Origin: a virus | Taxonomy: Duplodnaviria; Heunggongvirae; Uroviricota; Caudoviricetes | Virus record (IMG/VR): IMGVR_UViG_2534681999_000017 | Direction: 5' to 3' (one strand) | DNA: 36,916 bases | In this document: positions 1 to 36,916 of the stretch, piece after piece | How the letters are laid out: each line of letters starts with the position of its first letter | Numbering within the stretch: position 1 is the stretch's first letter | The notes under the pieces: generated by a model | What the model was told of the DNA's origin: nothing | Databases searched by the model: none | The model's input: the letters and a program-made list of their open reading frames with translations, nothing else | Program-made: the position numbers and the translations under genes

Positions 1-1932
1 AAGCGGAGGTAATACACCGTAAGAGCTGGAAAAACCGTGCAGAAGTGGAACTGGCCACACTAACGTGGGTGGACTGGTATAACAATCGACGATTGCTGGG
101 AAGGCTGGGCCATACTCCTCCGGCAGAAGCAGAAAAAGCTTATTATGCTTCCATCGGAAACGATGATCTGGCAGCCTGAGTTCACAGATAAAACACTCTC
201 CAGGAAACCCGGGGCGGTTCAGCAGATTATTCCCTGCATCCCCTGTCAGGGTGACACCCTGCGGCAGAGAGGAAACCGGCCAGTAAAGCCCCATGACATA
301 CTGGTTTGCCACCAGGTCGCCAGGTACTTTAAAACGACAACTGATTAAACCACCATTTTTCAGCAGTTCAGCACCAGTACCGGCATCATGATCCAGATAC
401 CAGGATGATTTACCTGTTTCCTTGGTCAGTTTCATTGCCTTACCACCTGTGCCTCCTGCATCACTGATAATTTCAGCTTTACCGCCAGCCGGCTCCCAGC
501 CCTGGGCTTTCAGATTTCCTTCTGACTCACTGACACGATAAGACAGCAGTGTTGTGGTTACTGCTTCAGTTTCTGAAGGTGACGGCACTGGTGCTTCAGT
601 TTCAGAAGATGGAACATCGGCTTTTACTGTGGTTCGCCCCGCATGAGTCAGAACTGCCGTGGCCAGACGGTCGGAAATAATCCCACGACGTGCCCATGAA
701 CTGAAATGGCTGGCCCGGTCCGCAGATGTCCAGGTGGCGGCACTGTTACGCCACGTTGAGCCGTAATAACCAATGGATTCAATATCCGGGTCTTCTGCCG
801 GATTGTTGGTGGGTACATTCGCGTCATTTTCATCTGTCATTAATGGAACGAAATGAATGTTTTTATCTGTTTTGTTTTTGTAGCCGCCATAGATTGCCTG
901 GTATGCCGGTTCATTTTTCTGTTTCCAGAAATACGTGGTATCGCCACAAATCCACGGAACGCCAGCAGCACTGCCACCGGTACACTGTTCCGCCTGTTCA
1001 GCCAGGTCTGCGCGGAATTTTTCCACCATCGCCAGAAACAGCGCGGAATGCTCCGTCGGCTTCGCATCAATATCAAACTCGCCCTGCATCCACACCACAG
1101 CAAGCAGGCGGTTTTTCGGGTTCTTCGCCAGTGCCGCTTTTGTCCGGCTGATTAAGTCCTTATACAGCGGCTTATCCACACCCCAGCGGGCTGAGTCCTC
1201 TGAAGCACCCGTGCTGTCACTGTACGTGCCGTCAGCACCCGCCGTGAATGCAGAACCACCACGGCAGCAGGGAACCAGCAGAATCCCCGCATCTGCCGGA
1301 ATAAACGGCAGCAGTTTTTTGGCAATGTGAAGCCCCTGACCCACGGTGCCATATTGCCCTTTAGCCACATCCGCTTTCGGGTGATTTTTTCCACTCATAT
1401 CCTGCACATCATGCAGACAGTGGTCGGCCAGAATGATGTCGTTATACTGACAGGCTTTACCTCCCGGCGTGACTGTACTGCGACGGGCTAACTGCATAAT
1501 ACGCGGTTCGGGGCGGTCATATGTCTCCGGCAGTGGCAGACCTTCACCGTAAGCCATACCGTTTGACTGACCAGCAAGAACCACCACGTAATACCAGGAA
1601 GGGGAGCTGGAAGCAGTTTCATTTCCTGACGGACGGGTATGTGTTTCAGCATTATCCCAGTCTGACGGTTCAGCAGTACCGGCAACATCAGCACTTAACG
1701 GAATGACCGCACCAATACCCGCTCCGGTAATTTCCACACTCGGATCACCGGATACTGGCCTTACCCACAGGCAATCCCGTGTATTAAAACTGATGAGACA
1801 GTCAGCAAATGTCATTCCTCCTTTTGTTTCGGCCGGAGGAAAGGGAGCCTCAAGAAATGCCGCTGTACCACCGGAAACTTTAACAGTAAAGTTTCCGGGC
1901 ATTGATGATAGTTGAACCCATTTGGACGTCAT
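1..1932 (-). CDS. nanS: NanS-type sialate O-acetylesterase (SGNH/SASA hydrolase) with N- and C-terminal extensions; 3' end unresolved, frame open to window start
   Basis: ATG at 1932 with AGGAACAGG 9 nt upstream and an in-frame stop at 1963-1965; 644 codons without a stop. Contains VVLAGQSNGMAYGEGLPLP, HDVQDM, QYGTVGQGLHIAKKLLPFIP, LVPCCRGGSAFTAG, WMQGEFD, CGDTTYFWK, SHFSSWARRGIISDRL, co-linear with E. coli NanS/YjhS as recalled. Confidence 0.8.
   Translation of the reverse strand, partial: MTSKWVQLSSMPGNFTVKVSGGTAAFLEAPFPPAETKGGMTFADCLISFNTRDCLWVRPVSGDPSVEITGAGIGAVIPLSADVAGTAEPSDWDNAETHTRPSGNETASSSPSWYYVVVLAGQSNGMAYGEGLPLPETYDRPEPRIMQLARRSTVTPGGKACQYNDIILADHCLHDVQDMSGKNHPKADVAKGQYGTVGQGLHIAKKLLPFIPADAGILLVPCCRGGSAFTAGADGTYSDSTGASEDSARWGVDKPLYKDLISRTKAALAKNPKNRLLAVVWMQGEFDIDAKPTEHSALFLAMVEKFRADLAEQAEQCTGGSAAGVPWICGDTTYFWKQKNEPAYQAIYGGYKNKTDKNIHFVPLMTDENDANVPTNNPAEDPDIESIGYYGSTWRNSAATWTSADRASHFSSWARRGIISDRLATAVLTHAGRTTVKADVPSSETEAPVPSPSETEAVTTTLLSYRVSESEGNLKAQGWEPAGGKAEIISDAGGTGGKAMKLTKETGKSSWYLDHDAGTGAELLKNGGLISCRFKVPGDLVANQYVMGLYWPVSSLPQGVTLTGDAGNNLLNRPGFPGECFICELRLPDHRFRWKHNKLFLLLPEEYGPAFPAIVDCYTSPPTLVWPVPLLHGFSSSYGVLPPL
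3..179 (+). mobile_element. IS3-family (rve/DDE integrase-core) transposase, C-terminal fragment cut by the window edge
   Basis: Frame ending at TGA 177-179 reads AEVIHRKSWKNRAEVELATLTWVDWYNNRRLLGRLGHTPPAEAEKAYYASIGNDDLAA, a typical IS3-family OrfB C-terminus (W-x-DWYNN-RR ... PP-AE-E-YY). Confidence 0.45.
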
Positions 1933-2031
1933 AATAATCAGCCTGTTCCTGAATAAACTGAATTATCATATCCACAGACCGATAAACGCCATTTTGCGTT
2001 AATTCAGTAAAGGCCCAACAAAGAGAGCGTC

Positions 2032-2592
2032 TTATTTTTCCGAAACGCTCGCAGGATAATAACGATAAAGGGTTGAAAGGCCGATATCAAAAATAAGTGC
2101 CACCTGTCTTCGACTGACACCCCCGGCCAGTAAACGCCCGACCTGCTCGTATTGTTCCTGCGTGAGACGACGGGGTCTGCCGCCGGTTCGTCCCCTTTCA
2201 CGGGCAGCTGCAAGACCAGCCCGTGTCCGTTCGACAATTAATTCACGCTCCATTTCTGCCAGCGCACCCATTATGTGAAAAAAGAAGCGCCCCATGGGGG
2301 TTGACGTATCAATGTTGTCAGTAAGACTACGAAAATTTATCCCCTGTTGCTGTAATTCATCTGTCAGCGCAACAAGGTGGCGCATACTGCGCCCCAGCCT
2401 GTCCAGTTTCCAGACCATCAGTGTGTCACCGGGTTTTAGTTTCTTCAGTGCCCGCTTCAGTCCCGGCCGCTGTGTCGTTTTACCACTCATTTTATCTTCA
2501 AAAATCTGCTCACATCCTGCACATTCCAGCGCATTTCTTTGTAAACCTGTGTTCTGGTCATTTGTTGATACGCGTATATAGCCAATCAGCAT
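2032..2592 (-). CDS. gin: Serine DNA invertase, Gin/Pin/Cin/Hin family
   Basis: 186 aa, MLIGYIRVSTNDQNTGLQRNALECAGCEQIFEDK...VWKLDRLGRSM...GINFRSLTDNIDTSTPMGRFFFHIMGALAEMERELIVERT; near-identical motif order to Mu Gin and e14 Pin. Confidence 0.93.
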   Translation of the reverse strand: MLIGYIRVSTNDQNTGLQRNALECAGCEQIFEDKMSGKTTQRPGLKRALKKLKPGDTLMVWKLDRLGRSMRHLVALTDELQQQGINFRSLTDNIDTSTPMGRFFFHIMGALAEMERELIVERTRAGLAAARERGRTGGRPRRLTQEQYEQVGRLLAGGVSRRQVALIFDIGLSTLYRYYPASVSEK

Positions 2593-2647
2593 GTATTTAC
2601 CTTCCTTAAAAAGAGGTGGAAAGGCCTTTTAAAGCAGATATACGGCA

Positions 2648-2673
2648 TCCCTGAAACCTTCGGTTTACGGGAT
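2648..2673. other. gix-like crossover site A (gin-proximal), 26 bp imperfect dyad
   Basis: TCCCTGAAACCT TC GGTTTACGGGAT; the inner half (TCCCGTAAACC on the other strand) is shared with site B and matches the Hin/Gin half-site pattern ending AAACC. Confidence 0.6.
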
Positions 2674-2815
2674 ACTGTAAACAGGGCCGCGAATGCCCTG
2701 CCATCGAACGGAGCGGCTGTTGCAGCGAATAAACTCGCCACTCCAAGAAATATTAATGGTGTCCCATTTGACGGAACGCAGGATATAAATATTACATCGG
2801 GGATGACGCAGTCTG
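2663..2815. repeat. Inverted repeat arm 1 of the invertible segment (about 150 bp), encoding the conserved start of the alternative fibre tip
   Basis: High identity to the reverse complement of 3886-4034, for example CTCGCCACTCCAAGAAATATTAATGGTGTCCCATTTGACGGAACGC versus CTCGCCACCCCAAGAAATATTAATGGTGTTCCTTTTGACGGAACGC. Confidence 0.8.
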
Positions 2816-3018
2816 TGGCTGACTCACGTTATGTTCAAAGCATTCGAAGAGGTTCAAGGTCAACGATTGGAATGCAATATAATATTTTTGAGGTTCCTGA
2901 CGGATGCGTACTTACAGGGCTTGATGTCGCTGGTGATGGTAATGCAACGGTAACCGCATATTATCGACCTGTTCAGTTTCTGATAGATGGTTCGTGGAAA
3001 ACAGCTTCCAGCGCATAA
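2674..3018 (+). CDS. Alternative tail-fibre C-terminal tip (Sv'-like exon), no start of its own, silent in this orientation
   Basis: In-frame reading from site A gives ...GLRDTVNRAANALPSNGAAVAANKLATPRNINGVPFDGTQDINITSGMTQSVADSRYVQ...YYRPVQFLIDGSWKTASSA, homologous to the S C-terminus (…ATPRNINGVPFDGTLDINITSGMTQS…YYRPVQIYINNAWRTVSSV). Confidence 0.7.
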   Translation, partial: TVNRAANALPSNGAAVAANKLATPRNINGVPFDGTQDINITSGMTQSVADSRYVQSIRRGSRSTIGMQYNIFEVPDGCVLTGLDVAGDGNATVTAYYRPVQFLIDGSWKTASSA

Positions 3019-3097
3019 AAGTGCAGTAGTTCAAAAAACAGATTATCTGAATAAATATATGATGATTTTGTCTTTTCAACAAAAACAAGGTGAAATA

Positions 3098-3619
3098 ATG
3101 GAGCTTATTAACGTAAAACGATATTACCCGGAACACAAACCCTATGGTGAGGATGTTCAGTATTTCCAGAGTGAGGACGGAAGGGATTTTTATGAATCTA
3201 TCCCGCTTTTCACAAAGAAATACAAACTCTGTATTTCGCCTGTAACGGGTATTATCTGCTCTGTTGCTGAAGATGTCTCTGCTTTATATCCGGCAGGTTT
3301 TACTGTTGTTGAAGTGGACGAACTGCCGGAAGGTGTGAATATTGACGGTAACTGGCAGTTTTCTGATGGCCTGATATCAAAGGTGACGGTAAACTGGAAG
3401 ACGGTTGCTGAAAAGCGCCGCTCATCGCTGCTCCAGGAAGCCAACGAAACTGTGGATGACTGGAAAACGGAATTAAAACTGGACATGATTAGCGATGAAA
3501 ATAAATTACAGCTGACGCGCTGGATGGCGTATATCCGACAGCTTAAAGAAATGCACTTTAATGATATTGCCAGTGAGGGGCATTACCAGGCGATTCCCTG
3601 GCCGGAAAAACCGGAATAA
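3098..3619 (+). CDS. Tail-fibre assembly chaperone (Mu U / Tfa family)
   Basis: ATG at 3098 with AAGGTGA upstream; MELINVKRYYPEHKPYGEDVQYFQSEDGRDFYES...LTRWMAYIRQLKEMHFNDIA...PWPEKPE; the ORF-track start at 2987 is an upstream over-extension. Confidence 0.8.
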   Translation: MELINVKRYYPEHKPYGEDVQYFQSEDGRDFYESIPLFTKKYKLCISPVTGIICSVAEDVSALYPAGFTVVEVDELPEGVNIDGNWQFSDGLISKVTVNWKTVAEKRRSSLLQEANETVDDWKTELKLDMISDENKLQLTRWMAYIRQLKEMHFNDIASEGHYQAIPWPEKPE

Positions 3620-3653
3620 TTCAGAGGGTGCATTCAGCACCCTTTTCTGTGGT

Positions 3654-4565
3654 TTACACTGAACTTACCGTTCTCCAGGCATTATTAATATAAATCTGAA
3701 CCGGGCGATAATAGACCCCACCGATATTGTCCGCAGACCGGGAGCCGGTTTCCTGCACGTTAATTCCGGAAAGCATACAACCGGAAGGTGCGCTGTAATT
3801 CCATGACATTTCATTGCCTCCGGGTGAATGATAGCTCTGTGCTCCAAGCTGAACATTCTGTACATACCGGCCATCTGCGGTTGACTGCGTCATTCCTGAC
3901 GTGATGTTGATATCCAGCGTTCCGTCAAAAGGAACACCATTAATATTTCTTGGGGTGGCGAGTCTGTTTGCTGCCACGGCGGTTCCACCCGATGGCAGGG
4001 CATCAGCAGCCTTATTTACCGTTTCCCGTAAACCAACGTTATCGATAAAAGCGCCTTTATCCGGAATGTCTGCGCCGTTCTGCTCCCTGCGCAGGTAACG
4101 GTTATCACCTTCGCTTTTGCTGTAAACATCCAGATTATTACGGGCGGTTCCCGCATTCTCCAGGTCGGCAAGGTTCTGATCCTTCGCCAGAGCATTAACG
4201 TCACCGGGACCAAGACTGTTTTTTGTGGCAAGCGCCCCAAGACCAAGATAACCACGGGCAAGACGCTGGGCTTCCGCACCGGCATCAGCAATTTCTTTCA
4301 GGTTGTTTTTCCGGGAAAAGGCATTCGCAGCGATAATGGCTTTAATGGACAGCGTAAGCTGGTTTAACTGCGCCTTATCCGGCTGAATACTGGCTTCAGC
4401 CAGAATATTCAGCAGTTCGGCCTGGAGAATATTCAGCCAGTCCTGACCAATCCAGCTGATACCTTTTTGTCCGTCACCTTCGGTAAACCAGGTGGTGGTA
4501 TTACTCTGCGCCGGTGCCAGCGCAGGCATATTCGCCACGCCGGAATTATTATCAACATGGAACAT
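3654..4565 (-). CDS. Tail fibre protein (Mu S-like), constant part fused to the currently expressed tip
   Basis: True start MFHVDNNSGVANMPALAPAQ at 4565 (ATG overlaps the upstream stop as TAATG); C-terminus ...GVYYRPVQIYINNAWRTVSSV is a P2 H / Mu S-type fibre tip. Confidence 0.85.
   Translation of the reverse strand: MFHVDNNSGVANMPALAPAQSNTTTWFTEGDGQKGISWIGQDWLNILQAELLNILAEASIQPDKAQLNQLTLSIKAIIAANAFSRKNNLKEIADAGAEAQRLARGYLGLGALATKNSLGPGDVNALAKDQNLADLENAGTARNNLDVYSKSEGDNRYLRREQNGADIPDKGAFIDNVGLRETVNKAADALPSGGTAVAANRLATPRNINGVPFDGTLDINITSGMTQSTADGRYVQNVQLGAQSYHSPGGNEMSWNYSAPSGCMLSGINVQETGSRSADNIGGVYYRPVQIYINNAWRTVSSV
3886..4034. repeat. Inverted repeat arm 2 of the invertible segment
   Basis: Reverse complement of this stretch aligns with 2663-2815; homology starts exactly at the shared gix half-site. 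Confidence 0.8.
4023..4048. other. gix-like crossover site B, inside the S tail-fibre coding sequence
   Basis: TTCCCGTAAACC AA CGTTATCGATAA, compared with the Mu gixL sequence as recalled (TTCCTGTAAACC GA GGTTTTGGATAA); inverted relative to site A. Confidence 0.6.
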
Positions 4566-5125
4566 TAAATATTCTCCTCTTCGTGACTGTTTGCATATAC
4601 GTAAATAAACGTCTGCCATGCAGGCTTATAACGGTTCAGAATACATTCCAGCGCACCGCCTTCATAAATACGCAGCGGCGTGAGAATATCATCCAGCACA
4701 TTCATATTCCGGTAGCCGGTTTCACTGTTAATCGTGACAATACTGACCCACTGTGAATCCGGTGATGGCTGAATATCTATTTCATAACCAAACTCTGCCG
4801 CAAACCGGATATAAAATTCACGGTTAAGAGAGGGTTTCATCCGGTATTTATTCCCGGCATAACGCTGACGCTCCTGAATGGTTGCGCCGGTCATATCACA
4901 TTCCGGTAACCCCAGATAACGCTCCCAGTCTTCCAGCAGCAGACGGGATGAATCAGGAAAACGTTCTGCCAGCATCTGGTTACCGGTCCAGGAAACACGC
5001 TCCGTGGAATGACTGAGGCCCAGGCACAAAGCCGCAAGAACGGATGACGGCCGCTTATCCCATGCCAGCCCGTCAGGCAGCAACTGCAACAGGGCGCGCT
5101 GATGCGGGGTCAGGGTTACAGCCAT
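4565..5125 (-). CDS. Baseplate/tail protein, Mu gp48-like (P2 gpI-like)
   Basis: 186 aa ORF in the syntenic position immediately upstream of S; translationally coupled. Confidence 0.7.
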   Translation of the reverse strand: MAVTLTPHQRALLQLLPDGLAWDKRPSSVLAALCLGLSHSTERVSWTGNQMLAERFPDSSRLLLEDWERYLGLPECDMTGATIQERQRYAGNKYRMKPSLNREFYIRFAAEFGYEIDIQPSPDSQWVSIVTINSETGYRNMNVLDDILTPLRIYEGGALECILNRYKPAWQTFIYVYANSHEEENI

Positions 5126-6201
5126 GTGATTTCCCCCACGGTCAGCAACTCTGTATCTCCGGCCATCACGGACTTCAGCGGGCTGCGAACTTCAAAATCC
5201 TCCAGTCCTTTCACCCCTGCAACAGCCCGCCAGAATGATGAAGGCAATACAAGTCCACCCGGCCGCGATTCGTTATAAAGCAGGTCTGTTAATGCCTGTT
5301 TTACGGCAGCCTGATTTTCCGGCGTTTTGGGTACAATCCTGATCTCAAACGCCACCGGCTTATTGGTCAGCTTAAACACGCTGATTGTCGGCCCAAGTGG
5401 CTGACCAACGGGCTGGCCCGTCGCCGGATCATCATGACTGCGGATATAATCCGCCACCCGCTTCACATCACCTTCTCCGGGGAAAATGTCAGGGTTATTA
5501 TCCTGAACAAAAGTCACACCAACACTACCCGCCTCAGGCCATTCAGGCTTACACCATGCCCGCGTCACGCCCGGTACTTCCCGTGCCCAGCGTTCAAAAT
5601 CATACTGTGTTCCCCCTGATGGCGGGTTCTGTACCCGGAATACCAGCCTGGACAGCAACTCCGGCACCGTTTCCACATCCGCACCACCGGTGAGTCCCGT
5701 GCCGGTGACCGTGGCTGTCTGGTTGATGCCCGCCTGTGGCGTGATAAAGGACAGGCGGGTTCCGGTCGGGGTATTTCCAGCGCGCCCCGCACTTTCCGCC
5801 TCCACATTAACATTCAGTGTTCCGGCTTTTCCGGTCGCAGAGCCGGTGATGCGGTACACAACCCCATCGCTTCGCTGAAGGAGTACGCCTTCCGTGATCC
5901 CTGCATCCGTGGTCAGCATCAGTTGTACCGGTCCGTCAGCGCGGGAAGCCGGTTTACGGATGACACCCCAGAATGCGCAGTGTTTCAGGAGTTCGGCTTC
6001 ATCAGCTTCTGTCGGAATTATCTGCCGGGAGATCCAGGCCAGATGTTCATGCTCCTGTGCTGACAGACCCGCCAGTGCATACGCAATGGCATTCAGGGTG
6101 GTTTCATTCACGCCCGGCTGCGAACCGGGCAGGCGCTGGCTGATATCCTGTTGTGTCTGTGTGATCAGTTGCGCCAGTGGTAAGGGCTGATAAGGCATCA
6201 T
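5116..6201 (-). CDS. Baseplate J-like protein (Mu gp47-like)
   Basis: 361 aa, position and size match the baseplate wedge J family; overlaps neighbours by a few nt. Confidence 0.75.
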   Translation of the reverse strand: MMPYQPLPLAQLITQTQQDISQRLPGSQPGVNETTLNAIAYALAGLSAQEHEHLAWISRQIIPTEADEAELLKHCAFWGVIRKPASRADGPVQLMLTTDAGITEGVLLQRSDGVVYRITGSATGKAGTLNVNVEAESAGRAGNTPTGTRLSFITPQAGINQTATVTGTGLTGGADVETVPELLSRLVFRVQNPPSGGTQYDFERWAREVPGVTRAWCKPEWPEAGSVGVTFVQDNNPDIFPGEGDVKRVADYIRSHDDPATGQPVGQPLGPTISVFKLTNKPVAFEIRIVPKTPENQAAVKQALTDLLYNESRPGGLVLPSSFWRAVAGVKGLEDFEVRSPLKSVMAGDTELLTVGEITWL

Positions 6202-6635
6202 TCCCCCTTCATATCAGCATAAAAAATCATCGGATGTCTGCTTCCGTCCGGCAGGGTGATTTTCACGGAAAGCGAAAGGCGAGCATGCCCCACACGCATG
6301 GCATGACATACCACGGATGTGGCAGCACCGCTTTTATGCAGCCACGCCAGCGCTTCATCAGCATAGGCCTGTGCACGGCTGACCACGGAGGACAGCGTCT
6401 TTTCACGGCTTAACAGCCAGAGACGGGAGCCAACGGGGCGCTCCCGGAAACTGTCTCCCCACCATCCCCGACGGTCACGGGTGCCGTCAGGGATTTCATC
6501 GGAATCCAGCGCCCGCCTGTCCGTAAACAGTGAAATAATGACCGCAGTCAGCAGGCTGTTATCCGTCAGAAGATCTGCGCCGTTCAGTTGCAGGGAACCG
6601 CAACCCTGATCCCAGACGACAGCAATATCAGCCAT
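6198..6635 (-). CDS. Baseplate protein, Mu gp46 / P2 gpW-like
   Basis: Start MADIAVVWDQ at 6635 with GGGAGGA upstream, overlapping the stop of the upstream gene; the ORF-track start at 6848 is an over-extension. Confidence 0.7.
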   Translation of the reverse strand: MADIAVVWDQGCGSLQLNGADLLTDNSLLTAVIISLFTDRRALDSDEIPDGTRDRRGWWGDSFRERPVGSRLWLLSREKTLSSVVSRAQAYADEALAWLHKSGAATSVVCHAMRVGHARLSLSVKITLPDGSRHPMIFYADMKGE

Positions 6636-7242
6636 TCTCTGGTCCTCCCGTTTTGCTGCCTTCACCGTTATCGTGATGCACATGACCTGAATAGGTGATC
6701 CCGGCAATAACCGCTTCGGACATCGTGAACGTCCCCTGTGATCTTCCGGTGCCGTCAATGGACACATTGCCTTTGACATGCAGGTTCTTATCCACTGTGA
6801 CATTACCGGTAAAGTGAGCCTCCGGTGTATCCACCTGAACACCTTCATCGGCGTAAATCTCCAGCGTCTTACAGGTCACAATGATCCGGCCGTTCTTTGT
6901 CAGACGTATACGGTGCCCCTCATGGTGATACACGCCGGTATCTCCGGCGGTAAGTCCGGTCGGGCGACTGCGGCGGTCTTCCACCACAAGCACCACGGCC
7001 TGATCCCGTTGTCCGCCAGCACAGGCCAGAAAAACTTCCGCACCAGGCAGGGGGACGCTGATTTGCCCGTACTGCTGGGGGCGTTCAACGTCATCAAAGG
7101 TTTCACCATCCATACCGGTGATTTGCACATTCTGGATTTTCAGCGTGTCCGTTGTGCCGGTCAGTACACCACGCCCGAACAGCAGACGAACACCCCGCAT
7201 CACGGGGGCCAGAAGGCGGCTGATGACTTCGTCATTCATCAT
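6628..7242 (-). CDS. Baseplate spike/assembly protein, Mu gp45 / P2 gpV-like
   Basis: 204 aa; syntenic between hub and gp46. Confidence 0.7.
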   Translation of the reverse strand: MMNDEVISRLLAPVMRGVRLLFGRGVLTGTTDTLKIQNVQITGMDGETFDDVERPQQYGQISVPLPGAEVFLACAGGQRDQAVVLVVEDRRSRPTGLTAGDTGVYHHEGHRIRLTKNGRIIVTCKTLEIYADEGVQVDTPEAHFTGNVTVDKNLHVKGNVSIDGTGRSQGTFTMSEAVIAGITYSGHVHHDNGEGSKTGGPENG

Positions 7243-8356
7243 TGAATTTAATCCCCTGTTTTTTCATCTGTGCCCGCACGAAGGCGTCCACGTCACCCGC
7301 ATTTCCGCTTCCGCTGTTTCCCGGCTCTGCCGGAACAATAAAGCCGTCACGGGGTGCCAGAATCAGACGGGTGGTTTCGCCGTGATTTGCATCCAGCGAA
7401 AACTCCACCTGACAGACAAGAAGATCACGCTCTTCCACTCCGGTGCGGGGAGCCGTGACAGCCGTCAGCAGGTTGATATCCCACAACTGGCCGTTCTCCC
7501 GAAACCAGTGCCGCACGGTGGCTGTCAGGCGCACAGAGCGGGCAACCGCCCGGCGCATTTCCCGGACAGCCCTCTGGCGTGCACCGTCTGCATCAACAGC
7601 ATGATCCGCCAGCACAATTTTCGGTCTGTAACGGTGGATGGCACTGTCTGTCACCGTACCAACGGGTGCGGCCAGCGTTCCGGCTGTCAGTGCATCCCCG
7701 GCATGACCACCACCACGCCCGTGCCCCCGTACACGGTATTCACTGTGGCGCAGACGGTGATCCACGTTGTGATCCAAATCCAGCAGATTTTCGCCCAGCG
7801 TCAGCGTGTCGCCACGCTGACTGCCGGCCTGAGTGAAAACCAGTTCACCGGCGGCATTACTGGTTACCAGGACGCCTCTGTGTCTCGCGGCCCGTGTCAG
7901 CGCATCTGCCACGGTTTCTGAGTTTTCCAGTGTGAAGGTGGAAAAGGGCCGGGCTGCCGTTGCATCATTTACCTGCCAGCGCACCGTGACCCCGAACGGA
8001 GCACACAAATCTGAAGCAATGTGCTCCAGCGTGCGGTTCCTCCACTGGCTGCCCGGATGAATGGCTGAACAGTCCACCAGGTCACCGGTTTTATCCCGTC
8101 CGCTGAGCGTGATCTGAAAACGCGTGGCGCTGATGCGCTGCCGGACCTGATCCAGCCAGCCAGTGATCACAGGCTGACCGTCAATGCGCAATTCCAGAGA
8201 CTGACCGGCACGGACGGATGACGGAAGGCGTACACCGGGCATCATTACCCCCAGTTCAAAGGAGCCCGCCAGATGTTCAAGAGAGCGACGAACACTCACC
8301 GTCAGCCAGCCGGAAAAAATCTCACCGCCCAGATACAGTTCAACCCTGCTGCTCAC
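7232..8356 (-). CDS. Baseplate hub protein, Mu gp44 (P) / P2 gpD-like
   Basis: 374 aa; size and position downstream of the N-like gene. Confidence 0.65.
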   Translation of the reverse strand: MSSRVELYLGGEIFSGWLTVSVRRSLEHLAGSFELGVMMPGVRLPSSVRAGQSLELRIDGQPVITGWLDQVRQRISATRFQITLSGRDKTGDLVDCSAIHPGSQWRNRTLEHIASDLCAPFGVTVRWQVNDATAARPFSTFTLENSETVADALTRAARHRGVLVTSNAAGELVFTQAGSQRGDTLTLGENLLDLDHNVDHRLRHSEYRVRGHGRGGGHAGDALTAGTLAAPVGTVTDSAIHRYRPKIVLADHAVDADGARQRAVREMRRAVARSVRLTATVRHWFRENGQLWDINLLTAVTAPRTGVEERDLLVCQVEFSLDANHGETTRLILAPRDGFIVPAEPGNSGSGNAGDVDAFVRAQMKKQGIKFNDE

Positions 8357-17404: not shown

Positions 17405-17950
17405 GGAGGTATCCTTTAAAGGAGGGTTTAAGGCGTTATAAAGGTCATCCGCCGACAGTGCGGCGACAGGATTCATGCCGGTCAGACCGGGGTCACCGGT
17501 AATAGCCAGCATCCGAAGTTCGACAGGTTCGCCGGTGCTCTCGTCATAGCCAATCACCGGTGAAAACCAGGGGAATTCGTTATTACGCAGATGTTCAAGG
17601 GCCGGAGGGTTCCACTTCGGGCGCACCTCGAAACCTCGCTCTTCACTGAAGCGAAAATTCTCCGGTGAGGCCATCACAAAACCGGCAGCCGGTGCCGGAT
17701 GTCCCTCAATCAGGGTCTGGTGGTTGTAGTCAATTTTCACCGGCTGATTGAGCGCCACAACACGGGAGACCATGCGCTCAACGGCTGCATGGTTGATCAG
17801 CCAGCCTTCCGCCGGTTTTTCCGGGCGACCGTCACGGGCCTTTACCCGACCGGCTGGCATGATCTGACACCAGTCACCGTCCCCGTCTGCGGACAGGCTG
17901 ATGGCATTCAGAATGGCATAAGCAAGTTTGGGCGTGTTTTTCGTCTTCAT
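16826..17950 (-). CDS. Head maturation protease fused to scaffold (Mu I-like)
   Basis: 374 aa; N-terminal protease-like half and coiled-coil Ala/Leu/Thr-rich C-terminal half. Confidence 0.75.
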   Translation of the reverse strand: MKTKNTPKLAYAILNAISLSADGDGDWCQIMPAGRVKARDGRPEKPAEGWLINHAAVERMVSRVVALNQPVKIDYNHQTLIEGHPAPAAGFVMASPENFRFSEERGFEVRPKWNPPALEHLRNNEFPWFSPVIGYDESTGEPVELRMLAITGDPGLTGMNPVAALSADDLYNALNPPLKDTSMNEQLRQLLTALGLTVADGDEFTPELGTAALSALTGIKTRADAHDNLKTQVASLSAELETAKGTPAGGIIDLTKYVPVETYNALRTEYVALSAQHGSTTLEQVLDKAESEGRIFKSERGYLEQLGGQIGVAALSAQLDARQPVAALTSLQTDTVTVPDKKTATAALSAEDIAAAKLLGKTEAEFLKMKEEMQ

Positions 17951-18126
17951 TCCGGCAGCATAGGCCGGGAATTTTCAGGGCGGGTTTTGCGGGATTTCAG
18001 GAAGTGCTTCCAGGGGAAAAATACAAAGGCGCTTCACGCAGATTTTAAAGCCCGTTAAATACAGGTTAGAAAATCACGACACGCGCCTGAAGGGGGTAAG
18101 GTAATGCATTTGCATACCTTAAACAA
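17951..18126 (-). promoter_or_regulatory. Candidate late promoter region upstream of the I-like gene
   Basis: 176 bp gap in an otherwise tightly coupled operon, at the position of Mu P_I; contains CCTTACCCCCT and a TAAAAT element on the transcribed strand. Confidence 0.4.
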
Positions 18127-18600
18127 TTAAGGCGTTTCTGTGGCCTTTTTAAAGCGTTTTCTGATTTCGTCCATGATCTCCTGCTCTGCCACCTGATCAA
18201 AACCCATATACGGACGTGCACCAATGGCCGCCGGTCCAGGCGGCATACCTGGCAGGCCACCCCACTGATGAATGGCCGCATAAGGCTCATTTGATCCAAT
18301 CAGCGCCCAGGTATCGCCATAATCCGTGGTCAGGCGTCGGGCCAGATCGCCGTTCAGCGTCAGGATTTTGCCGGGCATGTTTCCCTTACGGGTACGCCAC
18401 TTGCGGTAAGGATCTGACCAGTCATGCCAGCGTTCGCCGTCCGGCTCTTTTTCCTGTTCAAACGCCATTTCTGACGATGACAGAAGGCTGGACGCCACAC
18501 TGCGGGCCAGGTCTTTTCCACCACCCACAAACTGAAGCCGGGCAAAGACCCGCTGGAGACGCGCAACGTCCACCACCACGGCTGCATCGATGGATGACAT
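18127..18600 (-). CDS. Virion morphogenesis protein (Mu G-like)
   Basis: 157 aa; AAGGAGG 6 nt upstream of the ATG at 18600. Confidence 0.7.
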   Translation of the reverse strand: MSSIDAAVVVDVARLQRVFARLQFVGGGKDLARSVASSLLSSSEMAFEQEKEPDGERWHDWSDPYRKWRTRKGNMPGKILTLNGDLARRLTTDYGDTWALIGSNEPYAAIHQWGGLPGMPPGPAAIGARPYMGFDQVAEQEIMDEIRKRFKKATETP

Positions 18601-18718
18601 GTTGCCTCCTTAAAACTATCTGATTAAAATAAATACAGGCCGGTGTACTCTTAACTGGTAAAGCGGCATAAACCCTCAGGGGTCATATGTTTATGCGGGT
18701 TCGACCCCCGTCACCGGC

Positions 18719-20044
18719 TTACAATTTACCTTCCAGTAGTTCCAGCTTTCCGCCCTCTATTGCTTTTTCAATATCAAATTTATTTACCCGGTAAGCATTA
18801 ATTACCACATCCAGCTTATCCGGCTGGCGCTTCACACCATAAGGCGCATTGACGGCAATCTTTGCCGTTCCGTCACGGGTTTCAGTGATGTAAAGCAGGT
18901 TCTGATGGACATGATCCCACAGCACGGCATCGGGGGCAGCCAGCATGGCGGGAAGCTGCGCGAAATCCTCCGGCGTCAGGGCGATACCGTCATTCTGATG
19001 TTTCACACTGTCCGCATGGAGCACATTTTTACCGCTCATCGCCAGCAGGCGGGCCGGTGGCGTTCCTGTCCGGCTTTCCACTGCCTGCGCAATACTTTCG
19101 GTCATAAAGCCCAGCGTGCGGATATCGTGACCACCGCGCCGGGTTTTCATGATATTTTTTGCCCAGATGCGGAACGCCAGCTGCCGCTCCGGGCTGTTGT
19201 TCATCTCCTGAACCACCATTTCCCGTAACGCCGGGCTTTTCACCTCGATCAGTTTACGGATCAGCGCCTGGTCTGTGCCGAACGCCGCCGAACCGGGGTT
19301 ATATGACCAGCCCACATCCGGTGTCATGGTTCTGGTGCCATCTGAATATGTGGTCACCGGCATTTCTCTGACTTCTCCGGTCTGTTTATCCACGCCAGCC
19401 TCAACATTGCGGGTGGAGAGATGATCCTCACCGGATGAAACGGATAACCCCATTGCATCCAGACGGGCCTGAGACAATGGCCGCACACGGCAGCGGCAGT
19501 TCCAGCCATTGGGTGGGTAGTGTGTTTTCCAGAACGGATCATCATAGCGGAATACCAGACCGTTAAGGGTGGAATGCGACGGGCGGGTACGGCTGTCCAT
19601 GACCGCCACATACTGCCAGAACGGATGCGTGTCCGTGTTGTTCATCATCTGCGTGTAACGCCCGGCATTGTAAGCCACGCGGGTGTTCACGTTGTAAATC
19701 AGCGCCAGACGGCGGGGACTGCCCAGCTGTACTTCTTCTGCGTTACCGGCGCTGTCCACCACAATCTGCTTCCCCCACCATCCCAGCTTTTGCAGGCGGG
19801 GTGTCAGTGTGCGGATAAATGCTTTCTGTGAAATCCCCTCATCAATGGCCCGTTGCACTTCCGCCTGTAGTGTGGTCAGTACGTCCAGGCGTGCCGCTTT
19901 TGCCGCCGTGAACGATCGGGCATGAACATCTGCGTCTGTTTCGAACCAGTTCCAGCTGATATGCGCCCCTTTGGCGCGGAAGTATGCCACCGCCTCTTTT
20001 GAGGGAAGGGTGGCGGCATAACCTAAATCAATCCCCTGTGCCAT
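18719..20044 (-). CDS. Minor head protein (Mu F-like)
   Basis: 441 aa, downstream of the portal gene; …HYPPNGWNCRCRVRPL… motif typical of the F/SPP1 gp7 family. Confidence 0.85.
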   Translation of the reverse strand: MAQGIDLGYAATLPSKEAVAYFRAKGAHISWNWFETDADVHARSFTAAKAARLDVLTTLQAEVQRAIDEGISQKAFIRTLTPRLQKLGWWGKQIVVDSAGNAEEVQLGSPRRLALIYNVNTRVAYNAGRYTQMMNNTDTHPFWQYVAVMDSRTRPSHSTLNGLVFRYDDPFWKTHYPPNGWNCRCRVRPLSQARLDAMGLSVSSGEDHLSTRNVEAGVDKQTGEVREMPVTTYSDGTRTMTPDVGWSYNPGSAAFGTDQALIRKLIEVKSPALREMVVQEMNNSPERQLAFRIWAKNIMKTRRGGHDIRTLGFMTESIAQAVESRTGTPPARLLAMSGKNVLHADSVKHQNDGIALTPEDFAQLPAMLAAPDAVLWDHVHQNLLYITETRDGTAKIAVNAPYGVKRQPDKLDVVINAYRVNKFDIEKAIEGGKLELLEGKL

Positions 20045-21626
20045 CCAGCATCCCCTTCATTTCCGCAGCAAACATGGCATCACTGAGCAGCGTCATCAGG
20101 CGGGAATCATCCATTTCACGGTAAAGGGCAGGCAGGTCTGCCAGCGCATCCGCCAGCCCCCGCGTTCTGATGGCATCAATGACCGGCTCCAGCAGCGGGT
20201 CGATAGCGTCCTGTAACCGGCGGGCAGGCACCGCATCCCCCATATCGTCCAGTTCATCACGGGGGCTGCTTTTCGCTTCCGGCAGTCGGGCTGACAGCGC
20301 CGTCTGCTCTGTCTTCTCCTGTTTTTCCGGTGGCATCTCTTTGTCTGTCTGAGCAGGTTCATTGCCACTCTGACGGACACGGAAGATGGCTTCACCGGGG
20401 GCAGGCTGTGGAATACCGGTCTGGTCCCGTACCCAGGGATCAGGAATATCCATCCCCGTACTGAGCTGCATCACCGCACTGGTGATTTTGGTGATATCCC
20501 CCGGCTCTTTTGTCTGGAAACAGATACGCGGCAGGCGACGGATATCTATGGCGTGGGCGGTGTTCAGGGCATACAGCGGATACACCAGATCGCGGTTCAG
20601 CGTGGCGGCCAGCTGACGTAAATCAGAATCCCTGATTTCCCGGCGCACCTCGTTATGCACCTCACCCAGTGAGCGCGCGCCTTTGTCTCCGGCTTCCGTG
20701 GTCAGCGTGCCGCCGAGGATAGCTTTGGAGATGGAACGCTCCCCCCACGAAATCATGGTTTCAAACGGATCGGCCTGACCGTTCGCGGCTACCTGAAACT
20801 CCAGCGACATCCCGGCCGGGATGATCCCGCCTGTACGTCGCCCGATATCCATCACCGCCCGCATCAGGGCGCTTTTCTGCTCCGATGTTGCCCCGGACGG
20901 GTATTTACCGACCTTCATCGGCAGGCCGTACACCTCCAGAAATTCAGCCAGATCGCGCACGGAATAGTTTTTGAAAATGAACGGCCAGATAAGCGTTCTG
21001 ACAAGCCCCGTCGCACCACCGTAACCGGTGCGTGAACGTGACTGATGCACTACCCAGCCAAAGGGCTGAAACGCCACCCCGGCATGGCTGCCGTCACGCA
21101 GCCGCAGTTCGCTCAAATCATCCGGGTTAAGGCAGAAATGCCCGCTGTCACGCCAGCGGATGGCGCGGATGATGTGCATTTTACCGAGCATCCCGTGCTC
21201 AATCTCCATGCAGGAATAGCCCTTCAGGATGGCATCCGTGGCGTCAAACAGCATGGCATCAAACCAGTCGGCGGAATGCAGATATTCGTCGAGCATTTCC
21301 GCGTCCTTTTTCTCATTCGCGCTGGCGTTCGGTGGCGGCTCAATACTCCAGGGCACGCTCTGAATGGCAAGACGTCGCTTGCCCAGCTCTGCAAAAAGGT
21401 GGGTATCCTTTTCTTCAATGTCAGCCGCCAGATCGGACTGGGCAATCAGATCGCCACGTTCAGCCCCGCGAAGGCACTGCGCCGCCCGGTTCGGGGTGAT
21501 ACCCGAGGCCGGATGTTCAATATAACGGCTGGCAATCTGCGGAATATCCAGCACGGCACTCTGCATCTCCGGGTCAAAGGAGAAAGGTTTTCCGTCAAGA
21601 TCAATTATGCGTCCCACTACCAGCAC
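20028..21626 (-). CDS. Portal protein (Mu H-like)
   Basis: 532 aa directly downstream of the terminase large subunit. Confidence 0.85.
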   Translation of the reverse strand: MLVVGRIIDLDGKPFSFDPEMQSAVLDIPQIASRYIEHPASGITPNRAAQCLRGAERGDLIAQSDLAADIEEKDTHLFAELGKRRLAIQSVPWSIEPPPNASANEKKDAEMLDEYLHSADWFDAMLFDATDAILKGYSCMEIEHGMLGKMHIIRAIRWRDSGHFCLNPDDLSELRLRDGSHAGVAFQPFGWVVHQSRSRTGYGGATGLVRTLIWPFIFKNYSVRDLAEFLEVYGLPMKVGKYPSGATSEQKSALMRAVMDIGRRTGGIIPAGMSLEFQVAANGQADPFETMISWGERSISKAILGGTLTTEAGDKGARSLGEVHNEVRREIRDSDLRQLAATLNRDLVYPLYALNTAHAIDIRRLPRICFQTKEPGDITKITSAVMQLSTGMDIPDPWVRDQTGIPQPAPGEAIFRVRQSGNEPAQTDKEMPPEKQEKTEQTALSARLPEAKSSPRDELDDMGDAVPARRLQDAIDPLLEPVIDAIRTRGLADALADLPALYREMDDSRLMTLLSDAMFAAEMKGMLDGTGD

Positions 21627-23281
21627 CCCCGATCAAATTCATGATATGCCTCATCGTCATCACGATAACCGCCCTCCATTGCCCGCGACCGCTCCGGCAG
21701 CGCCTGACAGGCTGATTCATCCAGGATGAAGCCCTCCATGTATGACGCCCGGTTTGCCATACAGAGCGCCACGGCAAAATCACCATGGCGGCGGGCGTTC
21801 ACAGCCGTTGCGTTCTGGTCCTTCGTACGCCCCTTGTCGATTTGCGGGATACCGTTCACCACCTTCACATGGCGCAAATCATCAAGCGTGGTCTGATGGC
21901 GGGCGACGAGGATATTCTGATCCTCAAACTCGGCCTTCAGTTTTGGCATCCACTCACCGTACCACTTCGGCGATAACATCACGCAGTCGATGATGTCCGG
22001 GCCAAAGGCCAGCAGCGCGGCTTCGGCCAGATAGCCGCCGTTACCGGTGGCGTCGAACGCCGCACCGACCAGCGCCGGAACGCGGGTCAGGATGTACATC
22101 ATCACCTGCTCCTGCTGGGCATACGGCAGGTTGCGCAGCTCCACGCGAAACACCTCGCGTTTTGCCAGGGATTCAGTGATTTCCAGCAGCACAAAGCAGG
22201 ACAGGTCACCGGTGCGGGCAAAGTCTTCCCCGAAGCTGAAGCGGGAACGGGGATTTAACGCCTCTAAAAGCGGTTTTAAATGTTCTTCACACCAGGTTAA
22301 AACTTCCGATTCACGCAGCCATGCGGCACGGCTGATGAAGTCGTCCGGGGCTTCAAACGTCAGAATCGGGATGTCGCGGAGCATCGCCATTTCAATAAGC
22401 GCGTGAGGAATATAGGCACCGCCGGATTTTTTCGGGATACAGCCGTATTCCTCGTCGGCATCCTCACGGGTCGGGGCGTTTTTGTAGAGATCATCACGCC
22501 ACTTCTGCTCGCTTTCCGGTGACCATTCGCGGCCGGTGACATAACAGATACGACGGTACAGCCCGTCCGCAATGGCATCATCCAGGGTAATGCGGTGGAC
22601 GCTGTAATCCTTGCGCCCTTCGCGGGCTTCCTGAATGTACTGATTAAACAGATTATCGACGCCGTTATGCGTGGAGATAATACGCACGCGCGCGCCCCAC
22701 ATGGTAAGCGCCATTGCCGCCTTGAGAAGCTCATCCAGTGACTCGTGGAACGCGGCTTCATCAATCACCACATCCCCCTGAAGGCCGCGCAGGTTTGACG
22801 GACGGGAAGACAGTGCCTGAATTTTGAATCCACTGTTCGGAAAGCGGATCATGTAGGTCAGAATTTCTTCTTTTTTATCCCGATCCCAGAAGGTCTGCTC
22901 ATACACATCAGCATCTGCCAGCTGGTTAAAGGCACGGGAGAACAGTGCACAGGCAGAAATATATTCCAGCGCCATCTCCTGCTTTGACCCCACATAAAAC
23001 ACATTGCGGCCACCACGCCGCTTCGGTTTTGCAGCGGTAATGACGTTACGCCCGGCTTCCGCCCAGGTAAGCCCGGTGCGGCGGGATTTTTCCGCGATGC
23101 AGACCTCGCTTTCATCCTCAAACCAGCGGGCCTGATAATCCAGAAACACCGGCATATCACCGGGCAAATCAAGGCTGTCCGGCACATCCACGCCCAGCAG
23201 GGCTTTTTCACCGGCCAGATCAATTTTGCGGGTGGAGACGGTATTCGTCAGTAAGGGTGAGAGTTCTTCGGCGTTATTCAT
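21617..23281 (-). CDS. Terminase large subunit (Mu gp28-like)
   Basis: 554 aa; ATPase-like N-terminal region and nuclease-like C-terminal region. Confidence 0.88.
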   Translation of the reverse strand: MNNAEELSPLLTNTVSTRKIDLAGEKALLGVDVPDSLDLPGDMPVFLDYQARWFEDESEVCIAEKSRRTGLTWAEAGRNVITAAKPKRRGGRNVFYVGSKQEMALEYISACALFSRAFNQLADADVYEQTFWDRDKKEEILTYMIRFPNSGFKIQALSSRPSNLRGLQGDVVIDEAAFHESLDELLKAAMALTMWGARVRIISTHNGVDNLFNQYIQEAREGRKDYSVHRITLDDAIADGLYRRICYVTGREWSPESEQKWRDDLYKNAPTREDADEEYGCIPKKSGGAYIPHALIEMAMLRDIPILTFEAPDDFISRAAWLRESEVLTWCEEHLKPLLEALNPRSRFSFGEDFARTGDLSCFVLLEITESLAKREVFRVELRNLPYAQQEQVMMYILTRVPALVGAAFDATGNGGYLAEAALLAFGPDIIDCVMLSPKWYGEWMPKLKAEFEDQNILVARHQTTLDDLRHVKVVNGIPQIDKGRTKDQNATAVNARRHGDFAVALCMANRASYMEGFILDESACQALPERSRAMEGGYRDDDEAYHEFDRGCW

Positions 23282-23862
23282 CAGGCTTTACCCAACAGAA
23301 TCCCCTTAATACGGGACTCAAGCTGTTCACTCATCCCGTCCACGCCGCGCAGCTCGTCGGTGACCGCGTTTGCCATCTCTTCAGCAAATGCGGCCCGGAT
23401 TTCTTTTTCACGCTTAATGCTGCGCTCGGCGGCACTTTCCGCACGCTGTGCTGACAGGAGGATGTCTTTGATGAGGCGCATATCCACGTCGCTGTCGCTG
23501 TTCAGAGATTCGGTCGCGGCACGCAGGCGGCGGTACATCAGGGCGCGGGACATTTCCAGAATCAGCGCTGTGGTTTCACCGGTCGGCTTGTCCCCCAGTT
23601 CGGCCATCATGGCTTTTGTCTGCTCGCGTAAATCACGCAGGTTACGGGCAATCAGCTCATTACGGGAGGCTTCCCGGCTGATGGCCGCCGGTGAAAGCTG
23701 CTGCTCTTCCGGCAGGCCCGCCTCACGGATCAGACGGTTGATTTCCTCACGGATCTGGACCTGCGTCAGACGTTTTTCACGCAGCATTTCCAGCAGCGGC
23801 TTACGGATGCTGTCGGGGAGCAAATCCACCTTGCGTACACGACCACGCGTCGGCTTGTCCAT
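23281..23862 (-). CDS. Terminase small subunit candidate (Mu gp27-like)
   Basis: 193 aa, basic helical N-terminus, immediately upstream of the large subunit with overlapping stop/start. Confidence 0.6.
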   Translation of the reverse strand: MDKPTRGRVRKVDLLPDSIRKPLLEMLREKRLTQVQIREEINRLIREAGLPEEQQLSPAAISREASRNELIARNLRDLREQTKAMMAELGDKPTGETTALILEMSRALMYRRLRAATESLNSDSDVDMRLIKDILLSAQRAESAAERSIKREKEIRAAFAEEMANAVTDELRGVDGMSEQLESRIKGILLGKA

Positions 23863-23864
23863 CG

Positions 23865-24155
23865 TTACCCCCTTGCGCGTGGTTTCTTCACACCCGGAAC
23901 GCAGACCCGGCCTTCCGCCACATCCTGCCCACGACCGGTCAGTTCCGCGATGAAATAACCGTTAATCAGAACGCGTTTGCGCACCAGTCCCTGCTCGGCA
24001 AGCCAGGCAATGTGGGTGTGAACGGTGTCGCGGGACACGCGGTGGCCGTAATCATCCAGACAGTCCTGGAGCACGGATTCACCCAGTTCACCGTTGTAAT
24101 CTGCCAGCGACCGCAGAATGACCAGACGCTGATCTTCAGTAATGAAATCACTCAT
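23865..24155 (-). CDS. Small DNA-binding-like protein (Mu gp26 position)
   Basis: 96 aa, syntenic. Confidence 0.45.
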   Translation of the reverse strand: MSDFITEDQRLVILRSLADYNGELGESVLQDCLDDYGHRVSRDTVHTHIAWLAEQGLVRKRVLINGYFIAELTGRGQDVAEGRVCVPGVKKPRARG

Positions 24156-24460
24156 TGCGTTTTTTTCCTTACAGCCTGCTCCAGCAGCAGTTCGTTCTGA
24201 TAGGAGACAGAGCGGAGCGTGGCGTTCGTGGTTTTCAGTTCACCCCGCAGGGTCACGATTTCCACATTCAGACGGTTGACCTCGGCTTCTGTCGGCAGTG
24301 ACGACAGGCGGGTTTCCACCTTCTCAACGCGGTCGGAGAGTTTTTCAAAGGCCTCGCGGGGGACAAACGTTTTGCGCATCAGCGCCATGAATATCCCGCC
24401 AGCGGTTGCCGTCGCCGAAAGGATCGGCACAACATAATCTTTAACGATGCTGACCCACAT
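24152..24460 (-). CDS. Membrane-anchored lysis accessory protein (Mu gp25 position)
   Basis: 102 aa, N-terminal TM helix VVPILSATATAGGIFMALM followed by a coiled coil. Confidence 0.5.
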   Translation of the reverse strand: MWVSIVKDYVVPILSATATAGGIFMALMRKTFVPREAFEKLSDRVEKVETRLSSLPTEAEVNRLNVEIVTLRGELKTTNATLRSVSYQNELLLEQAVRKKTQ

Positions 24461-24668
24461 GACGGGCCTCCATGATGTTCTGGCAGTTCACACAACGGAT
24501 GGCATCCGGCACAGCAACAAGACGTGCGGCGGGGATCTCTCCGCCACAGTCCGCGCAGACACGTCTGCCCGGCGTATCCACTGCCTGGCGCTTACGTGTC
24601 AGCCGGTTACAAAGGGCGCGTTCTGATCCCCGCTCCATCACAGCCTGAGCACGATCTGAATCATCCAT
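24441..24668 (-). CDS. TraR/DksA-family C4 zinc-finger protein
   Basis: 75 aa with CADCGGEIPAARLVAVPDAIRCVNCQ (CxxC-x17-CxxC). Confidence 0.7.
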   Translation of the reverse strand: MDDSDRAQAVMERGSERALCNRLTRKRQAVDTPGRRVCADCGGEIPAARLVAVPDAIRCVNCQNIMEARHVGQHR

Positions 24669-24677
24669 ACCTTTTCC

Positions 24678-25049
24678 TTACTTCGTTTTTCCTGCCGGAA
24701 CAGCAGGCGTTCCGGCCATATCAGTAAATTCATGTTGTCGCCGCGTCTCCAGACGACGAATACTGGCCTTGTCCACGTTGCAGTTCTTGATCACCGCCAG
24801 CAGTTGCAGGTTGTAAGTGACCGATGCCCCAAACGTGAACGGCTCCGGCGCAGGAGGGACCAGGCAGTCAGCCAGCCATTCAGCGGGGATCGGCACCGGC
24901 TTCACAGGCACGTATTTCACAGACGGCCCGGCGCACCCGATCAGCCACATCATCAGGAACAGGGGCAGAGGCCGCAGGCACTGCTGCCAGCGACCGGCGG
25001 ACAACGCTCTGCTGCCCCTCGCTGTGCTGAATGTTCTGTTGTTTTTCAT
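24678..25049 (-). CDS. Outer-membrane spanin (Rz1-like lipoprotein)
   Basis: ATG at 25049; LIGC lipobox followed by a Pro-rich periplasmic region VKYVPVKPVPIPAEW…PPAPEP; starts inside the i-spanin gene and ends 200 nt beyond it. Confidence 0.6.
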   Translation of the reverse strand: MKNNRTFSTARGSRALSAGRWQQCLRPLPLFLMMWLIGCAGPSVKYVPVKPVPIPAEWLADCLVPPAPEPFTFGASVTYNLQLLAVIKNCNVDKASIRRLETRRQHEFTDMAGTPAVPAGKTK

Positions 25050-25401
25050 TCGTGGCCGCCTCACTGATTTGTGAAATGAGTTGCAGGGTGTGCTGCTGAT
25101 TTGCCAGCACCTGACGCGCCTCATCCCGCTCACGCACAAGCACCTGATTATTGTCTTCAAGGCGCTGCGTCTTCTGGTGCATTCCCCATATAGCGGCAAC
25201 CAGTACAGCGATAATCCCCAGCGCCGCCATGCACGCCCCGGCAATCAGGGCCGGTAAGGCATTATTCACCGCAGCCACAGGACACCCCGTAACAGCAGTA
25301 CCGCACACAGCAGCGCTATCATGAGCGGTCGCCAGAAGCGGTTCAGACTTTCGGCAAGTCGTAGCGACATAACCATTCATCCGCCGAACGGCGGGCCTCA
25401 A
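24880..25401 (-). CDS. Inner-membrane spanin (Rz-like); true start probably a GTG near 25270-25300
   Basis: TM segment LPALIAGACMAALGIIAVLVAAIW then coiled-coil QRLEDNNQVLVRERDEARQVLANQQHTLQLISQI; the track start overlaps the endolysin 3' end. Confidence 0.6.
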   Translation of the reverse strand: MRPAVRRMNGYVATTCRKSEPLLATAHDSAAVCGTAVTGCPVAAVNNALPALIAGACMAALGIIAVLVAAIWGMHQKTQRLEDNNQVLVRERDEARQVLANQQHTLQLISQISEAATNEKQQNIQHSEGQQSVVRRSLAAVPAASAPVPDDVADRVRRAVCEIRACEAGADPR

Positions 25402-25843
25402 GGCCGGGGAGTTTCACCCCCTTTGAATAAATCCAGCGGATATACTGCTTACAGGACGCGGGCATCTGCCCGGCATTGATCAGGCGCAGAAGCGTGGAGT
25501 TGCGAAAGTTCGTTTCACCGGCCCAGAAGATCCACGAAGCCAGCGCCACCGTCTGACCACGGGTAAGCGGCACCTGAACACGCCGATCAATGGCCGCAAA
25601 GGCCCATTTCATGTCCTTTTCCAGTAGTTCCAGGCATTCTTCATCTGTCAGGGTCATACCCGGTTTCACATCCGGGCCGGTATGGCCGTAACAGATGGTG
25701 GGTGTACCGGTGGGATCGATATACGTGGAGTTTTCTTTCCCTTCCCAGTAACCGGTGTAATGCGTGGCAATCGTGAACGTCCCGGCACCGGCCAGAACAA
25801 GGGCAATCAGCTTTTTACGCAGTGGTGCGGGGAGTTTTGGCAT
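25343..25843 (-). CDS. lys: SAR endolysin, T4-lysozyme family
   Basis: N-terminal Gly/Ala-rich signal-anchor LIALVLAGAGTFTIATHY and catalytic spacing E-x8-D-x5-T in YWEGKENSTYIDPTGTPT. Confidence 0.85.
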   Translation of the reverse strand: MPKLPAPLRKKLIALVLAGAGTFTIATHYTGYWEGKENSTYIDPTGTPTICYGHTGPDVKPGMTLTDEECLELLEKDMKWAFAAIDRRVQVPLTRGQTVALASWIFWAGETNFRNSTLLRLINAGQMPASCKQYIRWIYSKGVKLPGLEARRSADEWLCRYDLPKV

Positions 25844-25844
25844 T

Positions 25845-25882
25845 GTTACGCTGTCTCATGATGTTCTCTGAGTCAGCGTAAC
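25845..25882. promoter_or_regulatory. 9-bp inverted repeat GTTACGCTG-N20-CAGCGTAAC directly upstream of the endolysin start
   Basis: Read directly; lies in the 71 bp gap between the Mor/C gene and lys, where a late promoter is expected. Confidence 0.4.
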
Positions 25883-25914
25883 GGTGAAGGAGAGGCGGCA
25901 GGCTTTGCGGAATA

Positions 25915-26340
25915 TCAGAAAAGTGGCGGTTGCGTTCTTGCCAGATGCAGACGGCGCTGTTCGCGTATGACGGTATAAATCTGGGTTTCTGACATCCGGT
26001 AATGGCGGCGAAGGGATTCAATTTTCTCGCCCCGGTCCCAGCGCGAAAATATCTCATTGTTTCGCAGCTCGGCAAAGAGAGATTCCCCGACCGGCAGGTA
26101 ATAACCCCGTCCGCCCATATAGGCTGCCTGAGCCGCAGCCACCTTGCGTGCCAGTTTACCGGCCAGTACCGGCTCAATCCCCTGACGCTGAAGTTCTGCG
26201 CCGGTGACTTCAACCAGTTCTGACAGGGTCCGCGGCCAGTTCTTTTTGAGAACATCATCAGGGATGTCATCAAGGCGGTCGATAAGGGCGTGCAGTTGCT
26301 CACTGTCACCACCAAACATGCTCATCTGAGTTTCTGCCAT
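25915..26340 (-). CDS. Mor/C-family transcriptional activator (sole family member in window)
   Basis: 141 aa, C-terminal HTH …YRMSETQIYTVIREQRRL… resembling Mu Mor/C as recalled; immediately upstream of the lysis and late genes. Confidence 0.75.
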   Translation of the reverse strand: MAETQMSMFGGDSEQLHALIDRLDDIPDDVLKKNWPRTLSELVEVTGAELQRQGIEPVLAGKLARKVAAAQAAYMGGRGYYLPVGESLFAELRNNEIFSRWDRGEKIESLRRHYRMSETQIYTVIREQRRLHLARTQPPLF

Positions 26341-26370
26341 ATCAGCCTCCGGTTCTCGCGTTCCCGGTAA

Positions 26371-26405
26371 GTTTAAAATAAAAATCCCGCGTTGTGGCGG
26401 GATTT
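26371..26405 (-). terminator. Intrinsic terminator for minus-strand transcription after gemA
   Basis: Perfect 9-bp stem AAATCCCGC/GCGGGATTT with 6-nt loop, followed on the transcribed strand by TTATTTTAAAC. Confidence 0.6.
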
Positions 26406-26409
26406 GGGG

Positions 26410-26919
26410 TTAACGGGGAAGTGATTTTTCATACTGCCTGCAAACGGCGTCATACCCCATCAGCGTGCGTTCGGGCATTCCCATCGCGGCCAGCATTTTG
26501 CGGCGGTGCCATCGCTTGAGACGCTCCAGCACATCTGAGGCCAGGGCGGGGTGTTGCTCCAGCCACTGCCAGTTTGCCACACCTTCGCCGCCGTTCTGCG
26601 CGGCCGTCTGCGATTTCACCCAGCGGTTAAGGGCGGTTTCCGCACCATCGGTGATAAAGCCCTGCCGGTGCATCACCTTCCAGATGGCGCGAATTTTGGC
26701 GGTCACCGTACCCGGTTTTAAGGCCCGGTTAACCGGGTTCTGACGCACTTTAAAACCGCGTTTTTTGAAAACATCCAGCACGCGGGATAACTCATCCGGT
26801 GACATATCCCGGCAGCTGGTTTTGCCGGTGGCTGCCAGCAGCGCGGATGTATAAGTCTCATCATCCAGGGCAAGCTCGCGCTTTGCCACATGAATGGCGG
26901 ATATCAGTTTTCCTCTCAT
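26410..26919 (-). CDS. gemA: GemA-like early protein (Mu gp16, DUF1018-like)
   Basis: 169 aa, MRGKLISAIHVAKRELALDDETYTSALL…; recalled resemblance to the GemA family, last gene of the early operon. Confidence 0.6.
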   Translation of the reverse strand: MRGKLISAIHVAKRELALDDETYTSALLAATGKTSCRDMSPDELSRVLDVFKKRGFKVRQNPVNRALKPGTVTAKIRAIWKVMHRQGFITDGAETALNRWVKSQTAAQNGGEGVANWQWLEQHPALASDVLERLKRWHRRKMLAAMGMPERTLMGYDAVCRQYEKSLPR

Positions 26920-27212
26920 ACCGTATTTACCTTTTTACGGACATGGAAAGCCTTTTCTGCCTCATCCCACCGGGCATGGTGTGTTGGTGGAATAATCATT
27001 ATGTGCCAGCCATCTCTGGTTGTTATCCGGCAGAAAAACTCACCGCTATATAACACAATGGCCTGCTGAATGAGCGCATCAGCCGCCCGTTCAACCGGAT
27101 GTCTTTTATCAAAAAAGCAGATGATTTTTCGACATAACCACCGGGTAATAACAAATGCGCCGAAAAAGGATGTGATATATAAGCACCAGAACAACAGAGA
27201 ACTATTGTCCAT
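26916..27212 (-). CDS. Hypothetical membrane protein
   Basis: 98 aa, N-terminal TM helix LLFWCLYITSFFGAFVITRWLC; lower-GC region. Confidence 0.4.
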   Translation of the reverse strand: MDNSSLLFWCLYITSFFGAFVITRWLCRKIICFFDKRHPVERAADALIQQAIVLYSGEFFCRITTRDGWHIMIIPPTHHARWDEAEKAFHVRKKVNTV

Positions 27213-27399
27213 TATCTTTCTCCTTATTCACTCTTCTGCGGCATTCGGCACAGTCATCAGGGCTTTCAAATGTATCCGGCTCGCGATTATGAGCCAGATA
27301 TAACCACCGTCCACATATACTGATATTTTCGCCTGTTTTAAAAAAATGATGCTTCCTGGCCATTAGTGGCCGCGCCCATCCAGCGGGTAGACTATTCAT
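27202..27399 (-). CDS. Hypothetical small Cys-containing protein
   Basis: 65 aa with ICGRW…DDCAEC; overlaps neighbours. Confidence 0.35.
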   Translation of the reverse strand: MNSLPAGWARPLMARKHHFFKTGENISICGRWLYLAHNREPDTFESPDDCAECRRRVNKEKDNGQ

Positions 27400-27766
27400 T
27401 TGCTTTATCCTCCATGCTGGACAGAATCATATGTATTAATGTCGGGCGTGGAGATATACGCATTTCATTAAGCGTCTGAAGGGCAGCAACAGCTGCCTGT
27501 TTATCGGTGCCTTTGGCAATTTCAGCAAGAGAATGCACAATCCATAACGGACTTAACGCCACGGCTGAATCCAGAATCATGTCATCCATAATAATTTCTG
27601 GCATATCCCGTTTGTCACATTCTTTATCCATAAAAGAAACGATTTTTTCTGCATCTTCCGGTTTCATGCCTCCGGCGATGAGAATTTTACGATATTCATA
27701 AGACGATCTTAATTCAATACTCATATTCATCTCCTGTAACTCTGACAAGGTCGTGATTTTTCTCAT
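27392..27766 (-). CDS. Hypothetical acidic protein
   Basis: 124 aa, net acidic; early operon, lower-GC block. Confidence 0.4.
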   Translation of the reverse strand: MRKITTLSELQEMNMSIELRSSYEYRKILIAGGMKPEDAEKIVSFMDKECDKRDMPEIIMDDMILDSAVALSPLWIVHSLAEIAKGTDKQAAVAALQTLNEMRISPRPTLIHMILSSMEDKANE

Positions 27767-27948
27767 TTATGTTTTCCAGTAATACGGATATATATGTCGA
27801 TAAGAAGATTCATAATAAACAGGAAGAGCGACATCCTGATAAAGAACCATATATCCGGCATCATGGACAGATTTCCTGTAACCGCAAATATAAAACCAAC
27901 CCCCCACACAGGAACGATAATTGCGAAAAAAACAAGTCTCCTTATCAT
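27763..27948 (-). CDS. Small two-TM membrane protein
   Basis: 61 aa, two hydrophobic helices (LVFFAIIVPVWGVGFIFAV and FFIRMSLFLFIMNLLIDIYI) and basic C-terminus. Confidence 0.45.
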   Translation of the reverse strand: MIRRLVFFAIIVPVWGVGFIFAVTGNLSMMPDIWFFIRMSLFLFIMNLLIDIYIRITGKHK

Positions 27949-28496
27949 GTCGTTAACTCCCGTAATACAACATCTTCGGCAGTCCGACGACGGTGATAAA
28001 TAAAACTCACCGTGCCCTCGGATAATTCAAATTTCTCGCCGATTTCCCTAAAGGTAAGACGCCGTGGTGATTCAGCATCCCGTAATTCACGAATAAGATG
28101 AACATCATCGTCAGGTATGCGGGTAAAAGGCAGTAATTCTCCGTATTTTTTCATGCTTACGCCAATATATCGCGCCCGATTGTGGACAGAATCCCGGTCT
28201 CGCCCCAGATATTCTCCTATTTGCTTACCGGTCATCGTCCTGGCATTTTTTCGGATAAATTTATCTTCATCAGGTTTAAATCTGAGGCGTTTGCATTTGA
28301 GCAACTCCGGGTAAGTACCGCGTAATAAAACAATCCGGTTATGTACACCCCAGAAACTTCTTTTTATCCTGACAGCAATATCCTTAACCGGGGTGGATGG
28401 ATAAAGCGCAATCAGCAGCGCATCTTCTTCAGGTGTCCATGCGCGAACATGAGCGGGTGCACGGCCTTTTCTCCCCATGGGTTGTAATTTCATCAT
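27945..28496 (-). CDS. Putative DNA-binding regulator with three HTH-like repeats (Myb/GcrA-like first repeat)
   Basis: 183 aa; WTPEEDALLIALYPSTPVKDIAVRIKRSFWGVHNRI, TGKQIGEYLGRDRDSVHNRARYIG, TFREIGEKFELSEGTVSFIYHRRR. Confidence 0.5.
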   Translation of the reverse strand: MMKLQPMGRKGRAPAHVRAWTPEEDALLIALYPSTPVKDIAVRIKRSFWGVHNRIVLLRGTYPELLKCKRLRFKPDEDKFIRKNARTMTGKQIGEYLGRDRDSVHNRARYIGVSMKKYGELLPFTRIPDDDVHLIRELRDAESPRRLTFREIGEKFELSEGTVSFIYHRRRTAEDVVLRELTT

Positions 28497-28499
28497 GCA

Positions 28500-29015
28500 T
28501 CACCCCCCGACTCGCTTTTCGGCAGCATAAAACTCATCAGACAGAATTTCGGTCATTTTCCGTTTTGCGGAATCATCTTCGCACTGAAGGTAAATAACAT
28601 CGTCAACGCAGAACCACTTCACGGGACCATGCAATATTGCTGAGAAGTCAATACCCAGCCAGAACAACAGTGCATCGGTTCTGGCATACGTGACGGGCGA
28701 ATATTCACGCCACAGACTGTTAAGTTCGTCAGAGGCAACGCGCAGGGCTTTGGGAATACGTGATGTGCGCGGTGTGCAGCTCCAGCCATTCGACGCAGTC
28801 GGTTTTCGCCATAAGTCGCGATGAAAAGGATATTTGTCATCCATAAAGCGCAGCCCTTTAAAACAAAAGCCACTGATACCGGATACAAATACCGACCGGC
28901 ACGCAACATTCAGCACGGCCTCAAGGCGTTTTGCCTCATCCTTAACTTTCTGGCAGTCCTGCTGATATTTTTGCCACGCGGCCAGCGCGGAAGGGTTTGA
29001 TGTTTTAAAGAACAT
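28500..29015 (-). CDS. Hypothetical protein
   Basis: 171 aa, start overlaps upstream stop by 1 nt. Confidence 0.5.
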   Translation of the reverse strand: MFFKTSNPSALAAWQKYQQDCQKVKDEAKRLEAVLNVACRSVFVSGISGFCFKGLRFMDDKYPFHRDLWRKPTASNGWSCTPRTSRIPKALRVASDELNSLWREYSPVTYARTDALLFWLGIDFSAILHGPVKWFCVDDVIYLQCEDDSAKRKMTEILSDEFYAAEKRVGG

Positions 29016-29548
29016 TACGCCACCTCCGCAGATATCCCGGCAGGTGCAGCCGTCCGGTCAACAATCAGGTAACGCAGAACATGTTCGGTGATATTCCAGC
29101 CGCTTAAACCGCAGATAATGACACCCAGGCGAATGTCGATATACGCCATCACAAACTGGGGCACGCCTTCTTTCATGGCCTGCTCATCAACTTCAACCAC
29201 CACATAAACGGTTTCGCAGGTCAGTACGCCCTGAGCAAATTCCCACGCCATCGACGGAATATCATGCCCCTCAATCCACGGCAGGGATTTTCTGAAGCTG
29301 CACCACTGAACATCATCAGCCGCACCTTCCTGGCTGCATTTGCGACGAACCGGCTGCACCGGGCGGGGACGCGGAATATCATAAAAACCGTTACATTCCG
29401 TCAGCACCCCGGCATCGACCGCATCACGCAAAAAATAAACCATCGAGGATGGCGGCATATTCATTTTTTCAGCCAGAATGCCGCAGGTCAGACGCCCGTA
29501 AATACTCAGCCAGTTTTTAACCCCTTCAAGCACTTTTGCATCAATCAT
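29015..29548 (-). CDS. Hypothetical protein, possible N-terminal winged-helix
   Basis: 177 aa; N-terminus …LSIYGRLTCGILAEKMNMPPSSMVYFLRDAVDAGVL…. Confidence 0.5.
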   Translation of the reverse strand: MIDAKVLEGVKNWLSIYGRLTCGILAEKMNMPPSSMVYFLRDAVDAGVLTECNGFYDIPRPRPVQPVRRKCSQEGAADDVQWCSFRKSLPWIEGHDIPSMAWEFAQGVLTCETVYVVVEVDEQAMKEGVPQFVMAYIDIRLGVIICGLSGWNITEHVLRYLIVDRTAAPAGISAEVA

Positions 29549-29551
29549 GAA

Positions 29552-30094
29552 TTATTCCTCCGTCAGCGCCACATATTCAGAATGTTTAATTTCCTGGCAT
29601 TCTTCAGGAATACACCCTTTTATTTCCCTGCCATAAGCGCCTACTTTAAACACCACGCACAGGGCATCACGGGAGAGCGACGGGGTCCACCAGGAGTCCG
29701 TGTTAAACATGGAGGGGATTCTCATTACCCCCAGCTTTTCACAGAGCCAGACAAGGAAATCAGGACGCTTTCTTAACTCACGTTCAGCGGTTTCAATCAT
29801 TGCGGCAATCGCCGGACCTTCAGGGCATGACTCATCAGGTCTGGCAATAAAGCACGGTCCGTCCCCGATAAAAGCCACATCATCGCGCTTACGCCAGCCC
29901 GCAGGCAGAGCACCAGAAAAATAAAACTCACTGATTACGTCCATGGCAAACGGCTTTAAGCGCAATCCGGCAGCGCCTGTATTTTTCAGTAATGCCCGAA
30001 GAATACTGTTGCGTAGCGGTAAAACAGTCTGTTGATATTTGGTGAAATATTTATTTGTCTGCACACGGTCTAATTTGAAATAAAAATATGCCAT
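29552..30094 (-). CDS. Hypothetical protein
   Basis: 180 aa; ATG at 30094 with AAGGA upstream; first gene after gam. Confidence 0.5.
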   Translation of the reverse strand: MAYFYFKLDRVQTNKYFTKYQQTVLPLRNSILRALLKNTGAAGLRLKPFAMDVISEFYFSGALPAGWRKRDDVAFIGDGPCFIARPDESCPEGPAIAAMIETAERELRKRPDFLVWLCEKLGVMRIPSMFNTDSWWTPSLSRDALCVVFKVGAYGREIKGCIPEECQEIKHSEYVALTEE

Positions 30095-30191
30095 ATATCC
30101 TGTTCCTTATTTTCAGTTTACAGGCGCAGGCAGTCCCCTGACGCGAGCGCCATAATTAAAACGAAGTGATATTTAATTGATTAATGCGGTG

Positions 30192-30722
30192 TTATTTATT
30201 CAGTCCGGCGTCCTGTTCAAAAGGCTCGACATAAAAACTTTCAGCGCCTTTATTCACCTTAATACCGGCAATCCCTTTCACCGCATCCGGCTCCGCCAGG
30301 ACCGCTTCCTTGTTCACTTCCTCTTTCGTGCGGATAAAACGCTCAAGGCCCATACGGCGCAGCATTTCAATCACACCTTCCACATCACGACTGACGCTGC
30401 ATGATGGATTCCCCAGTCGCCATGACACCGTTCCGGTGGTCAGATTGGCAGTTTTGGTTTTGCCGCCGTTCGTCAGCTCATCACGGTTGGTTTTGCACCA
30501 GTCCTGAATCCCCTTAAAAAGCACTTTGATTTCTTTTTTAAGGTTTTCAATCTGCGGCGTATAACGGGCGGTGATTTCTGCCACTTCATCATTCATCGCT
30601 GTTTCCAGGCGCAGCGCCTCTCGCTGAATATCGCCCAGGGTGCGGATATCGCGGCTGACCTCTTCACGGGTCTGCGGTGCCGCCTCTGCTGCGGCCTTTA
30701 ATTTTGTAACGCGTTTTGCCAT
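30192..30722 (-). CDS. gam: Host-nuclease inhibitor Gam (Ku-like DNA-end binding)
   Basis: 176 aa; …GDIQREALRLETAMNDEVAEITARY…WCKTNRDELTNGGKTKTANLTTGTVSWR…GLERFIRTKEEVNKEAVLAEP…, close to Mu Gam as recalled. Confidence 0.9.
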   Translation of the reverse strand: MAKRVTKLKAAAEAAPQTREEVSRDIRTLGDIQREALRLETAMNDEVAEITARYTPQIENLKKEIKVLFKGIQDWCKTNRDELTNGGKTKTANLTTGTVSWRLGNPSCSVSRDVEGVIEMLRRMGLERFIRTKEEVNKEAVLAEPDAVKGIAGIKVNKGAESFYVEPFEQDAGLNK

Positions 30723-30733
30723 TTTGTTTTTCC

Positions 30734-31027
30734 TTATTGCAGTGTGCCTGATGCTTTATGCACGCGGTGGCGTTTAATGATGGCATCCGCCCCAAAAGCC
30801 TGTACAGATGCCTGAAATTCCGCTGAGAGAAACTGAATAATTTCAGGGCTGTGATACTGGAGAATACTTGCATAAACGTCACAGAGTGACGTCGGCCTGT
30901 TATTCGTATCACGTTCTGTTTTTACATCCACACCAATCTTTTCATGCACTTCAACACAGTCATTGCCTGCCGGTTTTTCGTCATGCGAAACATGCTTAAA
31001 TTCAAAAATAACGCGTACTTTGCTCAT
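30734..31027 (-). CDS. Hypothetical small protein, paralog of 31032-31304
   Basis: Likely start MSKVRVIFEFKHV at 31027; the track start at 31054 overlaps the upstream gene. Confidence 0.45.
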   Translation of the reverse strand: MSKVRVIFEFKHVSHDEKPAGNDCVEVHEKIGVDVKTERDTNNRPTSLCDVYASILQYHSPEIIQFLSAEFQASVQAFGADAIIKRHRVHKASGTLQ

Positions 31028-31031
31028 GGAA

Positions 31032-31304
31032 TTACCCCTGCTGATTAAATTCATTACCTTTAATAACCCCGGAACGCATGCTCATATCTTTCATGAGCGC
31101 ACTGGCTTTCATTGCCACAAGTTCAGCAAAGTCTCTGCTTTCCGCGAGCATAACCACCCCAAAAATCATGGCGGGTCCATCACCTTTCTGCTTTATCCCG
31201 GTTGAACGTATGTCCAGACTTACCCCCATGCGCACTGTTCCATCAGCGTTTTTATGGATAACGTGCTCCTTGTATTCGAAAATAATGCGTACGACTTTAC
31301 TCAC
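31032..31304 (-). CDS. Hypothetical small protein, paralog of 30734-31027
   Basis: 90 aa starting MSKVVRIIFEYKEHV; shared N-terminus with the downstream neighbour. Confidence 0.45.
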   Translation of the reverse strand: MSKVVRIIFEYKEHVIHKNADGTVRMGVSLDIRSTGIKQKGDGPAMIFGVVMLAESRDFAELVAMKASALMKDMSMRSGVIKGNEFNQQG

Positions 31305-31582
31305 CCTCTGGTCCTCGTTCTGTTTGGATAACTGACCCGGCGTCTGACCTCACGGCAGAACCGAATCATGGCATTAAAGGCTTCTTCCTCCGTCACCGCT
31401 TCCGGTATCCCCGGAACCAGTAACTGCTCCTGTTCATCACGTCCATGACGCGCCATAACCTCAATCACATGCCGTACCGTGGCAGGCTTTCCGGCAACTA
31501 TCGGCAATGCACCTTCCGGCAGGACGTAACCAAACTCAATAAGACCACTCGACCACGCCCATGCAATGAGATTTTTTTTCAC
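31301..31582 (-). CDS. Hypothetical early protein
   Basis: 93 aa, coupled overlap with neighbours. Confidence 0.4.
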   Translation of the reverse strand: MKKNLIAWAWSSGLIEFGYVLPEGALPIVAGKPATVRHVIEVMARHGRDEQEQLLVPGIPEAVTEEEAFNAMIRFCREVRRRVSYPNRTRTRG

Positions 31583-31583
31583 C

Positions 31584-31850
31584 TCACACCTCCCAGTAAA
31601 CCGTGCAGCCGCTGATGCGGGTGGCCTTCACACGGCGGCGCAGGCCGTTGGTCTGTATGGTGATTTCAATTTCACCGGTTCCCTGCACGTTGCCTACCGG
31701 CGGCGTGGTTTTCAGTGCAAAACGTTGTGGGTAGCGCTTACTGCGTTCCAGTACCGCACCGGCAAGTTCGGTCAGACGGCGCGCGCTGTTCAGGGAGTCG
31801 AATAAATTCATTTTGTTACCGCAGGATTGCATATTCATATAACACCTCAT
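31584..31850 (-). CDS. Hypothetical early protein
   Basis: 88 aa per track; true start may be the internal MNLFDSLNSARRL. Confidence 0.35.
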   Translation of the reverse strand: MRCYMNMQSCGNKMNLFDSLNSARRLTELAGAVLERSKRYPQRFALKTTPPVGNVQGTGEIEITIQTNGLRRRVKATRISGCTVYWEV

Positions 31851-32078
31851 TTAGCTGACTTGTTTCGCACCAACAGAACGGCATATTCCGCTGTAAACGT
31901 CTGTCGCACCTTCGCGATCAAGTCCGGCAGATATCACCATTCGTGTGCGGTCATTAAATTCAAAAAGTAAATCGCCACATTCTTTATTTTCGGCCAGTGA
32001 AATCACCTTCACGTTATCGAAATTAACCAGGTAAAAGCGTCCGTAAATATCAGGAATATAAAATACCGCCATAATCAC
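31851..32078 (-). CDS. Hypothetical small early protein (positional equivalent of Mu kil region)
   Basis: 75 aa immediately downstream of B; assignment by position only. Confidence 0.35.
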   Translation of the reverse strand: MIMAVFYIPDIYGRFYLVNFDNVKVISLAENKECGDLLFEFNDRTRMVISAGLDREGATDVYSGICRSVGAKQVS

Positions 32079-33007
32079 ACCTGTGAGAGTAATTCAGGGT
32101 TGGTATAAACCTCTTTAAAGGCCGCATTAATATGTTTTTCTGTCAGCGCCGCACCTTCACCGCTGGCGGTGAGCCACGCCTGGTTAAGCGTATGTGTCAG
32201 AACGCGTAACGCTCCCGGCTTTTCAGCGATAGCCTGCATGACGGCCAGCTCGGCCTCACCACTGATACCCCATGCCCTGGCAATGGCCAGCACATCCGCC
32301 TTTTTGGCCTTGCGAAGTTGTTTTGTACGGGCAAGACGGCTGAACAGGCGCGATAAATCATCAAAGGCGCGGCGTCCACCTTTAAACAATCCGCGCGGGT
32401 TACCAATAAGCACCATCCCGATCCCCGTGGCGTCCTGAATTGCCCGGAGTTGCTCCAGACCGTCAATACCAAGATGATCCGCCTCATCCACAATCACTAG
32501 TCCACGCGTTCCCATCAGGCGACGGCGGATGGCGCGGGATAATGCCCCTTTGTTCGCGCGGGTGTAATCAATCCCCAGCGCATCGGCCAGCTCCAGCAGA
32601 CACTCCGTGACGCTGGAGTGCGCGGGTGACAGGGTGATCATCCAGGTGTTTGGTTGCTCCTGGCAGTAATTACGGGCGGTGGCCGTTTTACCTACCCCCG
32701 GCACGCCCACAATGACGTTAATACAGCCCATCAGGCGAACCGCCTGAAACAGTGCGCGCAGCTCCTGAACTGTCTGCGTTTCCACAAACTGCGGCGGTTC
32801 CGGCAGTGCGCTTTGTTTATTCCAGTTCTCATACCAGGAACGCAGGGAAGCAGCCACAGCGGCGTTATCGCCTTTATATTTCCCCTTGCGGAAAGCCGAT
32901 AATGTGCCGTCGGAAATTCCCGCCTCTCTGGCGATGGCATACTGCGTCAGTACGCCGCCATCAATAAGTTCATCAATGGTCTTGATTACATCGTTAATAT
33001 CAGTCAT
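32075..33007 (-). CDS. B: MuB-like AAA+ target-DNA activator / transposition ATPase
   Basis: 310 aa, N-terminal HTH and Walker A VGVPGVGKT, Walker B LVIVDEADHL; directly downstream of A. Confidence 0.9.
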   Translation of the reverse strand: MTDINDVIKTIDELIDGGVLTQYAIAREAGISDGTLSAFRKGKYKGDNAAVAASLRSWYENWNKQSALPEPPQFVETQTVQELRALFQAVRLMGCINVIVGVPGVGKTATARNYCQEQPNTWMITLSPAHSSVTECLLELADALGIDYTRANKGALSRAIRRRLMGTRGLVIVDEADHLGIDGLEQLRAIQDATGIGMVLIGNPRGLFKGGRRAFDDLSRLFSRLARTKQLRKAKKADVLAIARAWGISGEAELAVMQAIAEKPGALRVLTHTLNQAWLTASGEGAALTEKHINAAFKEVYTNPELLSQV

Positions 33008-33077
33008 ATTATTAACCTCTCATTTGATACCTTGTTTAATCAAATAACCTGAGTCGCCGCTCGGGTTATTTTTTATT

Positions 33078-35168
33078 TCAGGCCAGCGGGTCATTTTCTT
33101 TTAATTTCGCTTCGAGCAACTGCAATCCCCGCTGGAAATTGCGCTCGTATTCTTCATCAGGCTCATCATCAATGGCAGGTTGCTGAACGGCCACCGTATT
33201 ACCTACCGGGCGATAGATGTTTTCCAGCCAGGGCTCCTGCGGCTTGTGCTCCAGCACGTTGACAACCTCATCCTCGGCATCACGGATTTTTTCCTCTGCG
33301 CGTTTACGCATGCCTTTAAGGCGTTGCTGCTGTTTGTAGTATTCCGCGCTAACCGGGAAGGCTTCGCGTTTATTACCGTCCCATACCGCCTCGCAAATCA
33401 CGCTGCCATCCAGGCGACGTACGGTAATTCGTTCGGCATCATGAATGTCATAGCTGATAAGCACCTTGCGGCCATGCTCATCACGCAGCTCGGGCGCGTA
33501 GTAAATATTATTCAGCCAGCGTATTTCACAGCGTCTTACAGGGCGTTCCACCATCGGCCGGAACATGTCCCGCAATTCCACATCGGACAGCCATTCAATT
33601 TCCGTGTCCTCTTCCGCCAGGCGTTTTTTTCTGAACTCCGCCGGGCTGTAATGCTTGCCGTTCGGCTTCACCGGTAATTCATCGTGCGGCCGGTTGTTGT
33701 ACCACTCAACACCATCACGAATGGCATCAATCAGTTCAGACCAGGACGGTAAATCACGCATCGCTGACTGCTGCCGGGCGTTCAGCCGTTTGCCCTGTTG
33801 CAGGGCAGTAAATGCCGAGCGTAAATCGCGGTTGGTTTTGCGTAACGTCTCGCGATCTGCACCTTTCCCGAAATAGGTGCGGTATTTACGGGCTATGCGC
33901 ATCGGTAATGTGCGGTTAAGCCGTTCGATAATGCCTCGTCCCTGCGGATTACCGGCAATCCCGGTCGGGTGATTAATCCCCAGTCGCGGCAGTATCCCCA
34001 CAACCTCCTTATCCAGGATGTCGGCGGTTTCCCCGGAGCCGTTATCCGAGTAATACAGAAACGGTTTGCCGTGATGGCGAATGCCGTGCTGTATGGCACC
34101 GGCTACGGCGAAAACATTTTCAGCCAGGTCAAGGCTCCAGCCCACCACAAAGCGCGTGCCACCGTCGATAACAAAGGTCACTTCCGGTGCAAATGGCCGA
34201 CCGTGAACCGGGTGTGCGCATTTCAGCTTCATGCCGTGACCGTCACCAATCCAGACATAATTCACCGGCATTCTGGACCAGTCGCGGCGCGTGAATCCCT
34301 CAAGCTGGCGGTATTCACTGCCGGTCACCCGGCCTTTTTGTTTCACCACTTCCGGCAGTTTCTTCATTGCGCGGCGAATGGTGTCATAAGACGGCATGAT
34401 ATCGAGCATATAAGGCTCATCAGCGTGCCGGTGCTGCCATTCAGCGACAAAATCCTCGTAAGCCTCGGTCATTGGTCGGCCGTTTGACTGGCGATACTGC
34501 GCCAGAAATTCGGGCAGCCAGTTAATATCTTCGGCTTTTATTTCCTGGCGTTTACCCGGTGCCAGTAAAAGCAGGCGTTCAGCGGCGTTCTGTGCCTTGT
34601 TAAAGGCCGCAATCCATCGCTTCAGCGTGATTTCACTCAACGCACGGCTGTTTCCCTTTTTGGCGTTCGCCGTCTCAACCATTGCCACAATGCGCTCGTC
34701 CAGCTGTGAACGTGCCAGGTTGTCAACGATAAACCGGATAGCCTTCGCGCAGCTGAAACCGGGTTGTTGCGCGACTTTCATCACTTCGCTGACGATCGCG
34801 ATTCGTGCATCAGCCACCTGGCGCTGGTTTTCAGTCAGGGCATTGAGGCGTTCGACCATCAGTTGTGGTGATCCGCGATATGCCTCCACCGCATCAACCA
34901 CGTCAGATGAGCGTCTGGCCTTTGTCACCACCGGAGCCGGTGATTCATCGGCTTTTTGCGTCATCAGTTGCAGGGCATAACGTTCACGTAATGCCTGCTG
35001 CGTCACTTCAGGTAAACAGTCGATGCTGTATTCAGTTGCTTTAGAGCCTGAGCGACGACGGGAACAACAGCTTTTCCCTTGTACGTAACGTTGTAATGCC
35101 TGGCGAATACCTTTTGTTGTAGCAGGCATTCCGGGCGCGCCAATCAGTTCTTTTGCAATGACATACAT
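33078..35168 (-). CDS. A: MuA-like DDE transposase
   Basis: 696 aa; rve-type catalytic core (…WIGDGHGMKLK…YYSDNGSG…IERLNRTLP…), downstream of ner and upstream of B. Confidence 0.92.
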   Translation of the reverse strand: MYVIAKELIGAPGMPATTKGIRQALQRYVQGKSCCSRRRSGSKATEYSIDCLPEVTQQALRERYALQLMTQKADESPAPVVTKARRSSDVVDAVEAYRGSPQLMVERLNALTENQRQVADARIAIVSEVMKVAQQPGFSCAKAIRFIVDNLARSQLDERIVAMVETANAKKGNSRALSEITLKRWIAAFNKAQNAAERLLLLAPGKRQEIKAEDINWLPEFLAQYRQSNGRPMTEAYEDFVAEWQHRHADEPYMLDIMPSYDTIRRAMKKLPEVVKQKGRVTGSEYRQLEGFTRRDWSRMPVNYVWIGDGHGMKLKCAHPVHGRPFAPEVTFVIDGGTRFVVGWSLDLAENVFAVAGAIQHGIRHHGKPFLYYSDNGSGETADILDKEVVGILPRLGINHPTGIAGNPQGRGIIERLNRTLPMRIARKYRTYFGKGADRETLRKTNRDLRSAFTALQQGKRLNARQQSAMRDLPSWSELIDAIRDGVEWYNNRPHDELPVKPNGKHYSPAEFRKKRLAEEDTEIEWLSDVELRDMFRPMVERPVRRCEIRWLNNIYYAPELRDEHGRKVLISYDIHDAERITVRRLDGSVICEAVWDGNKREAFPVSAEYYKQQQRLKGMRKRAEEKIRDAEDEVVNVLEHKPQEPWLENIYRPVGNTVAVQQPAIDDEPDEEYERNFQRGLQLLEAKLKENDPLA

Positions 35169-35169
35169 A

Positions 35170-35418
35170 TCATGACGCCTTTCTCATATAGCTCTTAACC
35201 TGGTATCTACTGGGCCAGATTTCTTCAGGCGATACCCCAAGAGCATCAGCAATTATTTGCTGATACGGTCGGCAAGGAGTACGTAATACGCTTTTCAGCG
35301 AATCCCTGCTGTAACCAGCCTTTAAAGATAAAGAGCGCAGTGATAAGCCAGCCATGTGTAAGCGCGCCTTGATGATTTCAGGCGGCCAATCGTGATCTGA
35401 AACTTCTCTTCTACTCAT
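35170..35418 (-). CDS. ner: Ner-like DNA-binding regulator (Ner/Nlp family)
   Basis: 82 aa; …IIKARLHMAGLSLRSLSLKAGYSRDSLKSVL…QQIIADALGVSPEEIWPSRYQ matches Mu Ner …IIANALETKPEVIWPSRYQ. Confidence 0.85.
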   Translation of the reverse strand: MSRREVSDHDWPPEIIKARLHMAGLSLRSLSLKAGYSRDSLKSVLRTPCRPYQQIIADALGVSPEEIWPSRYQVKSYMRKAS

Positions 35419-35608
35419 ACTTCCTCTATTCTAAAAAGTTACCCGCGCGGATATTCGTGCGGATATCTGCACGGGTAAATAATGCATCACCAAAAATACC
35501 AAATCAAGGTATTTTTGGTATTTTGGCTAATTTTTGCTTTTATCCTTATTTTTCAATTGGATAAATAGAAAGAAACCTTTCCTTAGAAAAGCACCAAGAG
35601 GTATCTTT
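35419..35608. promoter_or_regulatory. Divergent early promoter / operator region between ner and the repressor
   Basis: Perfect 11-bp palindrome CCAAAAATACC-N7-GGTATTTTTGG (35490-35518), direct repeats GCGGATAT x2 and inverted TTACCCG…CGGGTAA. Confidence 0.6.
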
Positions 35609-36139
35609 ATGTCGCAGGGAAAAGAACCTGTTATTGAACGTATTGGAATGCTTACAAAGCGCTACCCTTCAAGAAGTGCAGCTGCCAGAGCGTGGGGAAT
35701 CAATATCAACACATTAAACAGCTATTTCAAGGGAGGACAAACACAACCAGCCCCCAGAGAAAGTATCCTTATACGAATTTCTGAAAGTGAAGGAGTTAGT
35801 CTTGAGTGGCTTAAAGAGGGCAAGGGTGAATCACCAAACGATGTTGGTATTTGTGGTAATTTTGGTTGTTCTGGTGATAAGGGAGATCAACTTACACAGA
35901 TGCTTTCATTCCTTACGAAAGACGAACGAGAACAGTTAACCAATCTCCTTGCTCGCAAAGGTGTAGAGACGGTTCTGACACTGCTGGATAAAGAAAACCA
36001 GGATTTATTACAACTAGAAGGCAGGAAGCGCCTGGCTGCGTTGATGATTGTAGATATGCCAGACGATTGCGTCAGAGAGATTTTGGAAAAAACCGAGACA
36101 AGTAGGCAATCAAATCCGGTAGAATCTAAAGCGGGTTAG
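35609..36139 (+). CDS. Prophage repressor (Mu c position), HTH type
   Basis: ATG at 35609 with AAGAGG upstream (track start at 35534 is over-extended); N-terminal HTH …SAAARAWGININTLNSYFKG…; divergent from ner. Confidence 0.7.
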   Translation: MSQGKEPVIERIGMLTKRYPSRSAAARAWGININTLNSYFKGGQTQPAPRESILIRISESEGVSLEWLKEGKGESPNDVGICGNFGCSGDKGDQLTQMLSFLTKDEREQLTNLLARKGVETVLTLLDKENQDLLQLEGRKRLAALMIVDMPDDCVREILEKTETSRQSNPVESKAG

Positions 36140-36209
36140 TTTGGCGAGGCTGGCCCGTATGTTAGTTGCCATATAGATTTAATGAAGTTTTAAACGCTTT
36201 AAAAAGTTG

Positions 36210-36389
36210 AGATCGCAGTATCAAAAGTTTTGCCGATTTTAGAATAAACGATTAATTATTGCACAATCGGTATCAAATAGACTTTAAGCGCTCATCCAGA
36301 CATCACCTGTTTTATTTCAGTATCTTACAGGTGATTTCACCTCCTTTCACTAAAACCCTCGTTGGTATCAAATGATTCACCTGGTTACA
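36210..36389. mobile_element. Prophage c-side terminus with transposase-binding repeats
   Basis: Three direct copies of GTATCAAA(A/T) at 36219, 36270 and 36365; element ends …GGTTACA at 36389, which is 5'-TG on the inward-reading strand; 9-bp inverted repeat ATCACCTGT/ACAGGTGAT at 36302-36335. Confidence 0.6.
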
Positions 36390-36916
36390 CGCGCCAGGCG
36401 CACATAAAAGGGAATTCGCACAATAGCAATAGCCAGCATGGCGTTAAACAAACTCGGCCCGAGAGCGGCAGCCAGTGCCATTGTCAGTACCAACGAAGGA
36501 ATCGACAGCATAATGTCCATGATGCGCATGATGATGGCGTCTGCGCGTCCGCCAAGCACACCGGATAGACATCCGAGTAGCGAACCAATCATACCCGCAA
36601 TGGCAACCACGACTAATCCGGCGAGAATTGATTGCTGACTGCCGACCAGTACGCGGCTGAACAGATCGCGTCCCACTTCATCGGTGCCAAACCAGTGCGC
36701 CGCAGAAGGCGGCAAAAGGCGGGCGGTTAAATCAATGGCGTTGGGATCATGCGTCGCCAGCCACGGTGAAAAAATCATCATCAGTAGCATTAATACAATG
36801 ATGACTGCGCCGGTCACGGTGAGCGGACTGCCTTTCAGCATCCATACCAGTTTTGCACCGTTAAATCGCGTTTGTTTTTGTGGGCGTACGGCGGACGTTT
36901 CCTCGCTTAGCATCAT
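36377..36916 (-). pseudogene. Host DppC/OppC-family ABC transporter permease, 3'-truncated by prophage insertion
   Basis: 179 aa covering the N-terminal TM region and …RIPFYVRLAR, then VTR-stop from phage-end sequence; full-length family members are about 300 aa. Confidence 0.8.

Follow-up and report, generated by a model that had tools for sequence, protein, structure and literature searches.

EHEC can use the O-acetylated sialic acids of mucin as food thanks to phage-borne sialate esterases of the NanS-p type, and for one such esterase a role in decorating the capsid of a Stx phage has recently been reported. In Mu itself, com and mom follow gin. The left end of the DNA analysed here (36,916 nt of the Caudoviricetes record IMGVR_UViG_2534681999_000017, hereafter the window) raises the question of whether an intact esterase gene of this type lies beyond gin and whether it has taken the place of com/mom, as a sequence-only reading of the window had proposed. 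In the reading we favour (probability about 0.85), positions 220-1932 of the minus strand comprise the first 571 codons of a NanS-p-type esterase gene of an Sp18-type Mu-like prophage, located between gin and com/mom, and the last 108 codons of the 679-codon gene have been cut off by IS1203/IS629. The esterase type as such is known; here it is carried by a Mu-like prophage and has a rare N-terminal domain apparently related to phrog_4772.

An esterase gene interrupted by IS1203/IS629

On the minus strand, no stop codon interrupts the 644 codons that run from ATG 1932 to position 1, as previously noted. This frame is absent from the program-made ORF list because it runs off the window, and the minus-strand ORFs that are listed (ends 833, 1103, 1394 and 1694) do lie in another frame (end modulo 3 of 2, versus 0 for 1932). 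Its upstream neighbour is a gin-type serine invertase gene (2032-2592, minus strand), 99 nt from the esterase ATG. A promoter and terminator scan of positions 1-3000 returned counts equal to those of shuffled controls, and the interval separating gin from the esterase gene yielded no usable signal.

The open frame is not a single gene. Residues 1-571 (220-1932) are identical to an intact allele with the same ATG, ECs_4993 (WP_010917876.1), and the two diverge from residue 572. Positions 1-221 instead belong to IS1203/IS629, a member of the IS3 family, whose right end they form on the plus strand. This assignment is supported by near-identity, by the terminal inverted repeat and by the transposase frame: the segment is 100% identical to thousands of IS1203/IS629 copies (the match to annotated IS1203 copies, also at 100% identity, spans 1-225), a terminal inverted repeat of the TG...CA type ends ...GGGGCGGTTCA at 221, and the C-terminus of the OrfB transposase (...LGHTPPAEAEKAYYASIGNDDLAA) is encoded in plus frame 3 with its TGA stop at 177-179. 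The reference IS1203 element is 1,310 bp long and has terminal repeats matching those of the window. Since bases 220-221 (CA) fit the native gene equally well, the junction is placed at 219-221. The last 73 codons in the window (1-219, minus strand; NRPGFPGECF...) are thus non-native; they read the IS in antisense and continue the frame of the truncated gene. If this IS copy follows the consensus, the chimeric frame would stop four codons to the left of the window, giving a total of 648 aa. Because the gene is interrupted, extending the contig leftwards would meet IS1203 and not the gene's own stop, and annotation should treat the window copy as disrupted and leave it out of counts of full-length nanS-p alleles.

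We also considered an insertion at the same site in, or recombination with, an IS-disrupted nanS-p of a Stx2a phage. This was rejected, as the flanks there are unrelated to nanS-p; the IS matches in Stx2a phages run 7-15 nt past the IS end and the apparent shared flank is due to chance.

Intact relatives retain com and mom

The prophage in the window is Mu-like, encoding baseplate J, Mu gp48, a tail fibre and gin, and the esterase gene is cargo adjoining gin, in agreement with the earlier suggestion. It is prophage-encoded, as expected of a NanS-p, its allele equalling ECs_4993 of the Sakai prophage Sp18. That intact, 679-aa allele occurs in 167 of 5,426 complete E. coli genomes; none of the papers searched mentions ECs4993. 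Two relatives with an intact gene, FRIK944 (O157:H7) and Sakai Sp18, have the gene order gin, esterase, DUF1378, DUF826, a hypothetical gene, com, mom and the prophage end, with com/mom ~1.2 kb beyond the esterase gene. Judged from these relatives, the esterase module has been inserted after gin and ahead of com, and loss of com/mom should not be assumed for this prophage.

These observations bear on two other accounts of the left edge. The sequence-only reading sees an intact NanS-p gene that is longer than 644 codons, runs on past the edge of the window and has taken the place of com/mom, the DNA-modification module of Mu. The frame is indeed open to position 1 and the gene does follow gin, where Mu has com/mom; however, the identity of positions 1-221 to IS1203, the divergence of the native sequence at codon 572 and the presence of com and mom downstream of the esterase gene in FRIK944 and Sakai Sp18 leave this account with almost no probability. 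The other account holds that the junction is an assembly artefact, a contig end having been mis-joined at a repeat, so that the actual genome would carry an intact gene. In keeping with this, the window starts inside a multicopy IS, as is common for draft contigs, and the IS/gene junction was found in 0/5,426 complete E. coli genomes, compared with the 167 carrying the uninterrupted gene. Yet the IS ends precisely with its canonical terminal inverted repeat (...GGTTCA, 221), and no more than 2 bases are common to it and the adjoining gene, as in a true insertion, leaving no shared k-mer for a mis-join; moreover, PMC10462455 documents Stx2a phages whose nanS-p genes contain an IS1203/IS629 insertion. 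We consider an artefact unlikely, and retain a genuine IS interruption of the esterase gene as the preferred reading.

Catalytic core and predicted substrate

The proposed NanS-type esterase was confirmed. Residues 104-428 (649-1623, minus strand) form a NanS-like SGNH type II/SASA core that is co-linear with E. coli NanS (PDB 3PT5, E = 1.9e-118). The suggested profile searches gave a split result, with SASA detected (PF03629, 46.1 bits versus a cut-off of 24.8) and DUF1737 not. The esterase protein also matches phrog_143 (1027 bits), and the full-length protein has no matching model in NCBIfam. The GQSN motif lies at nt 1561-1572, with the codon of the nucleophile Ser123 at 1564-1566, and the RASH motif includes the His409 codon at 706-708. 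Ser123, His409 and Gln122 align with Ser19, His301 and Gln18 of NanS (YjhS, 3PT5), are conserved, and are all encoded upstream of the IS cut; in NanS, Ser19 and His301 are catalytic and Gln18 contributes to the oxyanion hole, according to PMC9063846 (citing Rangarajan et al. 2011). E. coli NanS has neither an N-terminal module nor a carbohydrate-binding module (CBM), and its gene resides among chromosomal sialic-acid utilisation genes, not in a prophage. Among the loci compared, the core clusters by host genus, with 87% and 93% identity within a genus and 70-76% between genera.

Both NanS and NanS-p have been shown to act as deacetylases on Neu5,9Ac2 and on the sialic acids of mucin (PMC8065619, PMC8319020). 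Based on the 80-87% identity to NanS-p-type cores, together with PMC8065619, we infer hydrolysis of Neu5,9Ac2 and O-acetylated mucin; by analogy, the enzyme is predicted to strip 7/8/9-O-acetyl groups from sialic acids, whether these are free or bound to mucin; Neu5,9Ac2, for instance, would become Neu5Ac. The lysogen could then use the deacetylated sialic acids, and sialidases could reach them. A different target, namely bacterial surface polysaccharide (O-acetylated O-antigen or capsule), which would make the protein a receptor-modifying enzyme akin to SGNH esterase tailspikes, has been raised as a possibility for NanS-p (review PMC8065619), and the gene does adjoin tail-fibre genes. Nevertheless, the 80-87% core identity to Stx-phage NanS-p, the strength of the NanS match with the same atypical motifs and the deacetylation shown for NanS and NanS-p render this target very improbable, and sialic acids remain the expected substrate.

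Truncation of the CBM

Beyond the core, a linker (aa 429-458; 559-648, minus strand) contains two SETEA repeats at aa 443-447 (nt 592-606) and aa 453-457 (nt 562-576). As had been recognised, the repeat marks a linker. The linker is followed by a lectin-like jelly-roll CBM (DUF6645; homologue of PDB 6YP6), of which the window copy keeps only aa 459-571 of 459-679 (220-558, minus strand). The intact allele matches 6YP6 with E = 1e-111 and, in other genomes, covers DUF6645 profile positions 1-119, whereas the window copy covers positions 1-49 of 119 and lacks the complete CBM of a NanS-p. The C-terminal extension anticipated from the sequence is accordingly the lectin-like domain of NanS-p, but its supposed length of more than 250 aa shrinks to 143 native residues beyond the NanS core.

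The break falls in the middle of the beta-sandwich. Y545 and Y550 are retained, while Y575 and F646, the equivalents of two of four proposed sugar-binding aromatic residues (PMC10462455), are lost. Given this break, the window copy probably no longer targets glycans. It may still act as an esterase on soluble substrate, because chromosomal NanS works without such a module.

An uncommon N-terminal module

The N-terminal ~110 aa had been likened to those of prophage NanS-p proteins, a likeness that did not hold: there is no real similarity to the Stx-phage N-terminus, and Pfam gave no DUF1737 (PF08410) even at E<=1. Instead, aa 1-85 (1678-1932, minus strand) form a compact domain that a confident structural model renders as all-beta (cupin/jelly-roll-like), although the fold matches are generic. 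It is joined to the core by a linker rich in acidic residues, Ser, Thr and Pro (aa 86-103; 1624-1677, minus strand). This linker coincides with the similarity boundary to Stx-phage NanS-p genes; DNA similarity begins near nt 1587-1596, and from residue 104 onwards the protein is 80-83% identical to a Stx2a-phage NanS-p.

The domain is very rare. Of 1.84 billion cluster representatives, an exhaustive search retrieved four, and where these sequences reach beyond the domain they run into AGQSN esterases; a single-protein scan of viral contigs with the N-terminal domain of P0007 found nothing. All four independent loci with a window-type domain (4/4) are in Mu-like prophages, these being the window itself, two Salmonella loci (L005, 29% identity; L006, 38%) and E. 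coli DEC6C (L012, ~60%). W5, G21, P33 and W56 are invariant among the homologues. Profile comparison tentatively linked the domain to phrog_4772, a phage family of unknown function with a 79-position profile. The match of the window domain is weak (E = 0.006, aa 3-68 versus positions 11-77 of 79), two Salmonella homologues match better (E = 6.8e-6 and 5e-4), all three covering nearly the whole profile, and one homologue has no match. Stand-alone Salmonella phage proteins of 81 aa match phrog_4772 strongly, and alignment of the window-type and stand-alone-type profiles with hhalign gave a probability of 66% (E = 5.7e-5). For this link, separate profiles were used alongside the external phrog_4772 profile. 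Unlike the 81-aa proteins, the window domain is fused to an enzyme. In lambda-type Salmonella prophages, an esterase-less gene pair, N-terminal domain plus CBM, occurs beside tail-fibre genes.

The type of N-terminal domain follows the type of phage while the core follows the host genus, which argues for exchangeable N-terminal modules. By these sequence comparisons, the first ~85 residues make up a distinct module that can be exchanged, apparently akin to phrog_4772 and not to DUF1737. The same catalytic and lectin cargo is thus also found in Mu-like transposable prophages, behind a very rare module tied to phage type.

Could the enzyme be displayed on the virion?

In phi24B, the DUF1737 domain of NanS-p (gp84) is a capsid-decoration domain that anchors the protein to capsid hexons (bioRxiv 10.64898/2026.04.10.717836). 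Like the window domain, it is small, sits at the N-terminus and is connected through a flexible linker to the same esterase and CBM; the DUF1737 family consists mostly of stand-alone small phage proteins, just as the window-type family also occurs as stand-alone phage proteins of ~81 aa. The two differ in that DUF1737 comprises a helix and three strands, whereas the window domain is a predicted all-beta barrel or sandwich with no sequence similarity to it, and in that virion binding has been demonstrated for DUF1737 and is hypothesised for the window domain. By this analogy, the N-terminal modules are possibly virion anchors, and the window domain might act as an adaptor tying the enzyme to a Mu-type virion or its assembly.

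On that basis the protein could be mainly a virion-associated enzyme, with the N-terminal domain anchoring esterase and CBM to a Mu-type capsid or tail, so that the phage would bind O-acetylated sialoglycans of mucus or of cell surfaces and modify them. Such a role overlaps with the favoured reading and does not exclude it. Besides the phi24B precedent and the stand-alone relatives, it draws on the coupling of domain type to phage type, on the esterase-less gene pair beside tail-fibre genes and on the position of the esterase gene, which in all loci examined directly follows the tail-fibre, assembly and invertase module. However, the end of a late operon is also a classic site for non-structural cargo genes, the coupling to phage type could come from vertical descent alone, and the fold matches are generic. 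We regard a mainly virion-associated role as possible but on balance doubtful. More speculative still is the proposal that the phrog_4772-family domain is an exchangeable virion-anchoring adaptor, the Mu-type and lambda-tail-type counterpart of DUF1737. If so, unrelated enterobacterial temperate phages would display the same esterase and lectin cargo by swapping the docking module at a flexible linker, and virion display of mucus-glycan-modifying enzymes would be a general phage strategy and not a peculiarity of Stx podoviruses. The presence of this cargo in Mu-like prophages behind a different N-terminal module offers a concrete way to test whether display of such enzymes on virions is general and to see how cargo is swapped at linker boundaries.

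Comparison with NanS-p of Stx phages

The closest known systems are the Stx/lambdoid NanS-p proteins (933W z1466/L0105; phi24B vb_24B_21/gp84), which share the SGNH motif variants GQSN and RASH with the window esterase, have a similar linker and are 80% identical in the core and 83% in the CBM. They differ in possessing a DUF1737 N-terminus where the window esterase has an unrelated ~85-aa beta domain, and in having the last 108 residues that the window copy lacks. Their carriers are lambdoid phages, in which nanS-p lies between stx/Q and the lysis genes, whereas the window-type gene belongs to a Mu-like transposable myovirus and lies after gin and before com/mom. An IS1203/IS629 insertion in the C-terminal region also alters the protein end in NanS-p variants of O157 Stx2a phages, the 'CTR3' C-terminal type (PMC10462455), as in the window; there, however, a different gene copy was hit at a different site, the window copy being that of a Mu-like prophage. 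The DUF1378 and DUF826 genes downstream of the esterase gene in its intact relatives are likewise carried by Stx phages, where they follow nanS-p.

An esterase gene interrupted by an insertion sequence

Translation of the reverse complement of window positions 1–1932 gave a minus-strand frame open for 644 codons, from ATG 1932 to position 1. As the sequence-only reading had stated, this frame extends past the window edge and is therefore missing from the ORF track, whose minus-strand ORFs between 648 and 1694 all lie in another frame. Its homology to NanS also held, but the final 73 codons consist of insertion sequence (IS), and the gene, assumed to be intact, is interrupted by an IS at window 1–221. 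The end of the translation (…GNNLL followed by NRPGFPGECFICELRLPDHRF…) was non-native in appearance, and the plus strand across 1–179 (frame 3) reads …LATLTWVDWYNNRRLLGRLGHTPPAEAEKAYYASIGNDDLAA and a stop, the C-terminus of an IS3-family transposase. Window 1–225 was 100% identical to annotated IS1203-family copies, occurring at thousands of sites in E. coli genomes. With the copy from O111:H- 11128 as reference (1,310 bp; terminal inverted repeats TGAACCGCCCCGG…/…CCGGGGCGGTTCA), the right end of the IS fell at window 221. In 167 complete E. coli genomes the phage sequence was matched with 100% identity, always starting at window 220 and never at position 1. A base-by-base comparison with O157:H7 FRIK944 likewise showed unrelated sequence as far as 219 and identical bases beginning at 220, which places the IS/gene junction at 219–221. 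Residues 1–571 of the native protein equal the intact allele and divergence begins at residue 572. If the IS copy follows the consensus, the chimeric frame would end four codons past the window edge, giving a predicted protein of 648 aa (571 native and 77 antisense-IS residues).

The IS/gene junction was found in none of the complete E. coli genomes of the collection, and the gene was uninterrupted in all carriers (167/167). Between mis-assembly and a true insertion, the sequence argues for the latter, since a canonical IS terminus abuts the gene sequence exactly. IS1203/IS629 insertions within the C-terminal region of nanS-p, the prophage-borne sialate O-acetylesterase gene, are documented in O157 Stx2a phages (PMC10462455), although at sites different from that in the window. 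An apparent flank common to the window IS and the Stx2a-phage copies was rejected as a chance match. The window copy is a damaged allele.

Catalytic core and carbohydrate-binding module

The intact allele is ECs_4993 of the Sakai prophage Sp18 ('Mu-like phage'), identical to WP_010917876.1, a 679-aa protein with the same ATG as the window gene. It is already in RefSeq and is annotated as 'hypothetical' or 'DUF6645 domain-containing protein'. Its proposed identity as a NanS-type esterase cargo gene was upheld by a co-linear alignment of E. coli NanS (PDB 3PT5) with residues 104–428, the core (E 1.9e-118), and by a Pfam SASA match (46 bits, cut-off 24.8). The crystallised C-terminal domain of NanS-p (PDB 6YP6) aligned with residues 459–674 (E 1e-111). 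The catalytic residues of NanS are Ser19 and His301; Gln18 belongs to the oxyanion hole, and the enzyme lacks a catalytic Asp (PMC9063846, citing Rangarajan 2011). The equivalents in the 3PT5 alignment are Ser123 in GQSN (codon 1564–1566), His409 in RASH (codon 706–708) and Gln122, all encoded upstream of the IS cut.

The lectin-like carbohydrate-binding module (CBM) fared differently: Pfam DUF6645 matched over the full profile (1–119) in the intact allele versus positions 1–49 only in the window copy. Four aromatics proposed for sugar binding in the phi24B CBM, Y510, Y515, Y540 and F611 (PMC10462455), correspond with exact spacing to Y545, Y550, Y575 and F646 in the window-type protein. The cut after residue 571 removes Y575 and F646 along with approximately half of the beta-sandwich. 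The predicted SETEA…SETEA linker was found between core and CBM, at aa 443–447 (nt 592–606, minus strand) and aa 453–457 (nt 562–576, minus strand).

The canonical Stx2a-phage NanS-p (annotated yjhS, between stx2 and lysis genes) was used as comparison, and its identity to the window-type protein was 80% in the core, 82% in the linker and 83% in the CBM, but ~20% over residues 1–103, a forced alignment. Unlike SASA, DUF1737, the usual N-terminal domain of Stx-phage NanS-p, gave no Pfam match in the N-terminus of either the window copy or the intact allele, and the expectation of a NanS-p-like N-terminus had to be abandoned. Taken together, these comparisons show a predicted SGNH type II Ser-His esterase with a complete core, a broken CBM and a distinct N-terminal module.

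Distribution of the N-terminal domain

Among 50,697 phage records, the only relatives of this N-domain (aa 1 to ~85) came from the same Mu-like prophage, lying within two Stx phages, and a word-indexed search across 5.8 billion proteins recovered nothing but its own fragments. When 1.84 billion cluster representatives were searched exhaustively with HMMER, four matches resulted. Two of these extend past the N-domain (one from Salmonella, 29% identity), both continuing through a Pro/Thr/Ser-rich linker into a '…YYFV..AGQSN.MAYGEG' esterase. Further searches found additional relatives.

Three independent relatives with the window's type of N-domain could be placed in their genomic surroundings. 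In Salmonella locus L005, Mu-type tail and baseplate genes, an invertase and two small ORFs precede the esterase. In L006 (Salmonella/IMG-VR), baseplate J, gp48, a fibre gene and DUF4376 are followed by a 784-aa esterase comprising N-domain, SASA, DUF6645 and an extra C-terminal piece. In E. coli DEC6C (L012, 1–11578), the order is MuA, MuB, Gam, baseplate, invertase and a frameshifted esterase copy. Thus, all four loci, including the window, are Mu-like prophages, with the domain always right after the tail-fibre/invertase module. L012 is internally deleted, its early region (MuA, MuB, kil, gam, gp11, gp12) being joined directly to baseplate J, and its N-domain is ~60% identical to the window's.

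A second N-domain type ('METVEV…WQQL…') was found in Salmonella prophages of the lambda-tail type, where it forms part of esterases encoded after the side tail fibre and DUF4376. It also occurred in the same position as a stand-alone 81-aa gene (phrog_4772; L007 9001–10274, also L008 and L009) whose stop overlaps (ATGA) the start of a 343-aa protein. This protein corresponds by homology to the CBM and C-terminal extension of the full-length esterase (37% identity over 321 aa), which makes the pair an esterase-less version of the module. A typhoid-toxin-like islet (Pertussis_S1, ArtA/PltA-like; GH108 muramidase; Exo_endo_phos, CdtB-like) lies 4–8 kb from the pair (L007 14330–18246). The typhoid-toxin family is reported to bind sialoglycans, so its location near a module connected with sialoglycans could be either significant or coincidental.

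In the first 150 residues of the core, Mu-type and DUF1737-type proteins were 87% identical within E. coli and 93% within Salmonella, compared to 69–76% for cross-genus pairs regardless of N-domain, indicating that the core homogenises within the host genus. The N-terminal module, judged from these sequences, stays with the phage type, and the breakpoint falls within the flexible linker. In partial database entries for E. coli and Salmonella prophage NanS-type esterases (P0009–P0018), the same conserved core (PEYYxV..AGQSN) is preceded by at least five other, unrelated N-termini, some of which could stem from incomplete gene calling. Examples are MKYIYSGPPTG… (P0012), MSRRVMSYSGYPL… (P0010/P0016), MGIFIGLTPG… (P0011/P0013) and MPILAPGFLGG… (P0015).

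The NanS/NanS-p enzyme family, its CBM and IS disruption of such genes were already known. None of the papers searched mentions ECs4993 or ties Sp18 or Mu-like phages to NanS. No description was found of a Mu-like-prophage esterase variant with a non-DUF1737 N-module, nor of the N-module following phage type and the core following host genus. The N-domain is the part of the protein beyond prior knowledge, and the main value of the locus is as a lead to it.

Prophage context and right-end cargo

The window is a Mu-like prophage, with baseplate J, Mu gp48, tail fibre and a Gin-type invertase (2032–2592) in order on the minus strand and the tail-fibre assembly gene on the opposite strand. A 185-nt inverted repeat (2653–2837 and 3859–4043, 77% complementary) flanks the gin-invertible tail-fibre segment. 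The fibre ORF (3654–4619, minus, 321 aa) and assembly ORF (2987–3619, plus, 210 aa) face each other, implying one of the two G-segment-like orientations. The far prophage end lies at 36389 (…CAAATGATTCACCTGGTTACA, the reverse complement of a TGTA… Mu-type end). Host ddpB/ddpC sequence begins at 36390, placing this copy in the D,D-dipeptide transporter operon. Relatives were inserted in ureC (FRIK944), sorM (Sakai) and inside Stx phages (LC727881, LC727895), which fits a transposable phage.

The sequence beyond the IS is hidden in the window, and the com/mom order was read from intact relatives. There, gin is followed by the esterase, DUF1378, DUF826, a hypothetical gene on the opposite strand, Com, Mom and the prophage end. 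The esterase had been thought to replace com/mom; their retention instead makes the module an insertion between gin and com. Stx phages likewise carry DUF1378 and DUF826 genes after nanS-p, with about half of the residues identical, so the whole three-gene block is common to both phage types. In L006 (10470–12840), a Salmonella Mu-type prophage, the esterase precedes a DUF1353 gene and a C-5 cytosine DNA methyltransferase, and com/mom were not seen among its annotated ORFs. Judging by these gene orders, right-end cargo appears to vary between lineages of Mu-like prophages.

Predicted function and expression

Based on NanS/NanS-p biochemistry (PMC8065619, PMC8319020), the intact esterase would remove O-acetyl groups from Neu5,9Ac2 and from mono-, di- and tri-O-acetylated mucin sialic acids and would thereby make Neu5Ac accessible to the lysogen. 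In the window copy, CBM-mediated targeting has probably been lost. Activity on soluble substrate may persist, because NanS works without a CBM; equally, a misfolded chimeric tail could render the protein inactive. In phi24B gp84, DUF1737 serves as a decoration domain attached to capsid hexons, and gp84 undergoes proteolytic processing at its linkers (bioRxiv 10.64898/2026.04.10.717836, 2026 preprint). The phage-type-specific N-domain may, by analogy, act as an alternative adaptor to the virion. No promoter or terminator signals above chance were found. The esterase gene begins after a 99-nt gap from gin and has a weak AGG ~9 nt before its ATG, features that would fit read-through from gin.

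Follow-up and report, generated by a model that had tools for sequence, protein, structure and literature searches.

The left end of the window, by which we mean the whole 36,916-nucleotide stretch of a Caudoviricetes record (IMG/VR IMGVR_UViG_2534681999_000017) that was analysed, carries the terminal part of an IS629 element inserted at codon 571/572 of a prophage-borne esterase gene and oriented opposite to that gene. The insertion separates the gene from the last 108 of its 679 codons, cutting through the C-terminal jelly-roll domain and leaving the catalytic domain whole. We put at roughly 0.88 the probability that this arrangement results from a simple insertion of IS629 into the 3′ part of a NanS-p-like esterase gene of the type present in the Mu-like prophage Sp18, giving rise to a truncated fusion.

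The element at window positions 1–221 is IS629, a member of the IS3 family with a DDE (rve) transposase. These 221 nt constitute the right-hand part of the element (IS629 positions 1090–1310, plus strand), which is cut by the window edge, and they are identical at 221 of 221 positions to the IS629 of phage Stx2a_F349 (L003:1601–1821), whose genes are annotated as IS629 OrfA and OrfB. A megablast search against phage records aligned window 1–225/229 to annotated IS629 or IS3-family transposase sequences at 99–100% identity (E ~1e-111), and in E. coli genomes the left end of the window finds matches in thousands of copies of IS629/IS1203. The plus-strand frame at 3–179 translates to AEVIHRKSWKNRAEVELATLTWVDWYNNRRLLGRLGHTPPAEAEKAYYASIGNDDLAA and terminates at a TGA codon at 177–179, corresponding to the C-terminal 58 codons of OrfB plus the stop. 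The earlier note, which was made from the letters and their translations, had recognized an IS3-type transposase C terminus here, and translation, NCBIfam and Pfam all agree with this assignment. The peptide aligns to profile positions 327–369 of the 369 positions of NCBIfam NF033516 (transpos_IS3; E 1e-8) and is also matched by the Pfam integrase-core models rve_3 and rve_2; the scores of these models lie under their whole-protein cut-offs because the peptide is truncated, the visible part of OrfB being its C-terminal 58 residues.

The right terminal inverted repeat of IS629 occupies positions 197–221 (plus strand; TGAACCGCCCCGGGTTTCCTGGAGA when read on the minus strand). It runs ...GGGGCGGTTCA up to base 221 (in its longer form ...CCCGGGGCGGTTCA), with the tip ...GGTTCA and the terminus ...TTCA ending at 221. 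Comparison of the two ends of IS629 gives 22 matches in 25 positions (13 identical, 3 mismatches, 9 identical). The annotated end of IS629 in phage 1717 falls on the same base as window position 221, inside the interval of about 180–260 in which the earlier note had expected the end of the IS. The visible 221 nt are identical to IS629 (isoform IS1203) in the OrfB C terminus, the inverted repeat and the TG...CA ends, and the difference is one of extent, with the window containing just the final 17% of the 1,310-bp element.

On the minus strand, the interrupted gene begins with an ATG at 1932, and its frame remains open without a stop to base 1 (644 codons), passing through the same bases that encode the transposase on the other strand, as had been noticed before. 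The encoded protein is identical to ECs_4993 of E. coli O157:H7 Sakai through residue 571, with the first difference at residue 572; the native part, codons 1–571 of 679, lies at 220–1932 (minus strand). Intact ECs_4993 comprises 679 amino acids and is annotated by PGAP as a 'DUF6645 domain-containing protein'. The NanS-type (SGNH/SASA) catalytic domain is composed of residues 104–428 (649–1623, minus strand), includes the GQSN block and is intact in the window; it matches the chromosomal sialate O-acetylesterase NanS/YjhS (PDB entry 3PT5, E 1.9e-118), and the Pfam SASA match covers residues 116–312. At the C terminus, residues 459–674 of the intact protein match the C-terminal domain of phage NanS-p (PDB entry 6YP6, E 1e-111), and Pfam DUF6645 matches residues 524–642. 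The NanS of E. coli K-12 shares the homologous catalytic domain and its GQSN block. However, that enzyme is a single-domain protein of ~330 amino acids, whereas the prophage protein adds a distinct N terminus and a C-terminal jelly-roll, half of which is deleted here. At the DNA level, the gene is ~80% identical to Stx2a-phage genes annotated as yjhS or 9-O-acetyl-N-acetylneuraminic acid deacetylase. NCBIfam yielded no model for the esterase, and its matches in PHROGs are to families without an assigned function.

The identification of the gene as nanS-p, made in the earlier note, thus holds for the shared catalytic and C-terminal domains and fails for the canonical Stx-phage allele, the gene being the Mu-like counterpart represented by ECs_4993. 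It is prophage-borne, yet it does not lie downstream of stx in the late region of a lambdoid phage; its position is in a Mu-like prophage, with a DNA invertase gene on one side and the com/mom end on the other. DUF1737 was not detected as an N-terminal domain, and the N terminus of the esterase is unalignable with that of the NanS-p of phage PA52. Because the N terminus is devoid of DUF1737 and because of the Mu-like position between invertase and com/mom, the gene is identified as a NanS-p-like paralogue of the Mu-like prophage rather than the canonical allele. In NanS-p of phi24B, DUF1737 has been identified as the capsid-binding (decoration) domain (2026 preprint). In its place stand residues 1–103 of the esterase (1621–1932, minus strand), which have no Pfam match; for residues 1–110, none was found even at E values up to 10. 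These N-terminal ~100 residues could be a different virion-attachment module, suited to the Mu-like particle.

From position 220 on, the DNA is 100% identical to that of Sp18 in the Sakai strain, and below this position the two sequences are unrelated. The comparison with the intact allele thus places the break in homology at 219/220, where it meets the IS629 terminus at 221. Across the junction the window reads ...GGGGCGGTTCA followed by GCAGATTATT, as against ...GAACGATGCCA followed by GCAGATTATT in Sakai. The CA at 220–221 is common to the IS tip and the uninterrupted target, and IS bases 220–221 supply the remainder of codon 571 (CTG). The intact gene runs 108 codons past the junction, so that the IS is situated inside the gene, in its last sixth, and not after it; of the earlier proposal that the IS had inserted 'into or just after' the 3′ end of the esterase, the first half is therefore retained and the second abandoned.

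The insertion removes about half of the jelly-roll. The remnant comprises residues 459–571 (220–558, minus strand), leaving 113 residues of the 216-residue match to 6YP6, and the DUF6645 match in the window protein ends at profile position 49 of 119. A carbohydrate site composed of Y510, Y515, Y540 and F611 has been proposed for vb_24B_21 (PMC10462455); a constant offset of 35 maps these aromatics to Y545, Y550, Y575 and F646 in the present protein, with Y575 and F646, half of this proposed sugar-binding set, falling in the deleted part. The insertion leaves unchanged both the 5′ region of the gene and the catalytic domain with its GQSN block.

Past residue 571, the reading frame enters the IS in the antisense direction. 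The IS-derived tail, residues 572–644 (NRPGFPGECF...VLPPL; 1–219, minus strand), is open to the window edge, and joining a full IS629 to window 222–1932 places a stop five codons past that edge, with the predicted end ...CKDH and a total length of 648 amino acids (571 native and 77 IS-derived). The earlier expectation of a truncated or fused product is borne out by this fused frame, in which the native residues end at 571 of 679. The tail had been described as Trp/Pro-rich; its 73 residues include 12 Pro and 11 Leu and only 2 Trp, so that Pro/Leu-rich is the appropriate description. An antisense stretch of 73 codons without a stop has a chance expectation of ~3%, and the open frame is a fixed property of the IS629 sequence.

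When the 147 residues straddling the junction were searched against the protein database, hundreds of E. coli proteins were found to share the tail alone, and the other matches shared the native DUF6645 part alone. The identical 77-residue tail ends the retrieved proteins P0005, P0018, P0030, P0043 and P0047 as well as the nanS-p allele of PA52. Among the tail-bearing examples retrieved are a TonB-dependent receptor plug protein, a PF00149 phosphoesterase, transposase fragments and an 85-residue 'hypothetical protein'; all retrieved tails are identical (NRPGFPGECF...VLPPLCKDH), and they confirm the predicted stop. No Pfam match was obtained for the tail. Because unrelated E. coli proteins end in the identical sequence, the tail is best regarded as a generic by-product of IS629 landing in a given orientation and frame. 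The suspicion voiced in the earlier note, that the translation over 1–180 is antisense read-through, was thus well founded, since the tail lies in IS629 and also ends unrelated proteins disrupted by IS629. A reading of the open antisense frame as a real extension of the esterase was rejected.

The same frame has left its trace in public databases. The tail is open in IS629 at large, and therefore the 77-codon antisense frame (window 1–219 on the minus strand plus 15 nt) is annotated as the C terminus of many unrelated 'proteins'; in P0043 it figures as a stand-alone hypothetical protein of 85 amino acids, with 17 member sequences. Such annotation of the antisense orfB 3′ frame is a recurrent artefact.

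Insertions of IS629/IS1203 inside nanS-p of Stx2a phages have already been reported (PMC10462455). The allele described as 'sequence 16 / CTR3' encodes 634 amino acids, compared with 645 in the intact form, and occurs in 18 of 59 phages, all of them from O157 (PMC10462455). PA52, one of the CTR3 carriers, has a 1,310-bp IS629 in the orientation opposite to nanS-p; it follows native residue 557, which corresponds to ECs_4993 residue 591, and a 4-bp AAAG duplication flanks it. This insertion resembles that in the window in placing IS629 within the jelly-roll region of a NanS-p-type esterase, with the same orientation, the same frame and the same 77-residue tail (NRPGF...CKDH). However, the CTR3 gene belongs to a lambdoid Stx phage, whereas the window contains the paralogue of a Mu-like prophage, and the flanking target sequences differ. 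The insertion in the window is located 20 codons upstream, after residue 571 (536 in 933W numbering), and removes more of the jelly-roll, including the aromatic residue equivalent to Y540. The two insertions, which are independent events in paralogous esterase genes, are thus 60 nt apart at homologous positions. Since the chance of a matching orientation and frame is 1 in 6, we treat the pair as a coincidence unless a survey shows clustering; that the jelly-roll coding sequence is an IS629 hot spot, or that selection favours esterases without the carbohydrate-binding module, is a decidedly doubtful explanation.

The uninterrupted site is common and the junction rare. A 301-nt probe with the uninterrupted site at its centre matched 159 complete E. 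coli records at at least 99% identity, whereas megablast searches with junction-spanning windows against 5,426 complete E. coli genomes returned no place covering both sides. The exact 34-nt junction had no match in the genome, viral or metagenome contig collections, and neither the exact 648-residue reconstruction nor the 644-residue window product was present in a collection of 15 billion proteins. Since the intact allele occurs in 159 records and the junction in 0 of 5,426, the intact state is ancestral and the insertion private to the source strain, in which it is probably recent. A further sequence, P0088 (96 amino acids, found in nr only), is a DUF6645 fragment from another E. coli that is frameshifted directly after residue A572 (…GDAGNNLLA followed by IVLHPDRRKRPE…). 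The frameshift is equivalent to window ~215–225, a few bases from the IS629 insertion point, and may represent a coincidence, a sequencing error or a footprint.

The remainder of the window is collinear and 100% identical with Mu-like prophages of many EHEC genomes, including Sp18. In Sakai, ECs_4993 has the same neighbours, namely the invertase gene and the invertible tail-fibre segment, and the DNA is identical from 220 on, but there, as in 159 other records, the gene of 679 codons is uninterrupted. The left end of the prophage lies at ~36389 (TGTAACCAGGTGAATC... on the minus strand; also read TGTAACCAGGTGAATCATTTGATACC) and is followed by ~526 nt of ddpB/ddpC up to 36916, so that the prophage interrupts the D,D-dipeptide ABC transporter operon, whereas the Sakai prophage is located in sorM. 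No complete E. coli genome of the collection has the prophage at the ddpB/ddpC site, which is consistent with the strain-specific integration sites of this transposable phage (PMC7430833). Window 222–36389 (36,168 nt) and the 2,580 nt found beyond the site in Sakai together approximate the 38,759 bp of Sp18.

Next to the esterase gene, the prophage encodes a Gin/Pin-type DNA invertase of 186 amino acids (2032–2592, minus strand). A 185-nt inverted repeat, 77% complementary between its copies at 2653–2837 and 3859–4043, bounds the segment adjoining the invertase gene, which holds alternative tail-fibre C termini and tail-fibre assembly genes. This invertible segment is a host-range switch of the prophage, similar to the G segment of Mu. 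At this segment, the alignment with some otherwise identical genomes is broken in two, which may reflect the opposite orientation of the segment.

We propose that transposition brought a 1,310-bp IS629 into the 3′ portion of the esterase gene of an Sp18-type Mu-like prophage, in the orientation opposite to the gene, such that its right inverted repeat came to abut codon 571. This event would have removed native residues 572–679, the C-terminal half of the lectin-like jelly-roll, from the product, and the reading frame would continue antisense into the IS for 77 codons without a recognisable domain. The expected product would be an esterase of 648 amino acids with a broken binding module and an active-looking catalytic domain. 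The IS itself would be complete; beyond its left end we would expect ...GATGCCAGCA and the remaining 108 codons of ECs_4993, so that the displaced codons and ~2.3 kb of the prophage right end would lie on the far side of the element, with a duplication of 3–4 bp. From the alignment with Sakai Sp18, the GCA at 222–224 is the expected right copy of a 3-bp target duplication, and a second GCA would be predicted at the left IS end, because a GGA duplication of 3 bp flanks IS629 in phages 1717 and Stx2a_F349; that of the PA52 copy has 4 bp (AAAG).

Alternatively, IS629 could mark the end-point of a deletion or inversion that arose when two IS629 copies recombined or when the IS mediated an adjacent deletion; the 3′ end of the esterase gene and the right end of the prophage (com/mom, attR) would then be missing or located elsewhere in the genome. 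Such a history draws on the fact that the window stops inside the IS, with the far side outside it, and on the ~17–21 recombinable IS629 copies of EHEC genomes (PMC7430833). However, a junction at an intact IS terminus is predicted by both readings, the reference IS629 copies are simple insertions with duplications of 3–4 bp, and all of the visible prophage is complete and collinear with Sp18; we therefore consider a rearrangement unlikely. A chimeric join of IS629 and prophage sequence made during assembly would agree with the absence of the junction from the 5,426 complete E. coli genomes and the contig collections searched. Nevertheless, the break matches the true IS629 terminus with single-base precision, as transposition yields, and a mis-join within a repeat would not stop just where the IS tip meets unique DNA; an artefact of this kind is highly improbable and was rejected. 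That the esterase gene ends naturally near 180–220, with the IS just downstream and no coding loss, is an alternative wording of the earlier note for which no result speaks, and its probability is negligible given the Sakai alignment, an intact allele (ECs_4993) that is 108 codons longer, a DUF6645/6YP6 domain cut midway and the lack of a stop codon at the junction.

After a simple insertion of IS629, the truncated esterase would either be unstable or still de-O-acetylate free Neu5,9Ac2 without substrate targeting. Residual activity on free Neu5,9Ac2 is plausible because single-domain NanS is a functional esterase (literature summarised in PMC8065619). Together, the tail and the misfolded remainder of the jelly-roll may make the protein less stable. 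Substrate targeting, attributed to the proposed binding module, would be expected to disappear; for the jelly-roll itself, binding is a proposed role (PMC8065619).

The insertion is an ordinary gene disruption, of the same kind as those already described for sister genes on Shiga-toxin phages; what is new is the insertion site, the IS being a very common one and disruptions of this sort having been published for the gene family. In annotations, the locus is best described either as a pseudogene or as a C-terminally truncated NanS-p-like esterase interrupted by IS629, and annotation as a novel long esterase or as an esterase–transposase overlap would be inappropriate. IS629 positions serve as strain markers in EHEC, and this insertion, absent from 5,426 complete genomes, could mark the lineage of the source strain. 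As a natural truncation, it could also be used for testing whether esterase function needs the jelly-roll domain.

Follow-up and report, generated by a model that had tools for sequence, protein, structure and literature searches.

The 1.4-kb segment at positions 2647-4048 of the window (the whole stretch of DNA analysed, 36,916 nucleotides) carries an inverted gix-like site at either end. The region is likely a small homologue of the Mu G segment through which an Sp18-type Mu-like prophage switches the host range set by its tail fibre, and the present copy is probably frozen in one orientation (termed A below). The window itself is an Sp18-type Mu-like prophage of STEC E. coli: 2.7 kb of it is 100% identical to prophages in 33 STEC genomes, and the Sp18 prophage of strain Sakai matches it with an identity of 99.9%. 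An "invertible host-specificity region" of Sp18 is already in print as one sentence (PMC2669165), beyond which our searches of the literature yielded nothing on the Sp18 sites, the variation in orientation or the layout with a single tail-fibre assembly gene (tfa). Both the element and the type of switch are known, and the details are only modestly interesting. The switch is textbook biology, and what we add is a natural experiment recorded in public genomes: amongst near-identical DNA, only the alleles with matched 2-bp cores were seen flipped, in agreement with the rule established in vitro for serine invertases.

Anatomy of the segment and its relation to known invertible systems

The features of the segment and its surroundings are as follows.

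2032-2592, minus strand: gene for a Gin-family serine DNA invertase of 186 aa (Pfam Resolvase, E 1.4e-51, plus HTH_7)
2507-2574, minus strand: candidate recombinational (Fis) enhancer by homology with P7 cin, whose enhancer is annotated at gene nt 19-86
2647-2673: left gix-like site, aberrant, ATCCCTGAAACC-TTC-GGTTTACGGGAT, 27 bp with a 3-bp spacer at 2659-2661
2653-2837 (left arm) and 3859-4043 (right arm): 185-nt inverted repeat, 77% complementary, representing homologous coding sequence in the proximal part of each variable region
2662-3018 (2674-3018 outside the site), plus strand: silent alternative C-terminus Sv' (tip B), ending ...KTASSA
3019-3097, plus strand: AT-rich 79-nt spacer upstream of tfa, a candidate site for a tfa-specific promoter
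3098-3619, plus strand: tfa, tail-fibre assembly chaperone of 173 aa (Pfam Caudo_TAP, E 7e-19)
3623-3645, plus strand: terminator-like hairpin and T-run after tfa, which would end a fibre-tfa transcript after inversion
3654-4034, minus strand: expressed variable C-terminus Sv (tip A), part of the ORF at 3654-4565
3654-4565, minus strand: expressed fibre ORF of 303 aa, ending ...RTVSSV
4023-4048: right gix-like site, TTCCCGTAAACC-AA-CGTTATCGATAA, canonical 12-2-12, lying within the fibre ORF and encoding FIDNVGLRE
4037-4565, minus strand: constant N-terminal part (Sc) of the fibre gene, 46% identical to Mu S residues 1-191

An earlier note on this DNA had placed two 26-mers at 2648-2673 (TCCCTGAAACCTTCGGTTTACGGGAT) and 4023-4048 (TTCCCGTAAACCAACGTTATCGATAA), and both are present. 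The half-site that they were said to have in common was recovered as well: the 36.9-kb window contains two copies of the 11-mer TCCCGTAAACC and no more, one on each strand (2662-2672, minus; 4024-4034, plus), while chance alone should give about 0.02 exact matches according to our own arithmetic (an expectation of 0.59 obtained by shuffling applies to matches with at most one mismatch, not to exact 11-mer matches). Both sites align to Mu gix (TTATCCAAAACC TC GGTTTACAGGAA) and to P7 cix. The two cores had been read as AA versus GA, a difference that is real in a 26-bp frame, but the comparison with sister prophages, in which the left site has a TT or TC spacer and a length of 26 bp, resolves the left site into two consensus half-sites separated by 3 bp. 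Judged from these alignments, the defect of the left site is a 1-bp insertion on top of a polymorphic core. Pairs of inverted 26-bp sites with 12-bp half-sites and identical 2-bp cores were found in Sakai (TT/TT) and TX 265-1 (TC/TC) and not in the window. At the right site, the T/C polymorphism of the core among relatives amounts to a synonymous change of a Val codon (GTT/GTC). The inverted homology does begin at the sites as previously described, albeit its length is 185 nt instead of about 150; the runner-up among inverted repeats of the first 8 kb measures 30 nt.

The position of the site within the fibre gene allows a constant N-terminus to be joined to either of two C-termini, both of which end as quoted in the earlier note. 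Tip A and tip B are 36% identical over the last ~70 residues. An in-silico flip joins tip B to the constant part and yields an ORF of 295 aa, and a fibre of this length is annotated in flipped genomes (WP_032213164.1). The 303-aa (A) and 295-aa (B) fibres have residues 1-181 in common, and each is found among the annotations of public genomes.

Over 181 aa, the invertase has an identity of 75% with Mu Gin; with Cin of P1/P7 and the invertases of P2-like phages the figure is 71-76%, and the DNA-invertase structures PDB 3uj3/4m6f are matched by the invertase with an E of 2e-91. Its length and organization fit the invertase subfamily of small serine recombinases (~190 aa, a resolvase catalytic domain and a C-terminal HTH). 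Within its gene, the region homologous to the P7 enhancer bears Fis-like G-N13-C motifs at 2557-2571 and 2508-2522, ~49 bp apart, and is 83% identical to P7 at the nucleotide level, in comparison with 64% for the remainder of the gene. Identity at synonymous codons with P7 is likewise elevated in this region (13/19 vs 36/100 elsewhere, p=0.011), while the comparison with Mu gin gave no significant excess (codons 1-37, p=0.15; codons 7-29, p=0.48). By homology, 2507-2574 may function as an enhancer.

The proposal that the segment is an analogue of the Mu G segment at less than half its size agrees with the Gin-like invertase, the Mu S-like fibre, the sites aligning to gix and cix, and the lengths of 1.4 kb in the window and 3 kb in Mu. 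The gene order (gp47, gp48, fibre, invertible segment, invertase) is that of Mu; ahead of the fibre gene lie one resembling Mu gp48 (4565-5125) and one for baseplate J (5116-6201). The site occupies the same place in the fibre ORF (FIxNxGLxE), and the inner half-site, GGTTTAC(G/A)GGAA, is nearly identical. The identity to Mu S is 46% for fibre residues 1-198, 41% between the last ~70 aa of tip A and Mu S 437-503, and 40% between tip B and the Mu S tip; Tfa is homologous to U/U'. On the other hand, the variable parts comprise ~115-125 aa in the window and ~335 aa in Mu, as if Mu S ~192-436 were missing, and there is one tfa where Mu possesses U plus U'; the compactness of the segment is due to the short tips and the single tfa. 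As the outer half-sites of the window differ from each other, there is no 34-bp perfect repeat as in Mu, and the 185-nt coding repeat, the 3-bp spacer of the left site and a SASA esterase gene in the position of Mu com/mom further separate the window from Mu.

The C segment of P1/P7 is comparable in its invertase (71-72% identical) and, for P7, in the 12-2-12 layout of cix, whose core is TT like that of the TT allele of Sp18-type prophages, and in the position of the enhancer. It differs in being ~4 kb long with long inverted repeats, in having a chaperone set per orientation (in P7, U' versus Ua/Ub), and in the invertase lying on the other side, adjoining Sv'. Salmonella Hin/hix and the e14 Pin/P segment involve invertases of the same serine family as that of the window, but what Hin switches is a promoter, not a fibre tip. 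For Hin/hix and e14 Pin (Din family), the sites are 26 bp and recombinant ligation depends on identical 2-bp cores (PMC4817059, PMC3798978). Sites disabled in nature have a precedent in the Mu-like SfMu of Shigella flexneri: one of its repeats has a 1-bp change adjoining the crossover dinucleotide, and a reduction or loss of G inversion was proposed as the consequence (PMC4406740). SfMu differs in that its Mu-type G segment is of full size (S, U, U', S') and its change is a substitution, not an insertion.

Altogether, by homology to Gin, Cin and Hin, dimers of the invertase would bind the two inverted gix-like sites, Fis would act at an enhancer within the 5' part of the gene for the invertase, and both sites would be cut at the central 2 bp. 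The constant part is joined to tip A in orientation A, giving the 303-aa fibre, and to tip B in orientation B, giving the 295-aa fibre with tfa directly downstream.

A single assembly chaperone gene in a segment with two fibre tips

The segment contains one tail-fibre assembly gene, which the earlier note had not mentioned. Its product is 28-31% identical to Mu U and U' and matches PDB 5yvq_B with an E of 1e-15, and tfa is the sole gene of its kind in the segment and in the whole window. The e14 P segment has two tfa genes. An own chaperone after each tip, as in the S-U and S'-U' arrangement of a G segment, is lacking here, and the layout with one tfa is seen in diverged relatives as well. As tfa runs in the same direction as Sv' and towards the expressed fibre gene, a small question is how Tfa reaches the fibre made in orientation A.

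We propose that tfa most likely has a promoter of its own and that Tfa assists both of the homologous tips. Evidence comes from lineages fixed in A that have lost invertase, left site and tip B alike; tfa is still intact and convergent there. In these (L019-L024, L030), the dN/dS of tfa is 0.10-0.23 (dS reaching 0.43), and the region of ~115 nt upstream of the gene diverges by only 0-8%; purifying selection on tfa in genomes that cannot flip implies that the gene probably has its own promoter. The AT-rich spacer of 79 nt would be a candidate for its position, since the gap between tip and tfa is only ~20 nt in non-invertible relatives. In the latter, Tfa of the same family directly follows tips resembling tip A.

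Alternatively, tfa may serve orientation B only and be silent in A, the tip-A fibre then folding without Tfa or borrowing that of another prophage. The orientation of tfa with tip B alone and the terminator-like hairpin behind it speak for this alternative. Moreover, a sigma-70 scan of 1900-4700 detected no plus-strand promoter upstream of tfa, and the 79-nt spacer had no motif in common with other prophage intergenic regions, just short AT-rich words. Many other tfa genes occur in STEC genomes and are a possible source of the chaperone. We nevertheless regard this alternative as rather unlikely, because it leaves the retention of tfa under selection in A-fixed lineages, the conservation of the region upstream of it, and the association of the same Tfa family with tip-A-like tips unaccounted for. 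A scan for Tfa in the genome contigs collection gave no confirmed relatives.

Natural inversions, core alleles and the probable lock of the window copy

Both orientations of the segment were found in public genomes, related by a clean inversion at the sites. The complete E. coli genomes divide into ~181 in the orientation of the window (A) and ~23 in the flipped one (B), counted from assemblies, in each of which the orientation is a consensus. We compared TX 265-1 (A) with FORC_044 and 2-6-2 (B), and Sakai (A) with Z1323MEC0002 (B). These pairs showed no mismatch in the flanks of 600 nt and 400 nt and none in the flipped segment of 1,373 bp, so that the crossover must have taken place within the core plus 11 bp. 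Diverged relatives in IMG/VR also show both orientations.

The crossover dinucleotide is the only hypervariable spot. Some sister prophages have matched 2-bp cores (TT/TT or TC/TC), and many others have mismatched ones, such as TC/TT in strain 114 and TT/TC in strain 150; TTC is paired with TT in E2865 and RM10386 and with TC in FRIK2455. All nine orientation-B genomes in which both junctions were resolved have matched cores (7 TC/TC and 2 TT/TT), while mismatched or 3-bp cores occur in at least 65 of ~160 orientation-A genomes (Fisher p=0.013, uncorrected for phylogeny). The concern raised in the earlier note that non-identical cores may affect inversion was thus well aimed. We reject sequencing error as the origin of the T/C/TTC variation, as the alleles recur in dozens of independent assemblies. 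The TTC allele of the window was found in 36 complete genomes in A and in none in B. The corresponding counts for matched cores are ~92:9, a difference that is not significant (p=0.11) and is drawn from phylogenetically non-independent genomes. Crossover at the core with both orientations present was seen for the prophage family and not for the TTC allele.

With a single base of a hix core changed, ligation in inverted orientation fails (PMC4817059). As the insertion displaces a half-site by shifting its register, and religation after inversion needs identical cores, we infer that the switch of the window copy is probably frozen in A. It is also conceivable that the allele still inverts usefully, the invertase tolerating a 3-bp spacer, for instance by using a TT core and a shifted inner half-site. 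The TTC allele is spread over the serotypes O157, O26, O103 and O145 at 100% identity, and is thus not obviously deleterious; outer half-sites are degenerate in nature already; and the absence of flipped genomes among 36 differs weakly from the ~9% among those with matched cores. The latter are themselves ~90% in A, where 50:50 is expected at equilibrium. However, any register leaves one of the 12-bp half-sites displaced by 1 bp, and the alternative register also sets TC against TT, a mismatch of the kind that blocks recombinant ligation in Hin (PMC4817059). In addition, neither TTC in orientation B nor the extra base transferred to the right junction was found in 5,426 genomes or IMG/VR, and exact-pattern scans for the TTC allele or such a transferred base returned nothing in viral contigs (the lone metagenome match was an unrelated, GC-rich chance match). 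We consequently judge continued inversion of this allele to be unlikely.

RecA-dependent recombination between the 185-nt repeats or errors of assembly as the source of the two orientations can be rejected with little hesitation: the repeat is present and its arms interact by gene conversion, as indicated by their homogenisation in Z869-type prophages, but the arms are just 77% identical with identical runs of ~20 bp, each A/B breakpoint falls inside the last 13 bp of the homology, at the gix core, hybrid arms are absent, an intact Gin homologue adjoins the segment, and the flipped genomes all have matched cores, which neither process requires.

A broader reading, in which the T/C mismatches and the insertion, appearing again and again in DNA that is otherwise identical, together constitute a recurrent natural lock freezing the phage in A (the alleles being perhaps by-products of cleavage and religation) and the segment is a minimal G segment whose one chaperone, expressed from its own conserved promoter, folds both tips, is tentative and to our mind possible rather than probable. 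Regardless of this reading, the core alleles point to the field strains that should be competent for switching. Of the 5,426 complete E. coli genomes, ~200 carry Sp18-type Mu-like prophages, and most of these ~200 are STEC (O157, O26, O103, O111, O145). The prophages package DNA (PMC2669165) and are even inserted inside Stx phages, which makes their host range relevant to gene flow among pathogens.

Source element and gene layout

The 2.7 kb around the segment studied (2647-4048) was 100% identical in 33 complete STEC genomes (O157:H7, O26, O103, and O145:H28) and 99.9% identical to prophage Sp18 of O157:H7 Sakai, in which ECs_4992 to ECs_4989 are annotated as DNA-invertase, tail fiber, tail fiber assembly protein, and phage tail fiber. 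Sp18 appears intact and its DNA gets packaged (Asadulghani et al., PMC2669165). As Sp18 and its invertible region were already in that study, neither the element nor its invertibility is new, and the object analyzed here, like the kind it belongs to, was known before. The earlier note read the segment as a Mu G-type switch; the observation is real and the reading right, and the 26-mers were found at 2648-2673 and 4023-4048, as it had placed them. We add a two-orientation census, a 3-bp spacer in the window copy, a hypervariable core, and a one-chaperone layout, details that are modestly interesting and open to direct test.

Features of the segment and its surroundings
2032-2592, -, serine-recombinase gene (Pfam Resolvase and HTH_7)
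between the recombinase gene and tip B, left site
2674-3018, +, fibre tip B, an ORF fragment without a start codon
between tip B and tfa, AT-rich spacer of 79 nt
3098-3619, +, tfa, tail-fibre assembly gene (Caudo_TAP)
3623-3645, terminator-like hairpin
3654-4565, -, fibre gene of 303 aa, containing the right site
beyond the fibre gene in left-to-right order, Mu gp48-like gene, then baseplate J gene

The two sites share the 11-mer TCCCGTAAACC on opposite strands, with no other copies in the 36.9-kb window. The inverted repeat at the sites spans 185 nt (arms 2653-2837 and 3859-4043; 77% complementary); no other inverted repeat in the first 8 kb comes near it in length, the runner-up being 30 nt. 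This repeat is coding homology: approximately 55 similar residues (...TVNKAADALPSGGTAVAANRLATPRNINGVPFDGT...) open both variable fibre parts. In the PGAP annotation, a 61-aa 'hypothetical protein' (WP_071526725.1) spans the left site antisense (window ~2586-2741, -); it is marked frameshifted in the genomes with the spacer TTC, and is probably not a real gene.

Over 181 aa, the window invertase had 75% identity with Mu Gin; its identity with Cin of P1/P7 and with P2-like phage invertases was 71-76%, and it matched PDB 3uj3 with an E-value of 2e-91. Fibre residues 1-198 were 46% identical to residues 1-191 of Mu S, and each tip had ~40% identity with the C-terminal ~70 residues of Mu S; the window fibre thus resembles Mu S minus its middle ~245 residues. 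The window Tfa had 28-31% identity with Mu U and U'. The window sites aligned well with Mu gix and P7 cixR, and the right site encodes FIDNVGLRE where Mu has FIQNLGLQE.

Recombination sites (outer half; core or spacer; inner half)
Mu gix: TTATCCAAAACC; TC; GGTTTACAGGAA
P7 cixR: TTATCCAATACC; TT; GGTTTAAGAGAA
window right site: TTATCGATAACG; TT; GGTTTACGGGAA
window left site: ATCCCTGAAACC; TTC; GGTTTACGGGAT

Mu carries com/mom downstream of the invertase, whereas the window has a SASA/DUF6645 (nanS-like) esterase gene in that place (220-1932, -), a sialate O-acetylesterase-like cargo gene (Pfam SASA) of which the intact form in Sakai is 680 aa. An IS3-family insertion sequence, whose end occupies window 1-219 (transposase C-terminus 45-179), truncates the gene; we take it to resemble IS629, and the IS/esterase junction was absent when 5,426 complete E. 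coli genomes were searched. A 94%-identical copy of the Mu-like region is annotated within Stx2c- and Stx1a-converting phages (LC727881.1, 40386-43085; LC727895.1, 38021-40720).

Two orientations in public genomes

The flipped configuration (orientation B, the constant fibre part joined to tip B) was built in silico and searched, together with the window's arrangement (orientation A), against 5,426 complete E. coli genomes. Both orientations, for which the earlier note had proposed to look, were found in public complete genomes: A in 181 (at least 80% of the query covered) and B in 23, several at 99.9% identity. We compared TX 265-1 (A) with FORC_044 and 2-6-2 (B), and Sakai (A) with Z1323MEC0002 (B). 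No mismatch was detected in the 600-nt and 400-nt flanks, nor in the 1,373-bp segment after reverse-complementing. The outer half-sites differ immediately beside the core and the inner half-sites at the 12th base, so that the crossover is limited to the core plus 11 bp. Such a pattern is what site-specific recombination would predict, and homologous recombination between the 77%-identical arms was rejected because these breakpoints are not expected from it. Diverged IMG/VR relatives, whose tip alleles are different, have the same order (tip, tfa, tip, invertase) and occur in both orientations.

In two related loci (L004 and L005; strains Z869 and 2012C-4502), the first ~27 nt are identical in both repeat arms, indicating gene conversion between the arms. 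Their left outer half-site has GAAAACC replacing GAAACC, and this 4-A variant also occurs in the IMG/VR locus L016 and L026-type loci.

The cin enhancer is annotated at nt 19-86 of the gene in the P7 record. Its window counterpart (2507-2574) was 83% identical to P7, against 64% in the remaining gene, and synonymous codons were conserved at 13 of 19 positions in this stretch versus 36 of 100 outside (p=0.011); the excess was not significant against Mu gin. Two Fis-like G-N13-C 15-mers, GTATCAACAAATGAC (identical in Mu) and GTGCAGGATGTGAGC, lie at its ends. These features are no more than suggestive of a Fis enhancer.

Core variation and the window copy

The second base of the core was variable at both sites on otherwise identical DNA, and the left site has an insertion allele as well. 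All six left/right combinations were seen by direct reading of orientation-A genomes.

Core combinations (left/right)
TT/TT: Sakai
TT/TC: strain 150, 99.1145
TC/TT: strain 114
TC/TC: TX 265-1
TTC/TT: the window
TTC/TC: FRIK2455

Junction-specific 79-80-nt queries counted TTC in 36, TT in 24, and TC in ~97 orientation-A genomes at the left junction, and TT in 89 and TC in ~73 at the right. These counts require at least 29 TC/TT genomes, and therefore at least 65 of ~160 orientation-A genomes with mismatched cores or the 3-bp spacer. Among the nine near-identical orientation-B genomes with both junctions resolved, seven were TC/TC and two TT/TT, none having mismatched cores or TTC. Fisher's test of core state against orientation gave p=0.013, a value that ignores shared ancestry among genomes that include clonal series; for TTC alone (A:B, 36:0 versus ~92:9), p=0.11. 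The extra base was absent from every right junction examined in both orientations, and was not found in IMG/VR or in metagenomes, where the single match was a chance one.

The core is TC in Mu and TT in P7, which makes either matched allele plausible as a functional site. In the window, either register of the left site leaves one 12-bp half-site 1 bp out of place, and the cores do mismatch in the 26-bp register in which the earlier note raised this concern. We consider it fairly likely that the window copy is locked in orientation A, or that its inversion is strongly impaired. A comparable natural site defect has been proposed for SfMu (PMC4406740). The six combinations could stem from heteroduplex formation upon occasional ligation of mismatched cores, or from homologous recombination between TT/TT and TC/TC copies residing in one host. 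The T/C change at the right site is synonymous (GTT/GTC, valine). T/C flips at window 2660/2661 and 4035/4036 were also seen in the related loci L001-L009 and L091-L093, the remainder being identical over 2.4 kb.

The single tfa gene

In contrast to Mu and P1/P7, which have one chaperone set for each orientation, the window has one tfa overall, the sole + strand gene of the late region. In orientation B, tip B is followed by tfa and then by the terminator-like hairpin. In orientation A (~90% of genomes), tfa is convergent with the fibre gene and cannot belong to the late transcript. In an IMG/VR lineage (L019-L024 and L030), one shared deletion junction marks the loss of the invertase, left site, and tip B, and the lineage is fixed in orientation A (~3640-5470 in L021). 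Its tfa is intact and convergent, with a dN/dS of 0.10-0.23 at dS of 0.43 or less, and is under purifying selection. In non-invertible relatives, a member of this Tfa family lies ~20 nt behind tip-A-like tips. The upkeep of tfa and of its 5' flank in the deletion lineage, together with this pairing, argues that tfa is used in orientation A. The best reading of these sequence comparisons is that tfa would be transcribed autonomously and serve two homologous tips, both of which end in YYRPVQ..I..W.T.SS.

No tfa promoter was found in a promoter scan or in a motif comparison with other intergenic regions. The ~115 nt 5' of tfa diverge by only 0-8% in the deletion lineage. Upstream of tfa in L017, L019, L021, and L029, ~115 nt (A1 columns 466-583) are highly conserved and non-coding with a dyad, CTGAAA(A)TATGCGTTATTTCAG, and may be a candidate promoter or regulatory site of tfa; the 79-nt tfa spacer of the window is different from that of these loci.

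Follow-up and report, generated by a model that had tools for sequence, protein, structure and literature searches.

At the locus described here, a gene for a Mu S-like tail fibre, a single gene for a tail-fibre assembly chaperone (tfa), a silent second fibre tip and a DNA invertase gene lie side by side in a stretch of 36,916 nucleotides, the whole of which is referred to as the window. The window is evidently a nearly complete Mu-like prophage. Positions 2000-4700 are 100% identical to the chromosomes of many O157:H7, O26, O103 and O145 strains. Two Stx phage records contain regions labelled “inserted Mu-like phage” to which they are 94% identical, and the prophage is therefore assigned to the Sp18 type of Escherichia coli O157 Sakai (EHEC). 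According to an earlier report (PMC2669165), Sp18 is predicted to be intact and is packaged efficiently, and the integration sites of related O157 Mu-like prophages are strain-specific (PMC7430833).

The late genes occupy the minus strand and include homologues of Mu gp45, gp46 and gp47 (Baseplate_J) and of gp48/YmfQ. The Mu-like baseplate genes gp44-gp48 are present, and com/mom lie downstream in relatives. The Mu gp48/YmfQ-like baseplate wedge protein, which docks the fibre, is encoded at 4565-5125 (minus strand; PF10076, 2e-22). A transcription activator of the Mor/C family, presumably the activator of the late genes, is encoded at 25915-26340 (minus strand; PF08765, 2.8e-32). The gap at 17951-18126, upstream of the gene at 16826-17950, holds a near-palindrome, AAGGTATGCAAATGCATTACCTT, with a C-run after it, which may be one of the sites of this activator.

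The gene located 3′ of the invertase gene (window positions 1-1932, minus strand) codes for a SASA (sialate-O-acetylesterase-like) and DUF6645 protein, 679 aa long in relatives. It is cut at approximately position 220 by a remnant of an IS3-family transposase (IS fragment 45-179, plus strand); in O26 RM10386 the locus is intact, and positions 220-5000 of the window match it at 99.98% identity. This gene follows the invertase gene, or tfa in the invertase-less loci described below, in every E. coli-type relative seen. It is absent from the Salmonella loci L105 and L106 and was not seen in the Citrobacter braakii locus L004. Its product could be an accessory tail protein that modifies the receptor.

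The invertible segment

The serine DNA invertase, of the Gin/Pin/Cin/Hin type, is encoded at 2032-2592 on the minus strand. It matches the Pfam families Resolvase (1.4e-51) and HTH_7 (1.7e-14) and is annotated by PGAP as a “recombinase family protein”. As is expected of a host-range switch, its gene adjoins the invertible segment. This segment of 1376 bp (2660-4035) contains the expressed tip on the minus strand, the silent tip on the plus strand and one Caudo_TAP gene.

The window carries only two crossover sites. The left site is gix-like and was recognized by reading the sequence at 2647-2673 (plus strand), where it takes the form ATCCCTGAAACC TT C GGTTTACGGGAT. Its core TT lies at 2659-2660 and its exact inner half-site at 2662-2673, with one extra base between them. 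The right site (4023-4048, minus strand), which reads TTATCGATAACG TT GGTTTACGGGAA as its reverse complement, is located within the fibre ORF at a GLRETV motif. Both sites share the core TT when read from the outside inwards, the left being 27 bp in length and not 26; the gap between AAACC and GGTTT is three nucleotides (TTC) in the left site versus two (TT) in the right. Upon inversion, the extra base shifts to the other site. The 27-bp site is evidently active, since the flipped genomes described below exactly fit an exchange at the TT. The crossover sites are found at the outer ends of a 185-nt inverted repeat (2653-2837 and 3859-4043, 77% complementary), which starts both tip-encoding regions.

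The silent fibre C-terminus, tip T2, is seen in translation at 2661-3018 (plus strand). Its frame continues from the left crossover site until a stop codon at 3018, and its 5′ end is without a start codon. It consists of approximately 50 conserved residues encoded by the inverted repeat and a variable tip domain of approximately 70 residues. The expressed variable C-terminus, tip T1, is translated from 3654-4035 (minus strand) and is a homologue of the Mu S tip. It is joined to the constant N-terminal part, a homologue of Mu S/gp49 that was placed at 4036-4562 (minus strand) by alignment with Mu S and by the PGAP start at 4562. In the window state, the expressed fibre gene spans 3654-4562 (minus strand) and codes for 303 aa. 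Only the first 175 residues belong to the constant part proper; the remaining Mu S-aligned residues are encoded within the invertible segment.

Fibre residues 1-197 correspond to Mu S 2-191 (E 2.5e-48), in an alignment that reaches the GL(Q/R)ETVN crossover motif shared by both (NLGLQETVN in Mu), and residues 228-301, in T1, align with the last approximately 70 residues of Mu S (435-503 in 5yvq_A). The silent tip T2 likewise matches the Mu S tip (436-504 in 5yvq_A; E 8.5e-9). The fibre is of the Mu S (gp49) type, with both the N-terminal baseplate-docking region and the C-terminal tip homologous. Mu S and U are co-crystallised in 5yvq, where both tips and the Tfa of the window have their homologues. 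Of 81 aligned positions, T1 and T2 have 34 in common, and their last approximately 20 residues are conserved (YYRPVQ..I...W.T.SS). The fibre is thus a Mu S minus its central ~240 residues, and its variable parts are little more than the Tfa-bound tip domain.

As a test of inversion, positions 2660-4035 were inverted in silico and the predicted junction on the invertase side was searched for in complete E. coli genomes. The flipped junction is present in 28 genomes (best match 100% identity) and the window orientation in 181. In one flipped genome (L003), the constant part and the other tip form a 295-aa fibre, which is followed by the co-oriented tfa. Both orientations yield in-frame fibres with different C-termini, of 303 aa in the window and 295 aa when flipped, and the segment evidently inverts in nature. 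Among the IMG/VR loci, 14 have tfa convergent with the fibre versus four or five that are flipped. The tfa-convergent orientation is the majority state, in counts that are confounded because O157 and other STEC lineages descend clonally. The bias of 181 versus 28 could be caused by a bias of inversion, by the orientation of the infecting phage or by clonal inheritance. With its invertase, paired sites and two orientations, the locus is classed with the invertible tail-fibre switches of the Gin/Cin/Pin/Hin type.

The chaperone gene and its upstream spacer

The chaperone gene occupies 3098-3619 on the plus strand and codes for a Tfa of 173 aa, a homologue of Mu U and the sole Tfa-like ORF of the window. 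It matches Caudo_TAP (PF02413) with an E-value of 6.9e-19 (68.7 bits versus a curated cut-off of 22.1) and Mu U (5yvq_B) with an E-value of 1.1e-15, and PGAP calls identical coordinates in identical genomes. It sits between the silent tip and the fibre, co-oriented with the former and convergent with the latter. An upstream ATG at 2987 would extend the open frame to 210 aa (2987-3619, plus strand), with its beginning overlapping, in a different frame, the end of the silent tip. The likely start is the ATG at 3098, which is preceded by an RBS and is also the PGAP start.

The original prediction, made from the letters of the sequence, was that the segment has only one chaperone gene and that this gene is co-oriented with the silent tip. 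Pfam, the comparison with Mu U, PGAP and an HMM search have all confirmed its position and identity. The search was performed with an HMM built from seven diverse Tfa proteins and with phmmer using eight Tfa seeds, against all stop-to-stop frames in the six frames of the 36.9 kb. No second Tfa-like ORF was detected across the whole window (3e-85 for the tfa ORF, 0.37 for the next best). The prediction had been staked on the lack of another chaperone on the minus strand of the segment, and none was recovered there by the Tfa HMM, the eight seeds or Pfam; the minus-strand ORFs at 2912-3136 and 3190-3486 match no Pfam family.

It had also been stated that Mu-type segments normally carry one chaperone for each variable part. 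This rule is obeyed in Mu, in Fels-2 and in the sister prophage L048. A Mu G segment in the strict sense has a chaperone downstream of each variable part, which is not the arrangement of the window or of at least 20 related loci. None of the papers examined comments on the single chaperone. The expected consequence was that the fibre would have no co-transcribed chaperone in the window orientation and would acquire one after inversion, and the geometry of the flipped genome L003 matches this expectation.

Between the silent tip and tfa there is an AT-rich spacer of 79 nt (3019-3097, plus strand), which is a candidate for an orientation-independent promoter. It contains a -10-like element, TATGAT, at 3058-3063 and the RBS AAGGTGA. 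In ten single-Tfa loci, the distance from the stop of the tip to the ATG of tfa is 51-121 nt. In classical or non-invertible relatives the gap is -1 to 16 nt, with two exceptions of 59 nt in which the start calls may be off. Five unrelated types of spacer were distinguished, and each has a hexamer that matches TATAAT in at least five of six positions and ends 30-35 nt before the ATG. These are TATGAT in the window, TATAAT in C. braakii, and TATCAT, TATTAT and AATAAT/TATATT in the other three types. Composition-preserving shuffles of four independent types gave a joint probability of ~7.5e-5, or ~5e-4 after correction for the choice of the search interval, which was picked post hoc.

A scan for the sigma-70 consensus upstream of the window tfa gave no match of 9/12 or better, and scans of the regions upstream of tfa in L044, L057 and L004 (C. 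braakii) gave matches within the spacer in C. braakii only. No -35 element is conserved among the spacers, and the window-type spacer has TATGAT only. This absence would fit a promoter that is weak or dependent on an activator. The promoter is proposed from the position of the -10-like element and the length of the spacer. A shared late-promoter or C-activator motif was also sought by comparing the tfa spacer with intergenic regions of the prophage by eye, and nothing convincing emerged. Short palindromes precede the -10-like element, namely CAGATTATCTG in the window (3041-3051) and CTGAAATATGCGTTATTTCAG in spacers of the L044 type (approximately 4928-4949 in L044). These may be binding sites for a regulator.

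At the other end of tfa, a GC-rich hairpin with a terminator-like match (3623-3645) separates the convergent stops of tfa and the fibre. Its stem is kept with a different loop in L057, and in C. braakii its place is taken by a perfect A-tract/T-tract hairpin, a classic bidirectional terminator. It is likely a bidirectional terminator that closes the late operon in either orientation. Since the segment flips, such a terminator would be required anyway.

Related loci and the locked lineage

Many different tips accompany the constant part of the fibre in E. coli, Citrobacter and Salmonella; a scan of GTDB genomes with the fibre returned only two close relatives. The recurrent layout is tip A, convergent tfa, tip B and then the invertase, and it exists with several combinations of tips. 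The pairs that accompany a single Tfa in E. coli are T1/T2, T1/T4 and T3/T5′. Tips T4 and T1 are found in L044-L047 with a Tfa 98% identical to that of the window, and T3 and T5′ in L041 and L042 with a Tfa only 60% identical to it. Wherever an E. coli-group locus of the IMG/VR survey included an invertase and was covered by enough sequence, exactly one Tfa was present; the diverged L084, with two, is the only exception. The layout is also present in non-STEC commensal, mouse and clinical strains.

The C. braakii locus (L004, 6816-9220) has long variable parts, a 229-aa Tfa of the DUF4376 type, three crossover sites and three tips for its one Tfa. The Salmonella locus L106 (5326-7700) also has three crossover sites, three tips and one DUF4376-type Tfa, which is 76% identical to that of C. 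braakii. With three sites and three tips, the cassettes of these two relatives amount to a mini-shufflon.

A layout with two Tfa genes occurs in the same prophage family, in L048 and L084, and also in Fels-2. In L048 (E. coli GCA_045618685), a 529-aa fibre is followed by a 177-aa Tfa, then by a convergent 175-aa Tfa with a 322-aa tip, and then by the invertase. The comparison with related Mu-like prophages that had been proposed as a check has hence returned both arrangements: a second chaperone in L048, L084 and Fels-2, and a single Tfa in the E. coli group, the Citrobacter and the Salmonella relatives. The layout with one Tfa is conserved and not the product of a one-off loss. What had been presented as an oddity of one locus is instead an architecture conserved across a prophage family.

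A set of nine loci (L040, L043, L057-59, L063, L070, L074 and L081) has neither invertase nor tip B and shares one common deletion junction. In this locked lineage, an intact tfa of 173 codons is permanently convergent with the fibre, and a short remnant of a T2-like tip is kept. The locked loci carry three different alleles of tip A and different alleles of tfa. The deletion junction is present in seven complete E. coli genomes. In the four complete locked genomes that were inspected (L101-L104), the element adjoins bcsA, flgL/laf, citF or xdhA, four different chromosomal sites, and truncation is seen in three of the flanking genes. The four different sites point to repeated integration of the locked lineage. 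A Mu-type element that has inserted four or more times since the deletion was most probably passed on through infectious virions with working fibres, although free virions are not in principle required for it to reach different sites.

Between the locked loci, the pairwise dN/dS of tfa is 0.11-0.23. Its dS is 0.1-0.5 versus a divergence of approximately 1-3% in the flanks (judged by eye in the alignment). Since the divergence of tfa is far above that of its flanks, the alleles were imported by recombination. The low dN/dS was for that reason set aside as proof of selection in the locked state.

One chaperone for exchangeable tips

The original prediction offered three alternatives for a fibre without a downstream chaperone: one tip folds unaided, the chaperone is expressed separately, or one host-range state is defective. 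Separate expression is favoured by the long spacer, the -10-like element and the locked lineage, from which expression is deduced; the other two alternatives are disfavoured. We consider it probable that one shared Tfa serves both tips and is expressed independently of the orientation of the segment. The locus would be a minimal host-range switch of the Mu G type, in which the invertase flips the 1376-bp cassette. This would join either T1 or T2, short homologous tips of approximately 70-80 aa, to the constant part of the Mu S-like fibre, and one generic Tfa would fold either of them. Initiation signals specific to tfa in the long upstream spacer would allow the chaperone to be made in either orientation, and these signals would travel with the gene inside the cassette. 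Both convergent transcripts would be halted at the hairpin that separates tfa from the opposite tip. We infer a promoter in the spacer, along with its timing and regulation.

The distribution of tips and chaperones bears on whether one Tfa may act on both tips, as we infer it does. The Tfa that follows T2 in the window is 98% identical to the one that follows T4 in L044, and in each case T1 lies on the opposite side; alleles of the L041 type lie opposite T3 or T1 variants. A strict pairing of Tfa allele and tip was tried and is rejected on either side of the gene, with the window Tfa accompanying T1 plus either T2 or T4 and the L041 type accompanying T3 or T1 variants. A tip type with the signature …YYK.IQKRVNG..MTI.G is co-oriented with and directly upstream of tfa in C. 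braakii and convergent with it in Salmonella L106. The two E. coli types of Tfa that were compared are 71% identical in the N-terminal half and 46% in the C-terminal part. The N-terminal half is, reportedly from work of North et al. in 2019, the tip-binding domain. Mu U and U′ are also said to bind the host surface (North and Davidson 2021, as cited in PMC11915804); if this were so here, that function would stay the same on inversion with a Tfa common to both tips.

The gene order alone would equally fit a system in which T1 and the other tfa-convergent tips fold without Tfa, the chaperone being needed only by the co-oriented tip and made only after inversion. The sharing of only 34 of 81 aligned positions between T1 and T2 also speaks for this reading. 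Both tips are nevertheless homologues of the Mu S tip domain to which the chaperone is bound. In the two-Tfa relative L048, a T1-like tip has its own Tfa after a gap of 1 nt, and in C. braakii such a tip lies immediately upstream of Tfa. T1-like tips in non-invertible relatives are also directly followed by a Tfa; such tips are therefore normally clients of a chaperone. The same tip type has moreover been found on either side of Tfa, and in the locked lineage tfa has stayed intact despite the loss of the co-oriented tip. Unaided folding of T1 is thus regarded as unlikely. It is very unlikely that the window orientation is an OFF state with fibre-less or non-infectious particles, which would turn inversion into an on/off switch and not one of host range. 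It is true that, with the segment this way round, tfa is out of reach of late-operon transcription and that no strong promoter consensus was found upstream of the gene. The same orientation is, however, the majority state in genomes, and an invertase-less lineage has become fixed in its geometry, spread to four insertion sites and diversified in its tip and Tfa alleles. Both observations speak against a defective state. Every T1 allele is moreover complete, with most of the variation falling in a loop-like stretch (…SWNYSAPSG / SWSYGAPSG / SWEFRTPSG…), whereas the C-terminal strands are kept.

A further possibility is that the chaperone of the convergent tip is supplied in trans by the Tfa of a co-resident prophage, for instance one of the lambdoid prophages of STEC. 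STEC prophages encode Tfa genes for side-tail fibres, and the Tfa proteins of different phages can cross-complement, both of which would make such a supply feasible. Many prophages are indeed present in STEC genomes (PMC2669165). This supply would require the co-induction of another prophage, whereas the layout is also found in non-STEC strains, in Citrobacter and in Salmonella, and it would leave the long spacer and the conserved -10-like element unexplained. Its probability is accordingly put lowest, at very little. A single shared Tfa with its own initiation signals is preferred to these readings.

We lean slightly towards a broader proposal, that these loci form a distinct class of invertible cassette. 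Its members would have interchangeable minimal tips and one generic Tfa that is expressed from its own promoter either way, so that switching lies wholly in a tip of 60-80 aa. The class would be widespread in Mu-like prophages of STEC, Citrobacter and Salmonella and would remain functional after the loss of the invertase. If this is true, a Tfa need not match a fibre tip one-to-one, nor be co-transcribed with it, and a single Tfa could service a family of short receptor-binding tips. For fibre engineering, a swap of only ~70 residues with one chaperone kept would retarget a phage or tailocin. The proposal also bears on the annotation of host-range modules in STEC prophages and on whether Tfa proteins that are retained on the fibre contribute to the choice of receptor. 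The natural lineage of locked orientation makes the question of a shared chaperone directly testable.

With its one Tfa, the cassette of the window is unlike those of Mu, P1, e14 and Fels-2. The G segment of phage Mu (Sc-Sv-U / U′-S′v, Gin) spans approximately 3 kb. It resembles the window in its homologous fibre N-terminus and tip, its homologous Tfa (Mu U), a Gin-type invertase immediately beside the segment, a gix-like half-site (GGTTTACGGGA) and Mu-like baseplate genes. The window differs in that its segment is 1.4 kb long, has one Tfa in place of U and U′ with a 79-nt spacer before it, and includes an extra base in one site. Its variable part is the tip only, with no counterpart to Mu S ~192-434. 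Mu has two sets of fibre and fibre-assembly genes (PMC11915804), and inversion has been confirmed in a Mu prophage of EPEC (Goldberg et al. 2014; PMC4272514).

The P segment of e14 in E. coli K-12 (stfP-tfaP / tfaE-stfE, pinE) also has a YmfQ/gp48-type gene upstream of the fibre, a Pin-type invertase and an invertible fibre C-terminus (PMC12529663, PMC4272514). It carries two tfa genes versus the one of the window, tfaP and tfaE both being located inside the segment (PMC12529663). L048 and Fels-2 share with the window the same baseplate and fibre backbone, the invertase and a T1-like tip ending in …YYRPVQKYINGTWYNVASV; they differ in their long variable parts and in having two convergent Tfa genes, each 1-15 nt past its own tip. 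The Min system of p15B and a three-repeat P2-like locus of EPEC (PMC4272514) resemble the three-site, three-tip cassettes of the Citrobacter and Salmonella relatives, and the window, with two crossover sites only, differs from both.

Follow-up and report, generated by a model that had tools for sequence, protein, structure and literature searches.

A Putative Early-Operon Terminator Joined to a Proposed Promoter of the Sole C-Type Activator Gene in a Mu-Like Prophage of Escherichia coli

Results

The gemA–Activator Junction of an Sp18-Type Prophage

The window (the whole stretch of DNA analyzed here, 36,916 nucleotides of IMG/VR record IMGVR_UViG_2534681999_000017) carries a Mu-like phage whose genes all lie on the minus strand, in the order ner, A, B, early open reading frames (ORFs), gam, gp11, gp12, further ORFs, gemA, a gene of the Mor/C family of activators, the lysozyme gene (lys), and the head and tail genes. 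Our subject is the junction between gemA and the activator gene, where a hairpin separates the two. The features of this junction, in the direction of transcription, are as follows.

26410..26919, minus strand: gemA (Mu gp16 family; Pfam GemA, 3.2e-30), the last gene 5' of the hairpin.
26382..26405, minus strand: hairpin found by terminator scan and folding, with left arm AAATCCCGC at 26405-26397, loop CACAAC at 26396-26391, and right arm GCGGGATTT at 26390-26382.
26375..26381, minus strand: T-run 3' of the stem, which with the three U of the stem reads UUUUUAUUUU (read from the sequence; invariant in relatives).
26346..26350, minus strand: Shine-Dalgarno sequence GGAGG of the activator gene (read from the sequence; CCGGAGG is kept in relatives while the surrounding untranslated region [UTR] varies).
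25915..26340, minus strand: the sole Mor/C-family gene, C-type by sequence, encoding 141 amino acids (aa) (ECs_4961; Pfam Mor, 2.8e-32).
25343..25843, minus strand: lysozyme gene, the first late gene, directly 3' of the activator gene (Pfam Phage_lysozyme, 6e-37).

Positions 25800-27000 of the window match Sp18, a prophage of E. coli O157:H7 Sakai annotated as a "Mu-like phage" (ECs_4943 onward), with 100% identity, and positions 25300-27300 are 99.2% identical to a Mu-like phage that sits within an Stx2c phage. In Sp18, ECs_4960 is gemA, which appears in identical E. coli records under that locus tag or as a "gp16 family protein," and ECs_4961 is annotated as a "positive regulator of late transcription." The literature that we searched contained no account of the Sp18 transcription program or of a hairpin between gemA and the activator gene. 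Elements of the window type were seen in E. coli genomes and in Stx phages (H1, H2, and H26-H50). Of 5,426 complete E. coli genomes, 231 carry the prophage, at a maximum of four copies per genome. It also sits within Stx1a- and Stx2c-converting prophages, and these insertions indicate recent transposition. Sp18 itself is predicted to be intact and its DNA is packaged efficiently (PMC2669165). Thus, being packaged, multicopy, and inserted in Stx phages, the Sp18-type phage is functional, and the gemA–hairpin–activator layout is that of a working phage.

The intergenic sequence between the activator gene and lys contains no hairpin, and scans of the window for Rfam families and tRNAs gave no matches. 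Elsewhere in the window, a 13-pair hairpin lies between the transposase A and B genes (33042-33071); it has a T-run when read on the plus strand, which is antisense to the phage genes, and only a weak one on the coding strand.

The Hairpin Looks Like an Intrinsic Terminator

The stem consists of nine pairs, five of them G-C, closed by a loop of six nucleotides (nt) and followed by TTATTTTAAA, as returned by the terminator scan. Folded alone, the hairpin has a free energy of -13.5 kcal/mol (z = -5.03), and none of 200 shuffled sequences folds as well. It begins 4 nt past the gemA stop codon (26412-26410), and the ATG of the activator gene lies 41 nt from the last base of the stem and about 31 nt from the T-run. 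A G+C-rich stem, a short loop, an adjacent 3' U-run, and a position at the end of a gene are the hallmarks of an intrinsic (Rho-independent) terminator, and all are found here, so that judged on its sequence the hairpin looks like a genuine one. The opposite strand carries no T-run, and the hairpin is thus unidirectional. A first-pass annotation of this DNA had placed an intrinsic terminator with a 9-bp GC-rich stem and a U-tract on the minus strand after gemA, and a Mor/C gene starting about 30 bp beyond it; the folding energies and the distance from the T-run to the ATG uphold both statements.

A Single Mor/C-Family Gene, C-Like in Sequence

The product of the activator gene matches the Pfam Mor family with 111.3 bits (curated cut-off, 24.9) over residues 34-140 of its 141. 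Its alignment with Mu C, which covers 97% of the length of that protein, shows 38.7% identity; the E-values are 6.5e-29 against Mu C and 2.5e-11 against Mu Mor, and the gene lies 71 nt upstream of lys. By these comparisons the activator is C-like, not Mor-like. The linker of the Mor/C family is marked by residues G70, G71, Y75, P77, and G79 in Mu C numbering (PMC2582627). Linker YMGGRGYYLPVGES of the window protein aligns to FLGGRQFYIPCGDT of Mu C, and GG, Y, P, and G are invariant in all 11 sequences compared; the window protein, at 141 aa, is a small protein in the range of 100-150 aa that combines these invariant residues with a C-terminal helix-turn-helix (HTH). Mor and MuC bear β-clamp-binding motifs, Qx[D/E][L/M]F at the N-terminus and QPDLF at the C-terminus (PMC12867686), and the window protein has near, not exact, matches to the clamp-binding consensus in QMSMF (residues 5-9) and the C-terminal QPPLF (residues 137-141).

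We searched for a second family member among all six-frame segments of at least 25 aa from the window and from L003, a complete prophage of 99% identity that contains ends of about 0.35 kb and about 2.7 kb that are absent from the window. With Mu Mor, Mu C, and the window protein as queries, phmmer --max found no second paralog (next best E = 0.2), and a profile hidden Markov model (HMM) built from 11 diverse Mor/C proteins gave one match in the window and L003 (6.9e-63), the next having an E-value of 6.3. Likewise, among 20 ORFs of the early region, Pfam placed a Mor domain only in 25915-26340. As a positive control, the same queries recovered both Mor and C in Mu. All three approaches, including the HMM search over both the window and L003, thus find one gene only, which bears out the first-pass annotation in its statement that the phage has a single Mor/C gene and no second paralog.

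Compared with Mu, the phage is missing mor, Pm, and genes 18-20, the last being three small genes of the middle operon. With a single Mor/C gene, the two-step passage from Mor to C cannot operate here, and to this extent the suggestion that the cascade may be shortened stands; the companion suggestion, that a non-homologous HTH protein fills the middle role, went unsupported (see Discussion).

A single activator is common in Mu-like phages and not special to the window phage, so that the claim about gene content, though right, is not novel. Each of seven other IMG/VR lineages that share the hairpin has one Mor/C gene, and the order is gemA, hairpin, C-like gene, lys. Shewanella MuM16-1 also has a single Mor/C gene, which overlaps gemA and has no terminator. 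In the Mannheimia phages 3927AP2 and phiMhaMu2 and in Haemophilus phage SuMu, which "lack middle genes," one family member lies directly before lys (PMC4553209). The window phage resembles all of these in having one Mor/C gene immediately upstream of the lysis gene and no middle operon. The reports on 3927AP2, phiMhaMu2, and SuMu, however, name the gene mor and class it with the early genes, whereas the window gene is C-like and is set apart from gemA by a conserved, terminator-like hairpin.

The Stem Is Conserved Upstream of Diverged Activator Genes

In prophages whose activators are 83-88% identical to that of the window, a 45-bp block, TTAACCCCAAATCCCGCCACA[A/G]CGCGGGATTTTTATTTTAAACTT, is invariant except for one base in the loop; stem and T-run do not vary and the loop does. 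The flanking sequences, namely the 3' end of gemA and the part of the 5' UTR between AAACTT and CCGGAGG, are heavily substituted.

Searching IMG/VR for the stem with any loop returned many unrelated terminators, together with hairpins directly upstream of C-like genes in phages with unrelated loops, flanks, and leaders. The stem-matching terminators of unrelated phages were used as controls, not as relatives. Since a search by stem presupposes the stem, a second set was assembled by collecting Mor/C genes from IMG/VR through protein alignment and then reading their upstream regions. (A scan of genome contigs with the activator protein alone gave no confirmed relatives.) The upstream regions fell into three groups. 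In the first, the C-like genes encode proteins 44-67% identical to the window protein, and nearly all are preceded by (A)ATCCCGC, a variable loop of 4-6 nt, GCGGGAT(T), a T-run, and TATAAT, TATACT, TATATT, or TATAGT. In the second, which is GC-rich, the gene abuts its upstream neighbor with no hairpin between. In the third, there is a different hairpin with a long loop.

The new observation is that the stem (A)ATCCCGC/GCGGGAT(T), as read in these sequences, is kept upstream of C-like genes even though the activators are only 44-67% identical. The loop is 6 nt long in most lineages and 4 nt in L177. The stems are almost invariant, and there is accordingly little covariation; the exceptions are an alternative stem, AGCGC/GCGCT, in L175 and L178, a G-U pair in L217, and an A-C mismatch in L029 and L031. 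An intrinsic terminator needs a structure and not a given sequence, so the conserved arms call for an additional constraint. The hairpin is real and under selection.

Several lineages depart from this layout. The left arm is absent in L171, L173, L176/L179, and L190, all of which keep the activator gene, and in L177 the dyad is kept without a T-run, which fits a DNA-binding site better than a terminator. L020 (2238-2660) and L027 (2320-2661) carry an antisense moron between gemA and the activator gene and have the hairpin twice, one copy after gemA and one directly before the activator gene. In L080, two copies bracket a sense gene for a signal-peptide-bearing, secreted protein (8299-8721), a sense homolog of which lies 3' of the hairpin in L108 (1372-1824). 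In L020, L027, and L080 alike, one copy of the hairpin is always directly before the activator gene. Tandem hairpins around morons are hard to reconcile with expression of the activator by read-through alone.

In L026 (1490-2990; IMGVR_UViG_646311913_000007), an insertion sequence (IS) lies inside the gemA–activator hairpin, flanked by an 11-bp target duplication, GCCACAGCGCG. The IS encodes a DDE-type transposase of 445 aa, and its ends, TAATGCCG...CGGCATTA, are inverted; contig L030 breaks off at this same point. The missing left arm of L026 and L030 had been taken as evidence for a promoter starting at GCCACA, a reading that was ruled out when the IS insertion and its 11-bp target duplication were recognized. 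The gemA–activator hairpin is evidently a hotspot for the insertion of morons and IS elements.

A Candidate Promoter at the Hairpin

The conserved block extends beyond the T-run, and the following promoter-like elements can be read at its end.

26370..26375, minus strand: TAAACT, the favored -10-like hexamer (the invariant block of the 84-88% relatives ends exactly at AAACTT, after which the 5' UTR diverges).
26380-26375, minus strand: TATTTT, an alternative hexamer (window sequence).
26398-26393, minus strand: GCCACA, a poor -35 element 17 bp upstream of TAAACT, straddling the junction of left arm and loop, with two bases in the former and four in the latter.

At the position of TAAACT, the relatives L172 and L174 (55-67% identical) have TATATT or TATAGT. 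Counting as -10-like any hexamer with at least five of six matches, including A2 and T6, we found one after seven of nine Mor/C-linked hairpin lineages; of 41 unrelated terminators that share the stem, two were followed by one (Fisher p = 1.2e-5). The Mor/C-linked hexamer always lies 28-31 nt from the first base of the stem. Moreover, in L190 and L176/L179, where the hairpin is lost or degenerate, the -10 hexamer is retained.

A promoter scan of the window made no call at the hairpin. Nor is there a Mor dyad centered 43.5 nt upstream of either candidate start, and a Mor gene is likewise absent. A geometry of the Mor type, with the dyad centered at -43.5, was considered and rejected: it would place the start within the Shine-Dalgarno sequence, and Sp18 shows no conserved -10 element at the matching position.

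Late-Promoter-Like Boxes

The left arm together with its flanks resembles a sequence found at late promoters. The relevant sites in the window are these.

26396..26406, minus strand: box CAAATCCCGCC, the left arm plus one flanking base, resembling a late-promoter box (match to CAAANCCYGCC).
25875..25907, minus strand: putative Plys-type late promoter, with box CAAAGCCTGCC at 25907-25897 and a -10 element, TACGCT, at 25880-25875 (top match to the position weight matrix [PWM] described below).
17957..17999, minus strand: putative PI-type late promoter upstream of the protease/scaffold gene, with tandem boxes GAAATCCCG and CAAAACCCGCC at 17998-17979 (10 bp apart) and TATGCT at 17962-17957.

The motif CAAANCCYGCC has four exact matches in the window versus 0.46 expected, all on the minus (coding) strand. 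One belongs to the hairpin, two precede lys and the protease/scaffold gene, respectively, and the fourth falls within the tape-measure gene, near its start. This count is partly circular, since the box was first noticed by eye. The left-arm box and the late-promoter boxes have the core AATCCC in common. The site at the tape-measure gene (11684-11696, minus strand), CCAAATCCCGCCA, is identical to the left arm and its flanks at 13 of 13 positions; it lies 56 nt inside the ORF (9676-11751) and is followed by no convincing -10 element.

In Mu, the sequence ATAA(t/c)C(c/a)C starts exactly 28 nt before the -10 element in four of four late promoters. Margolin, Rao and Howe (1989) reportedly described a conserved sequence, ccATAAcCcCPuG/Cac, which agrees with this box. 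The same box at the same spacing is found at the Plys equivalents, upstream of the lysis gene, of ten other phages, and the 28-nt spacing agrees with the late activator site of Mu, TTAT-N6-ATAA, centered at -43.5 (PMC12867686, PMC2582627). The spacers of Mu Plys and Pmom include a stretch of T residues (PMC4461284).

We built a fixed-spacing PWM trained only on the Mu promoters and the Plys equivalents of other phages. Its best match in the window, at 22.1 bits, was the Plys candidate (maxima in shuffled sequences, 6.2-16.5); the PI candidate scored 6.7 bits, which is within noise, and the hairpin was outside the top 20 matches in the window. Because the PWM finds Plys and not the hairpin, we have not classed the hairpin as a canonical late promoter. 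Relative to late promoters, the spacing from box to hexamer in the Sp18 clade is off by -1 nt for TATTTT and by +4 nt for TAAACT, the conserved hexamer. In another clade (L181, L185, L186, L200, L211, and L217), the spacing at the hairpin is within 1 nt of that of late promoters. The distal half-site TTAT, which lies 6 nt upstream of the proximal one (PMC12867686), is not conserved at the hairpins, whose upstream sequences are unrelated between lineages.

Comparison with the Pm Region and the Late Promoters of Mu

The gene order in Mu is gemA, an overlapping mor, genes 18-20, C, and lys; that in the window is gemA, hairpin, C-like gene, and lys. Directly after the mor stop codon, Mu has a hairpin of its own, AAAGCCGG-TTAAT-CCGGCTTT followed by seven T (Mu 9176-9200; -12.2 kcal/mol). 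This terminator is reportedly named t9.2 (Stoddard and Howe; Marrs and Howe), a name that our literature search did not find. Placing the transcription start site of Pm at Mu 9224 reproduces the published -57G and -54A (PMC4390567). The Mor dyad of Pm is 16 bp long, from -51 to -36, with its center at -43.5 (PMC4287176). With the start at 9224, this dyad occupies Mu 9173-9188, a -10 sequence TATCCT falls at -13 to -8, and the hairpin and T-run occupy -48 to -24 of Pm. Thus, the early terminator of Mu overlaps the promoter that drives C.

This Mu junction of early terminator and Pm is the closest known system to the one described here. In both, a hairpin and T-run come right after the last early gene and overlap the promoter region of a C-type activator (PMC4287176, PMC4390567), the activators belong to the same protein family, and the gene order runs from gemA to C and lys. 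Unlike Mu, the window lacks mor, a Mor dyad at -43.5, and genes 18-20, and its hairpin follows gemA, whereas that of Mu follows mor. The activator box, too, differs in position, corresponding to the left arm in the window and to the loop and right arm in Mu Pm. A second terminator-like hairpin of Mu, AAATAACCGGCA-TCC-TGCCGGTTATTT, was observed between C and lys (L001 10386-10415), after the C stop codon and just upstream of the Plys box.

The hairpin also resembles the late promoters of Mu (Plys, PI, PP, and Pmom) in having a box of the type AAtCCc, a T-rich spacer, a -10 element, and no usable -35 element (PMC2582627, PMC4461284, PMC12867686). The Plys and PI candidates of the window fit the 28-nt spacing of these promoters. 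The hairpin differs from them in its shifted spacing and its want of a TTAT distal half-site, and also in that its spacer is complementary to its box, so that the RNA would form a terminator.

Discussion

On balance, we favor the view that the hairpin is the terminator of the early (Pe) operon fused to the promoter region of the sole, C-type activator in a shortened program with no Mor and no middle operon; from the sequence comparisons presented here, this is probably correct. The hairpin would end the Pe operon after gemA, as the counterpart of the post-mor hairpin of Mu, and the program would run from early genes to activator to late genes. The first molecules of activator may come from slight read-through of the Pe transcript or from basal firing of the weak promoter composed of TAAACT (26375-26370) and its poor -35 element. 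The left arm, acting as a late-promoter-like box (CAAATCCCGCC), might then allow the activator to raise its own transcription. Because there is no terminator between the two genes, this transcription may run on into lys. Self-activation by the activator is inferred from the resemblance of the left arm to late-promoter boxes.

A more specific and more tentative proposal, which we put forward as possible rather than probable, is that the hairpin serves two purposes. Its RNA would terminate the early operon; its DNA would supply the activator's own promoter, with the left arm as box, the T-run as spacer, and a -10 element at its end. The T-run would then have a double role, as U-tract of the terminator and as promoter spacer, and the right arm might be conserved only through the need to pair with a left arm that is constrained as DNA. 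Such a leak-primed switch, locked on by positive autoregulation, would replace the Mor step and would be common to many Mu-like prophages among public viral contigs.

We considered four other explanations. The hairpin could be a terminator or attenuator only, with the activator gene lacking a promoter and its product made by read-through from Pe, in which case the low dose would itself delay late transcription. The anatomy of the hairpin is that of a canonical terminator, there is no good -35 element, the promoter scan is silent at the hairpin, and in other Mu-like phages (MuM16-1 and class B loci) the early genes simply end with the single activator gene, which overlaps or abuts its upstream neighbor. 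We nonetheless hold this explanation to be unlikely, because Mor/C-linked hairpins are followed by a strong excess of -10-like hexamers at a set distance, because these hexamers survive the loss of the hairpin, because conservation runs past the U-tract through AAACTT, and because tandem hairpins around morons would compound termination.

We think it less likely still that a dimeric protein, either the activator acting negatively or another phage or host factor, recognizes the dyad ATCCCGC-N-GCGGGAT as its operator. Such an operator would lie over the -35 element and spacer, with its center at about -28 to -31, and would serve to hold the activator promoter closed during lysogeny or to cap the amount of activator. 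An operator would account for arms that are conserved around a variable center across lineages 44-67% identical and for the dyad without a T-run in L177, and tight control is to be expected given that MuC is toxic on overproduction (PMC12867686). Against it, the length of the loop is not constant, nothing at the late promoters corresponds to the right arm, some lineages do without one of the arms, and no candidate protein was identified.

We give little credence to the idea that the stem is conserved mainly as a module-boundary sequence for recombination and the gain of morons, with regulation incidental. Mosaic junctions do coincide exactly with the hairpin or lie inside it (L020, L027, and L170-L179), and the morons bracketed by two copies and the IS with its 11-bp duplication fit the idea as well, but it leaves the fixed -10 element and the match to the late-promoter box unexplained, and it may be conservation that gives rise to recombination at a shared sequence, not the reverse.

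The last explanation, and the least probable, comes from the first-pass annotation, which had offered a triple-HTH protein as a replacement for Mor.

27945..28496, minus strand: HTH protein of 183 aa (Pfam matches to HTH and sigma-70 region 4 families, all below curated cut-offs).

A non-homologous early protein such as this one would activate a promoter before the Mor/C gene, taking the part of Mor; it has weak HTH and sigma-70 region 4 similarity, a SANT/Myb-like DNA-binding label from PGAP, and weak similarity to Mu gp9 (2.6e-5), but we rejected it as a Mor substitute, as it is not co-conserved with the hairpin layout: among the hairpin-bearing relatives a homolog was found only in L063 and none in L094 and L117, whose loci cover the whole early region from ner to lys and have the same hairpin and a single activator.

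To return to the fused terminator and promoter region that we favor, its interest lies in the comparison with Mu, the textbook case of a three-tier cascade of early, middle, and late transcription. Our survey suggests that, among the sampled relatives, it is Mu whose layout is exceptional: many of these relatives have only a C-type activator behind a conserved, terminator-like hairpin. The phage described here is a variant without Mor that appears to have a late-type promoter inside the terminator. If the element works as proposed, it would explain how late genes, including those for lysis, are silent in lysogens and yet sharply switched on. It would also be a compact and portable cassette of terminator and inducible promoter, in which one short sequence is constrained at the level of RNA and of DNA together. 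The proposal thus offers a testable regulatory hypothesis for a widespread, active prophage in a well-studied family.

Follow-up and report, generated by a model that had tools for sequence, protein, structure and literature searches.

An AT-rich slot of small, exchangeable genes between gp12 and gemA in the Mu-like prophage Sp18

The five small genes at positions 26916-28496 of the window (the whole stretch of 36,916 nucleotides analysed here) most probably make up an exchangeable stretch at the promoter-distal end of the semi-essential early region, of Mu type, in prophage Sp18, a reading to which we assign a probability of about 0.8. The block would have two layers. The first is a lineage-conserved gene for a basic protein that appears to have three Myb/SANT-like helix-turn-helix repeats. 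The second would consist of four independent small modules, which encode a hairpin with two membrane spans, an acidic protein made of helices, a protein resembling a zinc ribbon and a protein that is anchored in the membrane and varies in its soluble domain. Their source would be a pool of AT-rich accessory genes, and related phages would reshuffle them via recombination at gene boundaries. By analogy with Mu, the block would be co-transcribed after induction within the long early (Pe) transcript. The finding itself is ordinary phage mosaicism in a published prophage.

The window corresponds to the Mu-like prophage Sp18 of Escherichia coli O157:H7 Sakai, which has been described as intact (PMC2669165), and the block is 100% identical to the published genome. 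The early genes are all located on the minus strand, in the order ner-A-B...gam-gp11-gp12-block-gemA-mor, which bears out the original prediction that the block lies within the early operon. Identities to the Mu proteins are 57% for gam, 67% for gp11 and 27% for Mor; those of the two proteins bordering the block are given in Table 1. The semi-essential region of Mu is long and poorly conserved and encodes small proteins without known function (PMC8705779); what the region does is largely unknown (PMC3820752). The block is the distal part of this region: it is situated between the transposition genes and gam on one side and gemA-mor on the other, on the same strand, and it contains small, poorly conserved open reading frames without family assignment, with a content different from that of Mu and SfMu. 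In Mu, the equivalent interval holds gp13, gp14 and Mu_54, in the same operon position, with homologous borders and likewise as small, tightly packed reading frames. As in Sp18, the GC content of the Mu segment is below that of gemA and mor (0.46-0.48 versus 0.53-0.55 in Mu). There are also differences: the Sp18 slot contains the three-repeat helix-turn-helix gene, while the two-repeat gp9 of Mu is located upstream of gam, and Sp18 lacks the intergenic gap upstream of gemA in which the Mu annotation places a semi-early promoter. An internal promoter at this place may exist in Sp18 too and would be compatible with our consensus scan (see below).

Thirty Sp18-like loci, which overlap in origin (many are from E. 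coli isolates) and are not independent samples, were retrieved from IMG/VR viral contigs by scanning with a GemA alignment; a scan of genome contigs with GemA alone yielded no confirmed relatives. Six gene arrangements are present among the 30 loci. The gene for the 183-residue protein ECs_4956 is found in all of them, with 67-100% sequence identity, and is also carried by an intermediate lineage (53% identity). The four small genes have been gained and lost independently of one another, with the 110-residue ECs_4957 in 21 loci, the 98-residue ECs_4959 in 18, the 65-residue ECs_4958 in 16 and the 61-residue ECs_5772 in 12. When the block is compared with its relatives, the breakpoints are at gene boundaries, at about 26895-26926, 27737/27756 and 27939. 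This pattern of variability recurs in complete E. coli genomes, a version of the slot being present in about 230 out of 5426, many of them Shiga-toxin-producing strains. The five genes are not jointly conserved among Mu-like relatives, as the original prediction had anticipated. Its description of them as one cargo block has to be abandoned, given a 183-residue gene that is always there, a 110-residue family that occupies the same slot elsewhere and small genes that are exchanged singly. Homologues of the four small proteins were not found in Mu, including in comparisons with gp13, gp14 and Mu_54, and the slot reading frames of more distant Mu-like lineages likewise gave no Pfam assignment. 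Each small gene is naturally missing from some apparently intact relatives, which only hints at dispensability for lytic growth. In sister prophages, genes on the reverse strand are located at the same place and resemble independently expressed morons.

The GC content of the block is 43.3%, versus 57.2% on the late side (5001-26915) and 51.6% on the early side (28497-35000). Only 0.2% of all 1581-bp windows taken from the 36.9 kb have a lower value, and it is at z = -2.45 relative to their spread. The minimum, 35%, is reached at about 27600-27900; the fall is abrupt at the start of gemA (26919) and gradual towards gp12. The GC content at third codon positions (GC3) ranges from 0.39 to 0.47 in the five genes and from 0.52 to 0.65 in gemA, mor, gp11, gp12 and gam. 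Because GC3 is also low, the low GC is more than an effect of amino-acid content. Composition is thus not uniform, either in sliding windows or by codon position, and the earlier impression that the block is more AT-rich than the flanking backbone is confirmed by calculation. When slot and gemA are compared, their GC contents are 44.6% and 56.1% in Sp18-like loci and 45.4% and 54.4% in Mu/SfMu-like loci, with a smaller contrast (50.1% versus 54.0%) in eight loci of the intermediate lineage. Because the slot is AT-rich in both the Sp18-like and the Mu/SfMu lineages regardless of the genes it holds, we consider it a mosaic accessory slot and not one foreign cargo block. As part of this reading, the low GC probably reflects a shared pool of accessory genes and not a recent single import.

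Table 1. Features of the gp12–gemA interval of Sp18 and its borders (positions refer to the window; aa, amino acids).
Feature	Position	Strand	Description	Basis
gemA flank (Mu gp16 family)	26410..26919	-	downstream border of the variable slot, conserved; GC 57.5%	Pfam GemA, E = 3e-30; 44% identity with Mu GemA
ECs_4959	26916..27212	-	98 aa; predicted N-terminal membrane anchor and soluble domain of about 65 aa	hydropathy; PHROG 17269
ECs_4958	27202..27399	-	65 aa; zinc-ribbon-like, conserved HH...C...CxxC	alignment of 16 homologues
ECs_4957	27392..27724	-	110 aa (124 aa if 27392-27766); mildly acidic	RefSeq; PHROG 1988, E = 1e-44
Junction segment	27725..27766	-	possible 14-codon N-terminal extension of ECs_4957	begins MRKI
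ECs_5772	27763..27948	-	61 aa; predicted two-span hydrophobic hairpin, optional module	hydropathy; RefSeq
ECs_4956	27945..28496	-	183 aa; basic (pI 10.1), three tandem Myb/SANT-like helix-turn-helix repeats	open reading frame; RefSeq CDS
gp12 homologue flank	28500..29015	-	171 aa; upstream border of the variable slot, conserved; GC 49.6%	53% identity with Mu gp12, E = 2e-63; PHROG 2314

All five genes of the block are real open reading frames on the minus strand, in agreement with the open reading frame list and the RefSeq annotation, and the protein types first proposed for four of them hold when hydropathy and alignments are considered: a membrane-spanning 98-residue protein, a cysteine motif in the 65-residue protein, two membrane spans in the 61-residue protein and a triple helix-turn-helix in the 183-residue protein. 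Neighbouring genes overlap by 4 nucleotides (183/61), 8 nucleotides (110/65), 11 nucleotides (65/98) and 4 nucleotides (98/gemA). These four overlaps agree with the proposal that all are translationally coupled; the 61/110 junction is not an overlap with the RefSeq start, which leaves a gap of 38 nucleotides. The start of ECs_5772 overlaps the stop of the 183-residue gene (ATGA) and is preceded by GGAG, while that of ECs_4959 has AAGGAG 7 nucleotides upstream and its stop overlaps the gemA start, again as ATGA. Purifying selection acts on all five genes, with median dN/dS values of 0.10-0.26 (0.10 for ECs_4958, 0.17 for ECs_4959, 0.23 for ECs_4956 and 0.26 for ECs_5772), which compare with 0.20 for gp12 and 0.19 for gemA. 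A consensus scan gave seven promoter-like matches (7.3 expected from shuffling) and six terminator-like ones (5.7 expected), none of which brackets a gene. A hairpin at 26405-26382, ahead of mor, may end transcription there. A scan of the whole window against Rfam did not reveal RNA families.

ECs_4956 matches PHROG 323, annotated as 'transcriptional regulator', with an E-value of 1e-58. It contains three repeats of about 50-55 residues with the pattern W/F-x-x-E-D...I-A/G...R-x-x-x-V/I, which can be aligned with each other and with both repeats of Mu gp9. In Pfam, sub-threshold matches to Myb, HTH_11/23 and Sigma70_r4 are located at three separate positions. They remain below the curated cut-offs (16.6 versus 24.4 bits for Myb_DNA-binding; 23.5 versus 24.1 bits for the best, Sigma70_r4). 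Relatives found with phmmer do pass the Myb_DNA-binding cut-off, for example P0168 with 140 bits and P0237 with 148 bits, so that the Myb/SANT-like fold class of ECs_4956 is supported indirectly. A PDB search with a profile of the 183-residue family gave non-significant matches to helix-turn-helix and homeodomain proteins (E >= 0.05), and PADLOC returned noise at an E-value of about 0.02. Residues 66-166 are homologous to Mu gp9 (E8), an uncharacterised protein of 95 residues, with 32% identity (blastp E = 1e-8); the two gp9 repeats match repeats 2 and 3 (E = 6.5e-5 and 3.8e-4). Judged by these alignments, ECs_4956 is an enlarged paralogue of Mu gp9, from which it differs by an additional N-terminal repeat and by its position in the early operon, and it most likely binds DNA. 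The name 'AsnC family', given to the protein by several databases, is misleading and is corrected here: the HTH_AsnC-type match, at 20.1 bits, falls short of the cut-off of 27, and no AsnC ligand-binding (RAM) domain was found.

ECs_4957 had been presented as an acidic protein of 124 residues. It is mildly acidic, with a pI of about 4.9-5.0 and a net charge of about -6, but the start supported by RefSeq and by homologues gives 110 residues: the ATG at 27724 has AGGAG 6 nucleotides upstream and every database homologue begins with MSIELRS. The start at 27766, which would give 124 residues, overlaps the stop of the 61-residue gene (ATGA) and has a weak ribosome-binding site. Comparison with one sister prophage (L012) shows that the first residues of the junction segment are also the start of a 75-residue gene at the same junction. 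Homologues with 30-45% identity are present in SfMu, in Yersinia Mu-like phages and in Salmonella and Citrobacter prophages, and the family recurs in the gp12–gemA slot of SfMu-type and Salmonella/Citrobacter Mu-like prophages. The hypothetical proteins of SfMu and the Yersinia phages are 36% identical to ECs_4957 over about 90 residues, have the core LSPxWII..L..IA.G.DK.AAVAAL in common with it and are encoded in the same slot, just upstream of the gp14/gemA region, with neighbours (Mu gp13, gp14) that differ from those in Sp18. ECs_4957 is predicted to be an all-helical soluble protein; the AF2 models contain six to seven helices at low confidence (pLDDT 54.6 and 64.1), and fold searches with them gave chance-level helical matches only. 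A terminase small-subunit-like fold, considered for this family on account of a resemblance in motifs, received no support from Pfam or fold searches and was rejected.

The in-frame homologues of ECs_4958 retain His17, His18, Cys29, Cys50 and Cys53, the only deviation being one at Cys29. ECs_4958 appears to carry the metal-ligand set of zinc-ribbon-like small proteins, and metal binding is putative. It matches the N-terminal half of the 146-residue profile of PHROG 2358 (E = 5e-34). In a Salmonella Mu-like prophage a homologue immediately precedes gemA, and in Citrobacter one lies within a Cro/Q-type early operon; others are present in Klebsiella, Pantoea, Shigella Sf11, Pseudomonas and E. coli phages. 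By this distribution, ECs_4958 is a promiscuous module common to unrelated temperate phages.

The two remaining proteins are predicted to be membrane proteins. ECs_5772 has hydropathy spans at residues of about 1-28 and 32-58 and positively charged ends (MIRR... and ...GKHK); its PHROG match is weak, and in two loci (L003 and L009) a 103-residue gene takes its place. A toxin-antitoxin pair made up of this hydrophobic protein and the acidic 110-residue one was considered and rejected, as the 110-residue gene occurs without the 61-residue gene in nine out of 21 loci. In ECs_4959, residues 4-24 form a hydrophobic span, and the stretch after it is rich in arginine and lysine. Two alleles exist, which are 88% identical over the anchor (residues 1-32) and 30% identical over the soluble domain (residues 33-98).

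The remote-homology and structure-prediction analysis suggested with the original prediction gave no functional assignment from Pfam, NCBIfam, PADLOC, PHROGs, the PDB or the two structure predictions. The four small proteins have no match in Pfam, NCBIfam or PADLOC, and their PHROGs families are all of 'unknown function'; PDB sequence searches with each protein alone were empty or non-significant (E >= 0.05), and a literature search on the locus tags did not find a paper. The products of the block would be dispensable and would modulate the host cell early in lytic growth, with perhaps some weak activity in the lysogen. Those with membrane spans would have their effect at the inner membrane, in exclusion or on the envelope, and the partners of the soluble ones would be DNA or host proteins. 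We consider it possible, if speculative, that the four small modules include one or more early-expressed phage effectors of a new kind, for which the candidates are ECs_4959 in exclusion and ECs_4957 or ECs_4958 as inhibitors of a host defence or housekeeping protein. If true, the gp12–gemA slot of enterobacterial Mu-like phages would be a hotspot for systematic effector mining. The semi-essential early region has been known for decades, with most of its genes lacking a function; the gp12–gemA interval is now a well-bounded AT-rich slot with singly exchanged small genes, and the five genes present here plus at least seven alternatives form a concrete, small test set for exclusion, takeover and counter-defence.

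Of the more specific roles, counter-defence or host takeover is a tentative candidate: at an early stage of lytic growth, the soluble 110-, 65- and 183-residue proteins would inhibit host defence systems or divert the transcription or replication of the host. Their genes are in the early operon beside gam, a known nuclease inhibitor, and resemble typical counter-defence loci in being small, variable and exchanged independently; the early operons of unrelated temperate phages also contain the 65-residue gene, and the 110-residue protein is mildly acidic. However, similarity to described inhibitors was not found in Pfam, PHROGs or the PDB, the acidity is modest and unlike that of DNA mimics, and the models of the 110-residue protein are too poor for judging mimicry.

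A benefit to the lysogen is unlikely, and would have the 61- and 98-residue membrane proteins, perhaps with partners, block superinfecting phages at the inner membrane when expressed at a low level from the prophage. Both are small predicted inner-membrane proteins, the diversified soluble domain and conserved anchor of ECs_4959 fit a target interface in an arms race, moron-like genes are present at the same place in sister prophages, and low-level Pe transcription across the semi-essential region occurs in Mu lysogens (PMC3820752). Against this, the genes are on the early-operon strand with overlapping junctions, no promoter signal of their own was found, PADLOC matches are absent, and the dN/dS of ECs_4959 does not, overall, point to positive selection. 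The moron loci that temperate phages carry, such as rexAB, lom and bor of lambda, classically come with a promoter and a terminator of their own and are expressed while the prophage is repressed. Like these, the Sp18 genes are optional, compositionally distinct and variable between close prophages; unlike classical morons, they are embedded in an early operon, with promoter and terminator signals at chance level.

It is very improbable that the block is a single, recent, moron-like foreign cargo specific to Sp18, with all five genes imported jointly from a donor of lower GC content. The sharp GC drop at the gemA border, a place among the lowest-GC 1.6-kb stretches of the window and the four small genes without a Mu homologue would fit such an import. 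It is largely refuted by the comparative map, in which the 183-residue gene is universal and extends to the intermediate lineage, the 110-residue family is found in the corresponding slot of SfMu-type and Salmonella prophages, the genes occur in varying combinations and not as a unit, and alternative cassettes of the slot are equally AT-rich; furthermore, flanking repeats, an integrase and an own promoter/terminator pair were not seen at the block. Finally, the idea that the low GC is a by-product of protein composition, through membrane proteins rich in Phe, Ile and Leu codons, agrees with the position of the GC low point (35-37%) on the 61-residue membrane gene, but is hardly credible and already contradicted by GC3, whose values are low in each of the five genes, the soluble 183-, 110- and 65-residue ones among them.

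The five small genes at window positions 26916–28496 occupy a mosaic slot of long standing among Mu-like phages, the interval between the gp12 homologue and gemA, and do not form a single foreign cargo. Over its 1581 bp the block shows 100% identity to positions 5048863–5050443 of NC_002695.2 (E. coli O157:H7 Sakai), within the annotated "prophage Sp18, Mu-like phage", a Mu-like prophage described earlier as apparently intact (PMC2669165). Every phage gene in this part of the window lies on the minus strand, the order of transcription being ner, A, B, several small genes, gam, a 180-aa gene, the gp11 and gp12 homologues, the five block genes, gemA, mor and a lysozyme gene. Identities to the Mu proteins are 57% (gam), 67% (gp11), 53% (gp12), 44% (GemA) and 27% (Mor). 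Given these shared flanking genes and its position, the block is the distal part of the semi-essential early region, which in Mu is long and poorly conserved and encodes small proteins without known function (PMC8705779, PMC3820752). The kind of region is known already and the prophage itself is published; the uncharacterised gene set is new. Between gp12 and gemA, Mu carries gp13 (60 aa, Cys-rich), gp14 (100 aa) and Mu_54 (55 aa), to none of which the four small Sp18 proteins show homology. Sp18-like Mu prophages also sit inserted in Stx2c- and Stx1a-converting phage genomes (LC727881.1, LC727895.1; annotated 'region of the inserted Bacteriophage Mu-like phage'); in one of these records all five block genes are present, at about 96% identity.

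The five reading frames correspond to RefSeq genes that are all annotated "hypothetical". Hydropathy, a conserved Cys/His pattern and repeat alignment agree with the original prediction of a membrane protein, a small Cys-motif protein, an acidic protein, a two-span membrane protein and a triple-HTH regulator, apart from the start of ECs_4957. The genes are tightly packed, with the expected overlaps (4–11 nt at the block junctions) and recognisable ribosome-binding sites, but the proposed 124-aa start of ECs_4957 is corrected to 27724. The ATG of the 124-aa reading overlaps the preceding stop, and its ribosome-binding site is poor; 14 codons further on, an ATG with AGGAG at ideal spacing is the start in RefSeq and in every database homologue. 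The N-terminal extension opens with MRKI, like the first four codons of a 75-aa gene at the same junction in strain OkiPb01678, and is a junction remnant. Median dN/dS values of the five genes are 0.10–0.26, similar to gp12 (0.20) and gemA (0.19); all five are thus under purifying selection and are real genes. Consensus scans inside the block revealed no excess of promoters or terminators. By analogy with Mu, the block would be transcribed within the early transcript after induction, and may also receive low-level early transcription, as reported in Mu lysogens (PMC3820752). Where gemA and mor overlap in Mu, a 69-bp gap separates them in Sp18, containing a strong terminator-like hairpin (9-bp stem with five G-C pairs, then a T-run) that may attenuate early transcription ahead of mor.

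Among 5426 complete E. coli genomes, the 4.8-kb mor–gam region was matched in 233 and some part of the block in 230, while at least 80% of the block was present in only 174. A gene-by-gene comparison covered seven variant loci, and 80 IMG/VR loci, retrieved by GemA alignment, were mapped with tblastn. Across the 30 Sp18-like loci having both flanking genes, six arrangements occur (genes named by product length): 183/61/110/65/98, the Sp18 type (12 loci); 183/103/Mu gp13/Mu gp14-like/reverse-strand 79-aa gene (7); 183/103/116/110/65/98 (4); 183/103/116/110/reverse-strand DUF2513 (4); 183/103/98 (2); and 183/103/116/110 (1). The predicted accessory, variable character of the block is therefore borne out, its genes being modularly present or absent: the 61-, 110-, 65- and 98-aa genes are found in 12, 21, 16 and 18 loci, respectively. 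The idea of one foreign block is not, as the 183-aa gene is present in 30/30 (67–100% identity) and is thus conserved throughout these Sp18-like loci. DNA breakpoints relative to relatives fall at gene boundaries, at about 26895–26926, 27737/27756 and 27939. In some Sp18-like prophages the gene immediately upstream of gemA runs on the opposite strand and encodes either 79 aa or a DUF2513 protein of 136 aa; lying reversed within the early operon, it is a candidate for being expressed while the prophage is repressed.

The AT-richness originally judged by eye holds on calculation, the GC content of the block being 43.3%, against 57.2% on the late side (5001–26915) and 51.6% on the remaining early side (28497–35000). 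Only 0.2% of all 1581-bp windows in the sequence are lower, and comparably AT-rich stretches are limited to the invertible tail-fibre segment near 2500–3600 and the prophage repressor end. Third-position GC is 0.39–0.47 in all five genes, against 0.52–0.65 in gemA, mor, gp11, gp12 and gam, so the AT-richness does not just reflect hydrophobic amino-acid content. Mean GC of slot and gemA is 44.6% and 56.1% in Sp18-like loci, 45.4% and 54.4% in Mu/SfMu-like loci and, with a smaller contrast, 50.1% and 54.0% in eight intermediate-lineage loci; the slot is AT-rich regardless of gene content in two of three lineages.

The 183-aa protein is basic (pI 10.1) and contains three related repeats, with sub-threshold Pfam matches to Myb (residues 19–31), HTH_11/HTH_23 (80–106) and Sigma70_r4 (145–169). 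It matches PHROG 323 "transcriptional regulator" (E = 1e-58), and by its features it most likely binds DNA. Scanned in full, a set of 1.84 billion representative proteins gave 774 relatives, about twenty with the same three-repeat form of around 180 aa; many are longer, with 3–9 such repeats, and pass the Pfam Myb_DNA-binding cut-off. Among distant relatives (P0168, P0294) the Myb-like repeat forms arrays with as many as nine copies, and SF2 helicase domains (ResIII, Helicase_C) are fused to some of these. Some sources call the 183-aa protein "AsnC family protein", a name that finds no support here: the AsnC-type match is below cut-off, and the protein has no ligand-binding domain. The Mu relative is gp9 (95 aa, E = 1e-8), whose two repeats are counterparts of repeats 2 and 3; its gene lies upstream of gam, whereas the Sp18 gene follows the gp12 homologue. 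Some relatives show signs of decay; in strain JE86-ST05, for instance, the 183-aa gene carries a frameshift.

The 110-aa protein is mildly acidic and predicted to be all-helical. Its 68 homologues from a profile search, none of them named, belong to E. coli, Shigella, Salmonella and Citrobacter; by tblastn, the gp12–gemA slot also contains relatives in SfMu, Yersinia Mu-like phages and many IMG/VR prophages. Confidence stayed low in two structure predictions (pLDDT 54.6 and 64.1), and nothing informative came from fold searches. A conserved HH...C...CxxC pattern marks the 65-aa protein, which has homologues with 60–70% identity in Salmonella, Citrobacter, Buttiauxella, Scandinavium and Trabulsiella, one adjoining gemA on its upstream side in a Salmonella Mu-like prophage and another in a Cro/Q-type early operon of Citrobacter; further homologues occur in Klebsiella, Pantoea, Shigella Sf11, Pseudomonas and E. 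coli phages. This distribution marks its gene as a promiscuous small module. In three database variants (P0101–P0103) a frameshift after about residue 22 likewise points to decay. By hydropathy, the 61-aa protein has two hydrophobic spans and the 98-aa protein a single N-terminal one; both proteins were found only in Sp18-like prophages. Two alleles of the 98-aa protein share 88% identity in the membrane anchor and only 30% in the soluble domain. Judged by protein features only, the 61- and 98-aa proteins would act at the inner membrane and the 65- and 110-aa proteins in the cytoplasm. Exclusion, takeover and counter-defence are candidate roles for the block genes.

Coordinates of the features discussed (window positions, or positions in fetched sister-prophage loci, L numbers)
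Feature	Position	Strand	Remark
Gin-like resolvase	2032–2592	minus	invertible segment
Tail-fibre assembly gene	2987–3619	plus	invertible segment
321-aa ORF	3654–4619	minus	invertible segment; without Pfam match
mor	25915–26340	minus	
Hairpin	26382–26405	minus	gemA–mor gap
gemA	26410–26919	minus	
ECs_4959	26916–27212	minus	98 aa; alleles compared with L009 1102–1398, L015, L023
ECs_4958	27202–27399	minus	65 aa
ECs_4957	27392–27724	minus	110 aa
ECs_5772	27763–27948	minus	61 aa
ECs_4956	27945–28496	minus	183 aa
gp12 homologue	28500–29015	minus	
gp11 homologue	29015–29548	minus	
180-aa gene	29552–30094	minus	between gam and gp11 homologue
gam	30192–30722	minus	
Genes upstream of gemA	L004 1179–1418, L005 1171–1581, L011 1177–1416	reverse	sister prophages
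Frameshifted 183-aa gene	L005 2540–3090		JE86-ST05

The gam–gp11 slot (29552–30191) is likewise variable: in strain 2015C-3121 a 192-aa DUF5420 protein (23% identity) takes the place of its 180-aa gene, which strains JE86-ST05 and AST46 lack; gam is followed by a 97-bp gap with a GC content of 36–40%. The prophage's second AT-rich tract, the invertible host-range segment (2032–4619, GC 0.41–0.45), is another case of low GC coinciding with an exchangeable module; its 321-aa ORF is probably a tail fibre.

What the first reader, a model, noticed from the sequence alone, without database searches (positions are those of the whole stretch)
28500..30094. Three unknown proteins of about 175 aa coupled directly downstream of gam
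Three similarly sized ORFs (180, 177 and 171 aa) follow gam with gaps or overlaps of 3 nt or less. The middle one has a winged-helix-like N-terminus; none matched a family I could recall. This is the semi-essential early region of Mu-like phages, where host-modulation and anti-defence genes sit, so they are candidates for an uncharacterised early module.
Basis: inference. Interest (0 to 1): 0.5.

Follow-up and report, generated by a model that had tools for sequence, protein, structure and literature searches.

The report
Mu gp11/gp12 homologues plus DUF5420-like gene
The three genes are real early genes of a Mu-like prophage: two are clear counterparts of phage Mu's still-uncharacterised gp11 and gp12, and the third is a divergent member of a known family of unknown function (DUF5420), so the finding is largely ordinary, though nobody knows what these proteins do.

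Summary
Three minus-strand ORFs of 180, 177 and 171 aa exist at the stated coordinates. They have strong Shine-Dalgarno sites and are under purifying selection.

Spacing within the trio is 3 nt and a 1-nt overlap. The first ORF is 97 nt from gam, not 3 nt or less, and that spacer holds a conserved hairpin.

- **ORF2** is the orthologue of Mu gp11 (67% identity; Pfam Gp11_C, 136.6 bits).
- **ORF3** is the orthologue of Mu gp12 (53% identity; family PF26885).
- **ORF1** is absent from Mu. It is a divergent relative of Pfam DUF5420, which sits in the same position in SfMu and in other Mu-like prophages.

AlphaFold2 models, cross-hits in BFVD and a full-length profile alignment suggest that ORF1 and gp12 share one fold. 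The ORF1 model has no match among solved structures.

Across related loci gp11 is the constant element. DUF5420 and gp12 come and go even beside near-identical gp11 genes, and gp12 never occurs without gp11.

No function is published for any of the three. They look like non-enzymatic accessory early proteins that act on host or DNA transactions. This is a new member of a known, uncharacterised kind, of modest interest.

The parts
29552..30094 (-). ORF1, 180 aa: a divergent DUF5420-like early protein. It is absent from phage Mu and is an optional cassette between the gam-distal hairpin and gp11.
29015..29548 (-). ORF2, 177 aa: orthologue of Mu gp11. It has a probable winged-helix N-terminal domain (about residues 1-60), a variable linker, and a Gp11_C domain (residues 90-167). 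It is acidic (pI 4.9).
   Evidence: 67% identical to Mu_11, E 2e-82. Pfam PF25754, 136.6 bits. 222 homologues, and all 120 listed carry PF25754. Domain layout is visible in alignment A5. Only weak HTH-type hits. pI. No relative in the PDB by sequence profile.
28500..29015 (-). ORF3, 171 aa: orthologue of Mu gp12. Its start overlaps the ORF2 stop by 1 nt (TAATG). The predicted fold has the same order of elements as ORF1.
   Evidence: 53% identical to Mu_12, E 2e-64. PHROG 2314. Homologues carry PF26885. AF2 model pLDDT 84, pTM 0.77. hhalign against the ORF1 family gives 159 collinear columns at E 0.0026, against E 0.44-0.56 over 17-34 columns for controls. The two models share BFVD hits. gp12 is always preceded by gp11, 48 of 48 loci.
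30121..30161 (-). Conserved non-coding element in the 97-nt gam-ORF1 spacer: TTTTAATTAT followed by a hairpin, GGCGC(30151-30147)...GCGCC(30127-30123). It lies about 25 nt upstream of the ORF1 start codon.
   Evidence: Nearly invariant in Mu, SfMu-like and O157-type prophages, whichever gene follows it. 95.5% of cells are paired, with one compensatory C-G to U-A pair and three wobble changes. No Rfam match. Folding energy is no better than shuffled sequence, z 0.16. No promoter or terminator call in the spacer.
30192..30722 (-). gam (host-nuclease inhibitor), the upstream landmark.
   Evidence: Pfam Phage_Mu_Gam, E 1.5e-41. 57% identical to Mu Gam.
27945..28496 (-). Next gene downstream, 183 aa: a basic SANT/Myb-like multi-HTH protein, starting 3 nt after ORF3.
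   Evidence: PHROG 323 'transcriptional regulator, D5-like', E 1e-58. Sub-threshold Sigma70_r4 and Myb hits. RefSeq names the counterpart in strain JMF1 (L003) 'SANT/Myb-like DNA-binding domain-containing protein'. pI 10.1.

Best explanation
The three ORFs are ordinary, tightly packed genes of the semi-essential early operon of a Mu-like prophage. This prophage type is present in about 4% of complete E. coli genomes; the strains listed are largely O157:H7, STEC or bovine isolates.

**Shown**
- ORF2 and ORF3 are the orthologues of Mu gp11 and gp12.
- ORF1 is a divergent DUF5420-type protein occupying the slot between gam and gp11. That slot is filled in SfMu and in many Salmonella and E. coli Mu-like prophages, and is empty in Mu.
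- gp11 is the constant element. DUF5420 and gp12 are optional cassettes on either side of it.
- gp12 never occurs without gp11, and its start overlaps the gp11 stop.
- ORF1 and gp12 very probably share one alpha/beta fold. The ORF1 model has no relative among solved structures, and neither family has one by sequence profile.

**Inferred**
- The genes are transcribed from the early promoter with gam.
- The conserved hairpin in the 97-nt spacer marks the start of a separately controlled translational or mRNA-stability unit.
- Within that unit, the short gaps, the overlap and the Shine-Dalgarno sites embedded in the preceding gene couple translation.

**Most likely mode of action (inference only)**
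These are small non-enzymatic binding proteins made early in lytic growth.
- gp11 would act as an acidic winged-helix adaptor or regulator, with gp12 as its dedicated partner.
- The DUF5420-fold proteins would act as exchangeable accessory factors. They would modulate a host process or host defence, or assist Mu replication and transposition.
For: - ORFs, spacing and Shine-Dalgarno sites.
- Purifying selection.
- Orthology to Mu gp11 and gp12 with the same order and the same 1-nt overlap.
- Gp11_C domain.
- Link from ORF1 to DUF5420.
- DUF5420 directly after gam in SfMu and in E. coli and Salmonella prophages; at matching map positions in Yersinia phages and Haemophilus SuMu.
- Census of 74 non-identical gp11 loci: DUF5420-gp11-gp12 32, gp11-gp12 22, gp11 alone 12, DUF5420-gp11 8.
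- Mixed architectures within gp11 clusters at least 90% identical.
- gp12 preceded by gp11 in 48 of 48 loci.
- DUF5420 followed by gp11 in every Mu-like locus with enough flank. The stop-to-start gap is 3 nt wherever the frames are intact.
- Shared fold: same order of secondary-structure elements; hhalign E 0.0026 over 159 columns against controls at E 0.44 and 0.56; the top five BFVD hits of ORF3 recur among the top twelve of ORF1.
- No solved relative.
- No enzyme, defence or NCBIfam family hit.
- Conserved hairpin.
Against: - No experiment or paper bears on function.
- The binding-protein and host-modulation idea rests on negative evidence (no catalytic family, small size) and on the pattern of cassette gain and loss.
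- gp11 occurs alone in 12 of 74 loci, so it does not need either partner.
- The linkage of gp12 to gp11 could reflect common descent within a narrow group of enterobacterial phages rather than function.
- The shared-fold claim is indirect. The hhalign probability is only 11.5%. The cross-hits have TM-scores of 0.31-0.45. The two models could not be superposed directly.
- Support for the winged helix is sub-threshold.
- The hairpin is so conserved that covariation is thin: one compensatory pair, probably a single event.
Confidence: 0.6

Rival explanations
1. Counter-defence island. ORF1, gp11 and gp12 would each inhibit a host immune system or nuclease, alongside Gam (anti-RecBCD). The downstream multi-HTH protein would act as an aca-like regulator.
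For: - Expressed early and next to gam.
- DUF5420 and gp12 are gained and lost between near-identical prophages.
- DUF5420 also turns up in early operons of unrelated temperate phages.
- ORF1 has the most relaxed pN/pS, 0.39.
- An HTH gene follows the trio.
- No cellular homologues and no solved structure.
Against: - No similarity to any known anti-defence protein was seen in the libraries searched, and no anti-defence library was available.
- None of the three is strongly acidic like a DNA mimic: pI 7.5, 4.9 and 8.7.
- gp11 is nearly universal among enterobacterial Mu-like phages, which fits a core phage function better than strain-specific counter-defence.
Confidence: 0.25
2. Replication or transposition helper. 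The gp11-gp12 region would correspond to the classical, unassigned 'arm' (amplified replication of Mu) function of the semi-essential region, with gp11 binding DNA through its winged helix.
For: - Position between gam and gemA, as in Mu.
- gp11 is conserved in every related locus examined.
- Weak HTH signals.
- The mapping of arm between gam and lig/gemA is from my own memory of the older Mu literature. It was not found in the paper library (one search returned nothing useful).
Against: - gp11 is acidic (pI 4.9), which is unusual for a DNA binder.
- No link to any replication or recombination family.
- DUF5420 proteins occur in non-transposable phages.
Confidence: 0.15
3. Toxin-antitoxin-like pair. 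gp11 (acidic, winged helix) would neutralise gp12 (basic), and perhaps ORF1 as well.
For: - Start/stop overlap between gp11 and gp12.
- gp12 is never found without gp11, 48 of 48 loci, whereas gp11 occurs alone.
- Opposite charges.
- gp12 is disrupted in SfMu while gp11 is intact.
Against: - The genes sit inside the repressor-controlled early lytic operon, and no own promoter was detected.
- No PADLOC or Pfam toxin or antitoxin hit.
- DUF5420 proteins occur without gp11 in other phages.
Confidence: 0.08

Closest known systems
Phage Mu gp11 (Mu_11, AAF01088; formerly E10-E12) and gp12 (Mu_12, AAF01089; formerly E13)
   Same: ORF2 is 67% identical and ORF3 53% identical over the full length. The order after gam is the same, the non-coding spacer of about 97 nt carries the same hairpin, and the two genes overlap by the same 1 nt. 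Both Mu proteins are annotated as hypothetical.
   Different: The window has an extra 180-aa gene between the spacer and gp11. Mu keeps only a short sequence resembling the 3' end of that gene (CTGAGGAATAA before the gp11 ATG).
Pfam DUF5420 (PF17457), for example SfMu ACQ86_gp11 and Mannheimia phage AVV61_gp11
   Same: Same size. Same N-terminal YFK motif and same C-terminal EIK(H/K)SE(F/Y)(V/I)ALTEE motif. In SfMu and the enterobacterial prophages it has the same slot after gam, with a 3-nt gap to gp11. A profile built from ORF1 retrieves true DUF5420 members.
   Different: ORF1 itself does not reach the Pfam model at E<=1. Relatives 38-70% identical to ORF1 score only 15-15.6 bits against a cutoff of 26. 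ORF1 therefore belongs to a divergent sister clade. In the Mannheimia phage the DUF5420 gene is neither next to the annotated nuclease-inhibitor gene nor followed by gp11.
Shigella phage SfMu early region (NC_027382)
   Same: Same gene order: gam, DUF5420, gp11-like, gp12-like.
   Different: ORF1 is only 40% identical to the SfMu protein. In SfMu gp12 is split into two fragments and is not annotated.
Type II toxin-antitoxin pairs and acr-aca anti-defence operons (functional analogies only)
   Same: Small, tightly coupled genes that include an HTH protein. One partner is dependent on the other. Cassettes turn over.
   Different: No sequence or family relationship. The genes lie inside a lytic early operon. 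No toxicity or inhibition data exist.

Membership tests
Pfam PF25754 Gp11_C / Mu gp11 orthologues (ORF2) | Score above the gathering threshold (27 bits) on the Gp11_C model | tested here: met
   136.6 bits, E 3.5e-40, residues 90-167 matched to model positions 1-78 of 78.
Pfam PF25754 Gp11_C / Mu gp11 orthologues (ORF2) | Full-length similarity to Mu gp11 and the same position after gam | tested here: met
   67% identity over 177 aa, E 2e-82. Synteny.
Mu gp12 family (PF26885) (ORF3) | Full-length similarity to Mu gp12, immediately downstream of gp11 and overlapping it | tested here: met
   53% identity over 168 aa, E 2e-64. All 46 homologues carry a precomputed PF26885 assignment. The model is not in the local Pfam copy, so ORF3 was not scored directly. 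gp11 precedes gp12 in 48 of 48 loci.
Pfam PF17457 DUF5420 (ORF1) | Score above the gathering threshold (26 bits) on the DUF5420 model | tested here: not met
   No hit at E<=1 for ORF1. Its relatives P0004 (70% identical) and P0014 (38%) score 15.6 and 15 bits.
Pfam PF17457 DUF5420 (ORF1) | Transitive homology: a profile of ORF1 relatives retrieves bona fide DUF5420 proteins over the full length, with shared terminal motifs | tested here: met
   Exhaustive hmmsearch found 27 representative proteins at E<=1e-3. Of those scanned, P0185, P0187, P0189, P0193 and P0196 score 40-98 bits on PF17457. Motifs are visible in alignment A4. NCBI names P0014 'DUF5420 family protein'.
One superfamily uniting DUF5420 and gp12 | Same fold and detectable profile similarity | tested here: inconclusive
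   Same order of secondary-structure elements. hhalign E 0.0026 over 159 columns, but probability only 11.5%; controls give E 0.44 and 0.56. Overlapping BFVD hit lists, with cross-hit TM-scores of 0.31-0.45. Direct superposition was not possible.
Winged helix-turn-helix DNA-binding domains (ORF2 N-terminus) | Significant match to a winged-helix family, or a winged-helix fold in a model | tested here: inconclusive
   Only sub-threshold hits, all of the HTH or winged-helix type: HTH_10 at E 0.17; HTH_20 in 5 of 18 homologues, best E 0.012; PCI, WH4_Lhr and HTH_CodY.
Known anti-phage defence proteins (PADLOC) | Match to a PADLOC model | tested here: not met
   No hits for the three ORFs at E<=1.
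Known anti-defence proteins (Acr, Ocr/Ard, Gad, Tad and others) | Homology to a characterised inhibitor, or demonstrated inhibition | not testable with these tools
   No anti-defence library was available. The Pfam, PHROG and PDB searches returned no such names.
Type II toxin-antitoxin systems | Toxicity of one partner that is neutralised by the other, and autoregulated expression from its own promoter | not testable with these tools
   Only circumstantial: gp12 always occurs with gp11, and no promoter-like site was found on the coding strand.

The most novel reading that the evidence does not exclude
DUF5420 and the gp12 family form one superfamily with an alpha/beta fold not yet seen in any solved structure. 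Together with the winged-helix protein gp11, they make up a widespread, uncharacterised early host-takeover or counter-defence system of Mu-like and other temperate phages, including the paradigm phage Mu. The conserved hairpin downstream of gam would be its dedicated post-transcriptional control element.
Probability: 0.2. Interest if true: 0.6.

Novelty: new member of a known kind. Interest (0 to 1): 0.3.

Why it matters
Mu is a textbook phage, yet the genes between gam and gemA in its semi-essential early region still have no assigned function.

This analysis places the three ORFs precisely: gp11, gp12, and a DUF5420-like gene that Mu has lost. It shows that gp11 is the constant core and that the two flanking genes are probably paralogous, exchangeable cassettes. 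It also points to a conserved RNA hairpin upstream of them.

That gives a concrete, small set of deletions and interaction tests in Mu or SfMu. If a function were found, whether counter-defence or replication support, it would apply to the roughly 4% of complete E. coli genomes that carry this prophage type and to many Salmonella prophages.

As it stands, this is an annotation refinement rather than a discovery.

Tried and rejected
1. **The positional guess that ORF1 = gp11 and ORF2 = gp12.** BLASTP found nothing. The correct pairing is ORF2 = gp11 and ORF3 = gp12.
2. **ORF1 and ORF3 as close paralogues.** Pairwise BLAST gave E 0.5, and a shallow-profile hhalign gave probability 0.2%. Only the deeper profile gave a full-length weak match.
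3. **An obligate three-gene module, or gp11 always needing a DUF5420-fold partner.** Rejected: 12 of 74 loci have gp11 alone.
5. **Defence or NCBIfam annotation.** None.
6. **A conserved neighbour of DUF5420 outside Mu-like phages as a functional clue.** The neighbours differ: a CII-like protein, a RusA- or clamp-like protein, and unknowns.
7. **Rfam family, terminator or promoter for the spacer hairpin.** None. Its folding energy is no better than shuffled sequence.
8. **Genome-contig scan for DUF5420.** It returned only one marginal locus, because confirmation uses the divergent first sequence. An earlier attempt failed for lack of a conserved pattern. The afdb50 library was unavailable.
9. 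**Literature.** Eight full-text searches found no characterisation of Mu gp11, Mu gp12 or DUF5420. One query was badly chosen and uninformative. Durairaj et al. 2023 (PMC10584680) describe a 'dark' prophage family found near gam (their component 3,314). I could not check whether it is the same family.
Full report
**1. The observation**

The window carries a Mu-like prophage read on the minus strand. The order is MuA/MuB (32075..33007 is MuB), gam (30192..30722), the three ORFs, a multi-HTH gene, several small genes, GemA (26410..26919), Mor (25915..26340) and a lysozyme.

Spacing, read from the sequence:
- ORF1 stop, then ttc, then ORF2 ATG: a 3-nt gap.
- ORF2 stop and ORF3 start share one base (TAATG).
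- ORF3 stop, then tgc, then the ATG of the next gene: a 3-nt gap.
- Each start has a GGAGG or AAGGA box 7-10 nt upstream, lying inside the end of the preceding gene.

The claim that the trio follows gam with 3 nt or less is wrong. There are 97 non-coding bases between gam and ORF1. Mu has the same arrangement, with 98 nt between gam and gp11.

The ORFs are genuine genes. Against 15-24 natural variants of 85-99% identity, pN/pS is 0.39 (ORF1), 0.18 (ORF2) and 0.21 (ORF3), compared with 0.08 for gam.

The region is present at 80% coverage or more in 214 of 5,426 complete E. coli genomes. The strains listed are largely O157:H7, STEC or bovine isolates. In all the listed records the three genes are annotated 'hypothetical protein'. 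It is also 95-96% identical to Mu-like insertions in two Stx phage records.

**2. What the proteins are**

*ORF2* is the orthologue of Mu gp11.
- It is 67% identical over 177 aa, E 2e-82.
- It matches Pfam PF25754 'Phage Mu Gp11 C-terminal domain' at 136.6 bits on residues 90-167 and PHROG 1949.
- It has 222 homologues in E. coli and Salmonella. All 120 listed carry PF25754.
- The alignment shows a conserved N-terminal domain (about residues 1-60), a variable linker and the C-terminal domain.

*ORF3* is the orthologue of Mu gp12.
- It is 53% identical, E 2e-64, and matches PHROG 2314.
- Its homologues carry PF26885.

*ORF1* has no counterpart in Mu.
- It matches PHROG 2260 but no Pfam model at E<=1.
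- Its family is small: 14 clusters in the word-indexed search and 27 representatives at E<=1e-3 among 1.84 billion proteins in the exhaustive profile search.
- Five of the more distant representatives I scanned score 40-98 bits on Pfam DUF5420 (PF17457).
- NCBI already names a Salmonella relative, 38% identical, 'DUF5420 family protein'.
- The family shares an N-terminal YFK motif, a PD-RRYKEG-like loop and a strikingly conserved C-terminus, EIK(H/K)SE(F/Y)(V/I)ALTEE.

ORF1 is therefore a divergent DUF5420-type protein that falls below the Pfam threshold.

**3. ORF1 and gp12 probably share one fold**

The AlphaFold2 models are confident: ORF1 pLDDT 88.3 and pTM 0.79, ORF3 pLDDT 84.1 and pTM 0.77.

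Both show the same order of elements:
- a short N-terminal strand,
- a long helical segment,
- a beta-hairpin,
- two further strands (low confidence in ORF3),
- two or three helices,
- another beta-hairpin,
- a short strand,
- a C-terminal helix.

Other evidence:
- A profile-profile comparison of the broadened ORF1 family (27 sequences) with the gp12 family (41 sequences) gives one collinear alignment of 159 columns, E 0.0026. The HH-suite probability is only 11.5%.
- Control comparisons of either family with the gp11 family give E 0.44 and 0.56 over 17-34 columns.
- In BFVD, the top five hits of ORF3 (A0A7G8Z7V2, A0A6G5YHC7, A0A6G5YGU2, A0A8S5PYN2, A0A0K0N751) all recur among the top twelve hits of ORF1. 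Their Foldseek probabilities there are 0.41-1.00, although the TM-scores are modest at 0.31-0.45.

I could not superpose the two models directly, so I rate this as probable rather than shown.

**4. Anatomy across related phages**

I fetched loci anchored on each of the three families from IMG/VR and annotated them with the window's own proteins and family profiles.

Architectures among 74 non-identical loci that contain gp11 and have enough flanking sequence:

| Architecture | Loci |
|---|---|
| DUF5420-gp11-gp12 | 32 |
| gam-gp11-gp12 (as in Mu) | 22 |
| gp11 with neither partner | 12 |
| DUF5420-gp11 without gp12 | 8 |

Further points:
- One locus (L033) has two DUF5420 genes in tandem.
- Clusters of gp11 proteins at least 90% identical contain mixed architectures. 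One cluster contains all four. The flanking genes have therefore been gained or lost repeatedly.
- gp12 was preceded directly by gp11 in 48 of 48 non-identical loci.
- In Mu-like loci, DUF5420 is followed by gp11 in every locus with enough flank. The gap is 3 nt wherever the frames are intact.
- A prophage about 94% identical to the window (strain JMF1, L003) lacks ORF1. In its place is a 14-codon ORF, MKYVYIVINNVVGK, whose start and end resemble the two ends of a DUF5420 gene.
- Mu itself has CTGAGGAATAA just before the gp11 ATG, which resembles the last codons (L-T-E-E-stop) of DUF5420 genes. This suggests, but does not prove, that Mu lost the gene. The same bases also serve as the gp11 ribosome-binding site.
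- Among isolated phages, SfMu has gam, DUF5420, a gp11-like gene and then a disrupted, unannotated gp12.
- Yersinia phages vB_YpM_3, vB_YpM_23 and Tongde and Haemophilus SuMu encode DUF5420-like proteins. Where the record runs in Mu orientation, the gene lies 6-7 kb from the left end.
- The Mannheimia phage 3927AP2 has a DUF5420 gene in its early region. It is not next to the annotated nuclease-inhibitor gene and is not followed by gp11.
- DUF5420 proteins also occur outside transposable phages. One example is a lambdoid-type early operon: repressor, CII-like gene, DUF5420, TraR-like gene, Q. Their neighbours are not consistent.

**5. The spacer**

The 97-nt gap downstream of gam contains a 41-nt element: TTTTAATTAT followed by a hairpin, GGCGC...GCGCC (window 30121-30161, minus strand).
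- It is almost invariant in Mu, in SfMu-type prophages and in this prophage type.
- It is present whether DUF5420 or gp11 follows, and also in prophages where no Gam homologue was detected upstream.
- It is better conserved than the flanking genes. The two Gam proteins, for comparison, are only 57% identical.
- In 17 distinct variants, 95.5% of cells are paired. There is one compensatory C-G to U-A change (four sequences, probably one event) and three wobble substitutions.
- It matches no Rfam family and is not called as a terminator or promoter.
- Its folding energy is not exceptional, z 0.16.

My inference is that it is an RNA element controlling processing, stability or translation of the distal part of the early transcript. 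It may also act as a conserved boundary at which cassettes are exchanged. Neither idea is tested.

**6. Function**

Nothing is published. The Mu GenBank record lists gp11 and gp12 as hypothetical. A 2021 review-type analysis describes the semi-essential region as coding for small proteins of uncharacterised function (PMC8705779). My other searches found nothing.

The three proteins match no enzyme, defence or NCBIfam family. They are not DNA mimics by charge: pI 7.5, 4.9 and 8.7.

Apart from Gp11_C, the only Pfam signals for gp11 homologues are sub-threshold winged-helix or HTH families.

My best reading is that these are non-enzymatic early accessory proteins. gp11 would be a conserved acidic winged-helix adaptor or regulator, gp12 its dedicated and translationally coupled partner, and the DUF5420-type protein an exchangeable paralogous cassette. 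They would act on a host process or defence, or on Mu replication.

I assign the following confidences:
- about 0.6 to the anatomical and evolutionary account,
- about 0.25 to a specific counter-defence role,
- about 0.15 to a replication-helper ('arm') role,
- under 0.1 to a toxin-antitoxin-like pair.

**7. Verdict**

Novelty is 'new member of a known kind'. The modestly new points are:
- the probable DUF5420-gp12 fold relationship,
- the pattern of gp11 as a constant core with optional flanks,
- the apparent loss of DUF5420 in Mu,
- the conserved hairpin.

Interest is 0.3.

Noticed in passing
window 30121-30161 (minus strand); Mu L001 6358-6405: A 41-nt non-coding element lies downstream of gam: TTTTAATTAT plus a GGCGC...GCGCC hairpin. 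It is more conserved than the flanking genes across Mu, SfMu-type and O157-type prophages, whatever gene follows it. It has one compensatory pair and three wobble changes, matches no Rfam family, and is not called as a terminator or promoter.
   Followed up: partly
L003 3098-3142 (E. coli JMF1 prophage); Mu L001 about 6405-6423: Where ORF1 is missing, a 14-codon ORF (MKYVYIVINNVVGK) keeps the start and end of a DUF5420 gene. Mu retains CTGAGGAATAA before the gp11 ATG, which resembles the last codons of DUF5420. This suggests Mu lost the gene by deletion.
   Followed up: partly
L130 3538-4105 (Shigella phage SfMu, record 7403-7970): The unannotated gap after the SfMu gp11-like gene contains a gp12 homologue split into two fragments, which is a probable pseudogene.
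   Followed up: partly
L033 4001-5130: One Mu-like viral contig carries two DUF5420-family genes in tandem ahead of gp11 and gp12.
   Followed up: no
window 27945-28496 (minus strand); Mu L001 5482-5781: The 183-aa basic multi-HTH protein after ORF3 (SANT/Myb-like; PHROG 323, 'D5-like regulator') has a shorter relative in Mu. That relative is gp9/E8 (E 5e-5), and it lies upstream of gam instead of downstream.
   Followed up: no
window 27000-28000: A low-GC patch (0.42, against about 0.56 for the prophage) holds several small genes between the HTH gene and GemA. They include a 61-aa hydrophobic protein, a 124-aa acidic protein (PHROG 1988) and a 65-aa cysteine-containing ORF. This patch is probably a further set of exchangeable cassettes.
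   Followed up: no
L083 and L089, downstream of gp11 (about 3467-4225 in L083): In some prophages an unrelated ORF, 252 aa as called from the longest start, occupies the gp12 position. This is another alternative cassette at the same slot.
   Followed up: no
window 29264-29776 (plus strand): A 170-aa ORF runs antisense across the ORF1/ORF2 junction. I take it to be a shadow ORF of the conserved minus-strand genes.
   Followed up: no
window 1-120: Read by eye in frame 3, the left edge encodes ...TWVDWYNNRRLLGRLGHTP. This looks like the C-terminus of an IS3-family transposase, so the window seems to begin inside an insertion sequence rather than at the prophage end. I did not verify this with a tool.
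   Followed up: no
literature: PMC10584680: Durairaj et al. 2023 describe a 'dark' prophage protein family (their component 3,314). It has a common fold, no PDB hit, and gam among its genomic neighbours. I could not check whether it corresponds to the DUF5420 or gp12 families.
   Followed up: no

Follow-up and report, generated by a model that had tools for sequence, protein, structure and literature searches.

The 190 bp between ner and the repressor gene are likely to be the early control region, or immunity switch, of a Mu-like transposable E. coli prophage, a mechanism that is read here from the anatomy of the region and from comparison with related phages. The window is the whole stretch of viral DNA analysed, 36,916 nucleotides long, and all positions follow its numbering. 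The phage switch present in it is ordinary in kind but well organised. The evidence supports a switch of the Mu type in which the repressor has a lambda-type domain, a palindromic operator lies on the -35 of Pe, the predicted promoter toward ner, and Ner has a periodic array; an intragenic auxiliary operator is probably part of the switch.

Gene context and the two regulators

The intergenic region covers exactly positions 35419-35608, between the start codon of ner (minus strand, 35418-35416) and that of the repressor gene, an ATG at 35609. The genes around it, and the translation signal of ner, are as follows:

32075-33007, minus strand: MuB-like gene (Pfam Phage-MuB_C)
33078-35168, minus strand: MuA-like transposase gene (Pfam Mu-transpos_C and HTH_Tnp_Mu_1)
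35170-35418, minus strand: ner, 82 aa, first gene of the early operon ner-A-B (PF13693 HTH_35, E 2.5e-19)
35420-35426, minus strand: ner ribosome-binding site GAGGAAG, read from the sequence
35609-36139, plus strand: repressor gene, 176 aa (PHROG 3037, E 1e-62)

The gene order is of the Mu type: the repressor gene and the ner-transposase-MuB operon, close to the left phage end, point away from each other, and the genes flanking the control region lie upstream of the MuA-like and MuB-like genes. The product of ner is 43% identical to the Ner protein of Mu (E 3e-14), and its ribosome-binding site lies within a block, CTATYCTAAAAAGTTA, that is nearly invariant among relatives. The prophage is 99.8% identical over 1.29 kb to inserts annotated as 'Mu-like phage' in two Stx-converting phage records. 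Judged by the match to these inserts, the phage ends at 36389 in ...GGTTACA, and the control region is about 0.9 kb away from this end. This prophage type was present in 195 of the 5,426 complete E. coli genomes searched, including many O157:H7 and other Shiga-toxin strains, and was also found inserted within Stx phages. The related Sakai prophage Sp18 is regarded as intact (PMC2669165). Reports of binding, footprints or transcription starts for the phage family of the window were not found in the searchable literature.

The repressor was modelled with AlphaFold (41 sequences) as an N-terminal five-helix HTH domain, a disordered linker and a C-terminal helical domain; residues 8-70 form the five helices with a pLDDT of about 90, and residues 79-90 are the low-confidence linker. 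A Foldseek search retrieved P22 c2, the 434 repressor and Cro, SinR, 186 CI and C.AhdI for the N-terminal domain, with target TM-scores of about 0.7 (0.64-0.74 for P22 c2, 434, SinR and C.AhdI) and rmsd values of 2.3-3.8 A; the E-values were weak (0.007 to 0.5) because the query was the two-domain model. The Pfam search of the repressor gave no PF02316 and no peptidase S24 (LexA/CI-type autocleavage) match, only weak HTH_3 and Phage_CI_repr matches, and its profile weakly matched the 434 repressor only. The C-terminal 80 aa are weakly similar to Mu c (pairwise E 0.035), and the database relatives are mostly labelled 'hypothetical', occasionally 'CI repressor'. As modelled, the DNA-binding domain of the repressor is of the lambda/434 five-helix type and is not a Mu c homologue in that domain. 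Five-helix HTH folds typically bind dyad-symmetric sites as dimers.

The transposase N-terminus is of another kind. It resembles the I-alpha domain of MuA (PF02316, E 1.9e-6), and its profile matched 1TNS (E 1.9e-6) and the Mu c structure 1G4D (E 0.11). The repressor and the transposase N-terminus are unrelated, with an hhalign probability of 0.1%. In Mu, one operator/enhancer is bound by homologous domains of the repressor and the transposase (PMC3145075); that logic is not reproduced here, because the two domains of the window phage are unrelated.

Two sets of repeats around the predicted early promoter

BLAST and protein-guided scans gave 52 loci with 40 non-redundant control regions, from E. 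coli prophages, Yersinia phage Tongde, Pseudomonas phage VW-6B, and contigs of Serratia, Sodalis, Pantoea, Izhakiella, Mixta, Kluyvera, Leminorella and Klebsiella. All of these relatives have an identical layout and a repressor of the same family, and both repeat sets of the window are conserved in position among them. Promoters were searched with a hexamer-matrix scan of the 40 relatives and with an independent pattern-scan tool. The features assigned between and around the two start codons are:

35404-35432, plus strand: alternative candidate repressor promoter TTCTCT-17-TATTCT, low confidence
35439-35478, no strand: 40-bp dyad array, putative Ner operator
35479-35484, minus strand: predicted -10 of Pe, CATTAT, from the hexamer-matrix scan
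35486-35537, no strand: putative primary repressor operator, with a perfect 12-bp inverted repeat
35502-35507, minus strand: predicted -35 of Pe, TTGATT
35523-35552, plus strand: candidate repressor promoter TTGGCT-18-TATTTT, low confidence
35551-35563, plus strand: tentative IHF-like motif TTTCAATTGGATA

The palindrome described in the initial annotation was found in its place, perfect and with a 7-bp spacer, but its arms are 12 bp long and not 11 bp (ACCAAAAATACC at 35489-35500 and GGTATTTTTGGT at 35508-35519); arms of 11 bp would give a 9-bp spacer. It can also be read in a second register, as AAAATACCAAA and TTTGGTATTTT separated by 10 bp. A perfect inverted repeat of at least 12 bp arose in one of 5,000 dinucleotide-preserving shuffles of the 190 bp (P~0.0002), and the 36.9-kb window holds just one further locus of this kind. 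Further half-site copies follow at 35517-28 (GGTATTTTGGCT) and 35529-37 (AATTTTTGC). The arm centres are 19 bp apart, compared with about 10 bp in classical 434 and P22 operators.

A tandem repeat of GCGGATAT and an outer 7-bp inverted repeat had been listed as separate motifs. Both are present, the former twice (35446-53 and 35458-65, offset by 12 bp, the copies not abutting) and the latter as TTACCCG (35439-45) and CGGGTAA (35472-78) on either side of these copies, but they are parts of one 40-bp dyad. Its arms, 35439-57 and 35460-78, are complementary at 16 of 19 positions and take in the GCGGATAT copies and the outer pair. A better description of the dyad is a series of three overlapping WTAYCYG-NN-CRGRTAW matches, at 35439, 35451 and 35463, with 0, 1 and 0 mismatches and a period of 12 bp. 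In the window phage it can also be read as a tandem repeat because GATATC is self-complementary, while relatives carry GGATAACCG..CGGTTATCC in place of the repeat and are plainly inverted. The dyad alone had P~0.007 against shuffles, and two separate inverted repeats of such quality within 190 bp were found in none of 1,500 shuffles. The palindrome and the dyad repeats are thus not due to chance, since shuffles rarely or never reproduce them. The initial annotation was right that these control motifs differ from the repeats at the phage end: the terminal 250 bp have repeats of their own and no copy of either motif.

Across lineages the dyad centre keeps a constant distance from the ner ATG, with 12-17 of 20 positions symmetric. 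The common structure consists of inner GGATAAC-type and outer TTAYCYG-type symmetric blocks with a non-symmetric 3-4 bp between them, and the inner half-sites vary symmetrically (GGATAAC/GTTATCC versus GGATAT/ATATC). On visual inspection, the three GGATAT-type Ner proteins share DWP in place of DWH and a Leu in helix 1, three lineages being too few for more than an observation.

In 39 of the 40 relatives the -10 edge of Pe was predicted on the upstream side of the ner ATG, at a distance of about 58-66 nt (61 in most), and this promoter was the top-scoring match in 36. Matrix scores among relatives reach 13.8 bits, as for TTGACT-17-TATGAT, and the independent tool reported TTGACT-17-TATGAT and TTGACA-17-TATGCT at the homologous site in loci L022 and L015. 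The Pe of the window (TTGATT, 17 bp, CATTAT) is weak, with 8 of 12 consensus positions, and was below the threshold of the independent tool, which did not report it. Its predicted -35 sits in the 7-bp spacer of the palindrome, and the core there, AATCAAGG, is conserved across immunity types. The left operator arm, ATCACCAAAAATACC (35486-35500), falls within the Pe spacer and the right arm lies upstream of the -35. Transcription is predicted to start near 35472, inside the right arm of the dyad array, and the array would occupy about +1 to +34 of Pe, downstream of the predicted -10.

Two candidates were found for the repressor promoter, both of low confidence. The first, TTGGCT-18-TATTTT, scores 9.0 bits in the matrix scan and is arranged back to back with Pe, with its -35 inside one of the putative repressor half-site copies; similar matches in relatives scatter over about 25 bp, and the independent tool did not report it in the window. 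The alternative, TTCTCT-17-TATTCT, faces Pe and would start near 35439, at the edge of the dyad array. It occupies the same position in nearly all relatives but is weak (4.8-7.2 bits), and its conservation is confounded by its overlap with the ribosome-binding site and first codons of ner. If the repressor transcript started at this ner-proximal candidate, the dyad would lie between two converging starts. Mu has this arrangement.

The tentative IHF-like motif has two mismatches to WATCAANNNNTTR in the window; at the aligned position, 15 of 27 lineages have one mismatch at most, versus 9% of control stretches. Two other IHF candidates were rejected. The one at the palindrome spacer (AATCAAGGTATTT, one mismatch) coincides with the Pe -35, where relatives keep TTGAC or TTGAT and not the IHF consensus. 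The sole perfect IHF consensus in the window, at 35704-35716 between the operator clusters, is unconserved in relatives and lies within HTH codons.

Both sets of repeats could in principle act as hairpins and not as protein sites, the dyad forming an attenuator in the ner leader together with a conserved downstream T-run (AACTTTTTAG), and the palindrome with ATTTTGG forming a plus-strand intrinsic terminator. The scan tool marks 35489-35519 as terminator-like and a stem with a T-run inside the dyad of L022, and the predicted RNA folds are more stable than shuffled ones, at z = -2.2 for the leader taken from the predicted start, z = -4.5 for the dyad in full and z = -4.2 to -4.7 for the palindrome. 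Any dyad site, however, folds well on paper. With the predicted Pe start inside the dyad, its outer arm would be absent from the RNA; the dyad mismatches are not G-U biased on the ner-sense strand (45 versus 69 on the other strand), half-site sequence is conserved beyond what pairing alone involves, and an Rfam search gave nothing at E<=1. The palindrome, for its part, is upstream of the predicted Pe start and has no known plus-strand transcription unit leading into it, only 4 of its 12 pairs are G-C, and in relatives its spacer runs from 4 to 24 nt with no consistent T-run. An intrinsic terminator at the palindrome was rejected on the grounds that the stem is not G+C-rich, an upstream unit is lacking, and spacer and tail are unconserved. 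Hairpin function is highly unlikely.

Exchange of the repeats with repressor and Ner types

Natural recombinants among the relatives exchange each repeat set with one protein, which argues for the dyad as the site of Ner and the palindrome as that of the repressor. Six pairs of loci share the same or nearly the same Ner (window/L004, window/L005, L009/L015, L001/L041, L017/L050 and L048/L047), with 88-100% Ner identity in the four pairs that could be scored, and differ in the repressor HTH helices; repressor types were told apart by their HTH strings. Within these pairs, intergenic positions 1-62, with the dyad and the -10, are 92-98% identical in DNA, but identity is only 56-72% in positions 63-125, where the palindrome lies. 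The junction is found each time in one stretch of about 10 bp that separates the dyad from the left arm of the palindrome. Co-inheritance partly reflects linkage, as the operators adjoin their assigned genes, and it is the recurring breakpoint at one boundary that is informative.

Most lineages have an inverted repeat straddling the Pe -35 with a sequence that tracks the repressor HTH type; in some it is short or differently spaced. The form ATCAC[C/G]AAAAATACC-N7-GGTATTTTT[C/G]GTGAT accompanies repressors with the helix INTL(N/K)SY(F/Y), beside different Ner types and dyads, and L009, L038 and L019 carry the same C-to-G change in both palindrome arms. Comparisons involving L006 separate the dyad from the transposase: L006 and L001 have transposase N-termini that are 99% identical, with Ner at 55% and a different dyad, while L006 and L052 are alike in Ner (90%) and dyad (94%) with a transposase identity of only 37%. 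Among the compared loci, the dyad goes with Ner, the palindrome varies with the repressor HTH type, and neither tracks the transposase. From this pattern we infer that the palindrome is the operator of the repressor and the 40-bp dyad that of Ner. The initial annotation had expected repressor and Ner sites among these motifs, leaving the pairing of protein and motif unassigned, and the comparison of the 40 relatives, with co-inheritance and a conserved Pe position, supports this expectation. It had also proposed comparing operators across related prophages, where both repeat sets proved conserved in position and each co-inherited with one protein.

The reverse assignment, with Ner on the AT-rich 12-bp palindrome and the repressor on the GC-rich 40-bp dyad, draws on phage D108. 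There, a perfect 11-bp inverted repeat with an 8-bp spacer lies 25 bp upstream of ner, and we take it to be the footprinted Ner operator; this paired repeat resembles the 12-bp/7-bp palindrome more than the 40-bp array. The D108 repeat, however, adjoins ner, where the dyad lies in the window. Moreover, the palindrome differs between phages with 100% identical Ner (the window versus L004 and L005) and is common to phages whose Ner is only 62-72% identical to that of the window but whose repressor HTH helix is the same, while the dyad shows the opposite pattern and follows Ner. The palindrome motif also recurs, immunity-specifically, inside the repressor gene. The reverse assignment is accordingly extremely improbable.

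A role of the AT-rich repeats as a transposition enhancer for the transposase N-terminal domain, like O1-O2 of Mu, could exist alongside their role as operator, or be the main one of the two, and would be compatible with assignment to the repressor. The half-site ACCAAAAA resembles TTACCAAAAAG of the Mu operator region, a repressor/MuA site in Mu. The transposase carries the MuA I-alpha-like N-terminal domain, and the site in the window is about 0.9 kb from the left end, as is the Mu enhancer (PMC3145075). Against this, the transposase N-terminus is 97% identical between the window and L004 and 99% between L001 and L041, yet the palindromes differ in both pairs, and the Mu logic of two competitors is not directly transferable when the DNA-binding domain of the repressor is unrelated to that of the transposase. 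An enhancer function is unlikely on this evidence.

A distal operator-like cluster and comparison with known switches

A second cluster of operator-like motifs was found outside the intergenic region. It lies within the repressor gene, some 350 bp from the centre of the primary operator:

35830-35878, no strand: putative distal (auxiliary) repressor operator, ATCACCAAA...GGTATTTGTGGTAATTTTGGT...TCTGGTGAT

In sequence order, the cluster has ATCACCAAA, next GGTATTTGTGGT and GGTAATTTTGGT, and next TCTGGTGAT. It codes for the low-confidence linker of the repressor, residues 79-90. In most lineages, the best match to their own primary operator within about 700 nt downstream is at this same relative position. 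The distal segments score higher with their own operator than with foreign ones (mean 12.2 versus 9.3), a difference not equalled in any of 20,000 permutations (P<5e-5). A-rich operators and Lys-rich linker codons could inflate the distal matches, which the own-versus-foreign test argues against. The motif has opposite orientations in the window clade and in Tongde, and the encoded peptides differ (GICGNFG versus NTKNTK), which points to selection on the DNA. The same test found no mid-gene operator copies in the c genes of Mu and D108. Covariation of the distal cluster with the primary operator across immunity types suggests an auxiliary operator that acts by looping. Precedents for looping are known from 186, with FL and FR about 300 bp from pR, and from lambda OL-OR, and the auxiliary sites lac O2 and gal OI lie inside coding sequence.

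The switch may work as follows. Pe would fire leftward from about 35472 toward ner-A-B. In the lysogen, the repressor, with its lambda/434-type HTH, flexible linker and Mu c-like helical oligomerisation domain, would bind the operator flanking the Pe -35 (35486-35519) and the adjacent half-sites, occlude RNA polymerase and so maintain lysogeny. The adjacent half-site copies overlap the -35 of a candidate repressor promoter, and autoregulation would be possible there. The same repressor oligomer could also bind 35830-35878, about 350 bp away, closing a DNA loop that would strengthen repression. Several Ner protomers would bind the 12-bp-periodic array at 35439-35478 and, like the Ner of Mu and D108, throttle early transcription as well as any repressor transcript begun at the candidate promoter near ner.

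The details of Mu and D108 used for comparison rest on record annotation, a review (PMC3145075) and general background. The early regulatory region of Mu comprises the c repressor, operators O1-O3, the promoters Pe and Pc, a Ner site and an IHF site, and it also holds the transposition enhancer. The window resembles Mu in gene order and orientation, in the distance of about 0.9 kb from the left end and in having a Ner homologue, and further in a putative Ner-type site between Pe and ner, putative T-rich repressor sites on Pe, a repressor C-terminal part that is weakly Mu c-like, and, tentatively, an IHF-like motif conserved in relatives. It differs from Mu in its repressor, which has a five-helix Xre/Cro-type HTH where Mu c has a winged helix shared with MuA, and in its putative main operator, a long perfect palindrome over the -35 where Mu has arrays of motifs of about 11 bp. 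An operator copy in the middle of the repressor gene, and the absence of any sign that the operator follows the transposase, also set it apart.

D108 shares with the window a dyad-symmetric site just upstream of ner (25-54 bp in D108 versus 21-60 bp in the window) with room for several small Ner protomers. Its sequence, CCGTGAGCTAC, is unrelated to the WTAYCYG-NN-CRGRTAW of the window, and it is one interrupted palindrome, whereas the window has three overlapping palindromes with a 12-bp period. D108 Ner reportedly oligomerises on DNA, in biochemical work attributed to Kukolj et al. 1989 and Benevides et al. 1994, the latter cited in PMC10434027.

With the lambdoid phages 434 and P22 and with 186 CI, the window shares the five-helix HTH, a putative operator of dyad symmetry that overlaps the lytic promoter, immunity types that differ in recognition helix and operator at once, and, putatively in the window, distant auxiliary looping sites. 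In contrast to those systems, its repressor is without an S24/RecA-cleavage domain and has a Mu c-like C-terminal domain, its half-site centres are 19 bp apart, its antagonist is Ner and not Cro, and the phage is transposable.

A more far-reaching, tentative reading combines these features. An auxiliary operator written into the linker codons may have co-evolved with the primary operator in every immunity type, the repressor oligomer drawing the codons of its DNA-binding domain into a loop some 350 bp long and the linker peptide being largely dictated by the motif; a lambda-type HTH would have replaced the winged helix of Mu c and uncoupled repressor binding from the enhancer-binding domain of the transposase. 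If this is true, the Mu paradigm, in which the operator is the enhancer and two homologous proteins compete for it, would not apply.

The map of operators and promoters gives testable immunity groups, and sites to mutate for locking or inducing the prophage. Naturally matched pairs of repressor and operator, of at least five specificities, and pairs of Ner and operator occur among the relatives, and the evolution of specificity can be followed in them. Mu-like phages, in this light, are not all bound by the Mu rule of a DNA-binding domain common to repressor and transposase.

Repressor start and sequences of the control region

In the relatives compared, the repressor starts 9-12 codons upstream of the start in the window, with a peptide of the form M-x-K-E-P-x-G-S-F. 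The position aligned to the ATG of these relatives reads CTT in the window and ATT in strain NCCP15648, and therefore the peptide region became a 5' UTR in the window, where a new start at 35609 is preceded by its own GAGG. The matching stretch of the relatives contains inverted copies, AAAAGAAC-N4-6-GTTCTTTT; this repeat either resembles a further operator or results from the K-E-P/G-S-F codons. Three features of this region are as follows:

35427-35443, near-invariant block CTATYCTAAAAAGTTA, which separates the ner ribosome-binding site from the dyad (the putative Ner operator)
35582-35608, former N-terminal repressor peptide stretch, now 5' UTR, from comparison with relatives
35704-35716, perfect IHF consensus TATCAACACATTA, in the repressor HTH codons

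The CTATYCTAAAAAGTTA block is almost unchanged in all the lineages compared, a conservation that exceeds what a Shine-Dalgarno sequence requires. The block could extend the Ner site or act as a translation enhancer rich in A and U; alternatively, a repressor promoter directed toward Pe (the predicted early promoter toward ner) could have its -10 and start here.

The IHF consensus is the only perfect one of the entire window and is located halfway from the primary operator to the distal one. Most relatives do not conserve it, and it therefore probably arises from the coding sequence alone.

The only other perfect 12-bp inverted repeat in the window maps to 1871-1898 (CCGGAAACTTTA, with a 4-nt spacer).

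Left phage end and insertion site

Three sets of repeats (36218-36389), a terminator-like stem and a host ORF were found toward the left phage end:

36131-36158, terminator-like stem GCGGGTTAGTTTGGCGAGGCTGGCCCGT, overlapping the repressor stop codon
36218 and 36365, repeat GTATCAAA
36299-36338, inverted pair GACATCACCTGT / ACAGGTGATTTC
36336 and 36376, repeat TTCACCT
36377-36916, minus strand, host ORF reaching the phage end at 36389

The repeats presumably serve the transposase as end-binding sites. They are unlike both operator motifs, in agreement with the initial annotation, which had distinguished the operators from the phage-end repeats; despite the otherwise different motifs, a TCACC core is common to the left-end repeats and the repressor half-site ATCACC. 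The stem, whose T-run is poor, may mark the end of the repressor transcript. The host ORF, which judging by its sequence may encode an ABC-transporter permease, appears to have been interrupted and truncated by the prophage insertion.

Immunity types in E. coli

Some of the 5,426 complete E. coli genomes searched contain two matching places per genome. This prophage has at least three immunity types in E. coli, represented by the window, SMN013SH2 and STEC2018-607; among these three, Ner is 100% identical and the transposase N-termini are nearly so. STEC388 represents a fourth immunity type in this species, in which Ner is also different.

Follow-up and report, generated by a model that had tools for sequence, protein, structure and literature searches.

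Departures from the Mu rule at the ends of Sp18-type Mu-like prophages, one of which interrupts ddpC in Escherichia coli

How did a permease gene at the edge of a viral genome record come to stop inside phage DNA, and what kind of recombination placed it there? The stretch of DNA analyzed here (36,916 nucleotides, IMG/VR record IMGVR_UViG_2534681999_000017; herein referred to as the window) finishes with a reading frame that begins as a host permease and ends in phage sequence. The original prediction, made from the letters alone, held that a Mu-like transposable prophage sits in a DppC-family permease and has its terminus here, that the phage end lies at about 36389 with 5'-TG on the inward strand, that three direct repeats near it resemble the Mu sites L1–L3, that the C-terminal part of the permease was lost and that a 5-bp duplication of CGCGC is to be expected at the other end.

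The interrupted gene is ddpC. A match to the intact copy of E. coli O157:H7 PV15-279 begins exactly at 36390 and continues at 100% identity over 527 nt, which bears out the DppC-family permease of the original prediction, and the assignment is backed by gene context, with ddpB, ddpA and ddpX lying upstream on the source contig. On the phage side, two independent insertions of the same phage (Stx-phage GenBank records LC727895 and LC727881), which align with the window over 1290 bp at 99.8% identity, cease to match at 36389/36390. Because the host match starts at 36390 and the phage match runs up to 36389/36390, the prophage end is placed at 36389, making the predicted position and its inward 5'-TG exact to the base. 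The terminus reads ...GGTTACA on the plus strand and 5'-TGTAACCAGG (5'-TGTAACC) on the inward strand, the longer inward reading from 36389 being 5'-TGTAACCAGGTGAATCATTTGATACC. The features at this junction are as follows.

36390–36916, minus strand: 5' part of ddpC, D,D-dipeptide ABC transporter permease, nt 1–527 of 897 (100% identity; Pfam OppC_N and BPD_transp_1)
36388–36389, no strand: prophage left terminus (CA on the plus strand, 5'-TG inward) and putative cleavage point (junction identical in Sakai Sp18, LC727895 and LC727881)
36377–36916, minus strand: truncated fusion ORF of 179 aa, DdpC residues 1–176 and then V-T-R and a stop from phage DNA (translation)

The 179-aa fusion protein is annotated on six public contigs, including one of assembly GCA_015287125.1. 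Intact DdpC has 298 aa, the last 122 of which (41%) are split off by the prophage; the predicted truncation thus stands, after residue 176, but the C-terminal 41% now lies beyond the prophage, displaced rather than deleted. An uninterrupted ddpC sequence is present in 4272 of 5426 complete E. coli genomes, and the ddpC–phage junction is absent from all 5426 of those searched.

The phage itself can be identified with precision. Over its last 490 bp it matches the left end of Sp18 in O157:H7 Sakai at 100% identity; the annotation there reads "prophage Sp18, Mu-like phage" and the interrupted gene is sorM. The window also aligns colinearly with LC727895 over 95% of 24 kb. Of the 5426 complete genomes, 231 have this left end, beside many unrelated genes (including comEC, dcuC, yoaF, icmH, vasI, a glycosyltransferase gene and genes of other prophages), and the right end is likewise scattered among genomic sites, which together form the pattern of transposition rather than of site-specific integration. 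Taking this distribution with the Sp18 left-end identity and the MuA- and MuB-like genes described below, we conclude with high confidence, in agreement with the predicted Mu-like terminus, that positions 222–36389 are an Sp18-type Mu-like transposable prophage whose left (repressor-side) end is at 36389 and which entered ddpC by transposition. Prophages of the Sp18 type are already known, as are the variability of their insertion sites and six putative transposase sites: Sp18 has been described as an intact Mu-like prophage that does not circularize and is efficiently packaged (PMC2669165), and its relatives occupy sites that differ from strain to strain in O157 and other Shiga-toxin E. coli (PMC7430833, PMC10132054).

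Behind the left end, the genes follow the order repressor, ner, A, B, kil, gam, as in Mu, and those nearest to the end are listed here.

35609–36139, plus strand: gene in the repressor position, 176 aa, reading towards the end like Mu c (position; Sakai ECs_4943, "regulatory protein")
35439–35478 and 35486–35531, no strand: two palindromes between the divergent repressor and ner-like genes (inverted repeats)
35170–35418, minus strand: ner-like DNA-binding protein, 82 aa (Pfam HTH_35, E 2.5e-19)
33078–35168, minus strand: MuA-like DDE transposase, 696 aa (Pfam Mu-transpos_C, E 1.5e-17, and HTH_Tnp_Mu_1, E 1.9e-6, both above cut-off)
32075–33007, minus strand: MuB-like AAA+ transposition ATPase, 310 aa (Pfam Phage-MuB_C, E 2.5e-25; AAA_22)

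The gene in the repressor position has no Pfam match above cut-off. The transposase aligns with MuA over its full length at 22% identity (E 5e-11), and because the identity is only this high, the phage is Mu-like and not Mu in the strict sense (Muvirus). Pfam recognizes no Mu end-binding (I-beta/I-gamma) domain in it; its catalytic core resembles retroviral integrases, and a PDB sequence search with it did not reach MuA, the only matches being retroviral integrase cores. In a tblastn search, transposases closer to it than MuA came from Klebsiella phage Kp4852-3 (40% identity) and from the Pseudomonas D3112-like phages JBD93, Ab30 and HW12 (~30%). Against Mu and D108, the structural genes give weak nucleotide matches only (~71% over 830 bp). 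Both palindromes between the divergent genes are strong; one has 19-nt arms around CGCGCGGATAT and the other consists of ACCAAAAATACC/GGTATTTTTGGT. Judged by position, they are likely operators, and by analogy with Mu they may also serve as a transposition enhancer.

Sibling prophages continue through gam, mor, lysis, head, contractile-tail, invertible tail-fiber and com/mom genes. Within the window, a Gin/Hin-type serine recombinase (186 aa, 2032–2592, minus strand) adjoins oppositely oriented tail-fiber genes, an invertible host-range segment of recombinase and tail fibers already noted in Sp18 (PMC2669165). In the siblings, NCBI's PGAP annotates a "tRNA-OTHER" flanked by the head-morphogenesis and virion-morphogenesis genes (17971–18051 in record L006, 17980–18059 in L007 and 24243–24323 in L013). 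Neither tRNA genes (ARAGORN) nor Rfam families were found anywhere in the window, and a promoter and terminator scan returned counts no higher than in shuffled sequence.

If the prophage entered by transposition, the bases duplicated at its flanks should follow a rule. Mu and D3112-like phages duplicate 5 bp and B3 duplicates 6 bp (PMC8705779, PMC5977238), and a 2021 survey states that all Mu- and B3-like phages described up to then have TG–CA ends with 5- or 6-bp duplications, except for Leptospira phages with TA–TA ends (PMC8705779). We read both junctions in nine independent sibling insertions, with the following duplicated bases.

LC727895: AGAG
Sakai, sorM: TAAA
RM8385, yoaF: GGCG
90-3040, comEC: AATT
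LC727881: CATC
FRIK2455, dcuC: ATTA
RM9245, vasI/tagO: ATCA
13E0780, icmH: TGCT
89-3156, glycosyltransferase gene: GATA

The direct duplication is exactly 4 bp in all nine insertions and never 5, and GenBank records LC727895 and LC727881 themselves annotate it as 4 bp; such features were the one place in which we found a 4-bp duplication mentioned, with no discussion of it in the literature searched. The right terminus departs as well: in every Sp18-type prophage examined it is ...CGCCGCGCTATA (...GCGCTATA), that is, 3'-TA and not CA, so that the termini of these prophages are TG...TA. Right termini were located at 3919–3930 in record L003 and at ~4217–4228 in L005, and also in L006, L007, L010, L013, L015, L017 and L019. 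The Sp18-type right tip is homologous to that of Kp4852-3, which has the canonical G (TGTAGAGCGGCG...), and this homology fixes the register of the right-end alignment. A 5-bp duplication combined with a right end shorter by one base was considered and rejected: it would put A in fifth place at the right junction, but eight of the nine left junctions have another base there (T, T, C, G, T, C, C or G). Both the 4-bp length and the TA end on the right genuinely break with the Mu rule, and of the latter, too, GenBank features were the only record found. That the two mark the Sp18-type transposase as a natural Mu-family variant, with a 4-bp target stagger, 3'-TA at one end and 3'-CA at the other, is a proposition to which we assign about even chances.

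The right end of the ddpC insertion had to be approached differently. The window is identical to part of contig AAXCUR010000013.1 (GCA_015287125.1), and at its first positions and at the target site it carries the following features.

1–221, plus strand: IS629/IS1203 copy, 3' end, which breaks into the prophage ~2.9 kb before its right end (sequence match; contig end)
36390–36393, no strand: CGCG, the four duplicated target bases, second copy outside the window (nine of nine siblings; protein match)

Because the contig ends inside IS629/IS1203, the right arm (~2.9 kb) lies on another contig. We therefore modeled the right junction from sibling right ends and ddpC, separately for a 4-bp and a 5-bp duplication. 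With 4 bp, the junction is ...CGCCGCGCTATA followed directly by CGCGGGGGCAAGC and opens an in-frame fusion ORF of 137 aa, MKCKSVSKKSPRYT-RGQALVV...; with 5 bp, the frame is shifted and has no start codon. The predicted 137-aa protein exists exactly in public data, as E. coli ELW15729.1 (exact-sequence look-up), so that the junction runs ...GCTATA, CGCG, GGGGCAA in succession and ddpC nt 524–527 (CGCG) are duplicated; this ddpC right junction is known solely as protein sequence, and ELW15729.1 may derive from a sister isolate with the same insertion. A homology search for the right-junction protein gave 41 matches, all to other DdpC fragments and none with the phage-derived N-terminus, and ELW15729.1 itself proved to be a member of a larger protein cluster. 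The predicted 5-bp CGCGC duplication accordingly gives way to CGCG, both by the nine siblings and by the public junction protein.

IS629/IS1203 interrupts a cargo gene, a nanS/yjhS-like 9-O-acetyl-sialate esterase, whose truncated ORF runs on the minus strand from ~1940 down through 222, reading through the IS junction and off the window without a stop. Cargo at the right end varies among siblings: RM8385, FRIK2455 and Sakai carry mom there, 90-3040 and ~10 other genomes a DNA cytosine methyltransferase (compare 38208–38944 of record L006 with 38240–39292 of L007), and the right end common to the sibling prophages amounts to only the last ~100 bp.

The IS629/IS1203 insertion shows that this copy has begun to decay, so that it may have lost the ability to transpose. 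An alternative reading is that the end is a fossil: a defective, IS629/IS1203-interrupted and possibly rearranged copy with inactive sites, whose right end may be gone. The window does begin in an IS ~2.9 kb short of the expected right end, where the assembly breaks; against this, the IS hit a cargo gene and spared those for transposition and morphogenesis, A, B and the left end are all intact, and the exact right-junction fusion protein is public, so that the right end adjoins ddpC in at least one genome. We thus consider a fossil end unlikely.

Transposition in this family depends on transposase sites at the phage ends, and candidates are present. The motif GTATCAAAW occurs on the plus strand at 36218, 36270 and 36365, three times inside 156 bp and within 172 bp of the end, and a fourth match lies at 33022 on the minus strand, making four in the whole window against 0.42 expected. 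The putative sites, with a repeat that lies between two of them, are these.

36364–36384, minus strand: putative site L1, extent estimated, core TTTGATAC 18–25 bp from the end (motif; R1 core equidistant)
36299–36338, no strand: 12-nt inverted repeat GACATCACCTGT/ACAGGTGATTTC in the L1–L2 spacer (sequence)
36269–36289, minus strand: putative site L2, core 113–120 bp from the end (motif)
36217–36237, minus strand: putative site L3, core 165–172 bp from the end (motif)

The cores end 25, 120 and 172 bp inside the terminus, where those of Mu end at 27, 132 and 172 bp; in position and spacing the three repeats are thus what L1–L3 sites would be expected to be, as predicted. Sibling right ends (LC727895, Sakai) carry TTTGATAC cores R1, R2 and R3 at 18–25, 40–47 and 75–82 bp from the terminus; all six sites point inward (consensus TTTGATACcgA), L1 and R1 are equally far from their termini, 22 bp separate R1 from R2, and a spacer of ~87 bp precedes L2 and L3, as in Mu. 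The inverted repeat between L1 and L2 overlaps a degenerate, weak seventh site (AAGATAC, 64–70 bp from the end) and is possibly a site of DNA bending by a host protein. In the paper on phage KS10, Sp18 is likewise given six putative transposase binding sites, with its reference 18 cited for them (PMC2628397). A sensitive blastn search of the last 250 bp against phage records matched only LC727895 and LC727881, so the site cores are not conserved at the DNA level in other phage genera. Reference 18 of the KS10 paper, the source of the six Sp18 sites, is probably Morgan et al. 2002.

The repeats could instead bind the repressor, the Ner-like protein or a host factor and act in regulation or packaging, a notion that draws on the transposase having no I-beta/I-gamma domain recognizable by Pfam and on GGTAT- and A/T-rich motifs being present in the operator region too. 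We regard it as highly improbable. The TTTGATAC repeats stand at both termini, all inward, with L1 and R1 equidistant from the cut sites and R1–R2 in a 22-bp period, which is the signature of transposase sites; moreover, the operator palindromes differ in sequence (ACCAAAAATACC) and sit 860–950 bp inside the end, and in Kp4852-3 the site core has changed along with the transposase. On the motif evidence, L1–L3 and R1–R3 are therefore best read as putative transposase-binding sites.

By analogy with the chemistry of the family, we propose the following course of events. The MuA-like transposase would bind the TTTGATAC sites L1–L3 on the left and R1–R3 on the right, pair the two ends and nick them at the terminal 3'-CA (left) and 3'-TA (right). 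The nicked ends would then be joined to target-strand phosphates 4 bp apart, in a target presumably delivered by the MuB-like ATPase, and gap repair would leave CGCG on both sides of the prophage, with ddpC split after nt 527 and the 179-aa truncated product as the outcome. That the permease gene simply ends at this stop, the case that the original prediction had named against itself, or that site-specific recombination at a fixed attachment site brought the phage in, can be dismissed as next to impossible: an open frame with a stop codon is its sole point in favor, and in 4272 genomes full-length ddpC runs on past the junction, the prophage has no integrase gene at this end, and the identical phage end is found at many unrelated loci.

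Insertion by transposition into ddpC should be polar on ddpD and ddpF. The genes upstream show damage of their own: ddpA is annotated as a frameshifted pseudogene in O157 PV15-279, and ddpB of the source contig, just past the window end (8981–10004 in record L008), has one extra T (a +1 frameshift) at ~nt 469 relative to O157 PV15-279, which divides it into two ORFs. Perhaps this lineage already lacks a working ddp operon; alternatively, an assembly error may account for the extra T in ddpB.

For the host, ddpC is one more strain-specific site of a known phage type, in an operon that may already be decaying in its lineage. For annotation, the delimitation of Sp18-type prophages and their junctions should expect a 4-bp duplication and TG...TA, rather than the 5 bp and TG...CA of Mu. 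For the enzymology, a natural 4-bp stagger with mixed CA/TA termini offers a comparison for the study of target spacing and of tolerance for the terminal base in MuA-like transposases.

Among known systems, Sp18 and its relatives (Mu_JNE122137 in LC727895, Phi804-3 of FRIK804) stand nearest, sharing with the present prophage gene order, proteins, termini and the 4-bp duplication. The differences are that the ddpC site is strain-specific and occupied in none of the 5426 complete genomes searched, that the cargo near the right end is a nanS-like esterase here and ECs_4993 in Sakai, and that this copy, unlike Sp18, carries the IS629/IS1203 insertion. The D3112-like phages JBD93, Ab30 and HW12 and phage Kp4852-3 have transposases closer to this one than MuA is, and Ab30 inserts with an offset of 5 bp (PMC5977238). 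Kp4852-3 keeps the layout of the sites but around another core, TTTTGCA (left, 94–98 and 145–149; right, 20–24 and 42–46), indicating that the sites change together with the transposase; its right tip, TGTAGAGCGGCGATTTTTTT, is homologous to the Sp18-type TATAGCGCGGCGATTTTTTT, yet its ends are the canonical TG...CA and not TG...TA as here. Mu itself shares with this prophage the 5'-TG terminus of its left end (attL), three attL sites in the same orientation with L1 at the tip and L2–L3 past a spacer, the order c, ner, A, B behind the end and near-random insertion. Its left end, however, has no DNA similarity to this one, its 22-bp site consensus ends in CGAAA(A) whereas the core here is TTTGATAC, and Mu duplicates 5 bp and ends in CA on the right, where Sp18-type prophages duplicate 4 bp and end in TA.
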